Source: Candidatus Caldarchaeum sp.
Lineage (GTDB): Archaea > Thermoproteota > Nitrososphaeria_A > Caldarchaeales > Caldarchaeaceae
Direction of reading: 5' to 3'
NCBI GenBank assembly: GCA_038844785.1
Contig: JAWBRA010000012.1
Coordinates: forward strand, 1-54,437
Length of the DNA: 54,437 bases
Shown: in pieces, positions 1 to 54,437 of the stretch
Layout: the number at the start of each line of letters is the position of its first letter
Position numbering within the stretch: the first letter of the stretch is position 1
The notes under the pieces: model-generated
What the model was told of the DNA's origin: nothing
Seen by the model: the letters and a program-made list of their open reading frames with translations, nothing else
Database searches by the model: none
Translations under genes and position numbers: made by a program

Positions 1-58
1 AAAAACACGCTAACTCCTGAAGAAAATCAAACAAACAATGGCTGGAGGCCAGGCCTGA
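1..58 (+). pseudogene. C-terminal remnant of an IS110/Nop-like gene (runs off window edge)
   Basis: Frame 2 reads KTR*LLKKIKQTMAGGQA* (in-frame TAA at 11-13, TGA at 56-58). This resembles the C-terminus QLLKRIWKTVKERERLEAPA* of 39778-40628, and the same 3' element follows it. Confidence 0.6.
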
Positions 59-206
59 CAGCGGAGAAAAACCAGATGAAGGCCGGGCAATTCAGTACCC
101 AACGCTTTACGGCGATTTATCACGGAATGCACGGTTTTCATCCGGCTTCCCAGACGTTGTCAGACGACGGGCCTCCAGCCAAACCCTCCCCTCTATTTTT
201 CCTTTC
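40..206 (+). ncRNA. Putative structured 3' RNA of IS110/Nop-like element, copy 1
   Basis: 11-bp inverted repeat GGCTGGAGGCC (40-50) / GGCCTCCAGCC (170-180) encloses stem-internal loop-hairpin units. A C/T-rich tail follows. Homologous to 39618-39797 (minus). Confidence 0.6.
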
Positions 207-242
207 AAAATTATTGTTTGTGTTATGTCTTGATAGCTCAGC

Positions 243-628
243 TTGGTGGAGAAGATATCAACAAATGCTACTATAGAGAGGGCGTTGAGGAGTAACGATC
301 ATCAGGTAGTCATAGAGATACTGGCACGCTATTGTCAATCTGTAAGGCCTTCGGATCGAGCAGCTTTAGCTCCCATGTAGAGTTCCAAGACGCATATTCC
401 TCAGGAAGCGTAGTCGTTGGAGTAAAGAGCGGAATAGCCATAAACAGGAGAAGCGGAGCCGTTAGGAGAGGGGCCCTGTATGAGGTTGAGTATGTAAAGT
501 CCGGCCATGAGTTCTCAGGCTTGATAACTGTCAGGAACCTGCCAAACTACCTGATGGGCCTCATCTCATCTGCCCTAGATTATCTCAATGCTGGTATAGT
601 GAAGCTGGGCGGCTTCAAGTCTAGAGGT
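243..628 (+). pseudogene. CRISPR type III RAMP (Csm3/Csx7, Cas7-group) fragment
   Basis: Motifs ICKAFGS...FQDA...GIAINRRSGAV..GALYEVEYV...LGGFKSRG (G-rich loop). A 1-nt frameshift at ~335 breaks the YCxIC motif; the N-terminus is missing and homology stops at 628. Confidence 0.75.
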
Positions 629-791
629 AGGAAGCATATGTATAGGTCGCCACCCGTGATAAAACCTCTTGATGAAGCCCGGTTACGCGCCTAAGCTCGT
701 TAAACCTGAACCTGTGCTGCGGGTAGCTCTGAAACAACCTGAGCACCTGCTCTTCACGCCCAGCAACAGGCATGTAGCAGTCACGCTTCAT
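621..791 (-). pseudogene. Truncated winged-helix transcription regulator
   Basis: 56-aa ORF MKRDCYMPVAGREEQVLRLFQSYPQHRFRFNELRRVTGLHQEVLSRVATYTYASYL with GGGAGG upstream. The HTH-like FNELRRVTGLHQEVLSRV breaks off before the wing. Confidence 0.55.
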
Positions 792-894
792 CCCTCCCAC
801 CTTCTATACCGCAGCATTTATTGACTACGTGTCTGAGCACATCGCACGACGAACTTAATAAAAGGACGTAACCTCTAAAAGCAGGTCTGAAAGG

Positions 895-2166
895 ATGGCT
901 GGAAAGGTTTACGCCGAGGTGTACGGCTGCTCAGCAAACCAGGCCGACGGTGAGATTGCTTTAGGCCTGCTGAAGACCCGGGGATACGAGGTCGTGGACA
1001 GTCCCGAGAAGGCCGACTACGTCGTATTGGTAACTTGCGCCGTTAAGAAACCTACAGCCGACAGGATGGTGCACAGGATTAGAAGGTTCTCAGGACTGGG
1101 CCGGAGGCTTGTCGTGGCAGGATGTATGGTTACTGGGGAGAGTGAAAGGGTTAGGAAGGCGGCGCCTCAAGCGATAATGGTGCCGCCTCGAAGTATAACG
1201 GAGATACATGCAGCTGTTGAGGGAGAGGTTTTCAACGGCGGCGGGACCAAGCTTGGTTTGCCACGGGTTAGACGCACCCCCGTTGTCTCCATAATACCTG
1301 TTTCTGAGGGATGTAGGTGGAGCAGGTGCAGCTTCTGCATAGTGCCCAACACAAGACCAGGCTTCGAAAGCTATCCTGTCAGAATGGTTGTGGACGAGGT
1401 AAGAAGGGGTTTGGGCGAGGGCTGCAGAGAGTTTTGGCTGACTAGCCAGGACATGGGAAGCTACGGCATGGAGTCAGGGAGAAACCTTCTGCCAGAGCTT
1501 CTGGAAGCCGTCAACGACGTTGATGGCGACTTTTACGTGAGGGTGGGCATGATGAACCCTATCTACCTCAAGCCAATCCTCGATAAGCTGGTAAAAGCTT
1601 TCAGCAGAGATAAGATCTTCAAGTTCCTCCACCTGCCCGTGCAGTCGGGCTCGGACAAAGTTTTGAAGGAGATGAACAGAGGCCATTCCACGAAAGTTTT
1701 CCTTGAGATTGTTCGGAAATTTAGGGAGCGTATTCCAATGCTGACGCTCGCTACGGACATAATAGTGGGCTATCCCACTGAGACAGAGGATGATTTTGAG
1801 CAGACGTTAAAGCTGGTGGAGGAAGTTCAACCTCACGTGGTTAACATTTCACGATTCTTCCCACGTCCCAACACCCCTGCCGAAGGGCTGAAGCCTTTAC
1901 CCCATAATGTTGTCTCTCAAAGGGTATCGGTGTTGAAAGGATTGGTCGAGGAGCTGCAGCTAAGGCTCAACGAGGAATGGGTAGGCTGGTCGGGGAGAGC
2001 TTTGGTCGACGAGGTTGGCAAAAACGGCTTAATGGTTGCAAGAAACACTGCCTACAGACCCATAGTCCTGAACACTAGAGAAAACCTTCTGGGCAGGTTT
2101 GTCAACGTAGAGATAGTGGAGGCTGAGAAGACGTATCTTAAAGGCCGGCTCGGCGCTGTCTTCTAG
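895..2166 (+). CDS. tRNA t6A37 methylthiotransferase (MiaB-like, archaeal/eukaryotic MtaB type)
   Basis: UPF0004 N-terminus (YGCSAN...TCAV), radical SAM Cys motif, HLPVQSGS, C-terminal TRAM domain. Confidence 0.9.
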   Translation: MAGKVYAEVYGCSANQADGEIALGLLKTRGYEVVDSPEKADYVVLVTCAVKKPTADRMVHRIRRFSGLGRRLVVAGCMVTGESERVRKAAPQAIMVPPRSITEIHAAVEGEVFNGGGTKLGLPRVRRTPVVSIIPVSEGCRWSRCSFCIVPNTRPGFESYPVRMVVDEVRRGLGEGCREFWLTSQDMGSYGMESGRNLLPELLEAVNDVDGDFYVRVGMMNPIYLKPILDKLVKAFSRDKIFKFLHLPVQSGSDKVLKEMNRGHSTKVFLEIVRKFRERIPMLTLATDIIVGYPTETEDDFEQTLKLVEEVQPHVVNISRFFPRPNTPAEGLKPLPHNVVSQRVSVLKGLVEELQLRLNEEWVGWSGRALVDEVGKNGLMVARNTAYRPIVLNTRENLLGRFVNVEIVEAEKTYLKGRLGAVF

Positions 2167-2786
2167 CCGCCGGCCTGTGGCATAGGCCCCTCGACTACGG
2201 TGACCGTTCCAACCATCCATGGATGCGGGGTGCAGTGGTATGGATAAATGCCAGCCCTCACAAACGTGAAAACCCATCTCTCCCCCGCTCCAAACAACCC
2301 AGAATCAAACAGACCTTGGTCGGAAGTGACCGTGTGCGCCACGTTAACCTTTTCCATGTTAATCCATATCACAGTGCTGTTGTAGCCTGCGAGAACTTTG
2401 ACTCTTGCGGGCGAGTAGGTCTCGGTGGCGCTTGGGTCGAAGGAACCAGGCAAAATCACTATGGTTACGTTGTATGGTGTTGGACCCACGGCGCCCACAG
2501 TCTCTATCTTGGTGAAAGGCCCTATCTGAAGAGCTGCTGAAACAAGAACGAACGAAACCAAGCCAATCCCCAACGAAGCCAACACGTATGCTCTGCCGCC
2601 TGACAGCTGGGGAAGGCCGCCTCTGAACAGCCCGATTGGAAGCATGATGAGGCCTAACGCCAGGACGAAGCCTGAAAACTCAGCCAACGGCCTCATAGTC
2701 TCCGAAACCCCAGAGAACGGAATGAATATCCCAACTACGCCCATGACAATGAAGAGAACCGCAACAGCGAGCAGGGTGTCATCCAT
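2163..2786 (-). CDS. Membrane-anchored cupredoxin (plastocyanin/azurin-like blue copper protein)
   Basis: Three N-terminal TM helices; type-1 Cu ligands AHTVT...YHCTPHPWM. Confidence 0.85.
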   Translation of the reverse strand: MDDTLLAVAVLFIVMGVVGIFIPFSGVSETMRPLAEFSGFVLALGLIMLPIGLFRGGLPQLSGGRAYVLASLGIGLVSFVLVSAALQIGPFTKIETVGAVGPTPYNVTIVILPGSFDPSATETYSPARVKVLAGYNSTVIWINMEKVNVAHTVTSDQGLFDSGLFGAGERWVFTFVRAGIYPYHCTPHPWMVGTVTVVEGPMPQAGG

Positions 2787-2919
2787 GGGTTAAGCCTTGA
2801 AAAAACCTCTTTTTAAAGTAATGCCCACAAGCTAAGACGCCGCATTCCGACCCCCGGTAACGTTTATCTAACTAATGTGCATGACTTTAAATAATATCGA
2901 CTATTTCCTTGTCAGTTAA

Positions 2920-2963
2920 GGTTGTTTGTATTTCTTTTTTCTTGGTTTTTCCTTAATGCTCTG
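2920..2963 (-). repeat. Dispersed ~45-bp repeat, homologous to 41686-41731 (+)
   Basis: Reverse complement CAGAGCATTAAGGAAAAACCAAGAAAAAAGAAATACAAACAACC vs CAGAACATTAAGGAAAAAACCAAGAAGAAAGAAATACAAACCAACC. Confidence 0.85.
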
Positions 2964-3093
2964 CTGTAGCCGTTAAGGCGGACGGAGCGACTGTTCAGGA
3001 AGGACGGCCTTATCGAGGGGGAGGGGGGTTTTAAGGCGGGTATGAGGTTACGTCAGGAAGAGTCTTAGAATATTAAAAACCTACCCCATCACA

Positions 3094-3150
3094 AGGCTAA
3101 CGACGGAAGACAGGTTAGAATAGACATGTGGGTTAAGGATGGAATACCAC
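3094..3150 (+). pseudogene. Remnant homologous to the N-terminal part of ORF 41472-41696
   Basis: 49/57 nt identical to 41497-41553 by manual alignment; ANDGRQVRIDMWVKDGIP vs ANDGREVRIALWVEDGTP. Confidence 0.8.
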
Positions 3151-3326
3151 GGTCCACTTTGAAGAGTCTCCGTTTATTCCTTCAGGTGTTCAGCCACAGT
3201 ATGATGGAGGAGAATGGTTTTGTAGCGTGTGCCATAAAACATTCGAACAGAGATAGATGCCCCGACTGCAAGCTCAGCAGCCAGCCTTTTTTCAAACCCT
3301 TTAAGGAGAAACAAGCTTACGTCATC

Positions 3327-3530
3327 TTACGTTCTCTCCCCCTGTCGGAACGGCGTGTCCAGAGCGTAAGTCAAGTATCGCAGATAAACGATGAAATAAG
3401 TGATCACGCTGAACATGAGAAGCGTCTCAACCAAGCTCCGGCCCTTCACGAAAACAAGCACTAAAACCACCCCAAGCATCAAAACCTCAGACAAAATACG
3501 CGCAGAAGGAAGATAAACAGTCCCCTGCAT
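3327..3530 (-). pseudogene. Small membrane-protein fragment (possible DUF4239/bestrophin-like C-terminus)
   Basis: Two hydrophobic helices ending in ALDTPF; short and lies in a scar region. Confidence 0.3.
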
Positions 3531-3569
3531 ACCATATAATTATTTAAATAATTTTTCAGCCAAATAGGC

Positions 3570-4244
3570 ATGACGCAGAAGTTGGTGAAAGTCTCCGTCA
3601 TAGGCGGTACTGGTGATCTGGGTTTTGCTCTTGCGCTTAGGCTTGCCAAGGCGGGGGTGGAAGTTGTAATCGGGTCGAGGCATGTTGAAAAAGCCTCTAA
3701 AGCAGCGCGTGAGATCTTAAACCTTCTCGGAAACGCCAAGGTCTCTGGCCGAGTAAACCATGAGGCGGTGAAGGATTGTGATGTTGTCTTCTTCACAATA
3801 CCTTACGAAGCTGTCGATGAGATAGCCCGAAGTGTAGCCCCGGCTATGAAGGAGGGATGCCTCGCCGTCTCATGTATCGTCTCGATGAACGATGACGTGA
3901 TGTCGTCGGCAGAGTTTCTGGCGAGCAGGCTGCCGTCCTCGGTTAAGGTTGCAGCAGCCCTCCACACCGTAAGCGCTTCGGCGATGCTGGATGTGGACAA
4001 GCCGCTTAACATGGATACGTTCATCTTCGGAGACGACCTTGAGGGGAAGAAGACCTTAGCTAAGCTGCTGTCTCTAATCGACGGGCTACGCCCCATAGAT
4101 GGGGGGTCGTTGAAAAACTCGCGCTACGGCGAGGTTTTCACAAGGTTTCTAATCGGAGTCAACAGAAGATACGACGTTGGGAACGCGGGCTTAAGGGTTA
4201 CCGGGTTGGCGGATGAGGCTGTTTTGAAGAGGTGGGGCATGTGA
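3570..4244 (+). CDS. npdG: NADPH-dependent F420 reductase
   Basis: IIGGTGDLG Rossmann motif, IGSR, RPIDGGSLKNS, INRRY-like C-terminus. Confidence 0.85.
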   Translation: MTQKLVKVSVIGGTGDLGFALALRLAKAGVEVVIGSRHVEKASKAAREILNLLGNAKVSGRVNHEAVKDCDVVFFTIPYEAVDEIARSVAPAMKEGCLAVSCIVSMNDDVMSSAEFLASRLPSSVKVAAALHTVSASAMLDVDKPLNMDTFIFGDDLEGKKTLAKLLSLIDGLRPIDGGSLKNSRYGEVFTRFLIGVNRRYDVGNAGLRVTGLADEAVLKRWGM

Positions 4245-5599
4245 AGCCTTCGCCGCATATCTTCAGGGCCTATGACGTGAGAGGTGTTTACGGGCAGGAC
4301 CTTGACGAAGAAGTAGCGTACAAGATAGGTAGAGCCTTTGGAAAAAAAGCTGGTGGAAAAATCTTGGTTGGAAGAGATGTGAGGCTCAGCGGCAAACCGC
4401 TTTCAAAAGCGTTGATAGACGGGTTGAATGATTCGGGGGTTGATGTCTTAGATGCAGGGGTTTGCACCACGCCTGCCAGCTATTTCGGCGTGCGTTACTT
4501 CGGTGCATCCGGCGGCGTGATGGTTACCGCAAGCCACAACCCAAAGGAATGGAACGGCTTCAAAATGTTCCTTGGAGATGGTGAAACAATCTCGGAAGGC
4601 GCCGGCATGGAAGAGATACTGGAGATGGTGCTCCACGAAAAATACGGCCCAGCGGCTGAAAACAAGGGCAGCATAACCGAAGTAAACCTGCTGGAAGCCT
4701 ACCGCAAACATCTTTTATCAAGCTTTACATCCATGCCTGGTCTCAGGATGGCTGTCGACCTTAGCGACGGCTCGGCATCATTAGTGTTCCCGCAGGTTTT
4801 GAAAAGCTTGGAAATAGATTTCAAGGTTTTAAACGACAACCCTGACGGATGGTTTCGGGGACACGACCCAGAACCAACCGAGAAAAACATCGAGCCTTTG
4901 CGGAGACTTGTCGTTGAAGAAGGTTTTGACATGGGGGTAGCCTTTGACGGGGACGCCGACAGAGCCGTCTTCGTAGACGACAAGGGGAGAATATTGAATG
5001 GTGATATAGCGTTGGCTGTTCTGCTCAAGACTTACAAGGTCAAAGGATTTGTCGTATACGACGTCAACTCTTCAACAGCTTTGAGAGAAGTTGCTGAAAG
5101 TCTTGGTTTCACGCCTGTTGAATGGAAGGTTGGAAGAGCTTTTCTCCACAGGAAGGTGAGGGAGCTTGGAGCTGTCTTAGGGGGTGAGAAAAGCAACCAC
5201 CTTTACTTCGGCGAGCTGGGTGGAGATGATGACGCATTGTACGCCGCCCTCAAGATGGCTGGGCTACTGCACACGAGCCGCCAACCTCTCTCAAAACACG
5301 TCGACCAAATACCTTCATACCCGACGACCCCAATACTGGTCTACGACTGCCCCGACAGCATAAAGTTCAAAGTTGTTGAAAAGATTGGAAAGAGGCTTGA
5401 GGAGATGGGGTTCAGGATTAGCGGTTTGGATGGTGTCAAAGCTTTTGCCCAAGACGGCTGGATACTCATCAGAGCCTCTAACACCATGCCCCAGATAAAG
5501 ATGTCGGTGGAAGCTAAGACTTTGGATAGGCTTGAAGCTTTGAAGAGGATGGGCGAACGTTTAATACTCGACGAAACCACGGCAGGGCTGAAAGCTTGA
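4241..5599 (+). CDS. Phosphomannomutase/phosphoglucomutase
   Basis: FRAYDVRG, TASHNP, FDGDADR, GEKSNH. Start is probably the GTG at 4241, overlapping the npdG stop. Confidence 0.93.
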   Translation: MKPSPHIFRAYDVRGVYGQDLDEEVAYKIGRAFGKKAGGKILVGRDVRLSGKPLSKALIDGLNDSGVDVLDAGVCTTPASYFGVRYFGASGGVMVTASHNPKEWNGFKMFLGDGETISEGAGMEEILEMVLHEKYGPAAENKGSITEVNLLEAYRKHLLSSFTSMPGLRMAVDLSDGSASLVFPQVLKSLEIDFKVLNDNPDGWFRGHDPEPTEKNIEPLRRLVVEEGFDMGVAFDGDADRAVFVDDKGRILNGDIALAVLLKTYKVKGFVVYDVNSSTALREVAESLGFTPVEWKVGRAFLHRKVRELGAVLGGEKSNHLYFGELGGDDDALYAALKMAGLLHTSRQPLSKHVDQIPSYPTTPILVYDCPDSIKFKVVEKIGKRLEEMGFRISGLDGVKAFAQDGWILIRASNTMPQIKMSVEAKTLDRLEALKRMGERLILDETTAGLKA

Positions 5600-6228
5600 A
5601 CTGGTTTCAGCAGCTGGCTGTAACATACGGGCCTTTCGGCGTCTTCATAGCCTCGCTCCTGGGAAGTCTGGTGCCTTTTCTCCCTGTCCCATACCTATTT
5701 GTTGTTGTCTTGCTGAGCGAGAGCGTTGACCCTCTTGTGCTGGGGTTGGCTGCTGGGCTTGGCGGCTCGTTAGGAAAAATAACATCATACCTTCTTGGAA
5801 GGCTGGGATACCGCTTCCTCGGCCGGGAGAGTAAAAACAGGATGGATGCTTTGAGGGAGCTCATCGGAAAATACGGTGCGATAGGCGTGTTTGTCTTCGC
5901 GCTGACCCCGCTGCCTGACGACGTCTACTTCATCCCCGCGGGGATAATTAAAATGAGCCTCTGGCGCTTCCTTCTGGCAAACACATTAGGCAAAATAATC
6001 CTTTCAACTTTGGTGGCTTACATGGGAAAAACCTACTTCTACTACTCAAGCGTGTTCCTCGGCGAGGCAGCTTTAACATCAACGATCGTGGCCGTCATCG
6101 CCATGACCATCATAACAATAGTGCTTCTAAGAGTAGATTGGGAGATGGTTTTGAGAATCATGAAAGAATCGGGCTGGAAAGGGGTTTTGAAGAACCTGAC
6201 ATCCCTCGTTTCGAGGCATCACAGTTAA
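5596..6228 (+). CDS. VTT/YqaA (DedA-like) membrane protein
   Basis: Multiple TM helices, SYLLGR, ALTPLPDD motif. Confidence 0.85.
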   Translation: MNWFQQLAVTYGPFGVFIASLLGSLVPFLPVPYLFVVVLLSESVDPLVLGLAAGLGGSLGKITSYLLGRLGYRFLGRESKNRMDALRELIGKYGAIGVFVFALTPLPDDVYFIPAGIIKMSLWRFLLANTLGKIILSTLVAYMGKTYFYYSSVFLGEAALTSTIVAVIAMTIITIVLLRVDWEMVLRIMKESGWKGVLKNLTSLVSRHHS

Positions 6229-6293
6229 CATTGGCCAAAGGATGGAAACATCGGCCTCGAGCCTGTCAGGGTGTTTCAAAAACCAATATTTGA

Positions 6294-6309
6294 GTGAAAA
6301 ATTTATATA
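6294..6309 (+). promoter_or_regulatory. BRE/TATA promoter of the 6337 gene (leaderless spacing)
   Basis: GTGAAAAA followed by TTTATATA (6302-6309), ending about 28 nt before the TTG at 6337. Confidence 0.6.
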
Positions 6310-6336
6310 ACCAGAACACGTTTAATCTGTAAAGGT

Positions 6337-7899
6337 TTGAAATTAACGGCTGAAATGCGGGTAGCAGCAGCTACTGCCGGTGTTGTTTTTGCTCTATGGT
6401 ACGTGGTCGGAGGTTTTCTCCCCTCTTTCTTGGTTAACCTCTTGCCTGCGCAGTATTCTTTCCTCGTTTTCATCCTAACGGGGCTTGGGCTCACAACCGT
6501 ATACACTGTCATTCACTACAAGATTCAGAACATAGTCTTTTGGCCGGTTTTATTGGTTGGAGCTTTTGGAGGCTGGCTGGCGGCATTATTTCTCCACGCA
6601 CAGCTAGGGTCAAAATGGCCTATTGAAGGATGGCTGATGGGTTTGGGTGTTTTTTTAGCTCCGCCAGCCATACTCAGCGTGCTTTCGGGTATTCGGAAGA
6701 AAGAAATCCCCCCCGTCCAGATTGAGAGAGTAGAACCAACGCAGGAACCCCCCGCGAGTGGGGAGCAAGCGTCCGTGCAACAGCCTCAACAACAGTCAGT
6801 GGAGCAGCAAACTCCGACGGTGGTGGAGACTTCTGTTAAGGAGACCGCGGTAGCTGAAGCATCTCAGGTCTTCGCACCCCCACTACCCGAGCCTCCTCAT
6901 CTTCCGGAGAAAATTGACAGCGAGGAGCTTGAGGACTATCTCCTGGAATATATTGAGACAAGCAGGCTAACCGAAATAATTCCTATCCCTGCTTCTTCAG
7001 CCGAGGGAGGATATTTCCCAACGATACAGGAGAGGCTTGACATAGATTCTTCACGTCTGATGCTTTTGCTGAAAAGGCTGTTAGACAAAGGGATACTTAA
7101 AATCGGCGGTATAGAGTTTAAAAAAGTTGTATGCCCTAGATGTTTTAGCGCGCTCAACATGATTTCCTTAAGCTGCAAATCATGTAAATCACCCAACCTG
7201 AGCCGTCAAAGAATACTGCAGCATGAAGCGTGTGGTTTTCTCGGCCCTGAGGAAAGGTTCAGCGAGGGGGGTAGAAACCTATGTCCCAGATGTGGGACGG
7301 ATGTGTCTATTGCAAGCGAGCCCGAGGAGGAGGGTATGCATGACAAGCTTAAAGTTCATTCAAGCCTGTTCATCTGCTATCAATGTAACGAAGTTAACCC
7401 TGAGCCATACGTTTCTTTCAAATGTGTGACCTGCGGCATGGCATACGATTACAACAGCTTAGAGTTGAAGACATTCTACCGCTACACCGTTAACCCGCAG
7501 GCTTTATCCAAAGCGTTAGAACAAAACAAGCCGATAAAACTGTTGGTTGAGAAACTCCGTACGCTAGGCTATTCTATTGAGCGGTACACAACTATCCTCG
7601 GCTCTTCTAAAATAAGTCACAGGCTAGATCTCCTAGTCAAGCAGAACGGTGACCCCCGTTTCGTGATAATGTTTATCAAAACAGATAAAAAGGAAGACCA
7701 GCTCAACACTATCATGAAGGTGATGACTATGAAGCTTGACCTGAGTGATGTTGATTTCTATGTGATGAGTTACCATCCGTTGCATGATGAGGCGAGGAGG
7801 ATTGCAGAATTGTTTAACATATGGTATGTTGACTCCATTCTCACGAAAGACTTGTCTACTGTTGTTTCATCGTTGTTTGCGAGGGGTAGGGTGGCTTAG
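6337..7899 (+). CDS. Membrane-anchored TackOD1-like zinc-ribbon protein with C-terminal PD-(D/E)xK-like fold
   Basis: Four N-terminal TM helices, Pro/Gln/Glu linker, wHTH-like segment, CPRC..CKSC..HEACG..CPRCG..CYQC..CVTC, then GSSKISHRLDLLV. Confidence 0.75.
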   Translation: MKLTAEMRVAAATAGVVFALWYVVGGFLPSFLVNLLPAQYSFLVFILTGLGLTTVYTVIHYKIQNIVFWPVLLVGAFGGWLAALFLHAQLGSKWPIEGWLMGLGVFLAPPAILSVLSGIRKKEIPPVQIERVEPTQEPPASGEQASVQQPQQQSVEQQTPTVVETSVKETAVAEASQVFAPPLPEPPHLPEKIDSEELEDYLLEYIETSRLTEIIPIPASSAEGGYFPTIQERLDIDSSRLMLLLKRLLDKGILKIGGIEFKKVVCPRCFSALNMISLSCKSCKSPNLSRQRILQHEACGFLGPEERFSEGGRNLCPRCGTDVSIASEPEEEGMHDKLKVHSSLFICYQCNEVNPEPYVSFKCVTCGMAYDYNSLELKTFYRYTVNPQALSKALEQNKPIKLLVEKLRTLGYSIERYTTILGSSKISHRLDLLVKQNGDPRFVIMFIKTDKKEDQLNTIMKVMTMKLDLSDVDFYVMSYHPLHDEARRIAELFNIWYVDSILTKDLSTVVSSLFARGRVA

Positions 7900-7915
7900 A
7901 TGGCTCTGAACAGGG

Positions 7916-9751
7916 TTGTTGCTGTCAGGGGTGGTGGCTGTGGCTAAGCTTAAGGAGAAGAAAGTTACGAGGCAGTGGGAGGGCATAATCCGAACTCCTC
8001 TCAAGCCTGAGTACGAGGTTCTCGACAGCTATTATGTCAAGGAGAAGTATGGGCAGGTTGTTATAGCTACACCCCCCGGCGTTGTCGCCGAACCTTTATA
8101 CCTTGTTATAGAGGAGCCGCTGCAGCCCAGCGAGGAGACAGCGCTTGAAAAGGTCAAGGACATTCTGACTAAGGAGCTTGACTTCCCAAAGCTCGGTGAG
8201 GAGGAAGAGGTTAGGAAGGCTGTCGTCGAAACTACTAAAAAGATTTTGAGGAAGTATGCGGGAGGGCTTGGCCTAGGTTCTGTCGATGATAAGCTTACGG
8301 AGAAGTTTCTCTACTATATCGAGAGAGACATGATGGGTTTCGGGCCTTTAAACGTTATCATGGATGATTACAAGGTTGAGGACATTTCCTGCGACGGCGT
8401 GGGAATACCCATATATGTGTGGCACAGGGATTATGAGTCTCTGCCCACTAACATAATATTCACCGACAGAGAGGCGTTGGACAACTTCATCATACATCTT
8501 GCACACAAGGCTGGTAAACATGTGTCTTCAGCGTTTCCCATAGTAGACGCAATGATTTACGGGAAGCATAGGCTTGCAGCTACTTTCCGTGAGGAAATAT
8601 CGCCGAGGGGCAGCACCTTTACCATTAGAAAGTTTAGGGAACGGCCTTTCAGCATAACAGAGCTGATAATTTCTAACGTGCTGAACAGCGAGATGGGCGC
8701 ATATTTCTGGCTCCTGCTCGAGCACAAGGCTAGCATCATGTTGATTGGCGCCACCGGAAGCGGGAAAACAACTCTTCTCAACGCGTTGACCACTTTCATC
8801 AGGCCTAGGATGAAGATTGTTACCTGCGAGGAGACGGCGGAGATAAACATACCTCGTGAGAACTGGGTGAGGTTCGTGACCAGGGAGAGCTATGGGCTTG
8901 GGTCTACCGAGAGGGGTCAGGTCTCACTTTTCGACCTTGTCAGAACGAGCTTGAGATATAGGCCTGACTACCTGATTGTAGGCGAGGTTAGGGGTGAGGA
9001 GACGTTTGTCCTGTTTCAGGCGATTGCTACGGGGCATGGCGGCCTGTCTACAGTCCACGCGGAAAACATCGAGTCGGCTGTCAAAAGGTTCATGAGCCCG
9101 CCGATGAACATTCCTGAGACGCATATCTCCCTGCTTGATGCGATGGCCTTGGTTGAGAGGGTTCAGCTTAGGGGCAAAGTTACGACTTTTGGACGGAGGT
9201 GCAGGAACGTATGGGAGCTTGAGGATGCTTTCCACTACAGGTCCATAGCTACATGGGACCCGGCGACCGACACATTCAGGGTTAACTTCGCCAACAGCCT
9301 ACAGCTTGAAAGCATTTCTCTGCAGACAGGGCTTTCGAGAGAGCAGTTGATTGTCGAGCTGTGGCGTCGTAAGGAGATTTTGGAGTGGATGAGGCAGAAC
9401 AACATCACGGACAACAAGGAGGTTGCTAGAATCATCCTGTCATACTATGCTGACCCTGAGAAGCTTGTCTCAGAGATAGGGTTGTCCCTCAGGAAACCCG
9501 CTGTGTCCACTGGAGCGAGGCCTGCTGTGAAGGAAGACCAGCCTGTGGCAACAACTTACACGCAGGAGCAGGTTAAGCAGGTGGCTGACTATCTTGCAGA
9601 GTTTCTGCTGAAGCGTGCGGGGCCAACGCCTTACTGGCAGATTTTTGTGAAGACGCCTTATCCAAGGGAGCTGATAATCAGAGCTATAAGGCATTTGAAG
9701 GAGAGCGGTAGAGTAGGCATAGTTGGCGGGATTGTCGAGCTAATAGGCTAG
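7916..9751 (+). CDS. Type IV pilus/type II secretion assembly ATPase (FlaI/CpaF-like)
   Basis: EDISCDG, FTIRKF, Walker A GATGSGKTT, LRYRPDYLIVGEVRG, TGHGGLSTVHA. Confidence 0.93.
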   Translation: MLLSGVVAVAKLKEKKVTRQWEGIIRTPLKPEYEVLDSYYVKEKYGQVVIATPPGVVAEPLYLVIEEPLQPSEETALEKVKDILTKELDFPKLGEEEEVRKAVVETTKKILRKYAGGLGLGSVDDKLTEKFLYYIERDMMGFGPLNVIMDDYKVEDISCDGVGIPIYVWHRDYESLPTNIIFTDREALDNFIIHLAHKAGKHVSSAFPIVDAMIYGKHRLAATFREEISPRGSTFTIRKFRERPFSITELIISNVLNSEMGAYFWLLLEHKASIMLIGATGSGKTTLLNALTTFIRPRMKIVTCEETAEINIPRENWVRFVTRESYGLGSTERGQVSLFDLVRTSLRYRPDYLIVGEVRGEETFVLFQAIATGHGGLSTVHAENIESAVKRFMSPPMNIPETHISLLDAMALVERVQLRGKVTTFGRRCRNVWELEDAFHYRSIATWDPATDTFRVNFANSLQLESISLQTGLSREQLIVELWRRKEILEWMRQNNITDNKEVARIILSYYADPEKLVSEIGLSLRKPAVSTGARPAVKEDQPVATTYTQEQVKQVADYLAEFLLKRAGPTPYWQIFVKTPYPRELIIRAIRHLKESGRVGIVGGIVELIG

Positions 9752-9754
9752 CGT

Positions 9755-11527
9755 TTACGGTGTTGTTGGAAGTTGGAACATGTTGACTGCCAGTGTTCCG
9801 GAAGCGTAGATAGCTATCATGCCCAATACTGACATTATGACCGCGTGTTTGAACCCGCCGGCTATCGTTGAGCTTGATATTTTTCCAGCAACAAGGCCGC
9901 TGATGGCTGCTATTATTATCACTGGGGGTAGGAAGAAGTGGATGAACTCTGCCGTGGAGATGCTCAGACTCGCCAGCTGGAGCAGGTTCTTCATGAAAGC
10001 CACTAAAATAACTACAACTATTATCAGCATAAGGGCTGTGATGTATGGTATGAGCATGAGAGGCTTGAGGGTAGCTCGCTTCTGCCTCTCTATCTCTTCG
10101 AGGTCTTCGGAGAATGATGCTAGGACTTCGAAAGTTTCGGGAGCGCCTCCTCCAACGTCTATCGCGTCTACCAAGATGAAAACACCTGCTTTCTCAAGCC
10201 ATCCGTAGGTTCTTTTTGAGAAGTCTTCGTAGATTTTACGCAAGGGCATTCCCCATCCTATTTGACGGGCTATGACCTTGAGGTGTTTGCTGAAGGCGCC
10301 GTAGCTGTTTCGTGCAAGGTCTATTATGCATCTTTCGGGGCTGAGGCCTGTTTTACGGGCTTCTGTCAGGTCTCGGAGGAATAGGGTTAGGCCGTGCATG
10401 ACTGAGAAGTTTTCGGCGCCGTATTTTTGGTAGGCGATGGTCCCTGGGGTGAATAGGATTATGAAGAAGAGGACGAGCGCTATCGAGGATTCGTAGCCCA
10501 TCTCAAGGCCTGTCATCGCTCTTATCTGTTTTATCATGTTTGACGTTGTGTCGAAAGGCGGGATGAACTGTAGTTCTGTTATGAAGAACGGGATGACGAA
10601 GAAGGCTGCGAACGCGAGGGCAAAAGGCAGTGTTAGCAGAAGGGTTTTCATGGGGCGGGGGTCGCTCATAGGGTATTTCGGCTGGCTTATGTCAGCTATG
10701 TAGAGGAACATCAAGGAAAGGCCTGGGAGGATGAGGTAGGCTATCATGACGAACTGCTCCGAAGGCATTATGAGGAACTCGCTCGGCAGAGCCCGTGAGA
10801 CTATGTATATTGTGAAGAGGACTAGGGAGAGCATCATGGTTATGGCTGCGAAGCCTTCCATGAGCATTCCCATCCGTTCTCCGACAATCCTCATCTTGCC
10901 CATGCGGGATGTGAATATCTGTTCTGTTTTTCTGATGAGGTAATGGACGACGTCTCCGCCGCTTCTTAGGGTTGAGGCATAGCCCAGCATCAGGTCTTTG
11001 TACTCTTTGGACGGTATTCCTTTGGCCATTCTCTCAACGGCTGTGACCGGGTCGAGGCCTCCTACTCTTACATTAAGCTCGGCGAGCTTGGCTGCTTTGG
11101 CTATGTTGGGCATCAGCTGGCTGTTGGCGAGGCGTATCAGGCTTTTGTAGGGTGGGATGCCGCCCGTGGACATTACTGCTAGATAGCTTGCAGCGTAGGG
11201 GACCTCGCTCTCAAGCAGCGATGCGGCGGCGGATGCTGAGATGTATGGTGAAGCTATGCCGAAAAGAAGCGCTAAAGCTGGTGCGGCGGCTATCAGGAGC
11301 GCCAGCCAAACTCCTGTTACAAAGTATAGGAAGATTGCGAGGGGTACTGTAATGGCTGCGGTGATTACTGTTATGGCTGCGACGGTTGAGGCGAAGACTT
11401 CGGGGTGGACTCGTTTTCCAGCGCTTTCAAGCTTTGACGGGATGGCTGGGGCTATTCTGAGTATTGCTCTGCCCAGTGAGAGGAAGTTGTCGTACGAGAA
11501 GCTGGTGAAGAAGTCTGAAACACCCAT
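9755..11527 (-). CDS. Type IV pilus membrane platform protein (TadC/FlaJ-like, two T2SSF domains)
   Basis: Two T2SSF-like repeats (YLAVMSTGG..., FLRDLTEARKTGLSPE...GG), many TM helices, GLVAGKI. Confidence 0.9.
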   Translation of the reverse strand: MGVSDFFTSFSYDNFLSLGRAILRIAPAIPSKLESAGKRVHPEVFASTVAAITVITAAITVPLAIFLYFVTGVWLALLIAAAPALALLFGIASPYISASAAASLLESEVPYAASYLAVMSTGGIPPYKSLIRLANSQLMPNIAKAAKLAELNVRVGGLDPVTAVERMAKGIPSKEYKDLMLGYASTLRSGGDVVHYLIRKTEQIFTSRMGKMRIVGERMGMLMEGFAAITMMLSLVLFTIYIVSRALPSEFLIMPSEQFVMIAYLILPGLSLMFLYIADISQPKYPMSDPRPMKTLLLTLPFALAFAAFFVIPFFITELQFIPPFDTTSNMIKQIRAMTGLEMGYESSIALVLFFIILFTPGTIAYQKYGAENFSVMHGLTLFLRDLTEARKTGLSPERCIIDLARNSYGAFSKHLKVIARQIGWGMPLRKIYEDFSKRTYGWLEKAGVFILVDAIDVGGGAPETFEVLASFSEDLEEIERQKRATLKPLMLIPYITALMLIIVVVILVAFMKNLLQLASLSISTAEFIHFFLPPVIIIAAISGLVAGKISSSTIAGGFKHAVIMSVLGMIAIYASGTLAVNMFQLPTTP

Positions 11528-11672
11528 CCTATTGTAGTGTAGTTAGGGGTATGGATATAAGCGTTTACATGGCCAAAGGATGTGTGATGTTTAAAAACGG
11601 TGTCGCGCAGCTCGGTGTGGGTTGAGTTAGAACGTGGAAAATCTTTTAAACAACCGATTTAACGTTAACTAC

Positions 11673-12074
11673 ATGGTCGTAAGGAGAAAGGCTGGGATAA
11701 GCCCCGTGGTTGCCACCGTCATACTTGTGGCGGTCGCCATCGTCATAGCCATCGCTGTCGCCTTCTGGGCTTCAGGTCTGGTGGGCGTGTTCACACGCTT
11801 TGAGAAGATCGAGATAATGACAGCCTACTGGGACGGAAGCCAAGTAGTAGTCATAGCTAAAAACTCAGGCTCAAGCCCAGCAGTAGTAGACATGATACTG
11901 GTTAACGGACGAGTATGCATGACTGGTCTTGCAAACCAGCTAACTATCGGAGGCACACAGGTATGGAGCATAACAGCTGGCGGTAACTGTGTAGTACAGG
12001 GCGGCGTAACCAACGAGATAGCCCTCCACACGACAAGCGGCAAAACATACCCCGTGGCAGTGCTGGTTCCATAA
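11673..12074 (+). CDS. Archaeal type IV major pilin
   Basis: Class III signal peptide RRKAG|ISPVVATVILVAVAIVIA. TTTTAAA at 11644-11650 supports a leaderless ATG start at 11673. Confidence 0.9.
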   Translation: MVVRRKAGISPVVATVILVAVAIVIAIAVAFWASGLVGVFTRFEKIEIMTAYWDGSQVVVIAKNSGSSPAVVDMILVNGRVCMTGLANQLTIGGTQVWSITAGGNCVVQGGVTNEIALHTTSGKTYPVAVLVP

Positions 12075-12082
12075 CCCCACGC

Positions 12083-12826
12083 CTACACATTTTTTATCAG
12101 AACATGATGACATTCGCGGACATGCGTGTGTAACGTCTTAGTCACATTCATCCCCAGAGACGACGCTTTTCTACAAAAAACGCACCCACAAACCTCACCA
12201 ACAGATTTGCCGTGCACTTCCACAACCGCCATCCTCCAAAAATCTCTGAACCTTGATAAGTCGTCCAACACATATTGCTCAACACCTTCAACGTCTATCT
12301 TGACCACGTCAAAAACCACATCCAGCTTTTTGAACAAAGCACCCAAAGAAATGGCTTCTACAGAAATCTTCTTACCCAACGCATCACGGCATAACAAACC
12401 AGACATGTCGCCTTTGGGCTTAACGTAGAAATCAACAAATCCAGACTTTTGAGCGACCGCAGCCTTGATAAGCAAAACGTTGTTAAACCCGTTACGGCTT
12501 ATTGAAGCCTGCAAACAATACTGGTTCAATACATCAGGCTCAACCCCCACAACCAACCCACCGGCTCCAACTTTGCGTGCAGCCCTCAAAGCATAAGCTC
12601 CCAGATGAGCTCCGACATCAAGAAAACTAGAACCCGGACCTAGTTTGTTCAAAACAAACAATATCAAATCCTTTTCATACACAGCCAACGGTATCAAAAA
12701 ATCGTGAGGCCTCTTCAAACTGCATGCAAACCATATCCCGTCCGAACGAACCCAGAAGAGAGTCGAAGGGAAAAGCTTGAAAGGCAGCATCCAAAAAGCT
12801 TTCTCGAAATTTCTCAAAAGCATCAT
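12083..12826 (-). CDS. FkbM-family methyltransferase
   Basis: FLDVGAHLG, VEP, KIDVEGVE motifs. Confidence 0.88.
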   Translation of the reverse strand: MMLLRNFEKAFWMLPFKLFPSTLFWVRSDGIWFACSLKRPHDFLIPLAVYEKDLILFVLNKLGPGSSFLDVGAHLGAYALRAARKVGAGGLVVGVEPDVLNQYCLQASISRNGFNNVLLIKAAVAQKSGFVDFYVKPKGDMSGLLCRDALGKKISVEAISLGALFKKLDVVFDVVKIDVEGVEQYVLDDLSRFRDFWRMAVVEVHGKSVGEVCGCVFCRKASSLGMNVTKTLHTHVRECHHVLIKNV

Positions 12827-13767
12827 TTACCCTTTATCAACCCAAGTAAAAAGCCAAGAGCGTAAGAGAGGTGATGCATGGGAAAGAACACCGTCATAGC
12901 AGGAATGGCTGCGAAATCCCTGTTTCTCCTACCAACACGAACCGACTCAAAGCAAACCAGACAAAAATATGACACGCCCAGAGCCAGTAACAGAAAGAAG
13001 GGAACAAACCCAAACACAGACAGCAAGCCCAACGATGAATAAACAAGCAAACCAGCTGACGGCAAGCTAAAAACCAACCTGAAGGAGTCGGGAAACCTTT
13101 TCACCATCAAAGCCCTTCCACGGCCATACCTGAAAACCTGAATGAAATGCCCTAAAAACCCCCTTCTTTTATGGAACACGACAAAGCCAGGGTCGTATAC
13201 CAAAGAATATCCCAGCTTTGATATTTTGTGAAGAAGAATGTTCTCCTCCGCTGGGAAAATGTCTTCCGGAAACCCGCCTGCCTCCAAAAAAGCTTTTCGA
13301 CGCACCATCAAATTGCATCCGGTTAACATCCTTTCATCAACAGTTAAGGGCCCCAGCATAACCTTGTATCTCCAGCTCATCACAGACGAACCGATGGGTG
13401 AAGAAAGAACATAGCCGCTGCACCTCTCCCAAAAGCTGGCGGGGTTCAAAGTCAGGTTAGGGCCTCCCACAGCACCAACCCTCGCATCATCAAAATGCTT
13501 GCACACTCTTTCTAAAACCCTAAAATCAATCACAACATCATCGTCCAAGAACAGCAGCAACCCACCGCTACTCCTGCTAACGCCCAAGTTACGACAAGCA
13601 CCTGGCGAAGCTCCCTTAACAACTATCACCTCAATCTTCTCCAAATCTGCAAGCGCATCACCACTCTCCAGCATCAACACTCCAGGCCTCACGCTGGCTA
13701 TGATTATGGATATTTCCGGCTTGCCTTTGACCTGGTGGAAAACTATACTTGGTTCAACCGTCCTCAA
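12823..13767 (-). CDS. GT2-family glycosyltransferase
   Basis: RNLGV, FLDDD (DxD), GCNLMVRR..F...GGF, C-terminal TM helices. Confidence 0.9.
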   Translation of the reverse strand: MRTVEPSIVFHQVKGKPEISIIIASVRPGVLMLESGDALADLEKIEVIVVKGASPGACRNLGVSRSSGGLLLFLDDDVVIDFRVLERVCKHFDDARVGAVGGPNLTLNPASFWERCSGYVLSSPIGSSVMSWRYKVMLGPLTVDERMLTGCNLMVRRKAFLEAGGFPEDIFPAEENILLHKISKLGYSLVYDPGFVVFHKRRGFLGHFIQVFRYGRGRALMVKRFPDSFRLVFSLPSAGLLVYSSLGLLSVFGFVPFFLLLALGVSYFCLVCFESVRVGRRNRDFAAIPAMTVFFPMHHLSYALGFLLGLIKGK

Positions 13768-14018
13768 CGCCTAACAGAAGCTTTCAATTGGTTTAAAATC
13801 TTGCCATCATCTTGGAGGGGGTGAATCCCAAGGTAAGACACATAACACATTTCCGGCTGATGTCTAAACCACCCACGACAATCCAGCCTTGATGATGGCC
13901 AAAAAGCGCTGCCAACCGTCTGTAGGATGGTTTTTCCCGCACGTTCGAATGTTTTAGTAAAAAATATCTGTGCAAAACTTATATACCATGATGTATAACC
14001 AAATCAAATAGCGGTTAA

Positions 14019-14522
14019 ATGGCTAAGAAACGCAAGAAGCATTCAAGAAGCGGCGGCTCCACATTGTTACAAGAAGTCATACTGCTGGCAGGGGTCATCA
14101 TAATAGGTCTCGCAGCCTGGGGTTTATCGATCAGCTACACGTTCATCACAACCTCACAGAACACTCAAGAAGTCGACAGAATGGTCAGCAGCCAGAGGGC
14201 TCTGCTCATAATCGAAGCCGTCGACTTCGAGACTGGAACAATATGGGCCTCAAACCCAGGCCTTGTCGACGTACTGGTATTCAGCTGCACAATATACCCA
14301 AAATCTACACAATCCCTAGGGCCGAGGCTGAATATAGGCGACCCGGTCACGGTCCGCATGAGAGCCGCCGAGCTTGCAAGCATCCAATGCGAGAAGACTG
14401 GTACACCGCCGTACGTTGTTGACGTCTGGTATTTACCGAAACACCTGTATCAACCAAGCAACCCCTTCGCAAACATCCAGTGGGCAGGGCTGGCGAGATA
14501 TGACACATCCACAGCGCGGTAA
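14019..14522 (+). CDS. Minor pilin-like protein
   Basis: Basic N-terminus, then G|STLLQEVILLAGVIIIGLAAW hydrophobic helix, followed by LLIIEAV. Confidence 0.65.
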   Translation: MAKKRKKHSRSGGSTLLQEVILLAGVIIIGLAAWGLSISYTFITTSQNTQEVDRMVSSQRALLIIEAVDFETGTIWASNPGLVDVLVFSCTIYPKSTQSLGPRLNIGDPVTVRMRAAELASIQCEKTGTPPYVVDVWYLPKHLYQPSNPFANIQWAGLARYDTSTAR

Positions 14523-15687
14523 CCGCCGTCGAGCTGTCTCCTCGGCGGTCGGGATTGCGATAGTGCTAGCCATCGTTTTCACAACAATAATTCCACTCCT
14601 CATGTACCAAGCCAGCCTACAAACCATCCTCTCAAACGAGATAAACTCAAGAAGAATAAGAGACATCGACAGGATGACTGAAGACCTGGCTGTGTTGTTG
14701 GAGGCTGACCAAAACGGTATAAGCATCATCCTCAAAAACAAATCACCGCTCCTGATAAACGTCCTGAGAATATGGGCAGTAGACACAAGAACAGGAGCGC
14801 CTATTAACAGCAGACCATGCATAAACCAGCCAAACTACCTACATCCCGGAAGCAACTCAACAGTGGAGGTGACGGACTGCGTAAGCATGTTCACAGGGCG
14901 GGCTCAGTTCATCGCAGTCACCGAAAGAGGAAGAATGTTCGCCTCCAACATAATAGAGCTGTCAGGAGGCCGTGTAATACCCGGCCTCTTCCCCTACACT
15001 TTAACGATATCAGCCATAAACATGAAAAGAGGCGACGTGTACCAAGTCGTTGTAACACCTTTAGACCAAGACTCCAACATCAACCCAAAAAGCATAACCT
15101 ACAAAGCAACAGCTTCGAACGAAAACATAAGCCTAGCGTTTTCCTCAACAGCCGGCGTCTTCGAGGTCTCGCTATATGAAAACGGTATACTGGTGTCTTC
15201 ATCAAGACTTTTGTCGCCTGACTCAAACCCAAGAATAGTAATAGTACCCGACGTAACAAGCGTGGTGTTCATGTTGCTACGTGTGGAGATCACGCCTGTC
15301 GAAATGGACGTTGAAATAATCGCCCCTAACCAGGTTCTAGAGGGTAGCTCTTTTTCCTTCAGCATAACAGTCAGGCTTCCCCCAACAGCCAGAGAAGCGG
15401 TGGAAGTCATGAAAAACATTCTCGCAAGCCTAGTGTCGGTGTCGGGAGACGTTGAAACGGCCTCTGTAAACTGCGACAACGAAGGCACGTTGGTGCTGGA
15501 GCCGGGCCAGACAGGCTCAATCACCTGCTACGCATCCGCAGCAGAGCTGGGCGGCGGTAGAAGCGGCTCCATAACCATCGAGGTATCCGCAACACCAGAA
15601 CTGGGCACTGGAAAACAGTCAAGCCTCCCCTACCCCTCCGACTCAGACACAGTATCGCTCACCGTCAAACGTCAAAGAGGCCGATAA
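14500..15687 (+). CDS. Large pilin-like/adhesin protein
   Basis: Class III signal RRRA|VSSAVGIAIVLAIVF from the ATG at 14500; beta-rich extracellular domains. Confidence 0.8.
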   Translation: MTHPQRGNRRRAVSSAVGIAIVLAIVFTTIIPLLMYQASLQTILSNEINSRRIRDIDRMTEDLAVLLEADQNGISIILKNKSPLLINVLRIWAVDTRTGAPINSRPCINQPNYLHPGSNSTVEVTDCVSMFTGRAQFIAVTERGRMFASNIIELSGGRVIPGLFPYTLTISAINMKRGDVYQVVVTPLDQDSNINPKSITYKATASNENISLAFSSTAGVFEVSLYENGILVSSSRLLSPDSNPRIVIVPDVTSVVFMLLRVEITPVEMDVEIIAPNQVLEGSSFSFSITVRLPPTAREAVEVMKNILASLVSVSGDVETASVNCDNEGTLVLEPGQTGSITCYASAAELGGGRSGSITIEVSATPELGTGKQSSLPYPSDSDTVSLTVKRQRGR

Positions 15688-15733
15688 CACAGACAGAGAC
15701 ATGCTTTTATTCCCATAAGAAGCACCGTCAAAC

Positions 15734-17053
15734 ATGACGCTCACTAAAAAAACAGCATACGTCTTTCTCGCCGTCCTGCTGGCTGCAGGTTTCACGGCTA
15801 GGTTTGGATGCTGGATTAACCCGGGCTACTGTGTCACACATGCCACAGCCTTCGACATCGGAACATACACGGTTTTCAGCATGGCATATGTAGAGGCCGT
15901 TAAAACCGGCAACCTCACCGCCTTGACCGGCATAAACCCCGGCGTACCCCCGCTCAGCATGATTCTCACAGGTCTAAGCATATCTTTGTTCGCTCCCTAT
16001 ATGGAAACAGTACAGGCTGGACTGCTGCTCCCAATAACCGCCTCAACTTTGACAGCGATCCCCGTCTACCTTGCTGTGAGAAAACATTCTGAGAAACACG
16101 CCTTGTTCTCAGCCGCTCTATTTCTCTTCGACCCCTTCACCATCCAGTACTCGGTAGCCTACTTGGACGCGGTGGGAACCCTTTTCGCAGCATTGTCGAC
16201 GGTCTACATGCTGTCTGGAAAATCGCTGGGGAAAGCTGTTTTGACGGCCTCCCTAGCTGCTTTGACGAAGCTTTCTTTCATCATTTTCCTAACCATCCTA
16301 GCCATCCTTCTTATAACATTGAAGAAACAGCCTGTCAGAACTGGTGTTGTGTACATCGTTGTTCCTCCTCTTTCGCTTCTGTTGAGCCCGTGGATGTGGA
16401 GCCTTAAAAGCGTTGAAACGGGGGTGGTAGGCAACCTTCAGTTCAACAACCTGCCTTTTTCAGCTGTTCTCGGCCCCTTTGTCATAGACGTGCCACAATC
16501 CCTGCCATGGTATATCTTATCATATCTAGGAATGGGGGTGGTCTCATGGAACACGTTTCCATACATCATTCCCTTAGCTCTTCTAGCCGTAACAGTTTGG
16601 CTGGCTGTGCAGAGACATTCCTACCGAGGAGGCGCATTCATCCCCGCTGCAGCAGCCGTTCTCTCAGTAGCCCTGCTTCCCAGGAACTACTGGACCTACA
16701 GCTGGGGTGCGGGAGCAGTACAAGGGGTCTTGATACGCCAGTTCTATCCATACTACTTTTACATCACATCACCTTTCCTGGCGATGTTAACAGCCCAGGC
16801 GATTGGGGGTGGTGGAAACGGTGAAAAAACACCTCGTATAATATTTTATCCTCCGTTGTTCACCGCTTTGTTGTCGCCGTTGGCGGTAGCTATGAACCTA
16901 GGCATGCCCTACTGGGACTTCATCTTCAACCTGATATACAGTTTCTCGCAGGGGTTGTGGGTTGTTGAAGGGTTTACAGCCCTACTCCTCACCCTTGCCG
17001 CCTTAACAACAGTCTTCCTGATAACCGAAACTTTCTACCGTCGCTTAAGCTAG
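15734..17053 (+). CDS. Polytopic GT-C/PMT-like glycosyltransferase (putative protein glycosylation)
   Basis: About 11 TM helices, PGVPPL (HPPL-like), YLDA, LAALTKLS motifs. Confidence 0.6.
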   Translation: MTLTKKTAYVFLAVLLAAGFTARFGCWINPGYCVTHATAFDIGTYTVFSMAYVEAVKTGNLTALTGINPGVPPLSMILTGLSISLFAPYMETVQAGLLLPITASTLTAIPVYLAVRKHSEKHALFSAALFLFDPFTIQYSVAYLDAVGTLFAALSTVYMLSGKSLGKAVLTASLAALTKLSFIIFLTILAILLITLKKQPVRTGVVYIVVPPLSLLLSPWMWSLKSVETGVVGNLQFNNLPFSAVLGPFVIDVPQSLPWYILSYLGMGVVSWNTFPYIIPLALLAVTVWLAVQRHSYRGGAFIPAAAAVLSVALLPRNYWTYSWGAGAVQGVLIRQFYPYYFYITSPFLAMLTAQAIGGGGNGEKTPRIIFYPPLFTALLSPLAVAMNLGMPYWDFIFNLIYSFSQGLWVVEGFTALLLTLAALTTVFLITETFYRRLS

Positions 17054-18318
17054 GGTGAGCGGCAGGAAGTTATAGTTACGTTGCGTGAAACCCACCATCG
17101 GCAGACAACAAGCGTTCCCGTTGAAACAGGCGATTCAAAATCAGCCGATGTATATGCGGCACGGGTGACCTGACCCTGTGCGTCTGTCAAAGTCAGTAAG
17201 TAGTTAAAGTATCCTCCGAAAGACCTGTTATCGTTATCGTCTAAAACTTTGGCGCTGAACACGCCGTAGAAGACCTCGCCTGGGGAAAGCCTCCTAATAG
17301 TTATTGTCGTCGGCTCATTAAGCTCAGCTGTCAAGTTATCTTGCTTAAGCAAGGATATAGAGACTTTTACGTTGAACAAAGGTTCTGTGTTGTTTCCAAG
17401 CATGACCATAAAAGGCATGTGTACAATTGTTGTGTCGTGTGCGGTTACTATGGTGGAATTGGACAGAAGGGGCCTGACCCTCAACGGGATAGGTTTCTGC
17501 ACCTCTATTCTACTACGTGCGCCTACCTCGACTACGGTGTTAGACCTAACCTCGACTGGGACTGGTCCAGGCGGTACGTCTGAGCATTCGCTTCCGAACT
17601 GCCTGCACTGCATGGCTGTTACCTGGTAAAGCCCCGGCGCCACGTTAAACCCTGCCAGAATATTCAGGTCGTCGGGTGAAGAGACGTATTTCCATGTCGA
17701 AGCCTCACCTTTACAGCCTACAGCAAACTCGTCAGTCCTGAGAGAGATGCATCCAACTATTTTGTTCACGTCTCCGCTTAAAACCACCGAAGCATGTATC
17801 CTATACCAGAACCCGAAGCTCGCGTTACTCAACTGCAAGAGAAGCATGTACGGAAGCCTGTTGGGCCCGATTTCGTTTGACACAAAACTGTTGCCTCTAA
17901 GCGTAGGAGCTCTTATGACAACCACTTCGTCAGGTTCCACCAAGTAGTCCCCAACGGGCTCACGAACCATCTCACCGGGAGCTAGCTTGTACTGTTTATC
18001 CATACGCTGCAAACCTATTTTGCTGCTTTCAATGTAAAGAACCGGAATAGTAACCTCTACAGGCGACCTGTTAAATATCATGATGAAGAGACGGCTTCTA
18101 GAAAAAGGATGGGTTTCAGGAGGCTGGATGGAGGCGGTGATTAGAATGTTTTCGTTCAGCTTCTCAACCTCGAAACGCAGCCTTCTAGACACCTCATCCA
18201 TGAAAAGCGTCTGAACATTCTGCATGTAAATCCACATAGGTATCACCACTGTAAAAAATATCATGATACCTATTGCGGTTCCGACCACAGCCGAAATTCC
18301 CGACTTTCTTCTTTTCAT
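17050..18318 (-). CDS. Large pilin-like protein
   Basis: Class III signal MKRRKSG|ISAVVGTAIGIMIFF from the ATG at 18318; N-terminal similarity to 14500-15687 (VIP..MY...Q...EI/VSRR; T.RG..F.SN). Confidence 0.8.
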   Translation of the reverse strand: MKRRKSGISAVVGTAIGIMIFFTVVIPMWIYMQNVQTLFMDEVSRRLRFEVEKLNENILITASIQPPETHPFSRSRLFIMIFNRSPVEVTIPVLYIESSKIGLQRMDKQYKLAPGEMVREPVGDYLVEPDEVVVIRAPTLRGNSFVSNEIGPNRLPYMLLLQLSNASFGFWYRIHASVVLSGDVNKIVGCISLRTDEFAVGCKGEASTWKYVSSPDDLNILAGFNVAPGLYQVTAMQCRQFGSECSDVPPGPVPVEVRSNTVVEVGARSRIEVQKPIPLRVRPLLSNSTIVTAHDTTIVHMPFMVMLGNNTEPLFNVKVSISLLKQDNLTAELNEPTTITIRRLSPGEVFYGVFSAKVLDDNDNRSFGGYFNYLLTLTDAQGQVTRAAYTSADFESPVSTGTLVVCRWWVSRNVTITSCRSP

Positions 18319-18319
18319 A

Positions 18320-18844
18320 TCAATTCCCGTAGGCACTTCTTGTTGTGGTCGTCGTTACGGTTACCGTGGTGGTCATAGTAGTTGTTGTCGTGGTGTATGT
18401 AGTCGTCCAGCTCTCCGTCCTGAAAGTTGTGGTTGTTGTGGTGGTTGTTGTCGTGGGTAACGTTGTTGTCACAGTTGTTGAAAAAACGTTTGTCGTTGTC
18501 GTAGTTGTAGCCCTGTAGGTCGTAACCCAAACCGTGTATCTTGTGGTTGTTGTTGTAAACACAGTCTTGGTAGTGGTTATCGTTGTAGCCCTTGTGGTGG
18601 TTCCGCCGGTCGTAGTGGTTGTTGTTCTTTTAATAAACGTGCTGGTTGTAGTTACTGTAGATGTAGTGGTGGATGTTTTGGTCTCAGTAACCCACGTTGT
18701 CGTTGTGGTAGTGGTGGTGACGGTCGTTGTGGTTGTTCGATATGTCTGTCCAACAGCAGCCGACAACAACCCTATCGTAAATATAACCGCCAGAACAAGT
18801 GAAACAGCTAGGCTACGGTTGTTCACTCCCTTCTCACCATCCAA
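18320..18844 (-). CDS. Secreted Thr-rich mucin-like protein
   Basis: Signal/TM helix followed by ~140 aa dominated by Thr runs. Confidence 0.75.
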   Translation of the reverse strand: MDGEKGVNNRSLAVSLVLAVIFTIGLLSAAVGQTYRTTTTTVTTTTTTTTWVTETKTSTTTSTVTTTSTFIKRTTTTTTGGTTTRATTITTTKTVFTTTTTRYTVWVTTYRATTTTTTNVFSTTVTTTLPTTTTTTTTTTFRTESWTTTYTTTTTTMTTTVTVTTTTTRSAYGN

Positions 18845-20535
18845 TACCTAAACCACCTCCAAAACGGATAGATAAGAGCCGAGCTGGACAAAAGGTAGTA
18901 GATGAGCCAGGTTGGATGGCTGAACCATCTGTCGGATGCTATCAACATCTGCATGTTTCCCCCGCTTCCACCCGTCACTGTAGTCGTTGTCGTAGTAGTT
19001 ACGGTAGTTGTTTGAGTAAGTATGCTTGTAGAAGTCGACGTCGTCGTCCTTGTGGTGGTATAGCTGGTCTGTGTACTAGTCTGTGTTAATGTAATCGTAG
19101 GGCTGTAGGAGGTGCTGACGAATGTTGTTGTAGTACTGCGTGTAATGGTAGATGTGTATGTAAAGCTTGTGGTGGTTCTGGTTACTGATAAAGTGGCTGT
19201 AGAGCTGGTTACTGTGGCTGTTCTCGTGATAGTGCGGGTCGTGGTTACCGTGGTTGTAGGTATAGTCCTCGTCGACGTGGTCGTTGTTGTTGTGGTTGTT
19301 GTCTCAGTCGTTGTTACCGTAGTTAACACTGTGGTGGTCGTGGTTGAAGTGACCGTAGAGGTTTGTGTGACCGTTGCTGTAACAGTAACAACAGGCGTCA
19401 AGTCGACAGACCTCACTCTGATAAAACCTATGTCAAAGATGTTAACAGGCGGGCTCAGCACGATGCTGTATTGCTCAAAATAACCAGCCAACGACCCGAC
19501 CGTAACGTTAACAGCAAGACGGCCGGATGAGATGAGAACACCCCTACAATCATATATTTCGACAATAAACTCGTACAGCCCGTTCTCGTAAAAGCCTGAG
19601 GAAAGTATAACCTCATCCAGCCTGTACCTTGTCAAATCTATGCGTAGTTTAGTGTAGTCTATGTAGTTGCCGAAACTGTTGGGAAACTGCCAGTCAACGG
19701 GTACGACGGCAAGCCCCGGCGTTGCTGAAACAATCCTGACGTTCAAAGGCTGAGCCAGTCCACCTGTGTCGAGCTGGACATAAACTTCCTGTGGAAGAGG
19801 ACCGGTCACGCTTATAAAGCCTGTGGCCTCTACGCCATTACCATCATTGACAAAAACGTTAAAGTCGTATGAAGGGAGAACAGCGCTGGCGTTCAAAACT
19901 CTGATCTTTACAAAGTCTGTGGTTTGTCCATATATGTTGTCCTCTTTGGGGTCTACCAGCTCTACTATAACCCAGTTATCGGCATTCAAACTGCATGCAG
20001 CTCCCGAGCTGACTATGGATGGTTTAGCTTCGAAGCTTGCGATTTTAAACAATATAACTCCTGAGTCGTGCTTGCTCAGCTCCGGGTTGGATGGGTTGAA
20101 TAAAGACTCTGGGATGTAGTGGACTTGGACAGTAATGGGGTCTCCTTCTCGGCAGACATCCGCAGGACAGCTGAAATAAATCTCTCTAAATTCGTCAGGC
20201 CGGATTCTTGCCAGCTCTGTTATCCCCGTGTCCGAAACTATTGACCCATTATTGATCGTTAGCATTCTGAAAACAACTACAGGCTCTCTCCCAACGTTTC
20301 TGACCGAGATCACGCCCCTGCCTAAGCCATAGACCCTGTCAGGGTAGAATACGTAGTCAGCGCCGATGTTAGACCTTAGGACCATGGCTTGGTCTCCTAG
20401 CCGCCTCACCTCCTCGTTTCTAGTTACACCGGTATAGCTGTTGAGTAGAGACCATAAACCAATTCCGACAACTAATATAACCGATGTCACTATGACAATG
20501 CCAATAGCATCGCTGAGACCCTTGTTAAGCTTCAT
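18823..20535 (-). CDS. Pilin-like protein with Thr-rich stalk and C-terminal hydrophobic anchor
   Basis: Class III signal NKG|LSDAIGIVIV, globular domains, ~140-aa Thr-rich region, terminal WLIYYLLSSSALIYPFWRW with basic tail. Confidence 0.8.
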   Translation of the reverse strand: MKLNKGLSDAIGIVIVTSVILVVGIGLWSLLNSYTGVTRNEEVRRLGDQAMVLRSNIGADYVFYPDRVYGLGRGVISVRNVGREPVVVFRMLTINNGSIVSDTGITELARIRPDEFREIYFSCPADVCREGDPITVQVHYIPESLFNPSNPELSKHDSGVILFKIASFEAKPSIVSSGAACSLNADNWVIVELVDPKEDNIYGQTTDFVKIRVLNASAVLPSYDFNVFVNDGNGVEATGFISVTGPLPQEVYVQLDTGGLAQPLNVRIVSATPGLAVVPVDWQFPNSFGNYIDYTKLRIDLTRYRLDEVILSSGFYENGLYEFIVEIYDCRGVLISSGRLAVNVTVGSLAGYFEQYSIVLSPPVNIFDIGFIRVRSVDLTPVVTVTATVTQTSTVTSTTTTTVLTTVTTTETTTTTTTTTSTRTIPTTTVTTTRTITRTATVTSSTATLSVTRTTTSFTYTSTITRSTTTTFVSTSYSPTITLTQTSTQTSYTTTRTTTSTSTSILTQTTTVTTTTTTTVTGGSGGNMQMLIASDRWFSHPTWLIYYLLSSSALIYPFWRWFRYWMVRRE

Positions 20536-21731
20536 GCCTCACTCACTCTCACCACGACCTTGAACACATCATCCATTCTGACAGGCGGGGAGACGTCGAA
20601 AAATACCGAATCGTTGAAAATTCCAGCCGGTATCGCTACTGTGTTGCTTTTGGTGTAAAGCATGACACCGTTGCAGTCGTAGAGGCTTAGTGTGATGGTG
20701 AATTTTCCACCGGTTAAGTCATTTACTCCCAGCTCAACCTGAACAACATCAACTATTCTTGTGTTTGTTGCGGTGTCAACGGACCACCAAAGCTGAACTC
20801 CTGAAGCGTGGGCTCTAAAAGGAACACCTCCCAAGAACCATTCCCTCTGCACAACTTCAAACCCGCTTGCTGAGACTGTTATGTTGAGGGGGACCTGAAA
20901 GTTTGCCAGTGTTCCTCTCAGCTCATGGATAGTGTTACTAATGCTGGGTACAGTCGCAGAAGCTCCACCCACCTCACCCGTAGCATTCAAGACAGCAATG
21001 TTAATTAACACCTCTTCAGAATGCGAGGCAAAAGGCATTCTTATGAACAGTTTGTCGTTAGGGCTCGGAGGAATCTTTCCCGAATCCGTGTAGGTTATTG
21101 GGTCCATTATGTCTACCATCAGCCACTTAGTCCCTTCAGGAATAGCACACGCCGACGGAGGAGGGTTCCCAGGATATACAAATATCGTTTCAGCATACTT
21201 CATCTCATCCACTGAGAGTAGGGGGTTTGCCTCGTTGAAAAGCCCCGAAGCAACAAACCAGACCCTGAACCTGAGCTTGTCGCCGCCGCGGCAAAGATTG
21301 CACAGCGGGATCACCGTCTCATCTAGCGTCGCATTCGCTCCCGGCAATACCTTAGTCAAGTTGCTGTAGCCGGTTGCTGGGTAGTAAGCCATAACACGTC
21401 CGTCGGGTGTAACTATTTCAAGTCTAGTCAAAGTAACGGGCACGCTGGCTATGTTTCTTAAAATCGCGCTCCGCCCAGCAGAGGTATAGTTCAAAAGCTC
21501 AAACGACAGCTGAGCTGTTGTTTTAACCTGCAGGACAGCCCTGTTCAGGCTGTTTGTTAGGTCGCCGAGGGATGTCCCGAACCATCCAAGTGCAAAACCC
21601 CAGATAAAAAACCCTAAGGCAACTGTGAGCGATGCGAGAATAATAACACCGATACTAGTGTCAGCCCGCTTCAACCTCCTCCTAGCACATTTGGAAACCT
21701 TCCTAGGAGTTGCTGAAGCTTCGTAATTCAA
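20532..21731 (-). CDS. Pilin-like protein, paralogue of 18823-20535
   Basis: KRA|DTSIGVIILASLTVALG signal; shared motifs RN+..PV...R+, C..C..GD, W+.V++.DP, YDC.GV. Confidence 0.75.
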   Translation of the reverse strand: MNYEASATPRKVSKCARRRLKRADTSIGVIILASLTVALGFFIWGFALGWFGTSLGDLTNSLNRAVLQVKTTAQLSFELLNYTSAGRSAILRNIASVPVTLTRLEIVTPDGRVMAYYPATGYSNLTKVLPGANATLDETVIPLCNLCRGGDKLRFRVWFVASGLFNEANPLLSVDEMKYAETIFVYPGNPPPSACAIPEGTKWLMVDIMDPITYTDSGKIPPSPNDKLFIRMPFASHSEEVLINIAVLNATGEVGGASATVPSISNTIHELRGTLANFQVPLNITVSASGFEVVQREWFLGGVPFRAHASGVQLWWSVDTATNTRIVDVVQVELGVNDLTGGKFTITLSLYDCNGVMLYTKSNTVAIPAGIFNDSVFFDVSPPVRMDDVFKVVVRVSEA

Positions 21732-21877
21732 CCCTAACCTGTATGATGAGGCCTTGTTGGATATAAGGCTTTAAGGTTTCAAATATTGGAATGGTTTATG
21801 CAATCGACGTTTCTGCGCGTAAGGAGGCTCACAAACCTGCTTTGGCCAAACACGTTACCACGACGTTGCCCGAAAGC

Positions 21878-23296
21878 TTAGACGATGGTCTTTGGCTGGG
21901 ATGTTCCTAACTTTGTCATCGCATGGTGAGCTATTCTCAAAATTGTTGCCTCGTCGAAAAGTCTTCCAGCGACCTGTACTCCCACAGGAAGCCCTTCTGG
22001 TGAAAGGCCTACCGGGATTGAAACGGCAGGCAAGCCTGCTAAGTTGTAGAGTATTGTTTGACTTGTTAGAGCCGTTTGGATGTCCGTTTTTTCGCCGTTG
22101 ATTTCCACCGTTGTCACTCCTGTTTTGACGGCCGTTATCGGTGTGGTGGGCGAGATGACCGCATTGTAGTTGTCGAGTATTTTCAGGAATGCGTTTTTTA
22201 TTTCTGCATGTTTTTTCAACGCTTTTATGTAGTGGATGGCTGTGAAGCTTCTGCCTCTTCGCAGCATCTCCAAAACATCAGCACCATACTCTTTCTCACG
22301 TGTTATGAACAAGTTGTCGTGGAAGGCCGCTGCCTCGGAAAGCACTATCGTGGTCCAGCAATCCCCAGCCAACGCCTTGTTGAGTTCAACTTCCTCAACG
22401 ATGATGCCTAGGCTTTCCAACGTTCCGACGAATCCTCTAAACTTGTTCATGACGTCTCGGCTGACCGGCCCCATTTCACTCAACATGCAGGCCTTCAGCC
22501 CCTCAACATCCCTTTCAAGGGCGGCTGGATAGTCGTGGACCTCAACATACACGCATGACTCGTCTTCAGGGTCAAAGCCAGCCAACAGCTTTAATACTAT
22601 AGCCGCATCTTTAACAGTCCTAGCTAGTATCCCGACATGGTCGAGGCTCCAGCTTAGGGGGATTATCCCATGCTTGCTCACCCGGCCGTATGTCGGCTTC
22701 AAGCCAACCACGCCGCAGAGCGAGGCGGGAATCCTTACCGAGCCGCCTGTATCGGTTCCAAGCGAAACAACTGCTTGGCCTGCTGCAACGGCGGCTGCGG
22801 AGCCTCCGCTCGATCCTCCAGCCAGGTATTCGGTGTTCCAGGGATTGCGGACTGGGCCGTAGTGCGTGTTTACGCCGGTGAAACCCATCGCGAACTCATC
22901 CATGTTGTTTGTTCCAACTATGATGGCTCCAGCCTCCTTGAGTCTTTTCGTCACCGTTGCATCGTATTCTGCAACATTCTCAGCCAGTATCTTGGAGCCT
23001 GCAGTACATCTAACCCCTTGGATGTGTATTGAATCTGTCAGCGAGACAGGTATCCCATGAAGCGGTCCTCTGTATCTGCCTGCTTTTATCTCCTTCTCAG
23101 CTTCAGCCGCCTTCTCAAGAGCCTGTTCTTTCAAAACTGTTATGAAAGAGTTGTAGATTGGGTTTGTTTTTACAATTCTCTCAATCATGCTGCTGACAAG
23201 CTCTGTCGGCGTCAAAGCGCCTGACTGGATTTCACCAGCCAAACCAGCTAGCGTCATGCTGTCGTGTTTCAAGCATGCTAGAGCATTTGAGCTCAT
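21878..23296 (-). CDS. Amidase-signature family protein (GatA-like)
   Basis: GPLHGIP, GGSSGGSAAAVAAG, GTDTGGSVRIPA, GLKPTYGRVS. Confidence 0.9.
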   Translation of the reverse strand: MSSNALACLKHDSMTLAGLAGEIQSGALTPTELVSSMIERIVKTNPIYNSFITVLKEQALEKAAEAEKEIKAGRYRGPLHGIPVSLTDSIHIQGVRCTAGSKILAENVAEYDATVTKRLKEAGAIIVGTNNMDEFAMGFTGVNTHYGPVRNPWNTEYLAGGSSGGSAAAVAAGQAVVSLGTDTGGSVRIPASLCGVVGLKPTYGRVSKHGIIPLSWSLDHVGILARTVKDAAIVLKLLAGFDPEDESCVYVEVHDYPAALERDVEGLKACMLSEMGPVSRDVMNKFRGFVGTLESLGIIVEEVELNKALAGDCWTTIVLSEAAAFHDNLFITREKEYGADVLEMLRRGRSFTAIHYIKALKKHAEIKNAFLKILDNYNAVISPTTPITAVKTGVTTVEINGEKTDIQTALTSQTILYNLAGLPAVSIPVGLSPEGLPVGVQVAGRLFDEATILRIAHHAMTKLGTSQPKTIV

Positions 23297-23348
23297 AATT
23301 TAGATGTTGCAGTTTCTAGCTTCTCTTTAAATTAAGGCTCAAGCTTTT

Positions 23349-23606
23349 GTGCTTGGTTTGGAAGCCAAGTATTTCGTGGAGGTGAAGGTTGCTGACAAGG
23401 CTTTGAAAGCCGAGCCGGAAGCCCTCGAAGCTGTTAAGGGGGTTATCAAAGGTAGGATGCTGGCGAGGATGAAGAAAGAATATGTCGAATGTCCTTTGGA
23501 GGGTTCGAAGGTTGCCTTCCTAAGCTGTTTCGTATGCGTCAGCCATATAAGAAGGGTTAGAGGTGTAGTCCACTGCGCAGGTATCGAAAGAAAGGTGAGA
23601 ACATGA
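23349..23606 (+). CDS. Small Cys-rich hypothetical protein
   Basis: ECP...CFVC..H..RVRG.VHC, probably metal-binding; overlaps the next gene by 4 nt. Confidence 0.7.
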   Translation: MLGLEAKYFVEVKVADKALKAEPEALEAVKGVIKGRMLARMKKEYVECPLEGSKVAFLSCFVCVSHIRRVRGVVHCAGIERKVRT

Positions 23607-23848
23607 GACGTTCACCGCTTCTCTTCTCAGGAACCATAGTGTTTTTGTTCGGGGTTTTCATGATCGCCGCAGGCCTACCTTTCTCATACATTTTTGTCTT
23701 CTCTGGCCTGATCATGGTTTTGCTGGGTTTTTTCCTAGCGCCGCCTCCCTCGGTAGAGCCTGAGGCGGGGAAAAAGTTTTGCTGGTACTGCTACGAGCAA
23801 ATACCGGCTGAGGCTGGTATCTGTCCATACTGCAAGCTCAAACAGTAG
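23603..23848 (+). CDS. Two-TM protein with C-terminal zinc ribbon
   Basis: KFCWYC...ICPYC. Confidence 0.75.
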   Translation: MRRSPLLFSGTIVFLFGVFMIAAGLPFSYIFVFSGLIMVLLGFFLAPPPSVEPEAGKKFCWYCYEQIPAEAGICPYCKLKQ

Positions 23849-23855
23849 CTGGCCG

Positions 23856-26372
23856 TCATGTCTGAATGACTCTAACTTTTTCACCTGTGTAGAACGCTTT
23901 CACTAATGCCTTGCCGTGCTCGGATTTCTTACGGACTGTTACAACGCCGTCTCTTCCGACGGTTGCTGAAAACAGGTATTTGTCGCCTGCGTAGATGTTG
24001 ACACGCTTGCCCGCATTTTCGCCTCCAACGAATATTCGCAAGCTGTTACCGCTCTCCCTAACCTCGCATGGAAGCTCGCTGCCTAGGCTCATTATCTTTG
24101 GCTCTATGTCGAGAGAAACACCCAGCTCCTCCTCCAGCCTGCTTACCGTCTCTCCTTTCCGGCCGATTATCCGTGGCAAAACCTCCCTGCTAACCCTGGC
24201 TAAAACCTTGTTTCTGCTGAGGGCCTTAACCTCAACATCTTCGTCAAACCTCTTCAAAACATCTCTCACCTTCTTCTCCAGCTCCTCAAGGCTTTTTCTC
24301 AGCTCTTCGGAGGCTTTCCCCACAGGGATTATGACATTTTCCTCCCCGTATGTGTATATCTCATATTCAAGCTCTCCGGTTGTGAAATCCCTCACCTCAA
24401 CCAGCGGCCTGGCTAGGTCGGCTTCCGTCATTCCTGTTGGGACTCTTACGACGAGCGAGAGGGTGTAGACCTTGGCTATGCGGCCTGCCTCCAGAAAGAC
24501 GACAGTGTCGATTATGTGAGGTATCATTCCTAGCTCGACGCGGCCTATGAACCTTTGTATCGCTCCGACAGCGTTACTTGAATGTACAACCCCTATCATC
24601 CCCACTCCAGCTAAACGCATGTCGCTAAAGATCTGAAAATCCTTGCTTTTCCTGATCTCGTCAAAGACTGTGTAATCAGGCCTGACTAGGAGAAGTATTT
24701 CAGCCGTCTTCTCGAAATCTCCTTCCAACGGTCCATACTGTGTTATCTCGGGTCCGACTTGAAGGTCTCGGGGAGACTCTAACGTCTTCACTATTCTGCC
24801 TTTTCTGCTGTAGAACTCGGCTAGGCTTGCTGCGAAGGTTGACTTCCCGCTCCCGGGAGGGCCGGCTATCAGTATTCCCTCGGCACGTTTCTCAAACCTC
24901 TCCATGAGAGAGGGGGGTAGCTTGTAGTCTTCCAGCTTAAGCTTAACTATTGGTCTGACGATAGTTATCTCCAGCCCGTCGCTGAAAGGAGGTCTTGCAA
25001 CCGCTATCCTGTAGTTTCCTATTTGAGCGACAAACGCCCCGCTTCTGACTATCTCAATACTTCCCTCCGGCTTAAGCCTGGCGTGTTCTGTTATCTCCCT
25101 GATAAGGTTGTTCAGCTCAGAAGCCTCGAGAGGCCTGTCCTCTAAGACGACCAGCTGGAAGTTTCCCGGCCTACCTCTTTTAGCCATCAGCGGCGCCCCT
25201 TCTTTGAAATGTAGGCTTAACGTGTCGTCTGTGAAATATTGTTCGAAGGACATTTTGGCGGGGAGCTCGCTCGGCGGAAAATATCTCACGGCAACTCCCT
25301 CAGTCTCGGCCACCAGTGCCTGAACGTAGTCGGACGTGTACAGTGTTGCGTTTTCTTTCCTAGCAACCTCCCTTATCAACGCATCTATCCGGCCTTTTCT
25401 GGCTAGCCTTATGTCCTCAAGGCTTGGCCTCTCTCCTGAAAACTTCAGCGATATACGATGAGACTCTGCTATGCTTCTGATTTTTTTCAGCTCGTTGAGG
25501 CCTATGAAGCCTGGCTCGCGTTTCTGGGAGGCTTGGGCCTGAAGCTCATCTATCACCGCGACGGGGATTATCAGCTCGGCACCGTCAAGCTCTCCCGACT
25601 CGACCAGCTGTTTAACTGTGCCGTTTATGATCGCTGACGTGTCCGGCACGATTTTTAGGGTTTTCCTGTCGTCTATGTCAACGCCTAGATGGTTGAGAAG
25701 CTCGATGGGATGGGACGCTATTTCCTTAACTCCGGCGGCGGCCATCTCGGCTCGACTATGTACACCTCCTTCAAGCCCTATGAAACGGGCTCCAGCTTCC
25801 ACAGCTGCCCTGTAGTCGTTGACGCTGTCCCCTATGTAGATGAGGTTTGAAGGCGATGTGTTTGTTTTTTCACAAACTTTTAACAGGATGTCTGGCCTCG
25901 GCTTCATCCTCGAAACATCATTCCGGCAAACAACTTCGTCGAAAAAATACGTCAAGCCTGTTTTGGTGAGGGCTTCGACCGCTGCCTCCCGGTGTGTGTT
26001 GGTTGCAACGGCCAGACGATAGCCCTGCCGCCTCAGCTTCTTCAACACATCTACTATTTCGTCACGGACTTTCGCGGTGGCTGCTGCCTTCCTCTCGTTC
26101 TCAACCATCACACCGAAGACCTGACTTCTAAACTCTTCGAACCTCTCCTTGGCCAGCGTTTGTTCCGCTCTCTCAAGCAACTCCTGTATCGATTCCCTTT
26201 CAAGCATTCTTAGGCCGAAGGAGTCCGCTATCTCTGCAATCTTTTTCCGCGCGTTCAAGAGGTCTAGGTTTAGCTCTAGTATCGTGCCGTCGAGGTCGAA
26301 TACCACGATTGACGAACTGTTTGGCTCGCCGTTCAGAGCGCCGCCACCAATAACTAACCATAATAAGTGCAT
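23856..26372 (-). CDS. HAD phosphatase-PIN-ATPase-KH fusion (PINA family)
   Basis: HAD motifs FDLDGT, ATN, KPRPD, GDSVND; PIN VPDTS; ATPase GPPGSGKST and RPDYTVFDE; KH IIGRKGETV. Exact start uncertain. Confidence 0.9.
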   Translation of the reverse strand: MHLLWLVIGGGALNGEPNSSSIVVFDLDGTILELNLDLLNARKKIAEIADSFGLRMLERESIQELLERAEQTLAKERFEEFRSQVFGVMVENERKAAATAKVRDEIVDVLKKLRRQGYRLAVATNTHREAAVEALTKTGLTYFFDEVVCRNDVSRMKPRPDILLKVCEKTNTSPSNLIYIGDSVNDYRAAVEAGARFIGLEGGVHSRAEMAAAGVKEIASHPIELLNHLGVDIDDRKTLKIVPDTSAIINGTVKQLVESGELDGAELIIPVAVIDELQAQASQKREPGFIGLNELKKIRSIAESHRISLKFSGERPSLEDIRLARKGRIDALIREVARKENATLYTSDYVQALVAETEGVAVRYFPPSELPAKMSFEQYFTDDTLSLHFKEGAPLMAKRGRPGNFQLVVLEDRPLEASELNNLIREITEHARLKPEGSIEIVRSGAFVAQIGNYRIAVARPPFSDGLEITIVRPIVKLKLEDYKLPPSLMERFEKRAEGILIAGPPGSGKSTFAASLAEFYSRKGRIVKTLESPRDLQVGPEITQYGPLEGDFEKTAEILLLVRPDYTVFDEIRKSKDFQIFSDMRLAGVGMIGVVHSSNAVGAIQRFIGRVELGMIPHIIDTVVFLEAGRIAKVYTLSLVVRVPTGMTEADLARPLVEVRDFTTGELEYEIYTYGEENVIIPVGKASEELRKSLEELEKKVRDVLKRFDEDVEVKALSRNKVLARVSREVLPRIIGRKGETVSRLEEELGVSLDIEPKIMSLGSELPCEVRESGNSLRIFVGGENAGKRVNIYAGDKYLFSATVGRDGVVTVRKKSEHGKALVKAFYTGEKVRVIQT

Positions 26373-26389
26373 GATAAACTTGTTTTAAC

Positions 26390-27574
26390 GTGAGAGAGGT
26401 AGCAATAGTTGGTGTCGGGCAGTCTAGGTTTGGGCGGATCCCTGAAATGACTCTTACCGAGCTTGCGTGGCAGGCTGTCAAACAAGCTTTGAATGATGCA
26501 GGTTTAACTCAGAAAGACATCCAAATGGTTTCTATGTCAAACGTTGGGGGCTGGAGTTCGGAGCCCCTGCCAGCCATCGCCGTCAACGAATACTCTGGCC
26601 TGACGGGAGTCGGAACATACAGGGTTGAGGCAGCCTGTGCTTCGGGGTCGGCAGCCTTGACAACGGCTTACGGCATGGTTGCGTCGGGGGCTGTGGACAT
26701 CGCCCTAGCGGTCGGCGTGGAGAAGATGACGGAGGTGCCTACGCCTACGGCCGTTGAGCTTATAGGCCGGGCTGGAAACTATTTCTGGGAGTTTAGCCAG
26801 TTCGGCCTGACTTTCCCAGGCTACTACGCGCTTTACGCAACGGCGTACATGAATGAGTACGGGGCCGCTGAAGCTGACCTGGCCGCTGTAGCGGTCAAGA
26901 ACCATTATTACGCGTCTTTTAACGAATTGGCCGCTTTCCAGAGGAAAATAACAGTAGAGGATGTGTTGAAGAGTAGGTATGTGGCATGGCCTTTGAAGCT
27001 TTATGACTGCAGCCCTATCACTGATGGCGCAGCGGCGGTGGTTCTGGCTTCGGCCGATGTTGCAAAGAAGCTTACCGACACACCTGTCTGGATAAGAGGG
27101 ATAGGATACAGCTCGGACACATCCAACCTGAGCAAAAGACCCAACTTCCTAAACCTTGCCGCAGCAAGAAAAGCCGCTGAAGAAGCCTACAGAAAAGCTG
27201 GGATAGACCCATCCAAGCCTGTGAAACAACTGGATGTCGCCGAGGTCCATGACTGTTTCACGATAGCTGAAGTAATAGCCTACGAGGACCTAGGCTTCGC
27301 AAAGTATGGGACAGGGTTTATGCTTGCACGTGAGGGCGAGACCTACAAAGGTGGGTTGATTGCTGTAAACCTTGACGGCGGGCTTAAGGCGAAGGGCCAT
27401 CCGATAGGCGCTACAGGAATCAGCATGGCTGCAGAGATAACAAAACAGCTTAGGCAGCAGGTCCGTCGGGATAGGCAGGCAGATATCTCAAAAGGCTATG
27501 GACTCGCACATAACGTGGGTGGGACAGGACATTACGCTTACGTCACAGTCTACTCCCTCCACCGGACAGGGTGA
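26390..27574 (+). CDS. Acetyl-CoA acetyltransferase (archaeal SCP-x-type thiolase)
   Basis: EAACASG, DCSPITDGAAA, EVHDCF, KGHPIGATG, HNVGG. Confidence 0.93.
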   Translation: MREVAIVGVGQSRFGRIPEMTLTELAWQAVKQALNDAGLTQKDIQMVSMSNVGGWSSEPLPAIAVNEYSGLTGVGTYRVEAACASGSAALTTAYGMVASGAVDIALAVGVEKMTEVPTPTAVELIGRAGNYFWEFSQFGLTFPGYYALYATAYMNEYGAAEADLAAVAVKNHYYASFNELAAFQRKITVEDVLKSRYVAWPLKLYDCSPITDGAAAVVLASADVAKKLTDTPVWIRGIGYSSDTSNLSKRPNFLNLAAARKAAEEAYRKAGIDPSKPVKQLDVAEVHDCFTIAEVIAYEDLGFAKYGTGFMLAREGETYKGGLIAVNLDGGLKAKGHPIGATGISMAAEITKQLRQQVRRDRQADISKGYGLAHNVGGTGHYAYVTVYSLHRTG

Positions 27575-27578
27575 GAAG

Positions 27579-28115
27579 ATGAGTATCTCACGTGAGGAGC
27601 TTGAGAAAATGGTGAAGACTTGGCTTGAAACAGTAGAGCAGATAACCCGTAGCGAGGGTCTTCCAGTCATTCCAGACGAGAAGACAGGCGACCCGCTATG
27701 GGTTGACGTGAGAGAACTGAGGCTAAAATATCTTCTCCCCATCAAGAAGGTGAAAAAATTTTTCGACGGTTTGAAGGAGGGAAAAATCTATGCAACCCGC
27801 TGCCCTGTGAAAAACATCTACTACTTCCCACCTCAAACGGATTGTCCTGCATGCATGGACGAGAACGTTGAATGGGTTGAGGTTGGTGGAAGAGGGCATC
27901 TGCTAACATACACTGTGATAAACGTCAGGCCAGTCAGCTACATGCATTACCCAGACTACGTTGTGGCTATCGCCAGGATGGAAGAAGGTTTTAACATCCT
28001 CTGCTGGATGTCTGTAGAAGACCCAAAACAGCTTAAAGTCGGCATGCCCGTCAGGCTTGTGGTCAAAAGGAGAGAGCCTGAAGGTTTTCTGACCTACTAC
28101 TTGGAGCCAGCTTAA
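27579..28115 (+). CDS. DUF35 zinc-ribbon/OB-fold thiolase partner
   Basis: RCP...YFPP..DCPAC, G.LLTYTVI, LKVGMPV; ATG at 27579 just after the thiolase stop. Confidence 0.9.
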   Translation: MSISREELEKMVKTWLETVEQITRSEGLPVIPDEKTGDPLWVDVRELRLKYLLPIKKVKKFFDGLKEGKIYATRCPVKNIYYFPPQTDCPACMDENVEWVEVGGRGHLLTYTVINVRPVSYMHYPDYVVAIARMEEGFNILCWMSVEDPKQLKVGMPVRLVVKRREPEGFLTYYLEPA

Positions 28116-29329
28116 CCAGCCCGTCTAGTGGCAGAGACGATGGATAAGACTTCCCGGTCTTTCAGCCTGTAGTCGCCCGGCAGCCGTAGCCCAGTCCTGA
28201 CATCTATGGCGTAAAGAAGGCCTTTCTCCAGCTCGGAGTGGATGTTTCTGGCCAGGTCGCGGACGGTTGAGTTGGGGGGCATGAGATAGGCGTCGGGGAG
28301 AACGTTCCCCGATTTGTCGGAGAGCTTCGCCGCGTCGGAGACGGGGTAAACAACACTCATGCCGAGCAGCTTGAAGACAGCCACGTTTATTGCGAACTGG
28401 ACGCCTGTACGCATATACTCTCCCAGCACGCGGGATTCGATGAACTCCAATGCTTTTTTCTGCTCTGGAGTCAGCTGCTCTGGGTTGATTATCTTGAATT
28501 CCTCCTCTCCCGGGATGTATTTTATGAACCCTTTTTGAACGGCTCTTCGGAGAGCCAGCTCGGCTTCTGCGCTGGCGGGTATAACCATGTAGTTGGTTAA
28601 GCTTTCCCGCAGGATTTCAAAGTTCGCTGCAGCCGTTTCCAAGTCCATTTTGTTTGCAAGCACCAGCATCGGCTTCGAGACCTCTAAAAGCTTCTCTGCG
28701 AACTTCTTGTCCTCAAGCATGGTCCAGTTTTCAAACTCTTTGTTGTGGAGGCCTGACAGCTGTAAAGCCATGTTGACATGGTTTGCAGTTATCTTGACTC
28801 CTTGAAGGACGTCCGCAACAGACTCTGCAAAATCCTTTCCAGCCTTGATGTTTCTTATTATTTTATCCTCCTGTCTGTCGATGAGACGCATCAGCCACAT
28901 CACAAGCTCTTCCTGGATGTCGTAAAAATCCGCCAAAGGGTTTCCCACACCCATCTTGGTTATCTTCCCCTCCTCATCTACGCTTCCGGAAGCGTCTACA
29001 ACGTGTATCAACGCGTCGGCCTGTGAGGCCACGGCTAGGAATTGGTTACCAAGCCCTTTACCAGCCCAAGCTCCTTTAATCAAGCCGGGCAGGTCGATCA
29101 GCTCGACAGGTATGTGTCTATATCCGTCTACGCAGAGAGAGTTACGGGGGTTGTCTTTGACATCGAACTCCCGGCATACGCATGGTGTTATGGCGTAGGT
29201 GGTGCCGTAGTTAGGCTGTTTCGTTGTGAAAGGATAGGAGGATACCTCGGCATACTGCAAAGTCGCTGCGTTGAAAAAAGTTGTTTTACCTGTGTTGGTC
29301 TTACCTATCAAACCTATGCGAACAGGCAT
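28112..29329 (-). CDS. ychF: Archaeal YchF/OBG-family GTPase with TGS domain
   Basis: GKTNTGKTT, YPFTT, DLPGL..GA..GKGLGNQFL, NKMD, TGS C-terminus. Confidence 0.9.
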   Translation of the reverse strand: MPVRIGLIGKTNTGKTTFFNAATLQYAEVSSYPFTTKQPNYGTTYAITPCVCREFDVKDNPRNSLCVDGYRHIPVELIDLPGLIKGAWAGKGLGNQFLAVASQADALIHVVDASGSVDEEGKITKMGVGNPLADFYDIQEELVMWLMRLIDRQEDKIIRNIKAGKDFAESVADVLQGVKITANHVNMALQLSGLHNKEFENWTMLEDKKFAEKLLEVSKPMLVLANKMDLETAAANFEILRESLTNYMVIPASAEAELALRRAVQKGFIKYIPGEEEFKIINPEQLTPEQKKALEFIESRVLGEYMRTGVQFAINVAVFKLLGMSVVYPVSDAAKLSDKSGNVLPDAYLMPPNSTVRDLARNIHSELEKGLLYAIDVRTGLRLPGDYRLKDREVLSIVSATRRAG

Positions 29330-29373
29330 CCAAACCCCCTTGATAGAACATGATTAGTCTGTGAAAAACTTTA

Positions 29374-30261
29374 TCAAACAACGCGGTCGAACTTCTTTAG
29401 AACGGTCGGAACCTCCTCTATCACGTCTTCAGGGGTTATGTGGAGTCCTTTTTTATGTGCAGCAGCAACTCCGGCAAGTCCGTTCGCAAGCACGCCGGCT
29501 ACAGCCGCGTTCATGGGGGTGACGCCCTTCGCAACAAACCCTGCAACAAGCCCTGTCAAAACATCCCCCGTACCCCCCACGGTCATGGCCGCTGACAAAG
29601 GCTCTTTCCTGTTAACCACCACTTCAACACCGTCGGAGACTACGTCGGCAGGTCCCTTTAGGAGTGTGACAACTCTATGCTGTCTGCTGACCTCCAACAC
29701 GTTCTTCACCCTCTCCTCAACCGTTGAACCCGGATCGAAGCCGTAAAGCCTTTTGAATTCCCCTGCATGAGGTGTTAAAACACATTTTTTTCCAGAAACA
29801 CGTGGTAGGATGTCGCTGAACAAGGCAGTGGCGTCCAAAACGACTGCTACGTCTTTTTCGGAAAGTATGTCAACCAGTTCAATAATGCCTTTTTCACAGC
29901 CTTTAGCCAGGCCCGGCCCAATGGCTGCCGCCGATACATTGTCTAAAACTTTCTCCAGCCTGTCCACAGACTTTGGGGTTAGCTTGTAGTCTGGGAGTGG
30001 GAGCACTATCAACGACGGTGAAAGAGCACGTACTGCAGCCGCTATCTTTTCAGGAACAGCCACGTAGACAAGGTCGACGCCCGAACGCATGGCGGCCATC
30101 GAGACGAGGAATGGCGCGCCATGGTAAAGCCAGCTACCTCCAACTACTAGAACAACACCGTTCTCACCTTTCCTAGACCATCTCCTGCGCGGTATGCAGG
30201 CCATCGCTAAATCCGTCTCCGAAGCCTCCCGGTATGAAACGATCACGTTGAAAAGATACAT
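29374..30261 (-). CDS. nnrD: ADP-dependent NAD(P)H-hydrate dehydratase (stand-alone)
   Basis: KGENG.VLVVGGS..YHGAP, IGPGL, LTPHAGEF, GGTGDVLTG. Confidence 0.9.
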   Translation of the reverse strand: MYLFNVIVSYREASETDLAMACIPRRRWSRKGENGVVLVVGGSWLYHGAPFLVSMAAMRSGVDLVYVAVPEKIAAAVRALSPSLIVLPLPDYKLTPKSVDRLEKVLDNVSAAAIGPGLAKGCEKGIIELVDILSEKDVAVVLDATALFSDILPRVSGKKCVLTPHAGEFKRLYGFDPGSTVEERVKNVLEVSRQHRVVTLLKGPADVVSDGVEVVVNRKEPLSAAMTVGGTGDVLTGLVAGFVAKGVTPMNAAVAGVLANGLAGVAAAHKKGLHITPEDVIEEVPTVLKKFDRVV

Positions 30262-30357
30262 GAGACATGGTTAAAAACATGTCACGCAGATGCTTTCGTT
30301 TAGCGGTCTACTTGGTTAGGTTTTTAGGAAGCCTATCCAATCGCCTGTTGTAGGGTC

Positions 30358-31089
30358 TTGCTTGTTTTAGGTGGGTCCATGCTAGCTGTAGCGACCGCTG
30401 TTCGGCTTGCAAAGAAAGGCGAAAGGGTTACCATAGTTTACACAGGTAGACGGCTGGGCCTTTTCCCCTTCGCAGTTTTGACAAAAAAGTTTCTGAAGGA
30501 AGTTGGTGTAGAGCCTTTACGTCACTCCGAGGCCGTGGTCAAAACATGCTACGTTGATGGACGGAGCTTCAGGCTGCCAACACCTCTTTACCTCTGCAGA
30601 ACCACACCCTTGCTGGAGGATGCGATATCTTACAATGAGGTAAAGTTTAGCCATAGAATGCCGCAAAACGTTAACGAGGAGGTCGTTGACTGCAATCCAA
30701 AATTTTTAAAAGACCTAAGGCTTGTTCAGGTTGCCTTTGTCACCAGACACAGCTCTGACGATTACTTAGCCATAGAGTCTAAGCCGTACCGTCATTTTTC
30801 CGCAACCCTGTACAGCGAAAAAAAGGCTGTGTCATACATTTACTTTGTCGACGAGGTTGTTAAGCCGGCTGGTTTGCTGGCTGCTGTCGAAAGATGTACA
30901 GGCTATGTCAACCGCTTCAACGGCGAGGTATCGGCCGCTGCTGGTTTGGCTGGACAGGATGTTGCCGAAACCATAAACGACCGGGATGTGGTAGAGAAAA
31001 ATGTGAAATACGTTCTAAACGTTTTAAAAGGCTTCAAACCCGAACCAGCAGAGGACATCTTCTCCAGCGTCTTCACCTGCCTAGCTTAA
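30358..31089 (+). CDS. Hypothetical protein with degenerate FAD-binding Rossmann N-terminus
   Basis: VLGGSMLAVATAVRLAKKGERVTIV resembles a beta-alpha-beta FAD fold, but GxGxxG is degenerate. Confidence 0.55.
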   Translation: MLVLGGSMLAVATAVRLAKKGERVTIVYTGRRLGLFPFAVLTKKFLKEVGVEPLRHSEAVVKTCYVDGRSFRLPTPLYLCRTTPLLEDAISYNEVKFSHRMPQNVNEEVVDCNPKFLKDLRLVQVAFVTRHSSDDYLAIESKPYRHFSATLYSEKKAVSYIYFVDEVVKPAGLLAAVERCTGYVNRFNGEVSAAAGLAGQDVAETINDRDVVEKNVKYVLNVLKGFKPEPAEDIFSSVFTCLA

Positions 31090-31115
31090 CGTTTTTATCT
31101 CCGTTATGTGGATAG

Positions 31116-31430
31116 ATGTCTGCAAAAGAGGCGGTGGAGATGGTCGAAGACTCAGTGGTCCTTGTGGGAAAAAAGCCGACGATGAACTACGTGCTGGCGA
31201 CAACCCTTCCCCTAGCCGAAGGCAAGCGTGTCATCCTAAAGGCACGAGGAAGAGCCATATCAAAAGCCGTTGACGTTGTAGAGGTTGTGCGCAGAAGGTT
31301 TGTCCAAAACGCCGTCATAGAGAAGGTGAACATCGGGACAGAAGAGGGAAGGGTTGGAAACGACGGCCGGCAGAGGAACGTCAGCACGATCGAAATAATC
31401 GTCTCGCAGCCGAAGACCTCTAAGAAGTAG
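31116..31430 (+). CDS. albA: DNA/RNA-binding protein Alba
   Basis: VGKKPTMNYVLA, KARGRAISKAVDV, NVSTIEI. Confidence 0.95.
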   Translation: MSAKEAVEMVEDSVVLVGKKPTMNYVLATTLPLAEGKRVILKARGRAISKAVDVVEVVRRRFVQNAVIEKVNIGTEEGRVGNDGRQRNVSTIEIIVSQPKTSKK

Positions 31431-31500
31431 GCGGACAAACCCGGTTCATACCGGGTCACCCACATATTTTTATCTGACACAATCCTTTCACCAATCTGGG

Positions 31501-32145
31501 TTGGGGGAAAGTACCAGCGCCAGCTTTGGATGGACGTGGACAATCTGTAAGCAATGCGGCATGAAGACTATTACGGGGAAGTTTTGCATGCGGTGTGGTG
31601 CGGTTCTCGACCAGACGCAGAAAGCAGAACCTATACAGTATGTTTACACATTCGACGTCATAGTTCTTGGAGAAGATGGCGTCGGCAAAACTAGTTTGAT
31701 AAACAGATGGGCGAAAACTCCTCAACCTAATTTATCACAGGCAACTGTTGAAGCCGTTAAAAAGGCCGTGTTTGAGGGTATCGAGGTCAGCCTCAGAATG
31801 AGGGAAATGGAACAAAACATCGCCAAAGTCGCTGGGAAGATTGATGCTGCCGTTGTGGTTTTCGAGCTTACGCGCCGCACGACATTTGTCAGAACTATGC
31901 GCTACGTTAGATTTTTAAGAGAGACCGAGCCAATGCCGCTGGTTTACCTGGTGGGCAACAAGTGCGATCTGGACGGCAGACAGGTCTCCTTCGACGAGGC
32001 TGCTCGCACGGCGAGAGATTTAGGGGCTCAATATTTTGAAACGTCAGCTAAATCAGGATACAACGTTGACTTAGTTTTAAAAAGGCTTTTTAAAGACCTT
32101 TTAACAAGAAGGCTCAACGAACTCAAGAGGATGCTTCAGCAATGA
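31501..32145 (+). CDS. Zinc-ribbon plus Ras/Rab-like small GTPase
   Basis: CKQCG...FCMRCG, G1 GEDGVGKTS, G4 GNKCD, G5 ETSAK; G3 DxxG is absent. Confidence 0.85.
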   Translation: MGESTSASFGWTWTICKQCGMKTITGKFCMRCGAVLDQTQKAEPIQYVYTFDVIVLGEDGVGKTSLINRWAKTPQPNLSQATVEAVKKAVFEGIEVSLRMREMEQNIAKVAGKIDAAVVVFELTRRTTFVRTMRYVRFLRETEPMPLVYLVGNKCDLDGRQVSFDEAARTARDLGAQYFETSAKSGYNVDLVLKRLFKDLLTRRLNELKRMLQQ

Positions 32146-33182
32146 GCCATGATTCAATATTGAGAAGAAAAGGGTTGCAGCAATTCATTAAAAGAATCAT
32201 AGAATCGCGTATAGAGTCATTCGAGCCTACGTTTGATGCAGGTGGGTGCCGTTATCCGTTTGTGGAGGAGGTTTTGAACACCGACAGCGTTGACGCTTTC
32301 AACGTTTTGGAAGCCCTGGCAGGTTTAGGTGTTTTGGAGAAACAGCTGCTTGAATCAACGATGACGTGTCCAGATTGCGGCAATGTGTACTTTAGCGTGA
32401 AGCCAGTCTGCCCGACATGCAGCTCGAGCCGCCTCCTCAGAGGAAATGTCATAGAACATCTATCATGTGGATACGTTGACTTCGAACAGCAGTTTTATGA
32501 TAAGGGGTTTGTATGTCCTAGGTGTGATAAAGAACTTAAGGCATTGGGTGTGGACTACAGACGTGCAGGCATTTTCTACAAATGCATTTCATGCGGCCGT
32601 GTAACGGCCCTGTCGATCAAAAGATATGTGTGCACCAGATGCATGAGGGCGCTTTCAGAGGATGAGCTAGTGTTGAAACCAGTTAACAGATACGTTGTGG
32701 TCTATGATAAACTGTTAAAACTGTACAGCGGCCTTGCAGACATTTCGCCAATCATCTCATACCTAGAATCCAAAAATTACATCGTTAAAACACCTGTTCA
32801 GATAACCGGCTCCTCCGGGATCACGCATGAGTTTACGCTCTTCGTCACCAAGCGCGGCGTATCCCCCTCGTCAGGTGTTATTATAGACGTTGTCGGCTTG
32901 GCTGAAGAATCTAAAATTTACGAGCTTTTCACAAAAAGTTTCGACGTAAAAGCTGGTGCAACAATGTTGTTCGTATTAGGGAAGGTTGATGAGAAAACAG
33001 TCAAGCTGGCCAAAACCTTTAACATAAGCGTTTTTGAAGGAGAGTCTGCTGAGGAATTGCTTGCAAAAGTAAGGCAGCCTTTGGAGGCTGTGTTGAACGA
33101 TCTTGCCAAGAAACAGATAGCCGATGAAGTAACCCATTTGGAGAAGGTTCTTCAGAACCTAGAAAAGTATGGATTCGGTTAA
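32142..33182 (+). CDS. Soluble TackOD1-like zinc-ribbon protein with PD-(D/E)xK-like C-terminus
   Basis: CPDCG..CPTCSS..IEHLSCG..CPRC..GVDYR..CISCG..CTRC, GSSGITHEF; ATGA overlap with the GTPase. Confidence 0.8.
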   Translation: MSHDSILRRKGLQQFIKRIIESRIESFEPTFDAGGCRYPFVEEVLNTDSVDAFNVLEALAGLGVLEKQLLESTMTCPDCGNVYFSVKPVCPTCSSSRLLRGNVIEHLSCGYVDFEQQFYDKGFVCPRCDKELKALGVDYRRAGIFYKCISCGRVTALSIKRYVCTRCMRALSEDELVLKPVNRYVVVYDKLLKLYSGLADISPIISYLESKNYIVKTPVQITGSSGITHEFTLFVTKRGVSPSSGVIIDVVGLAEESKIYELFTKSFDVKAGATMLFVLGKVDEKTVKLAKTFNISVFEGESAEELLAKVRQPLEAVLNDLAKKQIADEVTHLEKVLQNLEKYGFG

Positions 33183-33187
33183 ACTTC

Positions 33188-34225
33188 ATGTCCCATCTCA
33201 CCGGCCGTATTCTGTTGCCCTCTGCCTTTCTATGTTTACTTCTCGGCCTTTACGGCGGATTAAGTAGAATGGGTGTTTTGCCAGCTTTGGTGCAGATGCC
33301 TGCGCAATATCATGGAGCGTTGATGGCTGTTGGTTTTCTGGCAGCGTTAATAGCCGCAGAAAGAGCTATCTCCTTAACCAACGTGCTCATGGCCGTCGCA
33401 AGCATCTACTTCAGCTCTGGAGGCCTACTGCTGGCTATTGGGTTCAAACTTTTAACAGACGTTCTTTGGACAGGTGGAGCACTGGCCTTCATGGTTTGGA
33501 CTATATGGATGTGGTTAAAATTTCGCAGAAATTTCTCAAACTTGTTTTTCACGTTCGCTGCAGTCCTACTTCTCGTTGGTGTTGTGTTTTTCATTCTTGG
33601 TTTTCCACGGGTTTCGTATGGTTTGGCTTGGGCTGGGTTCTTTGTTGCCTTCATCGTGGGCGAGAGAATGGATATGTTGAAGGTAACGAAGGCCGGTGCT
33701 TTATCATATGTGATAGCTGGGCTAAGCCTACCGGTGGCCGCCGCCGGCTCGCTATTTCTTAGCAGAAACCTTATGGCAGCTATGTTTGGACTGCTGCTGT
33801 ATCCAGCCGTCCGACACGACGTTGCCCTACGTTTTGTCAAGAGGCCTGGGTTTAGCCGTTACCTAGCCGTTGGGTTGGGTACAGCTTATTTATGGCTTGC
33901 TGTATCCACTGTCCTGTGGAGTCTCTCAGCATCGCTTGACATCATACTGCATTCGGTTTTCCTCGGGTTTGTGGGCACAATGATTTTCACCCATGCTCCG
34001 ATAATTCTTCCAGCGATTCTCAAGACTAAACACATCTACAGCCCATCCCTTTACATTCCTTTCATTATGCTGCAAACCAGCACAGTTATGAGGATTTTTT
34101 CAGCAGCAACGCTAAACGTGGGATTATGGTCTCTTTCAGGCCTCGTGACCGTTTTCTCGGTGATAGTTTTCATACTGCTTGGAGTTGTTAAAAGCTTCCA
34201 GAGAAAAACTATTTACACAAAGTAA
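33188..34225 (+). CDS. Polytopic membrane protein (NnrS-like)
   Basis: HGALM..GF...LI..ERA, IVGER, HSVFLGFVGTMIF.HAPIILPA. Confidence 0.65.
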   Translation: MSHLTGRILLPSAFLCLLLGLYGGLSRMGVLPALVQMPAQYHGALMAVGFLAALIAAERAISLTNVLMAVASIYFSSGGLLLAIGFKLLTDVLWTGGALAFMVWTIWMWLKFRRNFSNLFFTFAAVLLLVGVVFFILGFPRVSYGLAWAGFFVAFIVGERMDMLKVTKAGALSYVIAGLSLPVAAAGSLFLSRNLMAAMFGLLLYPAVRHDVALRFVKRPGFSRYLAVGLGTAYLWLAVSTVLWSLSASLDIILHSVFLGFVGTMIFTHAPIILPAILKTKHIYSPSLYIPFIMLQTSTVMRIFSAATLNVGLWSLSGLVTVFSVIVFILLGVVKSFQRKTIYTK

Positions 34226-34239
34226 GCTTTTGCTCAGTC

Positions 34240-35043
34240 ATGGTGTCGAGGTGGGAGATAGCGGGGAGCACGCTGGCAGCTGCGTCTATCTGCCTAATCC
34301 TAATCGAATATTTCGTAGAGCTGGGTTTTGCAGAGCTTGTTGCCGTAATGGCTGCTGACGGATTTGTTGTAGCCGTGCTTTTAGCTGACCTGATCCGCAG
34401 GGCCAGGGTCACGGGAAACACGCCAAAATATATTCTCAGCTGCTGGTATGAGGTTGTCGCCCTGCTACCTCTAGCATTCTTCTACTTCTTGGAAACTCAA
34501 ACACTCATAGGAGCTGTTTTACGCGGGTTTAGGCTGTTGAGACTGCTCAGGCTTGCCGTCGCCATAGCAAGGACTGCTAGAACAGTGCAGCATATTTCTG
34601 AGGTTGTGAGACGAAGCCGTATAGCTTACCTTCTAGCAGTGTCGGTTGCGTTCATCTTTGCTGGAACGGTTTCAGCGTATGTTTTGGAGGCGGAGGTTCC
34701 CGGCTCAAAGATAAAAGATTTGGGGGACGCGTTTTGGTGGTCTCTGGCCACGGTCACAACTGTGGGCTACGGTGACGTCGTCCCCGTCACGTTGGCGGGC
34801 AGGGTTATAGGCTCCATTCTCATGGTCACCGGGATAGCTGTTCTAGGTGTTTTCATCTCAACCCTCGGCTCAACCCTTGTAGCGACGTCGAAAAACAACG
34901 AGTCAACCATCTCGGAAATCAAAAACATAATCAAGAATAAGGTGGATGTTTTGGAAACACTTTCCGAGGACGAGGTGAACAGGCTTATCGAGCTGATAAA
35001 AACTCTTCACGGTATGCGCAACAACTCTAAATCATCCCGTTAA
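34240..35043 (+). CDS. Voltage-gated potassium channel (KvAP-like)
   Basis: S4 RGFRLLRLLRL; selectivity filter TTVGYGD. Confidence 0.92.
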   Translation: MVSRWEIAGSTLAAASICLILIEYFVELGFAELVAVMAADGFVVAVLLADLIRRARVTGNTPKYILSCWYEVVALLPLAFFYFLETQTLIGAVLRGFRLLRLLRLAVAIARTARTVQHISEVVRRSRIAYLLAVSVAFIFAGTVSAYVLEAEVPGSKIKDLGDAFWWSLATVTTVGYGDVVPVTLAGRVIGSILMVTGIAVLGVFISTLGSTLVATSKNNESTISEIKNIIKNKVDVLETLSEDEVNRLIELIKTLHGMRNNSKSSR

Positions 35044-35048
35044 ATGGG

Positions 35049-36218
35049 GTGGTGGGCGTTAAGGACTTGGCATCATCAGGATACCGTGTGATCCTCATTC
35101 TTGGTGTTGTCAGCCTTCTAGGAGACTTCATCTACGAGGGAGGTAGGTCAATCATCCCCGACTACATGCGTCAGCTGGGTATGGATGCTTTGCTTGTCGG
35201 CGCCTCCCTTGGGCTTGCGGAGTTTGCCGGATGGGCGGCTAGGCCTTTGGGCGGGCTTATGGCGGACAAAACAGGAAAATATGCTTCAGTTATCAGGGCT
35301 GGGTATGGCGGGCTTTTCGTCATACCGTTGATGGCTTTCGCCCCGGGTTGGTGGTTTGTAGTGGCGCTGGCGTTTGCAGAACGTGTCTTCAGAGGTGTGA
35401 GAATACCAGCCCGCGACGCTCTATTGGCTCGGTTGAGGGGAAAGATAGGGCTTGGAACGGCCTTCGGGCTTCACGAGTTTATGGACCAGGTAGGTGCCAC
35501 GGCTGGACCCTTGCTTGCCGTAGCGATTTTAGCATTATACAACTCGACATCAACCGTTTTCCTGTACATGTTCATCCCATACTTGCTTCTTCTGGTCTCA
35601 CTTATCTTCATCCCAGGATACAGCGAGCCTCCTCTGAGGCTGAAACAAATAAAGCCTTCCAAAAAAATTCTCATATACTCCGGTGCGGCTGGATTGAACT
35701 CTGCAGGACTTTTGCCGCTACCGCTTTTGCTATACATGGTTTCTGTCGAAGCCGGATATGGTTCATGGCTTGTTCCAGCCGCGTACGCGGTTGCCATGGT
35801 TGTGGACGCGGTTGCGGGGCTTGCTCTGGGAAGGGCTTTCGACAAGTGGGGTGGGGCAGTTGTAGCACTAGCGGTTATCCTCTCTGTTTCCCCAGCGGTT
35901 TTTGTCAACGCACCGCTAACCCTTTTAATGTTCTGCTCCCTACTGCTCGGCGTTGTTATTGGTGCTCAAGAATCGGTTTTCAGGGCAATGGTCGCTCATC
36001 TGGCTGGAAAAGAAGGTTTAGGCAGCTCTTACGCCCTTTACGGGCTTGCGCTTGGAGTTGGTAGCGCAGTAGCCGGTGTAGCATACGGATACATGATTGA
36101 AGCTGGCATAGCTTTACATTTAATCATCCTCTACGCTGTGACAGTCGAAGCAGCCGCGCTAACCCTCATCTCATACATACTTAAGCAAGAGCAACAGTTA
36201 TCTCCCCCGCATCATTAA
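35049..36218 (+). CDS. MFS transporter
   Basis: 12-TM pattern, G.MADKTG, R.PARDALL. Confidence 0.88.
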   Translation: MVGVKDLASSGYRVILILGVVSLLGDFIYEGGRSIIPDYMRQLGMDALLVGASLGLAEFAGWAARPLGGLMADKTGKYASVIRAGYGGLFVIPLMAFAPGWWFVVALAFAERVFRGVRIPARDALLARLRGKIGLGTAFGLHEFMDQVGATAGPLLAVAILALYNSTSTVFLYMFIPYLLLLVSLIFIPGYSEPPLRLKQIKPSKKILIYSGAAGLNSAGLLPLPLLLYMVSVEAGYGSWLVPAAYAVAMVVDAVAGLALGRAFDKWGGAVVALAVILSVSPAVFVNAPLTLLMFCSLLLGVVIGAQESVFRAMVAHLAGKEGLGSSYALYGLALGVGSAVAGVAYGYMIEAGIALHLIILYAVTVEAAALTLISYILKQEQQLSPPHH

Positions 36219-36229
36219 CATAGGCCGGG

Positions 36230-37183
36230 ATGATAGTTCTCAAAGATGTTTACAGGGCGAGGAAAATACTGCGGAAGTATCTAAAGCCAACACCCCTAAT
36301 CTTTTCGAGGGCCCTTACAAGGGATATTGGAGCCGAAGTGTATGTTAAGCTGGAGAACCTCAACCCTACACATTCGTTCAAGGTCCGCGGCGGGATATAC
36401 TACATGGCGTCCATGCATGAAAGAATTAAAGGAGTGGTAACGGCTTCTATGGGGAACCACGCCCAGTCGATAGCTTATGCTGGAAGCCTATTCAACGTCA
36501 GCGTGAAAGCCGTCATGCCCACCTGGGTTTCACAGGTTAAGAGACAGGCAGTAGAGGAGCTTGGGGCCGAAGCCATAACCTATGGCTCATACTATGACGA
36601 AGCAGCTGTATACGCACAGAACCTTGCGAAAAAACAGGGGCTGGAGTATGTGGACGCCGTAAACGAGACAAGGCTATACCCCGGCGTAGCAACAATGCAT
36701 CTCGAGGTTGTTGAGGAGCTTCCCGACGTTCAGGCTGTCATCAACCCACTCGGCGGAGGCTCCGGCTGCATCGGCGCCGTAACCGTTTACAAAACAATAA
36801 ACCCCTCTACCAAGGTTTACGCCGTTCAGGCGGAGGGTGCTCCAGCCTTCTACGAGTCTTTTAGGAAGGGTGCCATCGTTTCGACTGAAGGTGTCAGGAC
36901 TAGGGCTGAAGGGCTGGCTGTCGCCAAGGCCTATGAAACGCCTTTTAACCTGTTGAAGGATGAGCTGGACGATGTTTTACTGGTCTCCGACCATGAGATG
37001 GAGAGAGCTGTGGCCAAGCTTTACCACGCAGTTAGACAGGTTGCTGAGCTGGCTGGGGCTGCGTCAACGGCTGCAGCCTACAAACACGCCAGCCGGCTTG
37101 AAGGCCTCAAGACCGTTTTAATCCTGACAGGGGGTAACATAGACCCCAAACAGTTTGCGCAGATCATTGCTGAAACAGGTTAA
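36230..37183 (+). CDS. PLP-dependent threonine/serine dehydratase
   Basis: KLENLNPTHSFKVRG, ASMGNHAQ, GGGSG, TGGNID. Confidence 0.9.
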   Translation: MIVLKDVYRARKILRKYLKPTPLIFSRALTRDIGAEVYVKLENLNPTHSFKVRGGIYYMASMHERIKGVVTASMGNHAQSIAYAGSLFNVSVKAVMPTWVSQVKRQAVEELGAEAITYGSYYDEAAVYAQNLAKKQGLEYVDAVNETRLYPGVATMHLEVVEELPDVQAVINPLGGGSGCIGAVTVYKTINPSTKVYAVQAEGAPAFYESFRKGAIVSTEGVRTRAEGLAVAKAYETPFNLLKDELDDVLLVSDHEMERAVAKLYHAVRQVAELAGAASTAAAYKHASRLEGLKTVLILTGGNIDPKQFAQIIAETG

Positions 37184-37230
37184 ACACACATTAAATATTG
37201 CTGTTAAGCATAAGTGGTGGGAAAAGGCCT

Positions 37231-37566
37231 ATGGGTAAGCGGAAGATTGTCGCGGAGCCGGATGAGCTAGACCAGATGGTTGAGCCTGGGCCGGGCGATG
37301 TTTACGGCGTTGTTAGCAAGCTGTATGGTTATGACAGGCTGTTGGTTGACTGCGCAGACGGCAAGCAGAGGATATGCAGGATTCGAGGCCAGCTTAAACG
37401 CCGTATATGGATTAAGGAGGGTGACCTTGTTCTTGTTTCTCCATGGGATTTTCAGAGGGACAGCCGCGGCGATGTTTGGTGGCGTTTCACCCACAACCAG
37501 GCTCTAGAGCTTGCTAAGAAAGGCGTTATACCTGATTTTCTTAAGGTAAAGCTTGGAGCATCCTAG
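37231..37566 (+). CDS. eif1a: Translation initiation factor aIF-1A
   Basis: CADGKQRICRIRG.LKRRIWIKEGD.VLVSPWDFQ; ATG at 37231. Confidence 0.95.
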   Translation: MGKRKIVAEPDELDQMVEPGPGDVYGVVSKLYGYDRLLVDCADGKQRICRIRGQLKRRIWIKEGDLVLVSPWDFQRDSRGDVWWRFTHNQALELAKKGVIPDFLKVKLGAS

Positions 37567-39143
37567 TTGACTTCAGTCAGCTTTGTTATCATGCCTATGC
37601 CTTTGGTTTTCCCCTCACGGAAAACAAACCTGTCGCCCGGCTGGACGTAGAACGGCCTATATTTGAAACGCATTTCAACCCTACCTGTCTCCCCAGCCTT
37701 TAGATATGGTTTGTCAAGCATTCTAATCTTAACCGTCGAAGCTATAGTATGGCAGTGGAGAATGGGTTCATAGCCGTCTCCTATACGCGTGGGATGGGAC
37801 AGCACCGTAACCTCAGCCTCAAAACCCCAAACGCTGCGGGGTTTCAACGCTTGGTCGCAGAGAATCATGCCCCGATGAAGCATCTCTTCCCCAGCGCCCT
37901 TAATCGCTATCCCGACTATGTATCCGGGCTGAGCCTCAGTGAGACGTGTGTAATGCATTTCTATGCTTCTCGCCCTGACGGGGACATAGCTTCCTTTCGC
38001 AGTTGGTCCTAGCAGGAGCTCCGACCCTGCCTTCAGCCTTCCCTGCTTGACCGAGCCTGACACCACGCTACCAACTCCTTCAACATTGTAAACTCTGTCG
38101 ATGTAGAGCAGGAACGGCTCGTCAGATCTTTTTTCCCTAACGGGAAGGGAACGCAGCAGAGAATAAACAAGTTCGTACCCCTCCCTGGTCACTGAAGAAG
38201 TCCTTAGGATAGGTACAATCACTGACATTTTGTCCACCACTAGGTTTACGTCATCCTCTGACCTAACTATCATAGGTATGCGGCCAACTCTCTTTAGCAT
38301 CGATGATATCTCGTTCTCAACTTCCTCAACCCGTTCAAGCCTTACTTTATCCGTCTTGGTGATGCAGACAACCACAGGCAACCCCATCGCAAGCATTATG
38401 CCCAAATGCTCTTTAGTTATATGTGTAGGCCCGTCGTCAGCAGCTATGACGAGAAAACCGTAATCAATTTCCTGCCCAAGCAAACCTCTTATCGTTGTTC
38501 TTAGCCAAGGTTCATGCCCTACCGTGTCAACGAAGCTTATCAACTTTTCAGATTCTTTCATGACTCTGATTCTATCGTTTTTGTCTAAAGGGTTTTTGAG
38601 AAAACATGGTTGCTTACCCTTAAACCCTAATACTGCAAAGTGCAGGTCGGCGGATAGGTTTCTTTCAACTTCGTGGGGTAACGTGTCTAGATAAAGCCAT
38701 TTACGCCCGTCATCCTTCTCACCTGTTATTAGACAGGCTAAGAAGGTTGATTTACCGTGGTTGACGTGTCCAGCCACAGAAACTATCACATGGTTCCTGC
38801 TAGGTTCAACGATGGAGGAAATTATGACCCTGGCTATAACGCCGCCATTACTTTCAAACCTTTCAACCTTAACTATGGATGCGTCACACTCGGAAGCCAC
38901 CTTTTTCAATACGCTAAGGCTTTCCTCAAGCTCAATCTCCGTAATACCGGCCGCAGTACCGTCATCCTTTACGCCCAAGATGTATACCGCCGTCCCGCCA
39001 CCCAGTTCAATTCTATGCTTCATCTGACTGGCGAGCTTTTGTCTTTTCTCGTCTCTTAGATGGATTTCGGGAACGAGCTTCTCCTTAAACTCTATGTGCT
39101 GCATCTCCGACCTTGGTATAGTAAACCTACGGCTATCTGCCAC
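37563..39143 (-). CDS. Translational GTPase of the GTPBP1/2 (aGTPBP) family
   Basis: N-terminal IEFK..LASQMK.R...G.G.A.Y.LGV.DDG domain, GHVNHGKST, DTVGHE, TKTD, EF-Tu-like domains II/III, FREGKTKGIG. Confidence 0.9.
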   Translation of the reverse strand: MADSRRFTIPRSEMQHIEFKEKLVPEIHLRDEKRQKLASQMKHRIELGGGTAVYILGVKDDGTAAGITEIELEESLSVLKKVASECDASIVKVERFESNGGVIARVIISSIVEPSRNHVIVSVAGHVNHGKSTFLACLITGEKDDGRKWLYLDTLPHEVERNLSADLHFAVLGFKGKQPCFLKNPLDKNDRIRVMKESEKLISFVDTVGHEPWLRTTIRGLLGQEIDYGFLVIAADDGPTHITKEHLGIMLAMGLPVVVCITKTDKVRLERVEEVENEISSMLKRVGRIPMIVRSEDDVNLVVDKMSVIVPILRTSSVTREGYELVYSLLRSLPVREKRSDEPFLLYIDRVYNVEGVGSVVSGSVKQGRLKAGSELLLGPTAKGSYVPVRARSIEMHYTRLTEAQPGYIVGIAIKGAGEEMLHRGMILCDQALKPRSVWGFEAEVTVLSHPTRIGDGYEPILHCHTIASTVKIRMLDKPYLKAGETGRVEMRFKYRPFYVQPGDRFVFREGKTKGIGMITKLTEVN

Positions 39144-39187
39144 GTCTATCTACCTTCCACGAATAAGAACCATGTAGGACACGCATC

Positions 39188-39418
39188 CTACCCCATGACT
39201 ATCAGCGAAACAACCGACGTTATGTTTTCGATTTTTTTGATACGCTGGTTAACTACCTGCTTTAACGCATCCATCGAATCAGCCTCAACCTTAACCACAG
39301 TATCATAGACTCCGTAAACACGCTGCGCGTACTTAACTTCCTTAACTGCCTTAAGTGCGTTCAGAACATCCTCCTCCTTTCCCAGTTTCACGTTCAAGAG
39401 TAGAAAAGCTATTGGCAT
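39188..39418 (-). CDS. Stand-alone Lrp/AsnC ligand-binding (RAM) domain
   Basis: AFLLLNVKLG.E..V, VYGVYD.VVKV; no HTH. Confidence 0.88.
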   Translation of the reverse strand: MPIAFLLLNVKLGKEEDVLNALKAVKEVKYAQRVYGVYDTVVKVEADSMDALKQVVNQRIKKIENITSVVSLIVMG

Positions 39419-39617
39419 GGGTCTGTCCCGATAAAATAACCAATGCCGGTATAAAAATACATAACTTTTTAAAAGTTCCAGGTTCTTTCAATACTTTTGA
39501 ACGGCTTGTCTCTCAGATGAACCCCTCCATAACTGTTCTGGGTGTTTAGGACGTCAAGCCAGACAAAGCTCATCCCACAGATTAGAACCATCTACGAGCA
39601 CAGTATACAATCTTCTG

Positions 39618-39797
39618 GAAGGAAAAAATAAGGGGAGAGTTGGCTGGAGGCAACCAACCAGAACAACATCTAAGAACACCCCTAGGAAAGGCTGACCAAT
39701 ATGTTAAGGACCGTATCCTGTAGGATACGGTTATTTTTATACGGGCCGGCCTTTCCATAGGGGTTTTTCCCTGCTGTTCAGGCCGGCGCCTCCAGCC
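39618..39797 (-). ncRNA. Putative structured 3' RNA of IS110/Nop-like element, copy 2
   Basis: 10-bp clamp 39642-39651 / 39788-39797; 8-bp stem 39745-39752 / 39780-39787 with 8+8 internal loop; 9-bp hairpin 39710-39718 / 39723-39731; C/T-rich tail. Overlaps the stop codon at 39778. Confidence 0.65.
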
Positions 39798-40628
39798 TTT
39801 CCCGTTCCTTCACAGTCTTCCAGATTCTCTTTAGCAGTTGTTCTTCGTCCCTTGCTTTGTAGTGAGCGTTGTTTAGAACAGCTGTTGTCAGCCTTGAAAG
39901 CGCGTATCTCGCCGTTTTGCTATAGATTTTATTGACTCCCTGACTTTGAATAATCCGAAGAACTTTCTGAGACATCTGTAAAACCTTGTCCTTTCTATGT
40001 AAGGCATTATCTCTGCCAGGGCCTGCCTTGCAATCAGATAGTTGTCGCCAGTTATTCCAAGCTCCTCCACCACCTTTTTGAAGTATGGGTATCTTTTCTC
40101 TGCCTCAGAGACAATCGACGAAGCCATCTCCATCATAGATTCTTCAACAACCTTCACGGACTTCATGAGAATCATCCTCTCAGCATCCTGCAGGGCCTTA
40201 GCCCTGTTCAGGAAGCTTGCATGCACTCTTTGCGAACTTCGGAAAGCCGTCGTAAGCCGTCGCATAACCAAATAGTCTTCATCAACTTCTCTAAACCACT
40301 TTGGGTCTATAGCCATCATCGTTCTGATGTCATTCCTAGAGGTCTTTGAAAGCCCAAGCTCCTCACGCTTCTCGGCCATCACCGTCATTCTCCGAAGGTA
40401 GAAAACCCTAACACCACGCCTGAGAAGCTCTACAAAGCCATCTGTAAGCTCCACGGGAATAACATCCACGTAGAGCTCGTCAGCGTGCTCTGCTGGAATA
40501 TCGGTTATCCGGCGGACTCGGCTGAAGTTTTCGCCATCGGTGCTGTAAGTGTGGAAGTTCTCCTCAGTTTTCCTGCCACGTTTCTTGCTAGCAAGCCTAT
40601 GTATGTCAGCGAAAAACCTTCCTCCCAC
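39778..40628 (-). mobile_element. Divergent IS110-like RuvC(DEDD)/coiled-coil/Nop-like protein gene, frameshifted (~283 aa if repaired)
   Basis: FADIH, LYVD, KTSRND (D-D-KTxxxD pattern), RRLT..FR coiled coil, LAEIMPY...LRKFFGLF (Transposase_20/Nop-like). Adding one G in the AGGG run at ~39938-39941 joins ORFs 39888-40628 and 39778-39975. Confidence 0.7.
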
Positions 40629-40630
40629 TC

Positions 40631-40661
40631 TCCCGAGAGGTTTATAAGCCTCTTTTCGGGA
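40631..40661. promoter_or_regulatory. Imperfect palindrome centred on a TATA box
   Basis: TCCCGAGAGG-TTTATAAG-CCTCTTTTCGGGA, lying between the IS110-like start codon and the large structured region. Confidence 0.6.
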
Positions 40662-40672
40662 TATCTGTCATC

Positions 40673-41330
40673 TTAACTCCTCCCTCCCTTTTTCAGGAGG
40701 CCTGAGCCTTGTCGGGGGCTGGCGGCCTTCCACACCAGCCTCCGCTCCCCTGTCGTTTTATGCGCCGGGGAGCAGGCTTCAGCCACCTGTAAGCCCGGTG
40801 GCTTGGCTTGGGAGGAGCGGCTCATACCCCTCCCCATGTAGAGGTTGGGGAGGGCGGCCTGTGAGGCCGTGGAAAACCCCCTCAAGCCAAGCCACCAGAC
40901 CGTGGGTGAGGGTATATCTTCGGAAGCCTCTGAACGTTATCCTGCGTCTTCGTGTCTCCAACATCCATCCACAAACCCTCTCAAACACCCCCATGGTGTC
41001 TGAGAAACATAAGTGGAATGGATGTGGAGAACGTCGTCCAGCATTGTCCAGACAGCCTTCATACGTCGTCTGTCTCCCTACCGCACGTCCGCCAACCCAG
41101 TGGCCGCGCCAAGGCCCAGTTTCCAGCCAAACCCTCCCCCGCCACCCCACAGCATTTAGAAAGGGGTGGCCGCCTTCTACGGCGGGTTGGGTGAGGGTTT
41201 GTTTTTGGCGGAGTTTTCCTATGCGTGTTCGCGGGGACGACTCTATGTTTTCACACCCCCTCACGCCTGGAGGGGATGGCCTCAGGGCTTCATCACGGGA
41301 CAATCGCCCCGCTCATTACATGGTTGTTCA
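40673..41330. ncRNA. Candidate large structured non-coding RNA (strand unresolved)
   Basis: GC-rich, with no protein-like ORF. Many helices: 40797-40810/40883-40896 (14 bp perfect), 40828-36/40846-54, 40744-50/40767-73, 40961-68/41018-25, 41088-95/41205-12. Confidence 0.55.
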
Positions 41331-41471
41331 ACCCACATGGATTTAAGCAGATAGGTGGTGTTGTCTGTAGCGTCCGGACAACGCTTTAAACATACCCGAT
41401 AAAGGAGATTACATAGGTGTTGTTAGGGGAGATATAACATTATAGCGGGATGGAGGCTGAGAACACCAAAC

Positions 41472-41696
41472 ATGTATAAGCCGTTGTTCTATTTAGAGGC
41501 TAACGACGGGAGAGAGGTTAGAATAGCCTTATGGGTTGAGGACGGAACACCACATTTCAGCTATATGGAATATGAGGAGCCTCTGTTTATTCCTTCAGGC
41601 AGTCAGCCACAATATGATAAGGGAGAATGGTATTGTAGAAAATGCCGTCAAACATTCAAAAACAGGGATAAACGCCCAACCGCAACAGAACATTAA
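41472..41696 (+). CDS. Small hypothetical protein with C-terminal CxxC (WYCRKC); possibly a degraded gene
   Basis: 74-aa ORF; homologous remnants at 3094-3150 and 2920-2963 show it belongs to a repeated family. Confidence 0.55.
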   Translation: MYKPLFYLEANDGREVRIALWVEDGTPHFSYMEYEEPLFIPSGSQPQYDKGEWYCRKCRQTFKNRDKRPTATEH

Positions 41697-41883
41697 GGAA
41701 AAAACCAAGAAGAAAGAAATACAAACCAACCATCCAATATTATGGTTAAGCGGTCGCTCCAATAGGCTGAGCTATGTGTTTCTCGTCCTCTATGCCTTTG
41801 GGTTTGAAGCCGTCTTAACACCTGAAACCTCTCTGCGGGGCCTAACAGCCTGTTCTTAAGCCGCCCTAAAATATGTTAAAGGC

Positions 41884-42246
41884 TTATCCTAATCTGTATC
41901 CGCAGAAAAAGCATACAGCCGCTCCAACCTCGTTTAAGGCGTGGCAGCTGGGGCAGTGGAAAGACGTTACAAGCCTAAGCTCCTCCCGTTTTCGCGGTTT
42001 TTCTTCACCTACTGAAGGCATGCAAACCAGAGTCTCAACCTTTACGACGTTGGGAAGCTTTCCAACAGCCTCGTAGACCTTGTGTGAAAGGTCTTTTAAA
42101 CTGTCTGCCGTCATCACCAACACAGCATCGTAGCGTCCGAACACGCTGTGAGCCATCATCACGCCCGGCAGGCTTCGTGAAGCAACAACCTGATCAGAAG
42201 TGCCTGGCAGGGTTTGGACAAGAACGTAGGCAATTAATTTAGTCAT
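41884..42246 (-). CDS. Lrp/AsnC ligand-binding domain plus zinc ribbon
   Basis: AYVLVQT.PG, SVFGRYDAV, then CPSCH...VCFFCG. Confidence 0.85.
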   Translation of the reverse strand: MTKLIAYVLVQTLPGTSDQVVASRSLPGVMMAHSVFGRYDAVLVMTADSLKDLSHKVYEAVGKLPNVVKVETLVCMPSVGEEKPRKREELRLVTSFHCPSCHALNEVGAAVCFFCGYRLG

Positions 42247-42497
42247 CTACCATCCTCGCTGAAGAGAACTATGCATGTTTCGGTTCTTACAACGTTTGGT
42301 ATCTTTTCTATGACTTTGTATATGAGCCTCGAGAGCTCAGCCAAGTCGGATACCTCAACCGTTATGATTGCATCGTATCGTCCGAACACGGAGTCAGCTG
42401 CAACAACACCCTGTACGCTTCTAGCCTCCCTGAGGTAAGCTGTAACCTCCTCAGATGTTCCAGGCTTGGTGGAGACGAGGACGTATGCCTTGACCAT
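42243..42497 (-). CDS. Stand-alone Lrp/AsnC ligand-binding domain
   Basis: AYVLVSTKPG, SVFGRYDAI, VVRTET. Confidence 0.88.
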   Translation of the reverse strand: MVKAYVLVSTKPGTSEEVTAYLREARSVQGVVAADSVFGRYDAIITVEVSDLAELSRLIYKVIEKIPNVVRTETCIVLFSEDGR

Positions 42498-42503
42498 TTA
42501 GGG

Positions 42504-43958
42504 TCACACGTCGAAGTAAAGATAGAACTCGTAGGGATGGGGCTTCGTACTAACGTCTACATATGCCTTCAACTGCAGCTCCGTCATAACCTCTATCAAG
42601 TCGTCGGAGATGACGGGCTTGAGAAAATCTCTGTCGCTGAGTAACTCTTCAACTGCCTCCCTGAGGCTTCCTGGAAGCTCTTTTATTCCCAGCTGTCTTC
42701 TTCTCTCGGGGGTGAGTTTATAGATGTCTTCGTTGACGGGGTCTCCGGGGTCTATTTTCTGTTTCACGCCATCAGCCCCTGCGGCAGCAATCGCGGCGAA
42801 GCAGAGGTATGGGTTCGCGGAAGTATCTGGTGTCCTAAACTCTATCCTCTTGCTCTTCATACCTCCTCGTCCTCTGTAGTAGACGGGTACGCGCACGTTG
42901 GCAGACCTGTTGGACCTGCTCCAAGCTATGAAGACTGGCGCCTCATAGCCTGGAACAAGCCTCCTGTAAGAGTTGGTTGTGGGGTTGGTTATGGCTGTTA
43001 AAGCCCTGCTGTGTTCCAACAGCCCTCCGACAAAATACCTGCCTATTTGGCTTAGTTCTGCGTATTCGTCGTTTTCGTCGTAGAAGAGGTTGACCCCGTT
43101 GTTCCAAAGGCTTACGTGTACGTGCATGCCTGAAGCGTTGTCGCCGAATATCGGCTTGGGCATGAAAGTCGCCACCATGCCCATCTGGCTTGCGACGTTT
43201 CTAGCCACATACTTGTATGTCTGGGCTTTGTCAGCCATTCTAACAAGCGTGTCGAACCTCATGTCTATTTCACATTGACCGGCCGTAGCTACCTCGTGAT
43301 GGTGGGCGTCGACCTCAACTCCGAAATAGTCTGTTAAAATCCTGCAGACCTCGTTCCTGTACTCCATCAAAGTGTCCTGAGGCGGAGCTGGATAATATCC
43401 CTCCTTGAACCTTATAGGCAGAGATGTACCGTCCGAGTTCCAAGCAGCTTCACGCGACTCTATCTTGTAGCTAACACCCTTGTAAGGCGATGTGACGTCC
43501 CATTGAACCTTGTCGAACACAAAGAACTCTATCTCAGGACCCCAGTATGAAGCGTCAAACCCGAGAGACTTGAGATATTCTTCGGCTTTCTGGGCCGCGT
43601 ATCTAGGGTCTCGGCTGAACCTTCCGCCGCCAAACCCTCTGTAGACATCGCATATCATTCTAGCTGTTTTTTTGCCGTCGAGGCTCCAGGGAAGTATTGC
43701 GAAGGTGGTTGGGTCGGGTCTTATCAGCATGTCTGACTCATGTATTTCCGCAAAACCCCTGATTGAGGAGCCGTCCAGCTTAGCCACTCCAGCGGTAAAC
43801 GTGTTTTCGTCGACATAACGTGTGGAGATAGTTATGTGATGCAGTTTTCCGAACACGTCTGTTAGCTGAAGGTCTAAGAACCTGATGTCCTGCTCTTGAA
43901 TCGCGACCACTATATCGTCCTTTGTCATCGACCATGGTTTTAGCCTCGCTTCCTGCAT
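42504..43958 (-). CDS. glnA: Glutamine synthetase type I
   Basis: DGSSIRGF, HHHEVATAGQCEI, TFMPKP..GDNASGMH.H, RRLVPGYEAP, RIEFRTPD. Start uncertain; the ORF extends to 44027. Confidence 0.96.
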   Translation of the reverse strand: MQEARLKPWSMTKDDIVVAIQEQDIRFLDLQLTDVFGKLHHITISTRYVDENTFTAGVAKLDGSSIRGFAEIHESDMLIRPDPTTFAILPWSLDGKKTARMICDVYRGFGGGRFSRDPRYAAQKAEEYLKSLGFDASYWGPEIEFFVFDKVQWDVTSPYKGVSYKIESREAAWNSDGTSLPIRFKEGYYPAPPQDTLMEYRNEVCRILTDYFGVEVDAHHHEVATAGQCEIDMRFDTLVRMADKAQTYKYVARNVASQMGMVATFMPKPIFGDNASGMHVHVSLWNNGVNLFYDENDEYAELSQIGRYFVGGLLEHSRALTAITNPTTNSYRRLVPGYEAPVFIAWSRSNRSANVRVPVYYRGRGGMKSKRIEFRTPDTSANPYLCFAAIAAAGADGVKQKIDPGDPVNEDIYKLTPERRRQLGIKELPGSLREAVEELLSDRDFLKPVISDDLIEVMTELQLKAYVDVSTKPHPYEFYLYFDV

Positions 43959-44112
43959 GAACTCTTCCACCTCATCAACAAGTCCATACATGGTAATAAG
44001 CCAATATTTATTGATTGCTTTCGGCATTTAACCGCCAAAGAAACATCTTTTCTGTCATTTATACAATAGATGTCAGCTTAGGTTTTTAAACACCTTCACA
44101 AAGCCCTAGTGC

Positions 44113-44463
44113 ATGATAACCCGGGCCACCGCTCTCATTCTTTTTCTGACATTAGTCCAGCTGGCTCAGGGAATAGCCATGAGGCTGGAGGTCGCAGACC
44201 CCGACATTGTCACGCCACCACACATCGGTTTGGGAGTAATTACAGCTTTAATTATAATAGGTTTAACCCGCAGCGTAAGACGTCAAACACATCATGTCTC
44301 AGCAGATATCACGTTCCTTCTGCTGCTTTTCTTAGTCCAGGGCATGTCTGGAGTCTTCAGACTAGCCGGCGTCGAAGCAGCTACATTAATACACTTTATT
44401 CTTTCGTTCTTTGTTGTAGCCGCTGCAGCCAACGCGTTTATTCTATCGGCTTCAGGCCGTTAA
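44113..44463 (+). CDS. Small four-TM membrane protein with His residues
   Basis: Hydrophobic helices with PHIGLG, LVQG.SG and IHF motifs. Confidence 0.6.
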   Translation: MITRATALILFLTLVQLAQGIAMRLEVADPDIVTPPHIGLGVITALIIIGLTRSVRRQTHHVSADITFLLLLFLVQGMSGVFRLAGVEAATLIHFILSFFVVAAAANAFILSASGR

Positions 44464-44476
44464 CCCTTCTAGTTGA

Positions 44477-44869
44477 CTACCTGTTTATGTAGAAGGTTAA
44501 AACAGCAACCGCTATGGCTAGAACGTGAGCTGTTGTACACAGAATGCAAACAGCCTTTATCAAAACCAGCTCCACGTAAACTAACGCAACCACGCCTGCA
44601 AGGCCTAAAAGAGACCATGCAGCGAGGAACCTTGCCGCCCATCTTTTCTCGGAGGAGAGAAATGCCGCGGAGCAGGCTGCGGCGAACCATCCGGCGCCGT
44701 AGAGGGCGGTTGGCACGCCCAGCAGCTTTGCATACGGGCTTGACAGGACCCTGTCGCATGAAATGAAGCTTGTTATTTCGCAGAACTCCGGCGATGGAGC
44801 AATCGATAAGTAAAGTGATAAAACTAAACCAGCTAAAGACGTGGCTGCAGCAGCAATGTTGACAATCAT
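44477..44869 (-). CDS. Vitamin K epoxide reductase (VKOR) family protein
   Basis: FC......SCDRVLSSPYA...GVP and CILC redox motif. Confidence 0.92.
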   Translation of the reverse strand: MIVNIAAAATSLAGLVLSLYLSIAPSPEFCEITSFISCDRVLSSPYAKLLGVPTALYGAGWFAAACSAAFLSSEKRWAARFLAAWSLLGLAGVVALVYVELVLIKAVCILCTTAHVLAIAVAVLTFYINR

Positions 44870-44876
44870 CTACCTC

Positions 44877-45482
44877 TCACTTCGCTGCTATGTATTTGTC
44901 AAGCTCCTGCGCAAGCCTTTCGTATGGCTGCTCTCCCTCGAGCTTCAGCAGAATCGTTCCATCAGGGCCTATGATGAAGTATGTAGGGGTTCCTCTGACG
45001 CCGTATTTGCTGAAAACATCTAGCTGCGGGTCGAAAACAGCTGTCCAGCTAACCCTATGATTCTTTAGATAGCTGGCCGTTTTCTGAGCGTCTGTGTTAT
45101 ATCCGCCCGCTACTGTTATGAAGACAACATTCTTATCTCTGTAGTTGGCGTAAAGCCTCTCAATTATCGGAGCCATGTTGTTGCAGTGAACACACCATTC
45201 ATGGATGAAGTCCATGAAAACAGTCTTTCCGCTGGCTGGGTTGAAATCCAGCTTCTGACCCTTCAAACCCTCGCCGTCGATAAGGTTGAGGCTGAAAGCA
45301 GGGGCGCGACCGCCTATGTTAGCCGTCGTATGTCCCGTGTTCGTCACAGTCGTTATGTTCGATGCCGGAGGTGTAACAACCAGATAAACGATGAAAGCGA
45401 GGAGAATCGCTGCCGGTACGAACGCAAGATAAGTCTTCACAGATGTTTTTGTCCCTTTTTTCTTAGGCATGGTCTGACCCAT
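44877..45482 (-). CDS. Membrane-anchored TlpA/ResA-like thioredoxin
   Basis: N-terminal TM, APAFSL, WCVHC, GTPT. Confidence 0.9.
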   Translation of the reverse strand: MGQTMPKKKGTKTSVKTYLAFVPAAILLAFIVYLVVTPPASNITTVTNTGHTTANIGGRAPAFSLNLIDGEGLKGQKLDFNPASGKTVFMDFIHEWCVHCNNMAPIIERLYANYRDKNVVFITVAGGYNTDAQKTASYLKNHRVSWTAVFDPQLDVFSKYGVRGTPTYFIIGPDGTILLKLEGEQPYERLAQELDKYIAAK

Positions 45483-45585
45483 CTTTGACGAAGCTCTGAT
45501 TTAAATTCTTTCCAGAAACATCCAGCTACTAACTGCTTAAGATCTCAGCTCAGCGTTAAATGCTGCTGTTTTTAATCTGCAGCAG

Positions 45586-46992
45586 ATGGACGCACGTGGT
45601 CGGAGGATACTGATATTTGGCTTGCTGCTGGGCATTTTCCTAGCCGCAGTGGATTCCACCGTCGTTGCTGTAGCAATGCCGTCCATAGTGACTTCTCTGA
45701 AAGGGTTTGAAACGTACAGCTGGGCTTTCACCGCATACATCCTAACATCTACGGTCTCAGGCCCGTTATGGGGGAGGGTGAGCGATGTTTACGGCCGCCG
45801 TCTCATCTACATCATCGGGCTTGCTCTGTTCTTGGCGGGAAGTCTTCTTTGCGGTGTTGCGTCAAACATGCTGCAGCTCATAGTCTTCAGGGCTGTACAA
45901 GGCTTCGGAGGTGGGGCGTTACTAGTTCTTACCTTCACGTTAGTAGGCGAGCTCTTCAGCCTCAAAGACAGGGCGAAAGCCACAGGATACACGTCATCTG
46001 TATGGGCTTTGGCAAGCATCGTCGGCCCGCCTCTAGGAGGGTTCATAGTAGATAACGTTGGCTGGAGATGGATTTTCCTGATAAACCTTCCAGCCGGCGC
46101 GGTCTGCATGCTGATAGGCCTGAGAAGCATACGAGATATGGGTAAGAGCGGCTCCAAGGTCGACGTCACAGGCGCGGTTTTGTTCATGGTAGCAGCCACA
46201 TCTCTTCTACTTTATCTCAATGAATTTCAGACATTCAACATGTCTGCGCTTATTTTGATTTTTTCGGGAGCTGCCTTCTCCCTTTTTCTCTACAACGAGC
46301 GAAGGTCTGAATCTCCGCTGATACCGCTGCATCTTTTTAGGGATAAGGTGTTGAGAACAGGTTTTATCGGGAACTTGCTGGCTGGCTTTATCTTTTTCGG
46401 CGTAATAGCTTACGTGCCGTTGTATCTTCAGTGGGTGGCTGGGTTTTCGGCGACGACCTCCGGGACGATAATCCTACCCCTTGTCCTCGGATGGGTTGCA
46501 GCGTCCAACATAGCGGCTAGAATGGTCATCAGGTCTACGGTAAGAACCCCTGTCTACGTTAGCGGAGCAGCCCTCGTATCGGGAACGGTTTTGCTGACAA
46601 TGCTTAACTCAGGACTGCCAGCCTTGTTGGCTGGGTTGGCTTTAGTGGGTGTTGGGATGGGGTTCACCGTCTCAACCTTTCTGATTACCACGCAAACGTT
46701 GGTGGAGCGGAGTAACCTCGGCGTCGCAACATCTCTGCTCAGCTTCCTCAGGCTGATCGGCGGCGCGGTGTCTGCAGCGGTTTTGTGGATACCTATCTCG
46801 GCTGCGGTGGGAGATATAGAATCTATAACCGGGTCTTCAGTTGTTTTGTCAGCCGCTGAAAAAGCCCAGTTCAGTATGGCTTTGACACAGTCTATGACGC
46901 TAGCCGCTGCAGCGGCGGTAACAGCTTTTATACTTTATCTTTTCACGCCCAGCCTACGTCTTTCAAGCAGAACCTCGGGGAAACAGCCTTAG
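45586..46992 (+). CDS. MFS drug:H+ antiporter (DHA2, 14-TM)
   Basis: DSTVV.VAMP, GRVSDVYGRR, FRAVQGFGG, WRWIFLINLP. Confidence 0.92.
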   Translation: MDARGRRILIFGLLLGIFLAAVDSTVVAVAMPSIVTSLKGFETYSWAFTAYILTSTVSGPLWGRVSDVYGRRLIYIIGLALFLAGSLLCGVASNMLQLIVFRAVQGFGGGALLVLTFTLVGELFSLKDRAKATGYTSSVWALASIVGPPLGGFIVDNVGWRWIFLINLPAGAVCMLIGLRSIRDMGKSGSKVDVTGAVLFMVAATSLLLYLNEFQTFNMSALILIFSGAAFSLFLYNERRSESPLIPLHLFRDKVLRTGFIGNLLAGFIFFGVIAYVPLYLQWVAGFSATTSGTIILPLVLGWVAASNIAARMVIRSTVRTPVYVSGAALVSGTVLLTMLNSGLPALLAGLALVGVGMGFTVSTFLITTQTLVERSNLGVATSLLSFLRLIGGAVSAAVLWIPISAAVGDIESITGSSVVLSAAEKAQFSMALTQSMTLAAAAAVTAFILYLFTPSLRLSSRTSGKQP

Positions 46993-47035
46993 GTATTTTC
47001 GAAAGGTCTTTAAACATCTTTCAACACACAATCAT

Positions 47036-48661
47036 ATGCCCAAGTACGTCTTTGTAACAGGCGGTGTCGTCAGCAGCGTAGGCAAAGGCACTGTAGCTGC
47101 TTCGGTCGGGAAAATTCTCGACGTAAGAGGAATTAAAACCGGTTTCGTCAAGATAGACCCATACGTCAACGTTGACGCAGGGACTCTCAACCCCTTCTCG
47201 CACGGAGAAGTTTTTGTGACCGACGACGGCGGCGAGACAGATCTAGACCTTGGATGGTATGAGAGGTTCCTTGACATAAGGACTTCAAAGCTTAACAACA
47301 TAACTACAGGCCAGATTTACGCCGAGGTGATAGGGAGGGAGAGACGGGGAGACTACCTTGGACAATGTGTCCAGATAGTTCCACACGTCACTGATGAGAT
47401 TAAAGCACGCATCAGGGCTGTGGCCCGTGACGTAGATGTTTTGATCGTCGAGGTTGGAGGAACTGTGGGAGACATTGAAGGACAGCCTTTCCTTGAAGCA
47501 ATACGTCAGATGAGGCTTGAGGAAGGTGTGGAAAACACGCTCTTTATACATGTTGCCCTCGTGCTTACTCTTAAAACCACAGGAGAGTTCAAAACCAAAG
47601 CTCTCCAACACAGCGTAAACATGCTGCGGGGACTGGGTATACAGCCAGACATCATTGTAGCCCGTTCAGAGGTCCCGATAGACGCTGAGACACGTAAGAA
47701 AATAGCTTTATTCGGAACTTTGATGGAAAAAGCTGTCTTCACATCATACGACGTCAAATATGTCTACAAGGTTCCCGTGATCCTAGAGGAGCAGGGGATG
47801 GGTGATTACGTGGTTCAGCGTTTAGGGCTTAAGGCTCGTGAACCCGATTGGAGTGAATGGCTAAAAGTTGTTGATATGTATGAAAACCCGCGTCATGTTG
47901 TTAAGATTGCGGTTTGCGGAAAATATACGAAGCTCGCGGATTCCTATGTCAGCGTTAAGGAAGCCCTGCAGCATGCTGGTGTAAACATCGGCGCACGCGT
48001 GGAAATAGACTGGGTTAACACGGAGGAGTTTGAATACGGTGCGAGAAAGGTTGACTCGCTGTCCAGCTACGACGGTGTGCTTGTTCCCGGTGGTTTCGGC
48101 AGACGTGGCACCGAGGGCATGATACAATGTATAAAATACTGTAGGGAGAACGACATTCCCTTCCTAGGAATATGCTTCGGGCTCCAGCTGTCTGTTGTGG
48201 AGTTCGCCCGACACGTATGTGGGTTAAAGGACGCCAACTCCACCGAGCTGAATCCTTCAACACAACACCCTGTTATAGACCTTATGCCTGAGCAGAAATC
48301 TGTCAAAGAGCTTGGCGGAACCATGAGGTTGGGAGCATTGCCGGTCAAAATAGTGGAAGGAACCCTTGCATACAGCCTGTATAGAACCAGTGAGGTTATG
48401 CAACGGCATCGCCACCGTTACGAAGTCTCAAGAGAGTACTGGCCTATCCTTCAAGGTTATGGGCTTGTGTTTTCAGGTTTTTCACCCGACGGAACGAGAG
48501 TCGAGATTATCGAGTATCCAAGCAACAGGTTTTTCCTCGCAACCCAATTCCATCCCGAATATCTGTCCAGACCCAACAAGCCGGAGCCTGCCTACCTTGG
48601 TTTCGTAAAAGCAGCCCTTGAAAGAAGGAAGACAGCGAAGACAGCTGAAGCTATTGCTTAA
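47036..48661 (+). CDS. pyrG: CTP synthase
   Basis: KYVFVTGGVVSSVGKG, KIDPYVNVDAGT, GICFGLQ, RHRHRYE, TQFHPE. Confidence 0.97.
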   Translation: MPKYVFVTGGVVSSVGKGTVAASVGKILDVRGIKTGFVKIDPYVNVDAGTLNPFSHGEVFVTDDGGETDLDLGWYERFLDIRTSKLNNITTGQIYAEVIGRERRGDYLGQCVQIVPHVTDEIKARIRAVARDVDVLIVEVGGTVGDIEGQPFLEAIRQMRLEEGVENTLFIHVALVLTLKTTGEFKTKALQHSVNMLRGLGIQPDIIVARSEVPIDAETRKKIALFGTLMEKAVFTSYDVKYVYKVPVILEEQGMGDYVVQRLGLKAREPDWSEWLKVVDMYENPRHVVKIAVCGKYTKLADSYVSVKEALQHAGVNIGARVEIDWVNTEEFEYGARKVDSLSSYDGVLVPGGFGRRGTEGMIQCIKYCRENDIPFLGICFGLQLSVVEFARHVCGLKDANSTELNPSTQHPVIDLMPEQKSVKELGGTMRLGALPVKIVEGTLAYSLYRTSEVMQRHRHRYEVSREYWPILQGYGLVFSGFSPDGTRVEIIEYPSNRFFLATQFHPEYLSRPNKPEPAYLGFVKAALERRKTAKTAEAIA

Positions 48662-48667
48662 ATTTCA

Positions 48668-49933
48668 TCAACCCCTTCTCCGTCTAAGGGTTACACGCAT
48701 GGTGAGAAGACGTTCACCCTTAAAAAACCAGCTGGCTACGCCTAGGATAACCATCATGAAAGCTGTCATGACAACAAGATGTAATGCTGACATTAGGTAA
48801 GCCTCTTCATAAATGCTCTTTATCGCTAGAAACATGTGGGTGAAGGGGATTAACATGAGCGCTGCGGACAATGTTGGCGGTAGGCCGTTTACGTCGGCAA
48901 ACTGCAGGACTAAGAAGGGGAGTAAGAGAAGTGGCATTTGCAGCAGCCCAGCCAGCTGTTGAGCGCCTCGCACATCACCCGCTAAAACCCCAGCAAGTAT
49001 TCCGATGCATAAGGTCATAACCAATGCGACAAACATCACCAATCCCAGCAGCACCAACGTAAAACCTGATAGAGGCATTGTTAACTCGGTTGACGTAAGT
49101 TCAACCATTGGAAGATTAGTCAGATATATGACAAACCCGACTACCATTGAAGCTGTTCCCATTAACGCAACGGCCATGGATGCTAAGAGCTTCGCGGAGA
49201 GTATGCTCGTCCGGCTTATGGGAAGTGTGAGAAGCATCTCCAAAGTCTTTGCTTCTTTTTCCAAACCTATGCTTGTGGCAGCAACTGTTCCAGATGTAGC
49301 CACCATGACCACCAAAACCAACGGAACGAACACCATCGTAGCCATGTACAGCTGGAAAACCGTTCCAGCCTCCTCTAATGAGACCTGTCTACCTTTGTAC
49401 AGCAAACCGTTTTTTAGCTCCACAGGCTGTTTATAGAAAGAGAAATGGATGCCCGTTTCGGCTGCCAGTCTTTCACCCAGCATCTCCATAGCCAAATAAA
49501 TACGCGATCGGATTGACGAAATTTTCTGCAGCTCTGCAATGGAAATTGAAGAGACTGTCGTAAACATCTTGACTGAGGCCCTTTTTCCATCGGTCAGGTT
49601 TTGGGAAAAACCTTTTTCCACGTAAACAGTGGCGGCGACGCGGTAGCTTTCCATTAATGAAGCAACGCTTTCGGATGTGTTTGTGACCGTGATGGGTGAG
49701 AAACCCGCGGCACGAAATGCCTCGCTTAAGACTTTGGAATATTTTCCGCCTTCGTTGTCAACCAAAAGGATAGGTATGTCAGCGGTCGAAGTGGTTGCCG
49801 ACCTGCTTGCCATTGCTATCGTGCCGCCGATTAGTGGCAGGATGACCAGAGGCATCAGAACAACCCCTATGATGATTGTTTTCTCCATAAGAAGCTCGCG
49901 GAGCTCTTTCCTGACTAGTGTAGCTATGCTCAT
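48668..49933 (-). CDS. ABC-2 exporter permease (NatB-like)
   Basis: RKELRELL, EKEAKTLEMLLTLPISR, IPFTH. Confidence 0.9.
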   Translation of the reverse strand: MSIATLVRKELRELLMEKTIIIGVVLMPLVILPLIGGTIAMASRSATTSTADIPILLVDNEGGKYSKVLSEAFRAAGFSPITVTNTSESVASLMESYRVAATVYVEKGFSQNLTDGKRASVKMFTTVSSISIAELQKISSIRSRIYLAMEMLGERLAAETGIHFSFYKQPVELKNGLLYKGRQVSLEEAGTVFQLYMATMVFVPLVLVVMVATSGTVAATSIGLEKEAKTLEMLLTLPISRTSILSAKLLASMAVALMGTASMVVGFVIYLTNLPMVELTSTELTMPLSGFTLVLLGLVMFVALVMTLCIGILAGVLAGDVRGAQQLAGLLQMPLLLLPFLVLQFADVNGLPPTLSAALMLIPFTHMFLAIKSIYEEAYLMSALHLVVMTAFMMVILGVASWFFKGERLLTMRVTLRRRRG

Positions 49934-50640
49934 CGTCCAGCACCCATTTTTTTGACAAAAAGTTCCTCAAGATTTTCAACTCCTTGACTAGCAGTCAACT
50001 GGGAGGGTTTGCCCTCCAACAATATCTTACCATTATGTATCAGTGCTACTGTGTCGCATAGGTAGCTGACTTCCAGCATGTTGTGGCTTGAGACTAGGAA
50101 TGTAACCCCCTCAGCCGCGTACTGTTTTATTATCTTTCTGACGTATACTGCGTGCTCGACGTCAAGGCCTGCGGTGGGTTCGTCGAGGATTGCCAGCCTT
50201 GGTTTGACCATCAGACAGCTGGCTAGCAGTATTCTTCTCCGCATCCCCCTGCTGTAACCACCCATTCTCTCCCTCAGCGCTTCACCCAACCCAGCCACCT
50301 CTACCCCCTTCTCCACCGAGCCGACAGAATAGAGGCGTGCCATCATCTTCAGAAAAGCCAAGCCTGTCAGATGCCTGTAAACACCGGCGTCTTCCGGAAG
50401 ATATGAGATCATCCGCCTGATTTCTGCCGATTGTTTGACAACGTCCTTTCCGAATATTCTAATCTCACCAGTGCTGGGTTTAAGTATTGTAGCCAGTATT
50501 CTGAACAGTGTTGTCTTTCCAGCGCCGTTTGGGCCTATTAACCCGAAAACCAACCCCTCTTCCACGTTGAGATCTACTCCCTGTAGTGCCGGTTTTTCCC
50601 CGAAGAAACGCCACAGGTTTTTCGCTTCAGCGGCATACAT
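49930..50640 (-). CDS. ABC transporter ATP-binding protein
   Basis: GPNGAGKTT, YSRGM, ILDEPT, SSH. Confidence 0.95.
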   Translation of the reverse strand: MYAAEAKNLWRFFGEKPALQGVDLNVEEGLVFGLIGPNGAGKTTLFRILATILKPSTGEIRIFGKDVVKQSAEIRRMISYLPEDAGVYRHLTGLAFLKMMARLYSVGSVEKGVEVAGLGEALRERMGGYSRGMRRRILLASCLMVKPRLAILDEPTAGLDVEHAVYVRKIIKQYAAEGVTFLVSSHNMLEVSYLCDTVALIHNGKILLEGKPSQLTASQGVENLEELFVKKMGAGR

Positions 50641-50806
50641 TTTTGTCTCCCGTAGAGGTCATTAGTCTGAAATGTAAGTGTTTGCCAGCATGTTCGATAC
50701 GCAACCGCTTTGGAGTAGAGATATCACCTAGTTAACTGAGACTTTGAACAAGGTGGGGTTGTGGCTGGCAGCTGCGGCGACGGCGTTAATAAAAACGCGT
50801 TAAAAA

Positions 50807-50903
50807 CTTGAAAGAACTAAGACAGCGAAGACGGCTTAGGCGGTTGCTTATATTTCATCAGCTTTTCTTCCGTTTAGGGTTACACGCGTTGTGAGAAAAC
50901 GTT
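50807..50903 (+). repeat. Degenerate direct repeat of 48617-48714 (pyrG end / permease end junction)
   Basis: CTTGAAAGAA..AAGACAGCGAAGAC...TTGCTTA.ATTTCATCA...GGGTTACACGC...GTGAGAA.ACGTT; about 80% identical by manual alignment. Confidence 0.85.
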
Positions 50904-51109
50904 TCCACTTGGCTGCTAGCGTTAATTAGCATGCGTTAGATGCTTGTCGCCCATTGTAGCGGAGTCTGTGTAACGACATTGAGGTCGCTATCGAGCTTTT
51001 TGCCATTAACGAGCAGGACTGTAACACGGTTTCGCGTTGGCTTGTTGCTATCAGGTGTGCTGATGCAAACGTGTAGCGATGGGTTTGCCGCTGAGCTTGC
51101 GTAGTGGAT

Positions 51110-51949
51110 TTACCTCAGCTTTTTAACAACAGCCATGAGGCTCTTAACCCTTTCAAGCTCAACCGGGTTCCAGAATTTTCCATCCTTACGCATGTATGAG
51201 CCGACGATAGCGCCGTCAGCGACACTCAGAAGTTTCTCCGCGTTCGACGGGTTTAGCCCGCTTCCTATGAGGACCGGCAAGTACGTGGACTGCTTGGCCT
51301 TGACAACGCGTTCCAAAGGTGTTTCAGCCCCGGTTCTTGTGCCGGACACTATTACGGCGTCGGCGTCGAAAAACTCTACGTCAGCGACCTGCTCCTCGAA
51401 AGGTCTGTCGCTAATTATGAAGTGGCTTCCATGCTTGACTTGAACGTCGGCGAAAACCTTCACGTCATAGGCTCTGAGGCCCGCCCTGTAACGTAGCGCT
51501 CTATGAGCTATGGCCTCGACAAACCCCTCGTCAGCGATGTAGGCGTTGGCCCACTCGGCTGCCCTCACCCACTTGCCTCCTGAGGCCACGCATGCGGCGA
51601 TGGCGGGTATCACACCGTTCGCCAGACAGCATACTCCGACAGGCAGGCCTGTGGATTTCCTAACCTCTCGGGAGACAACAGCTAGGATAGAAGCGGTCTC
51701 GTGCCCTATCTCCTCCGGCTTCAGGTATGGATAGTCGCCTATGTTCTCCACCTGCAACCCGTCCACTTCACCGCTTTTGAGGACCTCAGCGTCACGAAGC
51801 GCGTATTGAATTATGTCCTCGACAGCCATGCCGGAATATCGGGGAGCGCCCGGTAGCGGCGGTAAATGTATCATGGCTATGATTGGTTTGGGATTTTTGA
51901 ACAACTCTGTCAATGCATTAGGCTTCATGGGCAAAAGAGGCTGGGGCAT
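51110..51949 (-). CDS. BtpA/SgcQ family protein
   Basis: MIHLPPLPGAP, VENIGDYP, ADVQVKH, IVSGTRTG, ADGAIVGS. Confidence 0.92.
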   Translation of the reverse strand: MPQPLLPMKPNALTELFKNPKPIIAMIHLPPLPGAPRYSGMAVEDIIQYALRDAEVLKSGEVDGLQVENIGDYPYLKPEEIGHETASILAVVSREVRKSTGLPVGVCCLANGVIPAIAACVASGGKWVRAAEWANAYIADEGFVEAIAHRALRYRAGLRAYDVKVFADVQVKHGSHFIISDRPFEEQVADVEFFDADAVIVSGTRTGAETPLERVVKAKQSTYLPVLIGSGLNPSNAEKLLSVADGAIVGSYMRKDGKFWNPVELERVKSLMAVVKKLR

Positions 51950-51980
51950 GCTAAACCACTCCCCAGCCGGTAGAAATACT

Positions 51981-52868
51981 TTATACTCTTGGCAGCCTGC
52001 CGCCTATCGTTCTAGCCGCCTGGGCCCCCAGTCTGACAGCCGTCAGGCCACACTGTCGTAGCGACGACCCTCGCAATAATTCGTATATGAAGCCTGCTGC
52101 GAACGCGTCGCCGGCCCCAGTCGTATCCACCGGTTCGACTGGTTCCGCAGCTAAAGCGATTATCTCTCCATCCTTGGTGCAAATCTCGCATCCACGACTG
52201 CCTTTTTTCAAAACCACCGTGCAACCCCAGCGTGATGCGAGAGCGGAAACTGATTCGACGCCACTGTTTCTTGAGAGGTTCTTGAATTCTTCCGCGTTGA
52301 TGAAGACGTAGTCCATCTGCTTAGCTATGTGGTTCAACAGTGTTGTTTGGCGGGCGAGGGGCATGCAGACGTCCATCGTGCGAAGCCGGCTTCCGCTGTG
52401 CTCGAGAATATAAAACGCAGTCTGCCTCTGCGCCCCTTCAAGAAAGCTGTAGCCGGAAATGTGTATGGCCGCCACGTCATCTAGGGCATCCTCTCTGAGG
52501 ATATCTTTCCTGAGATGTCTGTTGGCTCCCCTGTACGCGAGCATCGTCCTTTCGCCGTTTCCCGTCACAACCACATAGACCACGCCCGTCGTGTCTTCGC
52601 GTGTTGTCTGTATGTTGGATGTGTCCGCGCCCGCTTCCGCCAGCCCGGCCACCAGCATTCTTCCAATTTGGTCTTCGCCCACACAGCCTACCATGACGGC
52701 ATCAGCGCCTAACAGGCTCAACGCATGCGCTATGTTTGCCCCCGACCCACCATGCCTAACATAAGCCCTATCTGCCAGCTCCTCCCCACCTTCACGCGGA
52801 AAAGTCGAATGGAACGCGATGATGTCTAGGTTGATGTCCCCCACCACAGCAACCCTTCTCCCGTTCAA
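51981..52868 (-). CDS. PfkB/ribokinase-family carbohydrate kinase
   Basis: GGSGANIA, G.VGED..G, DTTGAGDAFAAG. Confidence 0.92.
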   Translation of the reverse strand: MNGRRVAVVGDINLDIIAFHSTFPREGGEELADRAYVRHGGSGANIAHALSLLGADAVMVGCVGEDQIGRMLVAGLAEAGADTSNIQTTREDTTGVVYVVVTGNGERTMLAYRGANRHLRKDILREDALDDVAAIHISGYSFLEGAQRQTAFYILEHSGSRLRTMDVCMPLARQTTLLNHIAKQMDYVFINAEEFKNLSRNSGVESVSALASRWGCTVVLKKGSRGCEICTKDGEIIALAAEPVEPVDTTGAGDAFAAGFIYELLRGSSLRQCGLTAVRLGAQAARTIGGRLPRV

Positions 52869-52946
52869 TCCCGCCCACCAACTGCGGAAGATTTTTTATG
52901 CATTAACTTCATCCACAGCCACATCGATTCTGTGCGGGGTAAAACG

Positions 52947-53783
52947 TCATAAGCCCCTACCTTGTGTTATCTGTCTCAGTCTTTTGACCAAAGTCATGAG
53001 CTTCTTAACCCTGTCGATGTCCACCGGGTTCGACAGTTTTCCGCCAGCTTTAAAGTAGGTGCCCACTATCGCCCCGTCTGCCAGACTCAGCAGCTTCTCA
53101 GCATTCCATGGGTTCAAGCCGCTGCCCACTATGACCGGCTTCGAAGCCCACCGCTTCACTTCGTAAACTCTTTCCACAGGCGTCTCCGCCCCTGTCCTAG
53201 AGCCGGAGACTACTATAGCATCGGCTCCGAGCTCCTGTGCCCTCGCAACATGGTAGGAGAGGGGAAGGTCCGAAACTATGAAATGGCTTCCGTGCTTGAC
53301 CATCACGTCGGCTAATATGCGTATCGAGGGGTTTAACAACGCTCTATGTCTTTCAGCATGTGGAGCGGCGGCTTCAACAAAACCTTCGTCGGCGATGTAA
53401 GCAAGGTTGTAGAGGTTGGCCCTCACCCAGCTGGCTCCGCATGCGAGTGCCGTTGAGATGGATTCGTAGACGCCGTTGGCCAAAACGAAAACCCCCACAG
53501 GCAAGCCCAGAGAGCTGCGCACCTCCCGGGCCACGGCCGATACTATTGACGTAACCTCAAAACCCAAGTCCCGCGACTTCATGAACGGCTTGTCGCCGAT
53601 ATTCTCGACCTGCACACCATCTACACCGCCTTCCGCCAAAGCTCTAGCATCCCTCAGAGCGTAATCAATCAACTCCTCAACAGCCATACGAGCACTGCTC
53701 GGTGAGCCGGGCAAGGGCGGAAGATGGACCATCCCTATCACGGGCTTAACGCATCCGAAAACATCGGATAGAACGTCGCCCAT
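52947..53783 (-). CDS. BtpA/SgcQ family protein (paralogue)
   Basis: MVHLPPLPGSP, VENIGDKP, ADVMVKH, ADGAIVGT. Confidence 0.92.
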   Translation of the reverse strand: MGDVLSDVFGCVKPVIGMVHLPPLPGSPSSARMAVEELIDYALRDARALAEGGVDGVQVENIGDKPFMKSRDLGFEVTSIVSAVAREVRSSLGLPVGVFVLANGVYESISTALACGASWVRANLYNLAYIADEGFVEAAAPHAERHRALLNPSIRILADVMVKHGSHFIVSDLPLSYHVARAQELGADAIVVSGSRTGAETPVERVYEVKRWASKPVIVGSGLNPWNAEKLLSLADGAIVGTYFKAGGKLSNPVDIDRVKKLMTLVKRLRQITQGRGL

Positions 53784-54018
53784 TCTACGCCGGCCAGCGT
53801 CATCGATGCTTATAAGCGATCGCAGAAATCAACCGCAGCTAAATCATCTAAACAAACGCCGACAAACGAACGAAGCGGTTAAGCTTCCAAGAAGCCGTGA
53901 ACAAGAAGTCTCTTCCAGAAGCAAACGTCTTCAAACACTACAATGAATCCAACGCAACACAGCCGATAACATCCACGCTCACAACAACCTAATAAAAAAG
54001 GAAAAACATCAAAATACA

Positions 54019-54092
54019 GCCGGGGTAGCTCAGCCTGGTAGAGCGGCGGGCTGTTAACCCGTCGGTCGCCCGTTCAAATCGGGCCCCCGGCG
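54019..54092 (+). tRNA. tRNA-Asn(GTT)
   Basis: Acceptor GCCGGGG/CCCCGGC, D arm TAGCTCAGCCTGGTAGAGC, anticodon loop CTGTTAA (GTT at 54053-54055), T arm GTTCAAATC; no encoded CCA and no intron. Confidence 0.96.
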
Positions 54093-54228
54093 GTCGACAA
54101 GCCTATAATGATTTCAGTCCTCGACGACCCGATGCTGGTGTGCGTGTACGCGCCTACTGTGTTGGAGTGTCTAAGCCTGTTGACTTTCCGCTCATGTCGA
54201 AGTGTGTTAAAAATCGGTTGCGGAGTTG

Positions 54229-54437
54229 TTAGGTGTGCAGGAATACGTTGACAGCATCCACTCCGTGTTGTTGGAGCAGGTATATGGTGTGTTTCACGAC
54301 ATCCTTGTTGCTGAAATTTGTTTCGACAAACAGGTCTCCAACCTTTCTAATGCTTCTGAATCTTCGGCCGTTGGCGTGTTTTGGCTCGGTGTTCACTATA
54401 TAGGTGGAACCATAAGGTAGTTTGACTGGTGGTTTGA
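54229..54437 (-). pseudogene. Frameshifted C-terminal fragment of a possible restriction-associated protein (runs off window)
   Basis: KPPVKLPYGSTYIVNTEPKHANGRRFRSIRKVGDLFVETNFSNKDVVKH / IYLLQQHGVD...*. This resembles the C-terminal domain I recall from HsdR_N-type nuclease proteins. Confidence 0.35.

Follow-up and report, generated by a model that had tools for sequence, protein, structure and literature searches.

A Caldarchaeales insertion family whose RuvC–Nop protein gene overlaps a predicted guide RNA matching its own empty site

Members of a family of insertions in Caldarchaeales carry a gene for a compact protein with RuvC-like and Nop-like domains and, overlapping its 3′ end, a structured RNA in which two short variable segments match the two halves of the site that the insertion interrupts. 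Both halves were matched in all four elements (from three genomes) for which a related genome offered a usable empty site, on opposite strands and always in the same orientation, with agreement at 81 of the 88 pooled guide positions. The copy described here lies in Candidatus Caldarchaeum sp. (assembly GCA_038844785.1, contig JAWBRA010000012.1) within a window of 54,437 nt, this being the whole stretch of DNA that was analysed, with positions 39618–40628 as the focus. A preliminary description of these positions had proposed a divergent IS110/TIGR-Tas-type protein with a short 3′-encoded guide RNA, and this proposal is supported by the protein fold, by profile comparison and by the four guide–site matches.

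Results

Layout of the insert

The insert occupies 39460–41869 on the minus strand (2.41 kb) and is missing from relatives, the window flanks being contiguous without it in G007:C3, G004:C1 and G005:C7. Its junctions were read base by base with locus L013 as reference. On the RNA strand the order of modules is left end, antisense zinc-ribbon gene module, GC-rich leader, protein gene, guide RNA and a 159-nt right-end module that runs from the RNA to the element end (39460–39618, minus strand). A 4-nt A/T core is present at the right-end junction (39456–39459) and again at the left-end junction (41870–41873), and in the window this repeat is readable up to 6 nt (39454–39459 and 41868–41873). The right-end module includes a repeat that also occurs without the element at C7:64179–64283. 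The last ~70 nt of the module are found again at C35:13095–13171 with similarity ending on the same terminal base, the insertions C12 and C35 having a right end in common to the last base. We dropped C35 as a matching site, as the RNA copy next to it has guides that do not match the flank there.

One 1.7-Mb genome contains about 25 protein matches and some 30 RNA copies, with differing sites and guides. The minimal element (L067) is 1.51 kb long and has the protein-family gene as its sole gene, while the window copy, at 2.4 kb, has extra modules. The core is found at both junctions and is constant within a subfamily, with 4–6 nt in the window and 3 nt in L067. Among elements, the distance from the RNA to the right end ranges from 158 to 501 nt.

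Guides and empty insertion sites

Guide 1 (11 nt; 39732–39742, minus strand) lies 5′ of an apical hairpin of 9 bp with a 4-nt loop (39710–39731, minus strand), which separates it from guide 2 (39698–39709, minus strand; 11 nt, with two possible frames offset by a single base). In the window, guide 1 is identical to plus-strand 39449–39459, comprising flank and core at the right-end junction (11/11), and as RNA it would pair with the DNA strand opposite the plus strand. Guide 2 is the reverse complement of plus-strand 41870–41880, comprising core and flank at the left-end junction (10/11). The same scores were obtained against the empty site in G007. For the other three elements, the matches were 11/11 and 10/11 for a copy on contig C53 of the same genome (against G007:C44), 10/11 and 10/11 for locus L077 of G008 (against G009), and 10/11 and 9/11 for locus L067 of G009 (against G012), where the leftover core mismatches are readable as G-T wobbles. 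The two guides overlap on the 4-nt core and together define an 18-bp site. The matched insertion sites are intergenic, and in all four cases the cassette is missing from the orthologous loci of the relatives. Loop sequences had earlier been suggested as candidates for comparison with insertion sites, and four independent cases now match their own site.

Controls with mismatched RNA/flank pairs indicated an excess of matches among the true pairs. Within 1.5 kb downstream, 7 of 37 loci (including two orthologous ones) had an exact match to a 10-mer from the 5′ loop strand, as against 12 of 1326 mismatched pairs, and the figures for exact 11-mers were 3/37 and 3/1326; the other 30 loci had no exact 10-mer downstream. 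Among 17 full RNA copies in the window's own genome, only four had a guide-1 match (≤1 mismatch in 11) downstream on the contig. For the six copies tested in this genome, no intact predicted site was left at 0–1 mismatch, and when the variable segments were searched as 11-mers across the genome, matches beyond the copies themselves stayed at chance level. At L075 and L042 the arrangement was reversed, with the reverse complement of the 3′ strand found downstream. We excluded L075 (G008) from the count because its matches are reversed, the intergenic region of its relatives is too diverged and its insert is 3.7 kb; a copy on C33 was taken as one-sided only, its guide-1 match lying 879 nt downstream at a synteny change with a host-like gene between.

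The guide RNA

The guide RNA gene (39619–39797, minus strand) consists of a long hairpin and a T-run tail, and the homology block among copies stops at 39619. The hairpin (~155 nt, 39797 to 39642; 155–180 nt across the family) begins in the last codons of the protein gene, whose stop codon (39778–39780) falls within the RNA structure. It is closed by a basal clamp with 10-nt arms at 39788–39797, overlapping these codons, and 39642–39651 (both minus strand); this helix 1 has 97.7% of cells paired. The T-run (39619–39631, minus strand) at which the RNA ends is kept in all subfamilies and probably acts as an archaeal terminator. A clamped structured element of this length and start had been recognized in the preliminary description, as had the perfect hairpin, which is the apical one. 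The minimum free energy is −105.2 kcal/mol as against −60.0 ± 4.6 for 200 shuffles (z −9.9, no shuffle as good), and the corresponding fold is one long imperfect hairpin rather than the two tandem stem/internal-loop/hairpin units described before.

A covariance model of the RNA has matches in 20 of the 61 Caldarchaeales genomes, and sense copies score 172 bits against ~72 for the antisense image. In total, about 300 copies of the RNA were located in the order. The helix is rich in G-U pairs. Pairing in an alignment of 70 distinct rows extends to 94.4% of cells, and in 21 of the 26 pairs both partners vary, with none of 500 shuffles as good and slid controls 34–54% paired. The homologous 3′ regions, whose covariation the preliminary description had left as a point to check, therefore covary strongly. 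Hypervariability is confined to the two segments beside the apical hairpin. The unit with an '8+8 loop', previously offered as an example of the tandem units, is conserved and not variable; its local stem showed no covariation, with 67% paired and 330 of 500 shuffles as good, in an alignment fitted to the rival long hairpin. Equal 3-nt frames, found without a typed motif, bracket both 11-nt segments, which belong to an internal loop close to the hairpin tip. The arrangement reads box C, guide, box D′, hairpin, box C′, guide, box D, where the boxes are short AUGA-like and ACGU-like motifs. In subfamilies with clear frames, the two guides are complementary to each other in their last four bases. 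Each gene copy has one guide unit, and there is no tandem guide array in the window between 38500 and 43000.

The family is transcribed on the sense strand. A metatranscriptome run (X3) yielded 348 reads over the ORF and both hairpin arms, the first mate being almost always on the plus strand, and 16 reads skip the variable centre; two further runs of the same study (X1 and X2) gave no reads. Because these data are metatranscriptomic and the transcripts match at 92–99%, they are evidence for the family and not for the window copy. Neither the RNA nor the GC-rich module matched an Rfam family, whether over the window at the gathering threshold or over 39300–42000 at E up to 10. A group II intron, for which the GC-rich module and the 3′ hairpin had been considered, was dropped on this ground and because the ORF is not a reverse transcriptase.

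The protein

The uninterrupted ORF runs from a GTG at 40628 to 39888 (minus strand) and its 246 codons cover the RuvC-like domain, a coiled coil and the greater part of the Nop-like domain. The C-terminal 65 codons, recognized by comparison with an intact paralogue (L002:1354–2256), lie in another frame (39975 to 39778, minus strand). A gene of ~283 aa, as first described, is hence obtained only by reading across a one-base frameshift in a G-run near 39936–39942, which means that the window copy is probably a pseudogene, or that the assembly contains a homopolymer error. The ORF of L067 is also broken. The strings quoted in the preliminary description were found in place on the minus strand. 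An N-terminal frameshift was considered and dropped, as the start of most homologues lies directly ahead of the first RuvC strand, in agreement with the GTG at 40628. Conservation upstream of the start is at the nucleotide level: a segment at 40610–40660 (minus strand), with a small hairpin and a TATA-like loop, retains ~88% nucleotide identity even across protein subfamilies with only ~30% residue identity. An out-of-frame ATG at 40671 starts a 9-codon upstream ORF.

Comparison of structures with IS621, TasR and Nop5, as proposed at the outset, was made with an AF2 model of the intact paralogue, which folds confidently (pLDDT 87.7, pTM 0.82). The best Foldseek match was TasR (9mty_A, E 1.3e-6), followed by IS621 and ISCro4. 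In VIA-align, TasR was again best (Z 15.9, 246 aligned residues, rmsd 3.2); the bridge recombinases ISCro4 (Z 14.6) and IS621 (Z 14.2–14.3) aligned from residue 17–19 on, TasH aligned over the Nop part only (Z 12.2–12.8), and the Nop5-type proteins (Nop5/56/58) gave Z 7.1–8.6, with Z 7.1 for the archaeal box C/D sRNP 3pla. A profile of 32 distant homologues searched against solved structures ranked TasR (E 1.5e-11) above IS621 (5e-4) and ISCro4 (6e-3). This wider profile was needed, as a profile of close homologues against the PDB returned coiled-coil noise only. The modelled fold and the profile thus support a kinship of the protein with TasR and IS110 recombinases, nearer to TasR.

A DEDD RuvC-like N-terminal domain is indicated by the fold and by conservation of D24, D71 and D116. 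In the alignment of 32 close homologues D24, D66, D71, K111 and D116 are invariant; in that of 32 distant homologues R104, K111 and D116 never vary, and conservation of D24 and D71 is at least 90%. In IS110 recombinases the catalytic serine belongs to a C-terminal Tnp domain, but no invariant or near-invariant serine was found in either set. The profile alignment to IS621 ends just short of the serine segment, across which TasR aligns, and the loop at the IS621 serine position is short and variable and aligns like TasR. Domain libraries gave a different picture from the fold and the wider profile: Pfam and NCBIfam placed no family on the 246-aa ORF and nothing relevant on either ORF piece or in any of the 32 homologues. 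PF01548 had weak matches in five of the 32 distant homologues (best E 0.0098), and PF02371 (Transposase_20) was absent from both sets of 32 proteins and from the window's own genome. The initial RuvC/DEDD and Transposase_20/Nop labels are accordingly upheld at the level of fold and wider profile and not by Pfam or NCBIfam.

Discussion

We favour, with about even confidence, the reading that this is a selfish element of Caldarchaeales which encodes a predicted TasR-type RNA-guided nuclease and uses it for homing or retention. Transcription of the gene would continue into the hairpin RNA and end at the T-run. Guide 2 carries the sequence of the left half of the site and guide 1 is complementary to the right half, so that opposite DNA strands would be addressed. 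The RNP may then recognize the uninterrupted site, which the element's own insertion would split, thereby protecting the filled site. Most likely, the nuclease would cut empty sites and repair would copy or retain the element, in a form of homing that resembles a natural gene drive. A TasR-type nuclease is the most likely activity because no recombinase serine was found in the protein and no donor loop was recognized in the RNA of the two elements with both ends mapped. A pure homing nuclease does not, however, explain the number of copies with different guides at different sites, nor the subfamily-constant core at both junctions, nor the right end shared by C12 and C35; recombination fits these three features better.

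These features favour the main rival reading, which we consider less probable, that the protein and RNA themselves insert the element at the site named by the guides, using one 'half-bridge' loop and no serine nucleophile. Strand transfer of RuvC/RNase H type is a conceivable chemistry, and the donor ends could be read by the protein or by other parts of the RNA. The reading is also favoured by the absence of any other gene from the minimal element, by a fold nearly as close to IS621 and ISCro4 as to TasR, and by guides that overlap on the core as in IS110, whereas TIGR spacers are unlikely to overlap according to the available part of PMC12045711. The lack of a conserved serine and the TasR-like loop at its position speak against it, as does a comparison of the RNA with the joined ends of the two elements with both ends mapped (ends uncertain by 1–3 nt), which gave one match of at least 8 nt per element where 0.9–1.4 were expected. 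It would also be odd for a transposon with fixed ends that the left end of L067 falls in sequence internal to five sister copies and that the spacing between RNA and right end varies as it does. In its fullest form, to which we give similarly tentative weight, the proposal is of a self-contained, naturally reprogrammed insertion element, a 'half-bridge' intermediate of TIGR-Tas nucleases and IS110 recombinases, in which a 285-aa thermophilic RuvC–Nop protein and one RNA with two overlapping 11-nt guides would place 1.5–2.4 kb into an 18-bp site without a serine nucleophile.

Three further readings have to be weighed against the preferred one of a homing or retained element. A plain insertion sequence, with the palindrome as a DNA signal (as at IS200/IS605 ends) and no RNA guide, would account for the long imperfect palindrome adjoining one end and for the small hairpin by the gene's 5′ end. 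We think it very improbable, since the helix is rich in G-U pairs and its sense orientation outscores the antisense one by 100 bits, the palindrome lies 158–501 nt inside the element and not at its tip, transcripts are from the sense strand and the variable segments track the flanks. Equally improbable is a box C/D-like guide RNP that acts on RNA (2′-O-methylation or similar) and in which the Nop-like protein takes the place of Nop5. The layout of the RNA is akin to the one generally known for archaeal C/D sRNAs, and the Nop domain resembles Nop5/56/58. Part of this likeness, in the order of motifs and guides and in the 11-nt spacing, can be drawn from the available text of PMC12045711. Against it, similarity to TasR and IS621 is far above that to Nop5, the guides match intergenic DNA insertion sites, and the acidic RuvC residues are conserved, in contrast with the dead domain described for Nop5 in the accessible part of PMC11213020. 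Finally, the cassette could be a stem-loop TIGR-Tas system of the usual kind, serving defence or gene regulation and carried on repeats by chance, with guides aimed at foreign or regulatory DNA and incidental flank matches. TasR is the top structural and profile match, stem-loop tigRNAs can lie inside the 3′ end of tas genes (10.64898/2026.09.09.750476, as far as the available part goes), and the guides of most copies are unmatched on their own contig or elsewhere in the genome. We nevertheless regard this as improbable, though less so than the previous two, given that all four usable empty sites were matched on both halves with constant orientation, that each gene has a single unit and no array, and that the entire cassette is missing at the orthologous loci of relatives.

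A common origin with box C/D snoRNPs has been proposed for TIGR-Tas nucleases and IS110 recombinases, and the family described here sits between both, as a TasR-like protein on an archaeal mobile element with IS110-like overlapping guides and core. The element is a natural example, open to testing, in which the address of the empty site travels with the insertion itself. As a candidate effector, the protein is very compact, presumably thermostable and PAM-free, with an 18-bp target readable from two 11-nt RNA segments. The family accounts for a set of repeats that fragments Caldarchaeales assemblies and for the 'putative transposon' of 2012 that was linked to tRNA gene disruption. If the insertion reading is true, the element would represent either a new strand-transfer chemistry or a natural gene drive that retargets itself.

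Comparison with known systems

TnpB/IscB (OMEGA) systems are likewise selfish elements in which an RNA-guided RuvC nuclease targets the element's own site where the element is absent, with an RNA that overlaps the 3′ end of the gene, as here. Their fold family is unrelated, their guide comes from the flank outside the element whereas both guides are internal here, and they depend on a separate TnpA transposase, which is not present in the Caldarchaeales element.

The 1,868-bp 'insertion sequence' reported by Sugahara et al. 2012 (PMC3293823) from Candidatus Caldiarchaeum subterraneum, with an 813-bp ORF 'b' in seven copies, belongs to the same family; the a3b4 copy placed by the available part of that paper at ~503.4–503.5 kb adjoins an RNA match at G009:C1:503579–503760. 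There it was taken for a putative transposable element with a gene for a DNA-binding or recombination protein, and a plasmid (pNOB8-type) origin was proposed from dinucleotide bias; in the sections available, it is not tied to IS110 or TasR, and the 3′ RNA and its guides are not described. Our literature search found no paper that links the family to guide RNAs, and these proteins may be listed in the supplements to the TIGR-Tas papers (20,096 tas loci) and to Vaysset et al.

The archaeal box C/D sRNP (Nop5–fibrillarin–L7Ae; 3pla) shares with the element a Nop domain, the order box/guide/box/loop/box/guide/box and guides of about 11–12 nt. In that sRNP the RuvC-like domain is inactive and recruits fibrillarin, and the K-turns are bound by L7Ae. 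The element differs in its retained acidic RuvC residues, its DNA-site targets and a structural similarity that is much weaker (Z 7.1) than to the two systems below.

In the IS1111 group the RNA lies 3′ of the gene, as in the Caldarchaeales element. The core of IS621 is a CT dinucleotide and that of the Caldarchaeales element 4 nt of A/T. IS110/IS1111 elements (IS621 and ISCro4; 8wt6, 8wt9, 9t56; available parts of PMC12045711, PMC11213020 and PMC13396178) resemble it in combining one protein of RuvC-plus-Nop type with a cis-encoded structured RNA, and in a target loop whose left and right guides address opposite strands, with a core common to both sides of the inserted element. The differences are that there is no PF01548 or PF02371 match at threshold and no conserved serine segment here, that guides differ among copies within one genome, and that only one programmable loop and no donor loop were found, so that the RNA does not look like a full two-loop bridge RNA.

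The closest likeness in size and architecture is to TasR of TIGR-Tas, with about 285 as against 292 aa and the same order of RuvC, coiled coil and Nop, to judge from the available part of Faure et al. 2025 (PMC12045711). Stem-loop tigRNAs also have two short box-framed guides around a hairpin that address opposite strands of an 18-bp site, and the accessible portion of the TIGRFinder preprint (10.64898/2026.09.09.750476) describes guide units that can overlap the gene at its 3′ end. Both stem-loop TasR structures in that preprint are catalytically dead, whereas the RuvC residues are kept here. As far as these sources extend, TIGR-Tas has an array in place of a single unit per gene, and spacers of about 9 nt that abut in place of 11-nt guides that overlap by 4 nt. 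The unit is here buried in a 155–180-nt hairpin, and the cassette is a multi-copy insertion whose guides name its own insertion site.

The guide-like RNA of the window element

The element of the window, an inserted block on the minus strand of a contig from a Caldarchaeales (Aigarchaeota) genome, carries a protein gene whose stop codon falls within the structure of a 3' RNA. The ORF (246 aa, GTG start) runs from 40628 to 39888 on the minus strand, and the last 65 residues of the family are encoded in another frame of that strand, from 39975 to 39778. A single-base frameshift within a G-run near 39936-39942 separates this C-terminus from the ORF, and we therefore regard this copy as a probable pseudogene, or else as affected by an assembly homopolymer error. 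A 201-nt stretch with the RNA folds into one long imperfect hairpin (-105.2 kcal/mol, z -9.9), equalled by none of 200 shuffles. Both of the 10-nt clamp arms of the preliminary description were located, at 39788-39797 and 39642-39651 on the minus strand.

RNAalifold recovered the long hairpin from 17 copies in the genome of the window, and a covariance model was built from 17 full copies. Covariation in the 3' region, which the preliminary description had named as a check on its proposal of a guide RNA, was evident when 73 matches, from about 20 genomes, were aligned to the model (70 distinct rows, some antisense images included): 94.4% of cells were paired and both partners had changed in 21 of 26 pairs. 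Not one of 500 shuffles reached any of five measures, and sliding the partners gave 34-54% pairing. The 53 distinct sense rows, counted separately, were 95.1% paired. Because sense copies outscore antisense images by about 100 bits and G-U pairs are numerous, the structure is that of an RNA on the gene's strand. The separate first stem unit described earlier was not supported: 67% of the cells of its stem were paired, a level that shuffles also reached, in an alignment fitted to the rival structure.

Within subfamilies, the only variable parts of the RNA are the two segments that flank the apical hairpin. Guide frames were sought as two 11-nt windows with identical 3-nt frames on each side, and several subfamilies have the pattern AUG(A/U), 11 nt, ACG(U/A), hairpin, AUG(A/U), 11 nt, ACG(U/A). 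The two segments (guide 1, 5' of the hairpin, and guide 2, 3' of it) are complementary to each other in their last four bases, which consist of A/T only, forming a 4-nt core that is fixed within a subfamily (TATT, TAAA, TTAA, TTTA or ATAT).

Correspondence of the guides to the insertion site

The genes flanking the window element are adjacent in three related genomes (G007, G004 and G005), and base-level comparison with G007 identified 39460-41869 as an insertion with a 4-nt core, readable up to 6 nt, on each side. Guide 1 (39732-39742) has the same sequence as plus-strand 39449-39459, comprising flank and core (11/11), and the reverse complement of guide 2 (39698-39708) matches 41870-41880 (10/11). 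For a 1.51 kb insert in genome G009 (locus L067), with its empty site in G012, guides 1 and 2 matched at 10/11 and 9/11 positions, both core mismatches being readable as G-T wobbles. The corresponding values were 11/11 and 10/11 for a copy on contig C53 of the window's genome (empty site G007:C44), and 10/11 for each guide at locus L077 of genome G008 (empty site in G009). In these last two cases the site was placed by guide 1 and homology alone, so that guide 2 provides an independent test. The arrangement was the same in all four cases: guide 2 is in sense with the upstream half-site, guide 1 is the complement of the downstream one, the guides overlap by four bases and mismatches fall mostly at the first base of a guide. 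For 37 loci with a well-defined apical hairpin, the 5' loop strand was compared with 1.5 kb downstream; an exact 10-mer was present at seven loci (two orthologous) versus 12 of 1326 mismatched RNA/flank pairs, and an exact 11-mer at three loci versus 3 of 1326. Recognition of the element's own empty site by the RNA is very probable.

Several copies fit this model poorly. No such match was found on the own contig for 13 of the 17 copies in the window's genome, many of which lie at contig ends or in nested repeats, and a search of the genome with six copies having a clear core frame yielded no intact predicted site with 0-1 mismatch. Two loci in related genomes, L075 (G008:C2:513146-525331) and L042 (G032:C5), have the opposite arrangement, with the reverse complement of the 3' rather than the 5' variable segment downstream. 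The match of the C33 copy lies 879 nt downstream, at a synteny break, and contig C35 has the window's right-end module with the same terminal base and a flank without a match to the neighbouring RNA.

At L075 the 5' segment also occurs upstream, where a 3.7-kb insert has its left boundary, in an orientation opposite to the four clean cases. Five G009 copies (L065, L066 and L068-L070) have 22 nt in common upstream of the start point of the L067 element, the last 7 nt resembling its left half-site (6/7); this may be a trace of microhomology-mediated insertion.

Protein family and predicted fold

Pfam and NCBIfam searches of the window protein and its homologues gave no relevant match. Residues D24, H26, D47, G48, D66, D71, K111 and D116 are invariant in the homologue alignment; among distant members, invariance is kept at R104, K111 and D116, and conservation is at least 90% at D24 and D71. 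No conserved serine was present in the family alignments. The relationship to IS110 and Nop-domain proteins put forward in the preliminary description was upheld by comparisons of an AlphaFold2 model of the intact paralogue on contig C14 (pLDDT 87.7, pTM 0.82). The first Foldseek match of this predicted fold was TIGR-TasR 9mty (E 1.3e-6, TM 0.58/0.60), followed by IS621 and ISCro4, and VIA-align Z scores were 15.9 for TasR, 14.2-14.6 for bridge recombinases including IS621, 12.2-12.8 for TasH (Nop half only) and 7.1-8.6 for Nop5/56/58. A distant-homologue profile likewise matched TasR (E 1.5e-11), IS621 (5e-4) and ISCro4 (6e-3). The profile alignment to IS621 stops short of the serine-bearing segment; that to TasR continues through the equivalent short loop and sets the near-invariant Tyr253 of the family opposite a Trp. 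From the fold and profile matches, the conserved residues and the lack of a conserved serine, we conclude that the protein belongs to the TasR/IS110 superfamily and is nearer TasR. Its RuvC site looks intact, and the protein has no recombinase nucleophile.

Proposed mechanisms: guided nuclease or guided insertion

Of two readings that we retain, we give roughly even odds to the element being a TasR-type RNA-guided nuclease system, in which the RNP would cut the uninterrupted site, insertion would split that site, and repair from a filled copy would spread or retain the element. The apparently intact RuvC site is in keeping with a nuclease. True RNA-guided insertion, which we consider less likely, would fit the many copies with differing guides at differing sites, the overlap of the guides on a core that each subfamily keeps constant and that is present at both junctions, and a right end common to copies down to the base. 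The missing serine and the closer resemblance to TasR in fold and profile argue for a nuclease, as does the single programmable loop of the RNA. No segment of the RNA matched the joined ends above chance in the two fully mapped elements, which points the same way. The variation of element content between copies, and the position of the L067 left end within sequence internal to five sister copies, also favour a nuclease.

Distribution, accessory modules and expression

A six-frame search of the window's genome (1.74 Mb, 57 contigs) gave 25 protein matches, many at contig ends, that form at least two subfamilies with about 30% mutual identity. DNA comparison of the copies delimits a homology block at 39619-40660, with other repeated modules on its flanks. 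The covariance model gave 41 RNA matches in this genome, some being the antisense image of the same hairpin, and detected the RNA in 20 of 61 sampled genomes of the order Caldarchaeales (15 of 41 high-quality), with at most 35 matches per genome. The 71 protein homologues, all annotated 'hypothetical' and without precomputed Pfam domains, come from Caldarchaeum-type or 'Nitrososphaerota' hot-spring MAGs, with one exception labelled Thermofilaceae. When 1.84 billion representatives were searched exhaustively with a profile, only 193 proteins reached E <=0.001, and the named members looked up among 10 distant clusters were likewise from thermophilic Nitrososphaerota or Thaumarchaeota MAGs. The contig start (40-204, plus strand) holds a second guide-RNA copy of a different subfamily (142 bits, covariance model), whose 5' variable segment is identical to those of the C3 and C47 copies and whose 3' segment differs.

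Other sequences recur around the gene. A conserved segment of about 50 nt (40610-40672, minus strand) forms a small hairpin with a TATA-box-like loop; nearby, a 9-codon upstream ORF starts at an ATG that is shifted by one base from the frame and overlaps a TGA. This arrangement recurs in at least five copies (C12, C14, C9, C53 and C6) and could reflect a promoter or control of translation. A 733-nt GC-rich module separates the left-end region from the protein gene (40661-41393, minus strand; 55-66% GC versus 43-50% around; fold -350 kcal/mol, z -8.4, 20 shuffles) and has no Rfam match; the genome contains at least 10 copies, which precede genes of both protein subfamilies, one on C9 being 92% identical. 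A further module (41384-41775) encodes, divergently from the nuclease gene, a protein of 74 aa that ends in a CxxC...CPNC zinc ribbon (41472-41696, plus strand). This gene gave 51 tblastn pieces on more than 25 contigs, many with intact ORFs, and lies upstream of most nuclease copies and also alone, so that it may represent either a partner or a repeat of its own. Immediately 3' of the RNA T-run in four copies is a repeat of about 70-100 nt (39527-39618), also found without the element, after a similar T-run, at C7:64179-64283; this could be an independent small repeat or a preferred neighbour.

Of three hot-spring metatranscriptome runs, one (X3) yielded 348 reads at 92-99% identity, spread over the ORF, the two arms of the hairpin and the beginning of the GC-rich module. 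The first mate lies on the plus strand in nearly all, which in usual stranded libraries denotes RNA from the minus strand, and 16 reads span both arms yet differ in the variable centre. The reads show family-level sense transcription and are not informative on RNA ends. Depth over the 3' part of the GC-rich module was 75-91, above most of the ORF.

Relation to known systems

The element belongs to the family of a 1,868-bp C. subterraneum insertion, with an 813-bp ORF in seven copies, that was called a putative transposon (Sugahara et al. 2012, PMC3293823); the portion of that paper considered here gives no link to IS110 or to an RNA. According to the same paper, the RNA and gene copy at locus L068 (G009:C1, about 503.4-503.8 kb) adjoins a tRNA-Thr(CGU) gene, in the region of the tRNA-Thr gene disruption reported there. 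Our literature search, which covered texts other than supplements, found no description of guides naming an element's own site; the TIGRFinder preprint describes stem-loop tigRNAs inside tas genes, and the terms 'homing' and 'self-target' are absent from the part considered. The IS110/Nop5/TIGR relationship has been set out by Vaysset et al. (PMC11213020) and Faure et al. (PMC12045711), and the motif order of the element RNA (box C, guide, box D', loop, box C', guide, box D) matches the layout that, according to Faure et al., tigRNAs share with bridge RNA loops and C/D sRNAs.

Follow-up and report, generated by a model that had tools for sequence, protein, structure and literature searches.

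According to the available sections of the description of bridge-RNA targeting (PMC11208160), one side of an internal loop pairs with the bottom-left target strand and the other with the top-right one, with an overlap at the core. A common ancestry of IS110 recombinases, Tas proteins, and Nop5 has been proposed (Vaysset et al., Faure et al., accessible parts), and the portion of Vaysset et al. at hand places the origin of Nop5 early in archaea, from an IS110-like ancestor and possibly in an unsampled archaeal lineage. TIGR loci have been described from phages, from parasitic bacteria, and from some archaea or their viruses, and the accessible reports do not describe them as insertion sequences. 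Mining for bridge RNAs starts from the PF01548 plus PF02371 architecture (2026 language-model preprint, available excerpts) and mining for TIGR systems from arrays; the family of ~285-aa proteins described here, p285, has neither and would thus be missed by such screens. In the accessible parts of the literature searched, this family is not described, and among the matches listed none combined Caldarchaeales with IS110, TasR, or bridge RNA; such proteins may figure among the structure-mined IS110-like or Nop-domain hits in the supplements to Durrant et al., Vaysset et al., and Faure et al.

We analyzed a window of 54,437 nucleotides from Candidatus Caldarchaeum sp. (contig JAWBRA010000012.1; order Caldarchaeales), a hot-spring archaeon and the host of a mobile element inserted at 39460-41867 (2,408 bp; unstranded). 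The insertion is flanked on both sides by a 6-bp direct repeat, AAAATA (39454-39459 and 41868-41873), and is one of multiple copies. Two related genomes lack it: their empty sites (G007:C3, with 95% identical flanks, and G004:C1, with 81-83%) join position 39459 straight to 41868 or 41859. Metagenome unitigs show a single copy of the sequence through 39604 and again from 41786 on, with multiple copies of the part between; the four DNA runs, which yielded short unitigs only, gave no contig joining across the element, and none of the metagenome pieces listed spans the GC-rich stretch discussed below. The host genome itself contains 25 p285 protein matches (32 with the family profile), and many element copies sit at contig ends. 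The element bears two divergent genes, p285 on the minus strand and p74 on the plus strand. The latter, a 74-aa ORF (41472-41696) with no family match, belongs to the right part of the element (41384-41775, plus strand), along with a conserved 88-nt block and a multi-copy right-end block; the genome has about 40 copies of this part, many of them without p285. Of 22 right ends scanned with ARAGORN, none has an intact tRNA; by eye, the right flanks of four copies look tRNA-like.

The p285 gene (39778-40672, minus strand) is broken in this copy into a 246-aa ORF (39888-40628) and a 65-aa ORF (39778-39975). Its start codon, an ATG at 40672-40670 preceded by GGAGG, lies in the +1 frame when compared with the ORF. 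The AlphaFold2 model of the intact C14 copy (pLDDT 91, pTM 0.85) has TasR as its best structural match (9mty_A; Foldseek E 5e-7, VIA Z 15.8, 246 residues aligned, rmsd 3.7), with ISCro4 at VIA Z 14.8 and IS621 at VIA Z 14.4-14.5 over residues 1-283. Alignments to IS621, ISCro4, and TasR start at model residue 1-3, and TasH aligns to residues 116-281 only (Z 12-13). From this model, the ~285-aa protein is predicted to share with TasR and IS110 recombinases a fold of RuvC, coiled-coil, and Nop/Tnp parts, in line with an earlier note, made from the sequence alone, that had called the gene IS110-like. D8, D31, D50, D55, and D100 are invariant in 46 sequences, and fold and invariant Asp together identify the N-terminal RuvC-like DEDD domain of IS110. 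We assume a residue-by-residue equivalence between the acidic residues of p285 and D11, E60, D102, and D105 of IS621, and loop 224-238 of p285 is presumably shorter than in IS621. No Ser is conserved in the 46-sequence alignment (the best column, S216, reaches 65%), and the nucleophile may be a residue other than Ser. Pfam returned no family for the intact 285-aa copy (E up to 10) or the broken copy (E up to 0.01), and no precomputed Pfam domains were recorded among the 120 homologues listed; PF01548, present in 6 of 14 control genomes, had no match in the whole host genome. The family profile gave chance matches only against PDB chains (best E 0.008, release factor 2), and the best NCBIfam match, to RNase HII (E 0.029), was far below the cut-off.

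Downstream of p285, its 3' UTR contains a putative RNA that resembles the target-binding module of a bridge RNA (39620-39775, minus strand). It comprises an outer stem (39685-39697/39747-39756), a 3' loop side (39698-39709), an inner hairpin (39710-39731), and a 5' loop side (39732-39746), and has at its 3' end a small hairpin followed by a U-run (39620-39628). Pairing holds in 96.6% of cells across 19 distinct copies (vs 43-60% in slid controls), with 5 compensatory pairs, and the loop columns are hypervariable; the local folding z is -6.8/-7.5. To the left of the insertion point, the top strand is identical to one loop side; to the right, it is complementary to the other. The two loop sides thus cover both halves of the empty target (GCCGGTATAAAAATATGTTAAAGG), with their matches overlapping at the core. 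For the copy in the window, the 5' loop scored 11.5 (reached in 2 of 5000 shuffles) and the 3' loop 10 (2-5 of 5000), and both together were reached in 0 of 5000; the loops of the 18 other copies summed to at most 13 on this target, vs 21.5. The C37 copy, set against the empty site in G007:C13, scored 9 + 9 (both together in 1 of 5000 shuffles); the loops of other copies summed to at most 11.5 there, vs 18. [quoted passage not shown] In a blind loop-to-flank scan of the 19 copies, most of them without located junctions, the 5' loop beat unrelated loops in three (the window copy, C37, and G004:C50, the last at 858), tied in one (C36), and lost in 15, and in the right flank of the window copy the best place for the 3' loop was an unrelated p74 site (10.5), above the junction match (10). 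A third empty site was sought for the G004:C50 copy and no empty relative was found; the only close match to its flank was the genome's own contig C46 (99% identical), with an element within ~700 nt.

Taken together, these features place the element closest to the IS1111 group of the IS110 family, with which it shares the RuvC, coiled-coil, and C-terminal helical fold of the recombinase, a guide RNA downstream of the gene whose loop sides pair with the bottom-left and top-right target strands with core overlap (as in the available sections of PMC11208160), a long subterminal inverted repeat without terminal inverted repeats, and a multi-copy, site-specific distribution. It differs from the IS110 family in lacking any PF01548 or PF02371 match even at E 10, in having no conserved catalytic Ser although the C-terminal fold aligns, in a 6-bp junction repeat where the family has a 2-nt core, in its second small gene and long, variable GC-rich upstream end, and in its host, an archaeon of the Caldarchaeales; p285 is also about 40 residues shorter than IS621, and a donor-binding loop was sought here and none identified. 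TIGR-TasR provides the best whole-protein structural match, and the two share conserved acidic RuvC residues, the absence from conserved columns of the serine-bearing part of IS110 recombinases, and the general design of a Nop-domain effector with an N-terminal RuvC. However, p285 has no tandem array beside it, only a single stem-internal loop unit in its 3' UTR, and its locus behaves like a transposable element, with empty sites. The C-terminal half also aligns to Nop5 and Nop56/58 of box C/D RNPs (3pla_A, Z 6.8; SSU-processome chains, Z 8-9); unlike in archaeal box C/D sRNPs, the tight box C/box D pair is not conserved here, no K-turn is established, and the RuvC residues are conserved, whereas the equivalent Nop5 domain is inactive (Vaysset et al., Faure et al., accessible parts). 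A fold closest to TasR and no conserved Ser, yet precise insertions with a 6-bp repeat, raise a question about the chemistry of p285, which at about 285 aa is a compact, thermostable candidate for programmable DNA insertion.

On the opposite side of the gene from the target-matching loop (39685-39756, minus strand), a GC-rich stretch starts directly upstream of the p285 ATG and Shine-Dalgarno sequence, with a GC content of 0.575-0.665 across 40600-41299 vs about 0.40-0.55 in the flanks. The earlier note had described 40673-41330 as a hairpin-dense, GC-rich non-coding region, a description that proved largely real across 40673-41383. The motifs it quoted were all found at, or within 1 nt of, the positions it gave: a TATA-like box for the plus strand (TTTATAAG, 40641-40648), CCTGAG (40701-40706), TCCGCCAA (41088-41095), TTGGCGGA (41205-41212), CTCAGG (41281-41286), a box C/D segment (TCAGGGCTTCATCAC, 41282-41296), and ATTTAA (41341-41346). 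A repeat search likewise recovered its long helix, with 19-nt arms at 40797-40815 and 40878-40896 that are 89% complementary. In the possible pairing of the ends by CCTGAG and CTCAGG, the first hexamer varies among copies (CCTAAG, CCTGGG, CCTAGC). The minimum free energy of the stretch as a whole was -297.4 kcal/mol on the plus strand (z -5.4) and -329.4 on the minus strand (z -8.4), and 0 of 20 shuffles folded as well. The claim that nearly the whole stretch folds was too broad: in 150-nt segments compared with 60 dinucleotide shuffles, only 40675-40899 (z -3.5 to -5.6), 40900-41049 (-3.5/-5.3), and 41125-41274 (-2.6/-3.7) stand out, and z lies between +0.5 and -1.7 in 40825-40974, 40975-41199, and 41200-41349. 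A hairpin reported at 40955-41030 is present, but other copies have a larger domain of three hairpins there, from which the version in this copy derives by deletion.

As for the nature of this stretch, the proposal of a large ncRNA stands insofar as the region is non-coding and structured, yet it is part of the mobile element of the neighboring gene and not a free-standing RNA gene. The overlapping ORFs (182 aa on the plus strand, 174 aa on the minus strand) are indeed not protein-like: their best Pfam E is 0.28, and protein coding was rejected since neither has a family match and copies carry 1-2-nt indels relative to both. No Rfam family reached its gathering score in the stretch; with E up to 10, 40400-41600 gave five weak matches (E 0.45-6.9; 13-21 bits vs gathering scores of 40-197), and the sole match over the whole window was a tRNA at 54019-54092. 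RNase P, SRP, group I/II introns, and C/D sRNAs were rejected for want of an Rfam match. The suggested extended guide array was not borne out, as Tandem Repeats Finder detected none in 39400-41900 (only two 19-nt chance rows); a hairpin motif with a TCCAT loop occurs once or twice per copy. Nor is the proposed box C/box D pair (GTGATGA-AGCC-CTGA) conserved: it occurs in 1 of 10 aligned copies, the other nine having 1-6 extra bases in its middle, and the argument for a K-turn therefore fails. The pattern TGATGA-N2-10-CTGA is not enriched either (3 in the window vs 0.86 expected, a count reached in 5 of 100 shuffles), and a box C/D K-turn was rejected. Before the first hairpin there is a box-C-like RU[G/A]AUGA, of which five of the 10 copies have the form TGATGA and five the form TAATGA; CCUGAGGCC is kept in 10 of 10, with no terminal stem joining the two. 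A promoter/terminator scan, which covered bacterial-type consensus sequences only, gave chance-level results.

Comparison among copies resolves the stretch into modules. Module B (40690-40910, minus strand; z -3.5 to -5.6) has the long helix 40797-40815/40878-40896 around two hairpins, and module hp (40945-41040, minus strand) an 18-bp outer stem, an internal loop, and an inner hairpin. In the window, hp arose by deletion between two repeated hairpins, and with the gene frameshifted and the hp module deleted, this copy is decaying. A conserved core (41108-41200, unstranded) forms a three-way junction of a closing helix P0 (41129-41140/41189-41201), H1 (41142-41148/41163-41169, with a variable 12-18-nt loop), and H2 (41170-41174/41181-41185). 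Over 30 core sequences (28 distinct), 99.1% of cells pair vs 94.2% in shuffles (0 of 500 reach this), 4 pairs have changed on both sides, and pairing in slid controls does not exceed 51%; P0 beats shuffled flanks (z < -2) in 15 of 27 copies on the plus strand or 17 of 27 on the minus strand. A model of the core (R1) found it in 16 of 76 genomes of the order, and p285 is also present in 13 of the 14 genomes with a strong match (E < 1e-10). In 9 genomes the core adjoins a p285 gene, the identity of these genes ranging from 28 to 100%; applied to a further 16 loci with p285, the model gave weak matches only (best E 0.0024). Module D (41210-41383, minus strand) includes a TATA-like box (TTAAAT, 41346-41341), a hairpin CGGGRC-GATN-GTCCCG, and CCTGAGGCC; its local folding is not significant (z +0.5/-1.4), and CCTGAGGCC is kept in 10 of 10 aligned copies. 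The complete genome G009 has 2 core matches vs 9 p285 matches, and one of its eight p285 upstream regions examined is GC-rich.

We consider it probable that a 2.4-kb Caldarchaeales insertion element, working like an IS110/IS1111 bridge-RNA insertion sequence, has in this stretch its non-coding 5' (upstream) end. Judged from sequence comparison, the stretch would be transcribed with p285 from the minus strand as a long structured leader in which modules B and hp would be real RNA helices. In the core, the subterminal repeat would recur in inverted form with two hairpins after it, and the core may serve in recognition of the element's own end (donor) or in expression control, acting as RNA or as a DNA subterminal inverted repeat, with presumably no role in target choice. 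Counting against a needed leader, four copies (C56, C11, C2, and C24) keep the layout with only about 78 bp at the position of the GC-rich insert, although the genes of all four are broken; the scarcity of core matches and GC-rich upstream regions in G009 also counts against it. An unlikely, yet serious, alternative is that the stretch is functionless mosaic DNA, accumulated between the two divergent genes from nested-insertion debris, end remnants, and internal recombination, which would look structured because element ends are palindromic. This is consistent with its length (about 78 bp to about 1.9 kb among copies), its mosaic module content, the deletion origin of hp in this copy, a solo fragment in contig C27 with no p285 nearby, and the many variants with short internal skips in the metagenome. 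Left-end-like sequences also lie inside the stretch, and some copies have a fuller left-end-like remnant right after the core, which fits debris of nested insertions, while the insert of the C9 copy is 92% identical where its protein is only 30% identical, pointing to module shuffling. Functionless DNA would not, however, readily account for the compensatory changes that keep H1 and H2 paired across two taxonomic families, for changes in the long helix of module B that stay paired on one strand only (C.A on the plus strand, G.U on the minus strand, 8 copies), or for a TATA-like box kept in all 10 copies of module D (GCTTA[A/T]ATCC in 10 of 10). Order and orientation relative to p285 are also kept in the copies listed, with the exception of the second G009 core (L049), 1.9 kb from a p285 gene and in opposite orientation.

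Other readings concern how the stretch would act and on which strand. It is improbable, in our estimate, that it is purely a cis-regulatory 5' leader controlling p285 translation or recoding, and hence the transposition rate, with no role in DNA recognition. Such a leader would end as this one does, at a strong GGAGG and ATG, and the minus strand has no T5 run across the stretch; the +1-frame ATG in 7 of the 13 copies listed suggests regulated recoding. Yet in copies C24 and C11 the ATG is in frame and the spacer short, 450 nt separate the start codon from the core, where conservation is highest, and no known regulatory RNA family in Rfam matches. A 16-19-nt leader segment (GGGGGAGGGUUUGGCUGG) complementary to the 3' tail of the mRNA (CCAGCCAA(A)C(C)CUCCCC) also favors regulation, and the same duplex, which co-varies between lineages, would be central to a bolder idea, which we regard as doubtful but somewhat less so than pure regulation: a bridge RNA split into two annealed pieces, with the target loop in the 3' UTR and a second module in the leader (the core, with hp as a possible donor loop), serving a serine-less RuvC-Nop protein. 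The system would then connect IS110 transposons, TIGR-Tas nucleases, and box C/D RNPs as an intermediate form in archaea, and its transposition chemistry would differ from that of IS621. Least probable of all is a functional plus-strand transcript, antisense to the leader, starting near 40670 from TTTATAAG, as the earlier note had proposed, and ending at a T-run at 41202-41206. The TATA-like box TTTATAAG belongs to a block of 50 nt whose identity is 83-89% even among copies with proteins only about 30% identical, the core has 6 wobble cells on the plus strand vs 2 on the minus strand, and the T5 run follows the core closing helix on the plus strand. In four copies, however, the box reads TTCATAA, and it sits within conserved N-terminal codons (AYKPL); about 25 nt into the transcript, a T5 run at 40692-40696 would bring it to a stop. 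Wobble cells in common pairs of modules B and hp favor the minus strand (23 vs 4; for hp, 4 vs 1, and 14 vs 2 in its long form), and consensus folding energy is lower on this strand in all four modules with more than one sequence.

Under the favored reading of an upstream end of a bridge-RNA-like element, the GC-rich stretch is where to seek the missing donor-recognition or regulatory part. A subterminal repeat (GGGGAGAGTTGGCTGGAGG, 39632-39650, unstranded) has an inverted copy at 41122-41140, and the run common to the two is 19 nt in the C14 copy. Lineages of the G008 and G009 type have the variant TGGTTGGCTGGC at both places. One strand of the core reproduces the subterminal repeat in inverted form, and the two co-vary between lineages. 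A search for a donor-binding loop, comparing the element ends and circle junction with the interior, gave 8-9-nt exact matches only, at chance level (9 nt was reached in 37 of 300 shuffles). By eye, hp loops show near-matches to 41773-41786 and to the junction. The 16-19-nt inverted repeat copy in the core is a donor-recognition candidate of a different form.

Judged from sequence comparison, the GC-rich stretch at 40673–41383 forms the 5′ non-coding end, long, modular, and conserved in part, of a bridge-RNA-type insertion element in an archaeon. An earlier note, mostly right in its observation, had proposed a large ncRNA here; the stretch is neither an independent RNA gene nor a guide array. 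We found no description of this element family in the literature searched. The whole block is absent from two related genomes, G007:C3 (95% flank identity) and G004:C1, and because these empty sites join window position 39459 directly to the right flank (41868 or 41859), the insertion spans 39460–41867. AAAATA stands on either side of it, and metagenome unitigs are single-copy up to 39604 and again from 41786 on. Segment 40629–41471 matches 41 places in the window's own genome (1.74 Mb), many of them at contig ends. A module census of the element unit comprised a left block (39617–39700), the ~285-aa gene p285 (minus strand), a conserved 50-nt block (40610–40660), an 88-nt block (41384–41471), the 74-aa ORF p74 (plus strand), and a right block (41697–41775), along with a variable spacer between the 50-nt and 88-nt blocks, which in four copies is just ~78 bp long but elsewhere extends to as much as ~1.9 kb. 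The window's GC-rich modules B (40690–40910), hp (40945–41040), core (41108–41200), and D (41210–41383) are present in around ten copies.

The neighboring p285 gene had been correctly called IS110-like. Sequence searches of Pfam, NCBIfam, and PDB returned no match to p285, and the 120 homologues listed of 160 were unnamed or hypothetical proteins of Caldarchaeum and Nitrososphaerota, none with a precomputed Pfam domain. With an AlphaFold2 model built from 46 sequences (pLDDT 91, pTM 0.85), Foldseek placed TIGR-TasR at the top (E 5e-7), followed by the ISCro4 and IS621 bridge recombinases (E 5e-6 to 6e-5); VIA-align Z scores over nearly the whole chain were 15.8, 14.8, and 14.4–14.5, respectively, whereas TasH and Nop5/Nop56/58 matched the C-terminal half only. 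Five aspartates of the N-terminal domain are invariant, and no conserved serine was found (no Ser column >65%). By family profile, p285 was detected in 32 genomes out of 76 from the order, at between 0 and at least 32 matches each, a patchy distribution typical of insertion sequences. Broken in the window copy into ORFs of 246 and 65 aa, the gene encodes 285–300 aa in intact copies.

On the minus strand at 40640–40690, an ATG following a strong GGAGG lies in the +1 frame relative to the p285 ORF, overlaps an in-frame TGA (ATGA), and opens a frame that stops after 9 codons, while the conserved N-terminal RKEAYKPLGR lies upstream of any in-frame start codon. Seven of the 13 copies listed, among which the C20 entry is probably an unrelated match, have this layout, and it suggests +1 recoding at CCG-AAA-AGA. 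A 288-aa p285 subfamily with an in-frame ATG start occurs in the complete genome G009 (C1:129900–133500); its upstream region is AT-richer, and a divergent 136-aa ORF replaces p74.

Since no part of the element is better conserved or folds better than the 3′ UTR of p285 (z −6.8/−7.5), we followed this UTR in 19 distinct copies from several genomes, read on the gene strand. Each is built from an outer stem of 11 bp, an internal loop with two sides of ~12–15 nt, an inner hairpin of 8 bp, a linker that is conserved, and then a small hairpin and a U-run. In the stems, which are almost invariant, 96.6% of cells pair, against 43–60% with slid partners, and five pairs show changes in both partners; nowhere is the alignment more variable than in the loop columns. 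In the window copy, the 5′ loop side is CCCGUAUAAAAAUA and the top strand left of the insertion point is GCCGGTATAAAAATA, while the 3′ loop side, once reverse-complemented, gives AATATGTTAA, identical to the final four bases of the repeat followed by the right flank TGTTAA. At the insertion point these matches share 4 nt. Among 5000 loop shuffles, the 5′ score was reached twice, the 3′ score 2–5 times, and both together never; loops of the 18 other copies scored ≤13 in sum against this target, versus 21.5 for the window's own. A second, independent copy on contig C37 has different loops, and its empty site (G007:C13) reads AGCTGTAAATAAGCCTT, in which AGCTGTAAA is identical to this copy's 5′ loop side and ATAAGCCTT to its 3′ loop side after reverse complementation (both scores together in 1 of 5000 shuffles; other copies ≤11.5 versus 18). 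These loops match the published rule for a bridge-RNA target-binding loop, both matches including the core, and a guide downstream of the gene is the arrangement of the IS1111 group (PMC11208160). Against this reading, a blind scan of 700-nt left flanks in the 19 copies ranked the own loop above unrelated ones in only three and tied in one, the rest being scored without a mapped junction; a third empty site was sought and none found. The element's predicted target guide was found in this 3′ UTR RNA, outside the GC-rich stretch, which the earlier note had considered a possible guide array.

Much of what that note saw in the stretch itself held up. Its quoted motifs lie in place or ≤1 nt off, the long helix is real (19-nt arms at 40797–40815 and 40878–40896, 89% complementary), GC is 0.575–0.665 in 40600–41299 against ~0.40–0.55 around, no Rfam family reached threshold, and the overlapping ORFs are not protein-like, with no family match and frames broken by 1–2-nt indels between copies. 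Its claim that nearly everything folds stood for the stretch as a whole (z −5.4 on the plus and −8.4 on the minus strand, from 20 dinucleotide shuffles only) but not throughout: in 150-nt windows with 60 shuffles, signal was confined to 40675–40899, 40900–41049, and, more weakly, 41125–41274, with nothing notable in 40825–40974, 40975–41199, or 41200–41349. The only part conserved beyond the genus is the core, consisting of a closing helix (P0) and two hairpins (H1 and H2) in a three-way junction. In H1 and H2, 99.1% of cells pair versus 94.2% in shuffles (reached by 0 of 500), with four pairs changed on both sides (3 of 500 shuffles) and slid controls at ≤51%; P0 is supported in 15–17 of 27 copies. 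A covariance model detected the core in 16 genomes out of 76 from the order, the window's own genome holding 9 copies; 13 of 14 genomes with a match at E < 1e-10 also carry p285, and the p285 genes downstream are 28–100% identical among themselves. The core 5′ strand, (CT)CCAGCCAAACCCTCCCC, recurs in reverse-complement form as the subterminal GGGGAG(A/G)GTT(T)GGCTGG(AG) at 39632–39650. This shared run reaches 19 nt in the C14 copy, and the G008/G009 lineages have TGGTTGGCTGGC at both places. As DNA, the pair resembles the subterminal inverted repeats of IS1111 elements, given as 7–17 bp (PMC11208160); as RNA, it would allow base pairing between the leader and the guide RNA's 3′ tail.

The stretch begins right upstream of the GGAGG and ATG (40672) and would therefore be the 5′ leader of p285 if transcribed from the minus strand. 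For each of the four multi-sequence modules, the consensus fold has the lower energy on the minus strand, and wobble cells, counted over pairs predicted on both strands, run 5/1 (minus/plus) in module B, 4/1 in hp, and 14/2 in the long hp, with module D tied at 3/3 and the core reversed at 2/6. In the long helix of module B, plus-strand C.A corresponds to minus-strand G.U in five copies. Two T5 runs lie on the plus strand (40692–40696 and 41202–41206), and none on the minus strand across the stretch. The full hp form (480–660 of the C46 locus, two loci in G040, and one on C27) has three hairpins sharing one pentaloop, TCCAT on the plus strand and AUGGA on the gene strand.

We consider most probable that the stretch is a structured leader of p285 with a part in recognition of the element's own end or in expression. 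Mosaic debris comes second, and several observations speak against a function: four copies, whose genes are all broken, lack the insert, as do most of the p285 loci in the complete genome G009; it is 92% identical between copies whose proteins share 30% identity; a fuller left-end-like remnant directly follows the core in several copies; an insert fragment occurs solo once; and the window hp hairpin is a deletion product. Also speaking against a function, module D folds no better than shuffles, sequence alone gives no orientation to its TATA-like box, which all 10 copies of 10 retain, and the box C/D pair of the earlier note proved specific to the window copy. A purely regulatory leader ranks third, ahead of plus-strand RNA as the fourth and least likely reading.

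The block at 41384–41775 with p74 (a CxxC motif, no family match) occurs ~40 times in the genome, often without p285, and short derivatives consist of the left block and p74 block alone (C2:48489–48807, C55:2415–2727). The outermost parts of the insertion, 39455–39531 and 41774–41873, are themselves repeats in far fewer copies than the inner blocks (C35:13095–13171; C23:26281–26381 with C38:64–127, 92–93% identity). At 4 of 22 right ends (window 41745–41775, C2:83067, C8:402, C23:26544), sequence past the right block resembles a tRNA 5′ half (D-arm, anticodon stem) in reverse-complement orientation, and ARAGORN found no intact tRNA there. Three copies of tRNA-Gln(CTG) in G000 (C26:20628–20701, C33:14604–14677, C35:13246–13319) each lie 120–260 nt outside the left block of one element subfamily. 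Either this subfamily carries or targets the tRNA gene, or the three contigs represent strain variants of a single locus. The host genes flanking the insertion (37563–39143, 39188–39418, 41884–42497) encode an N-terminally extended, EF-Tu-like GTPase and three small proteins with an Lrp/AsnC ligand-binding domain, among them one that has a zinc ribbon.
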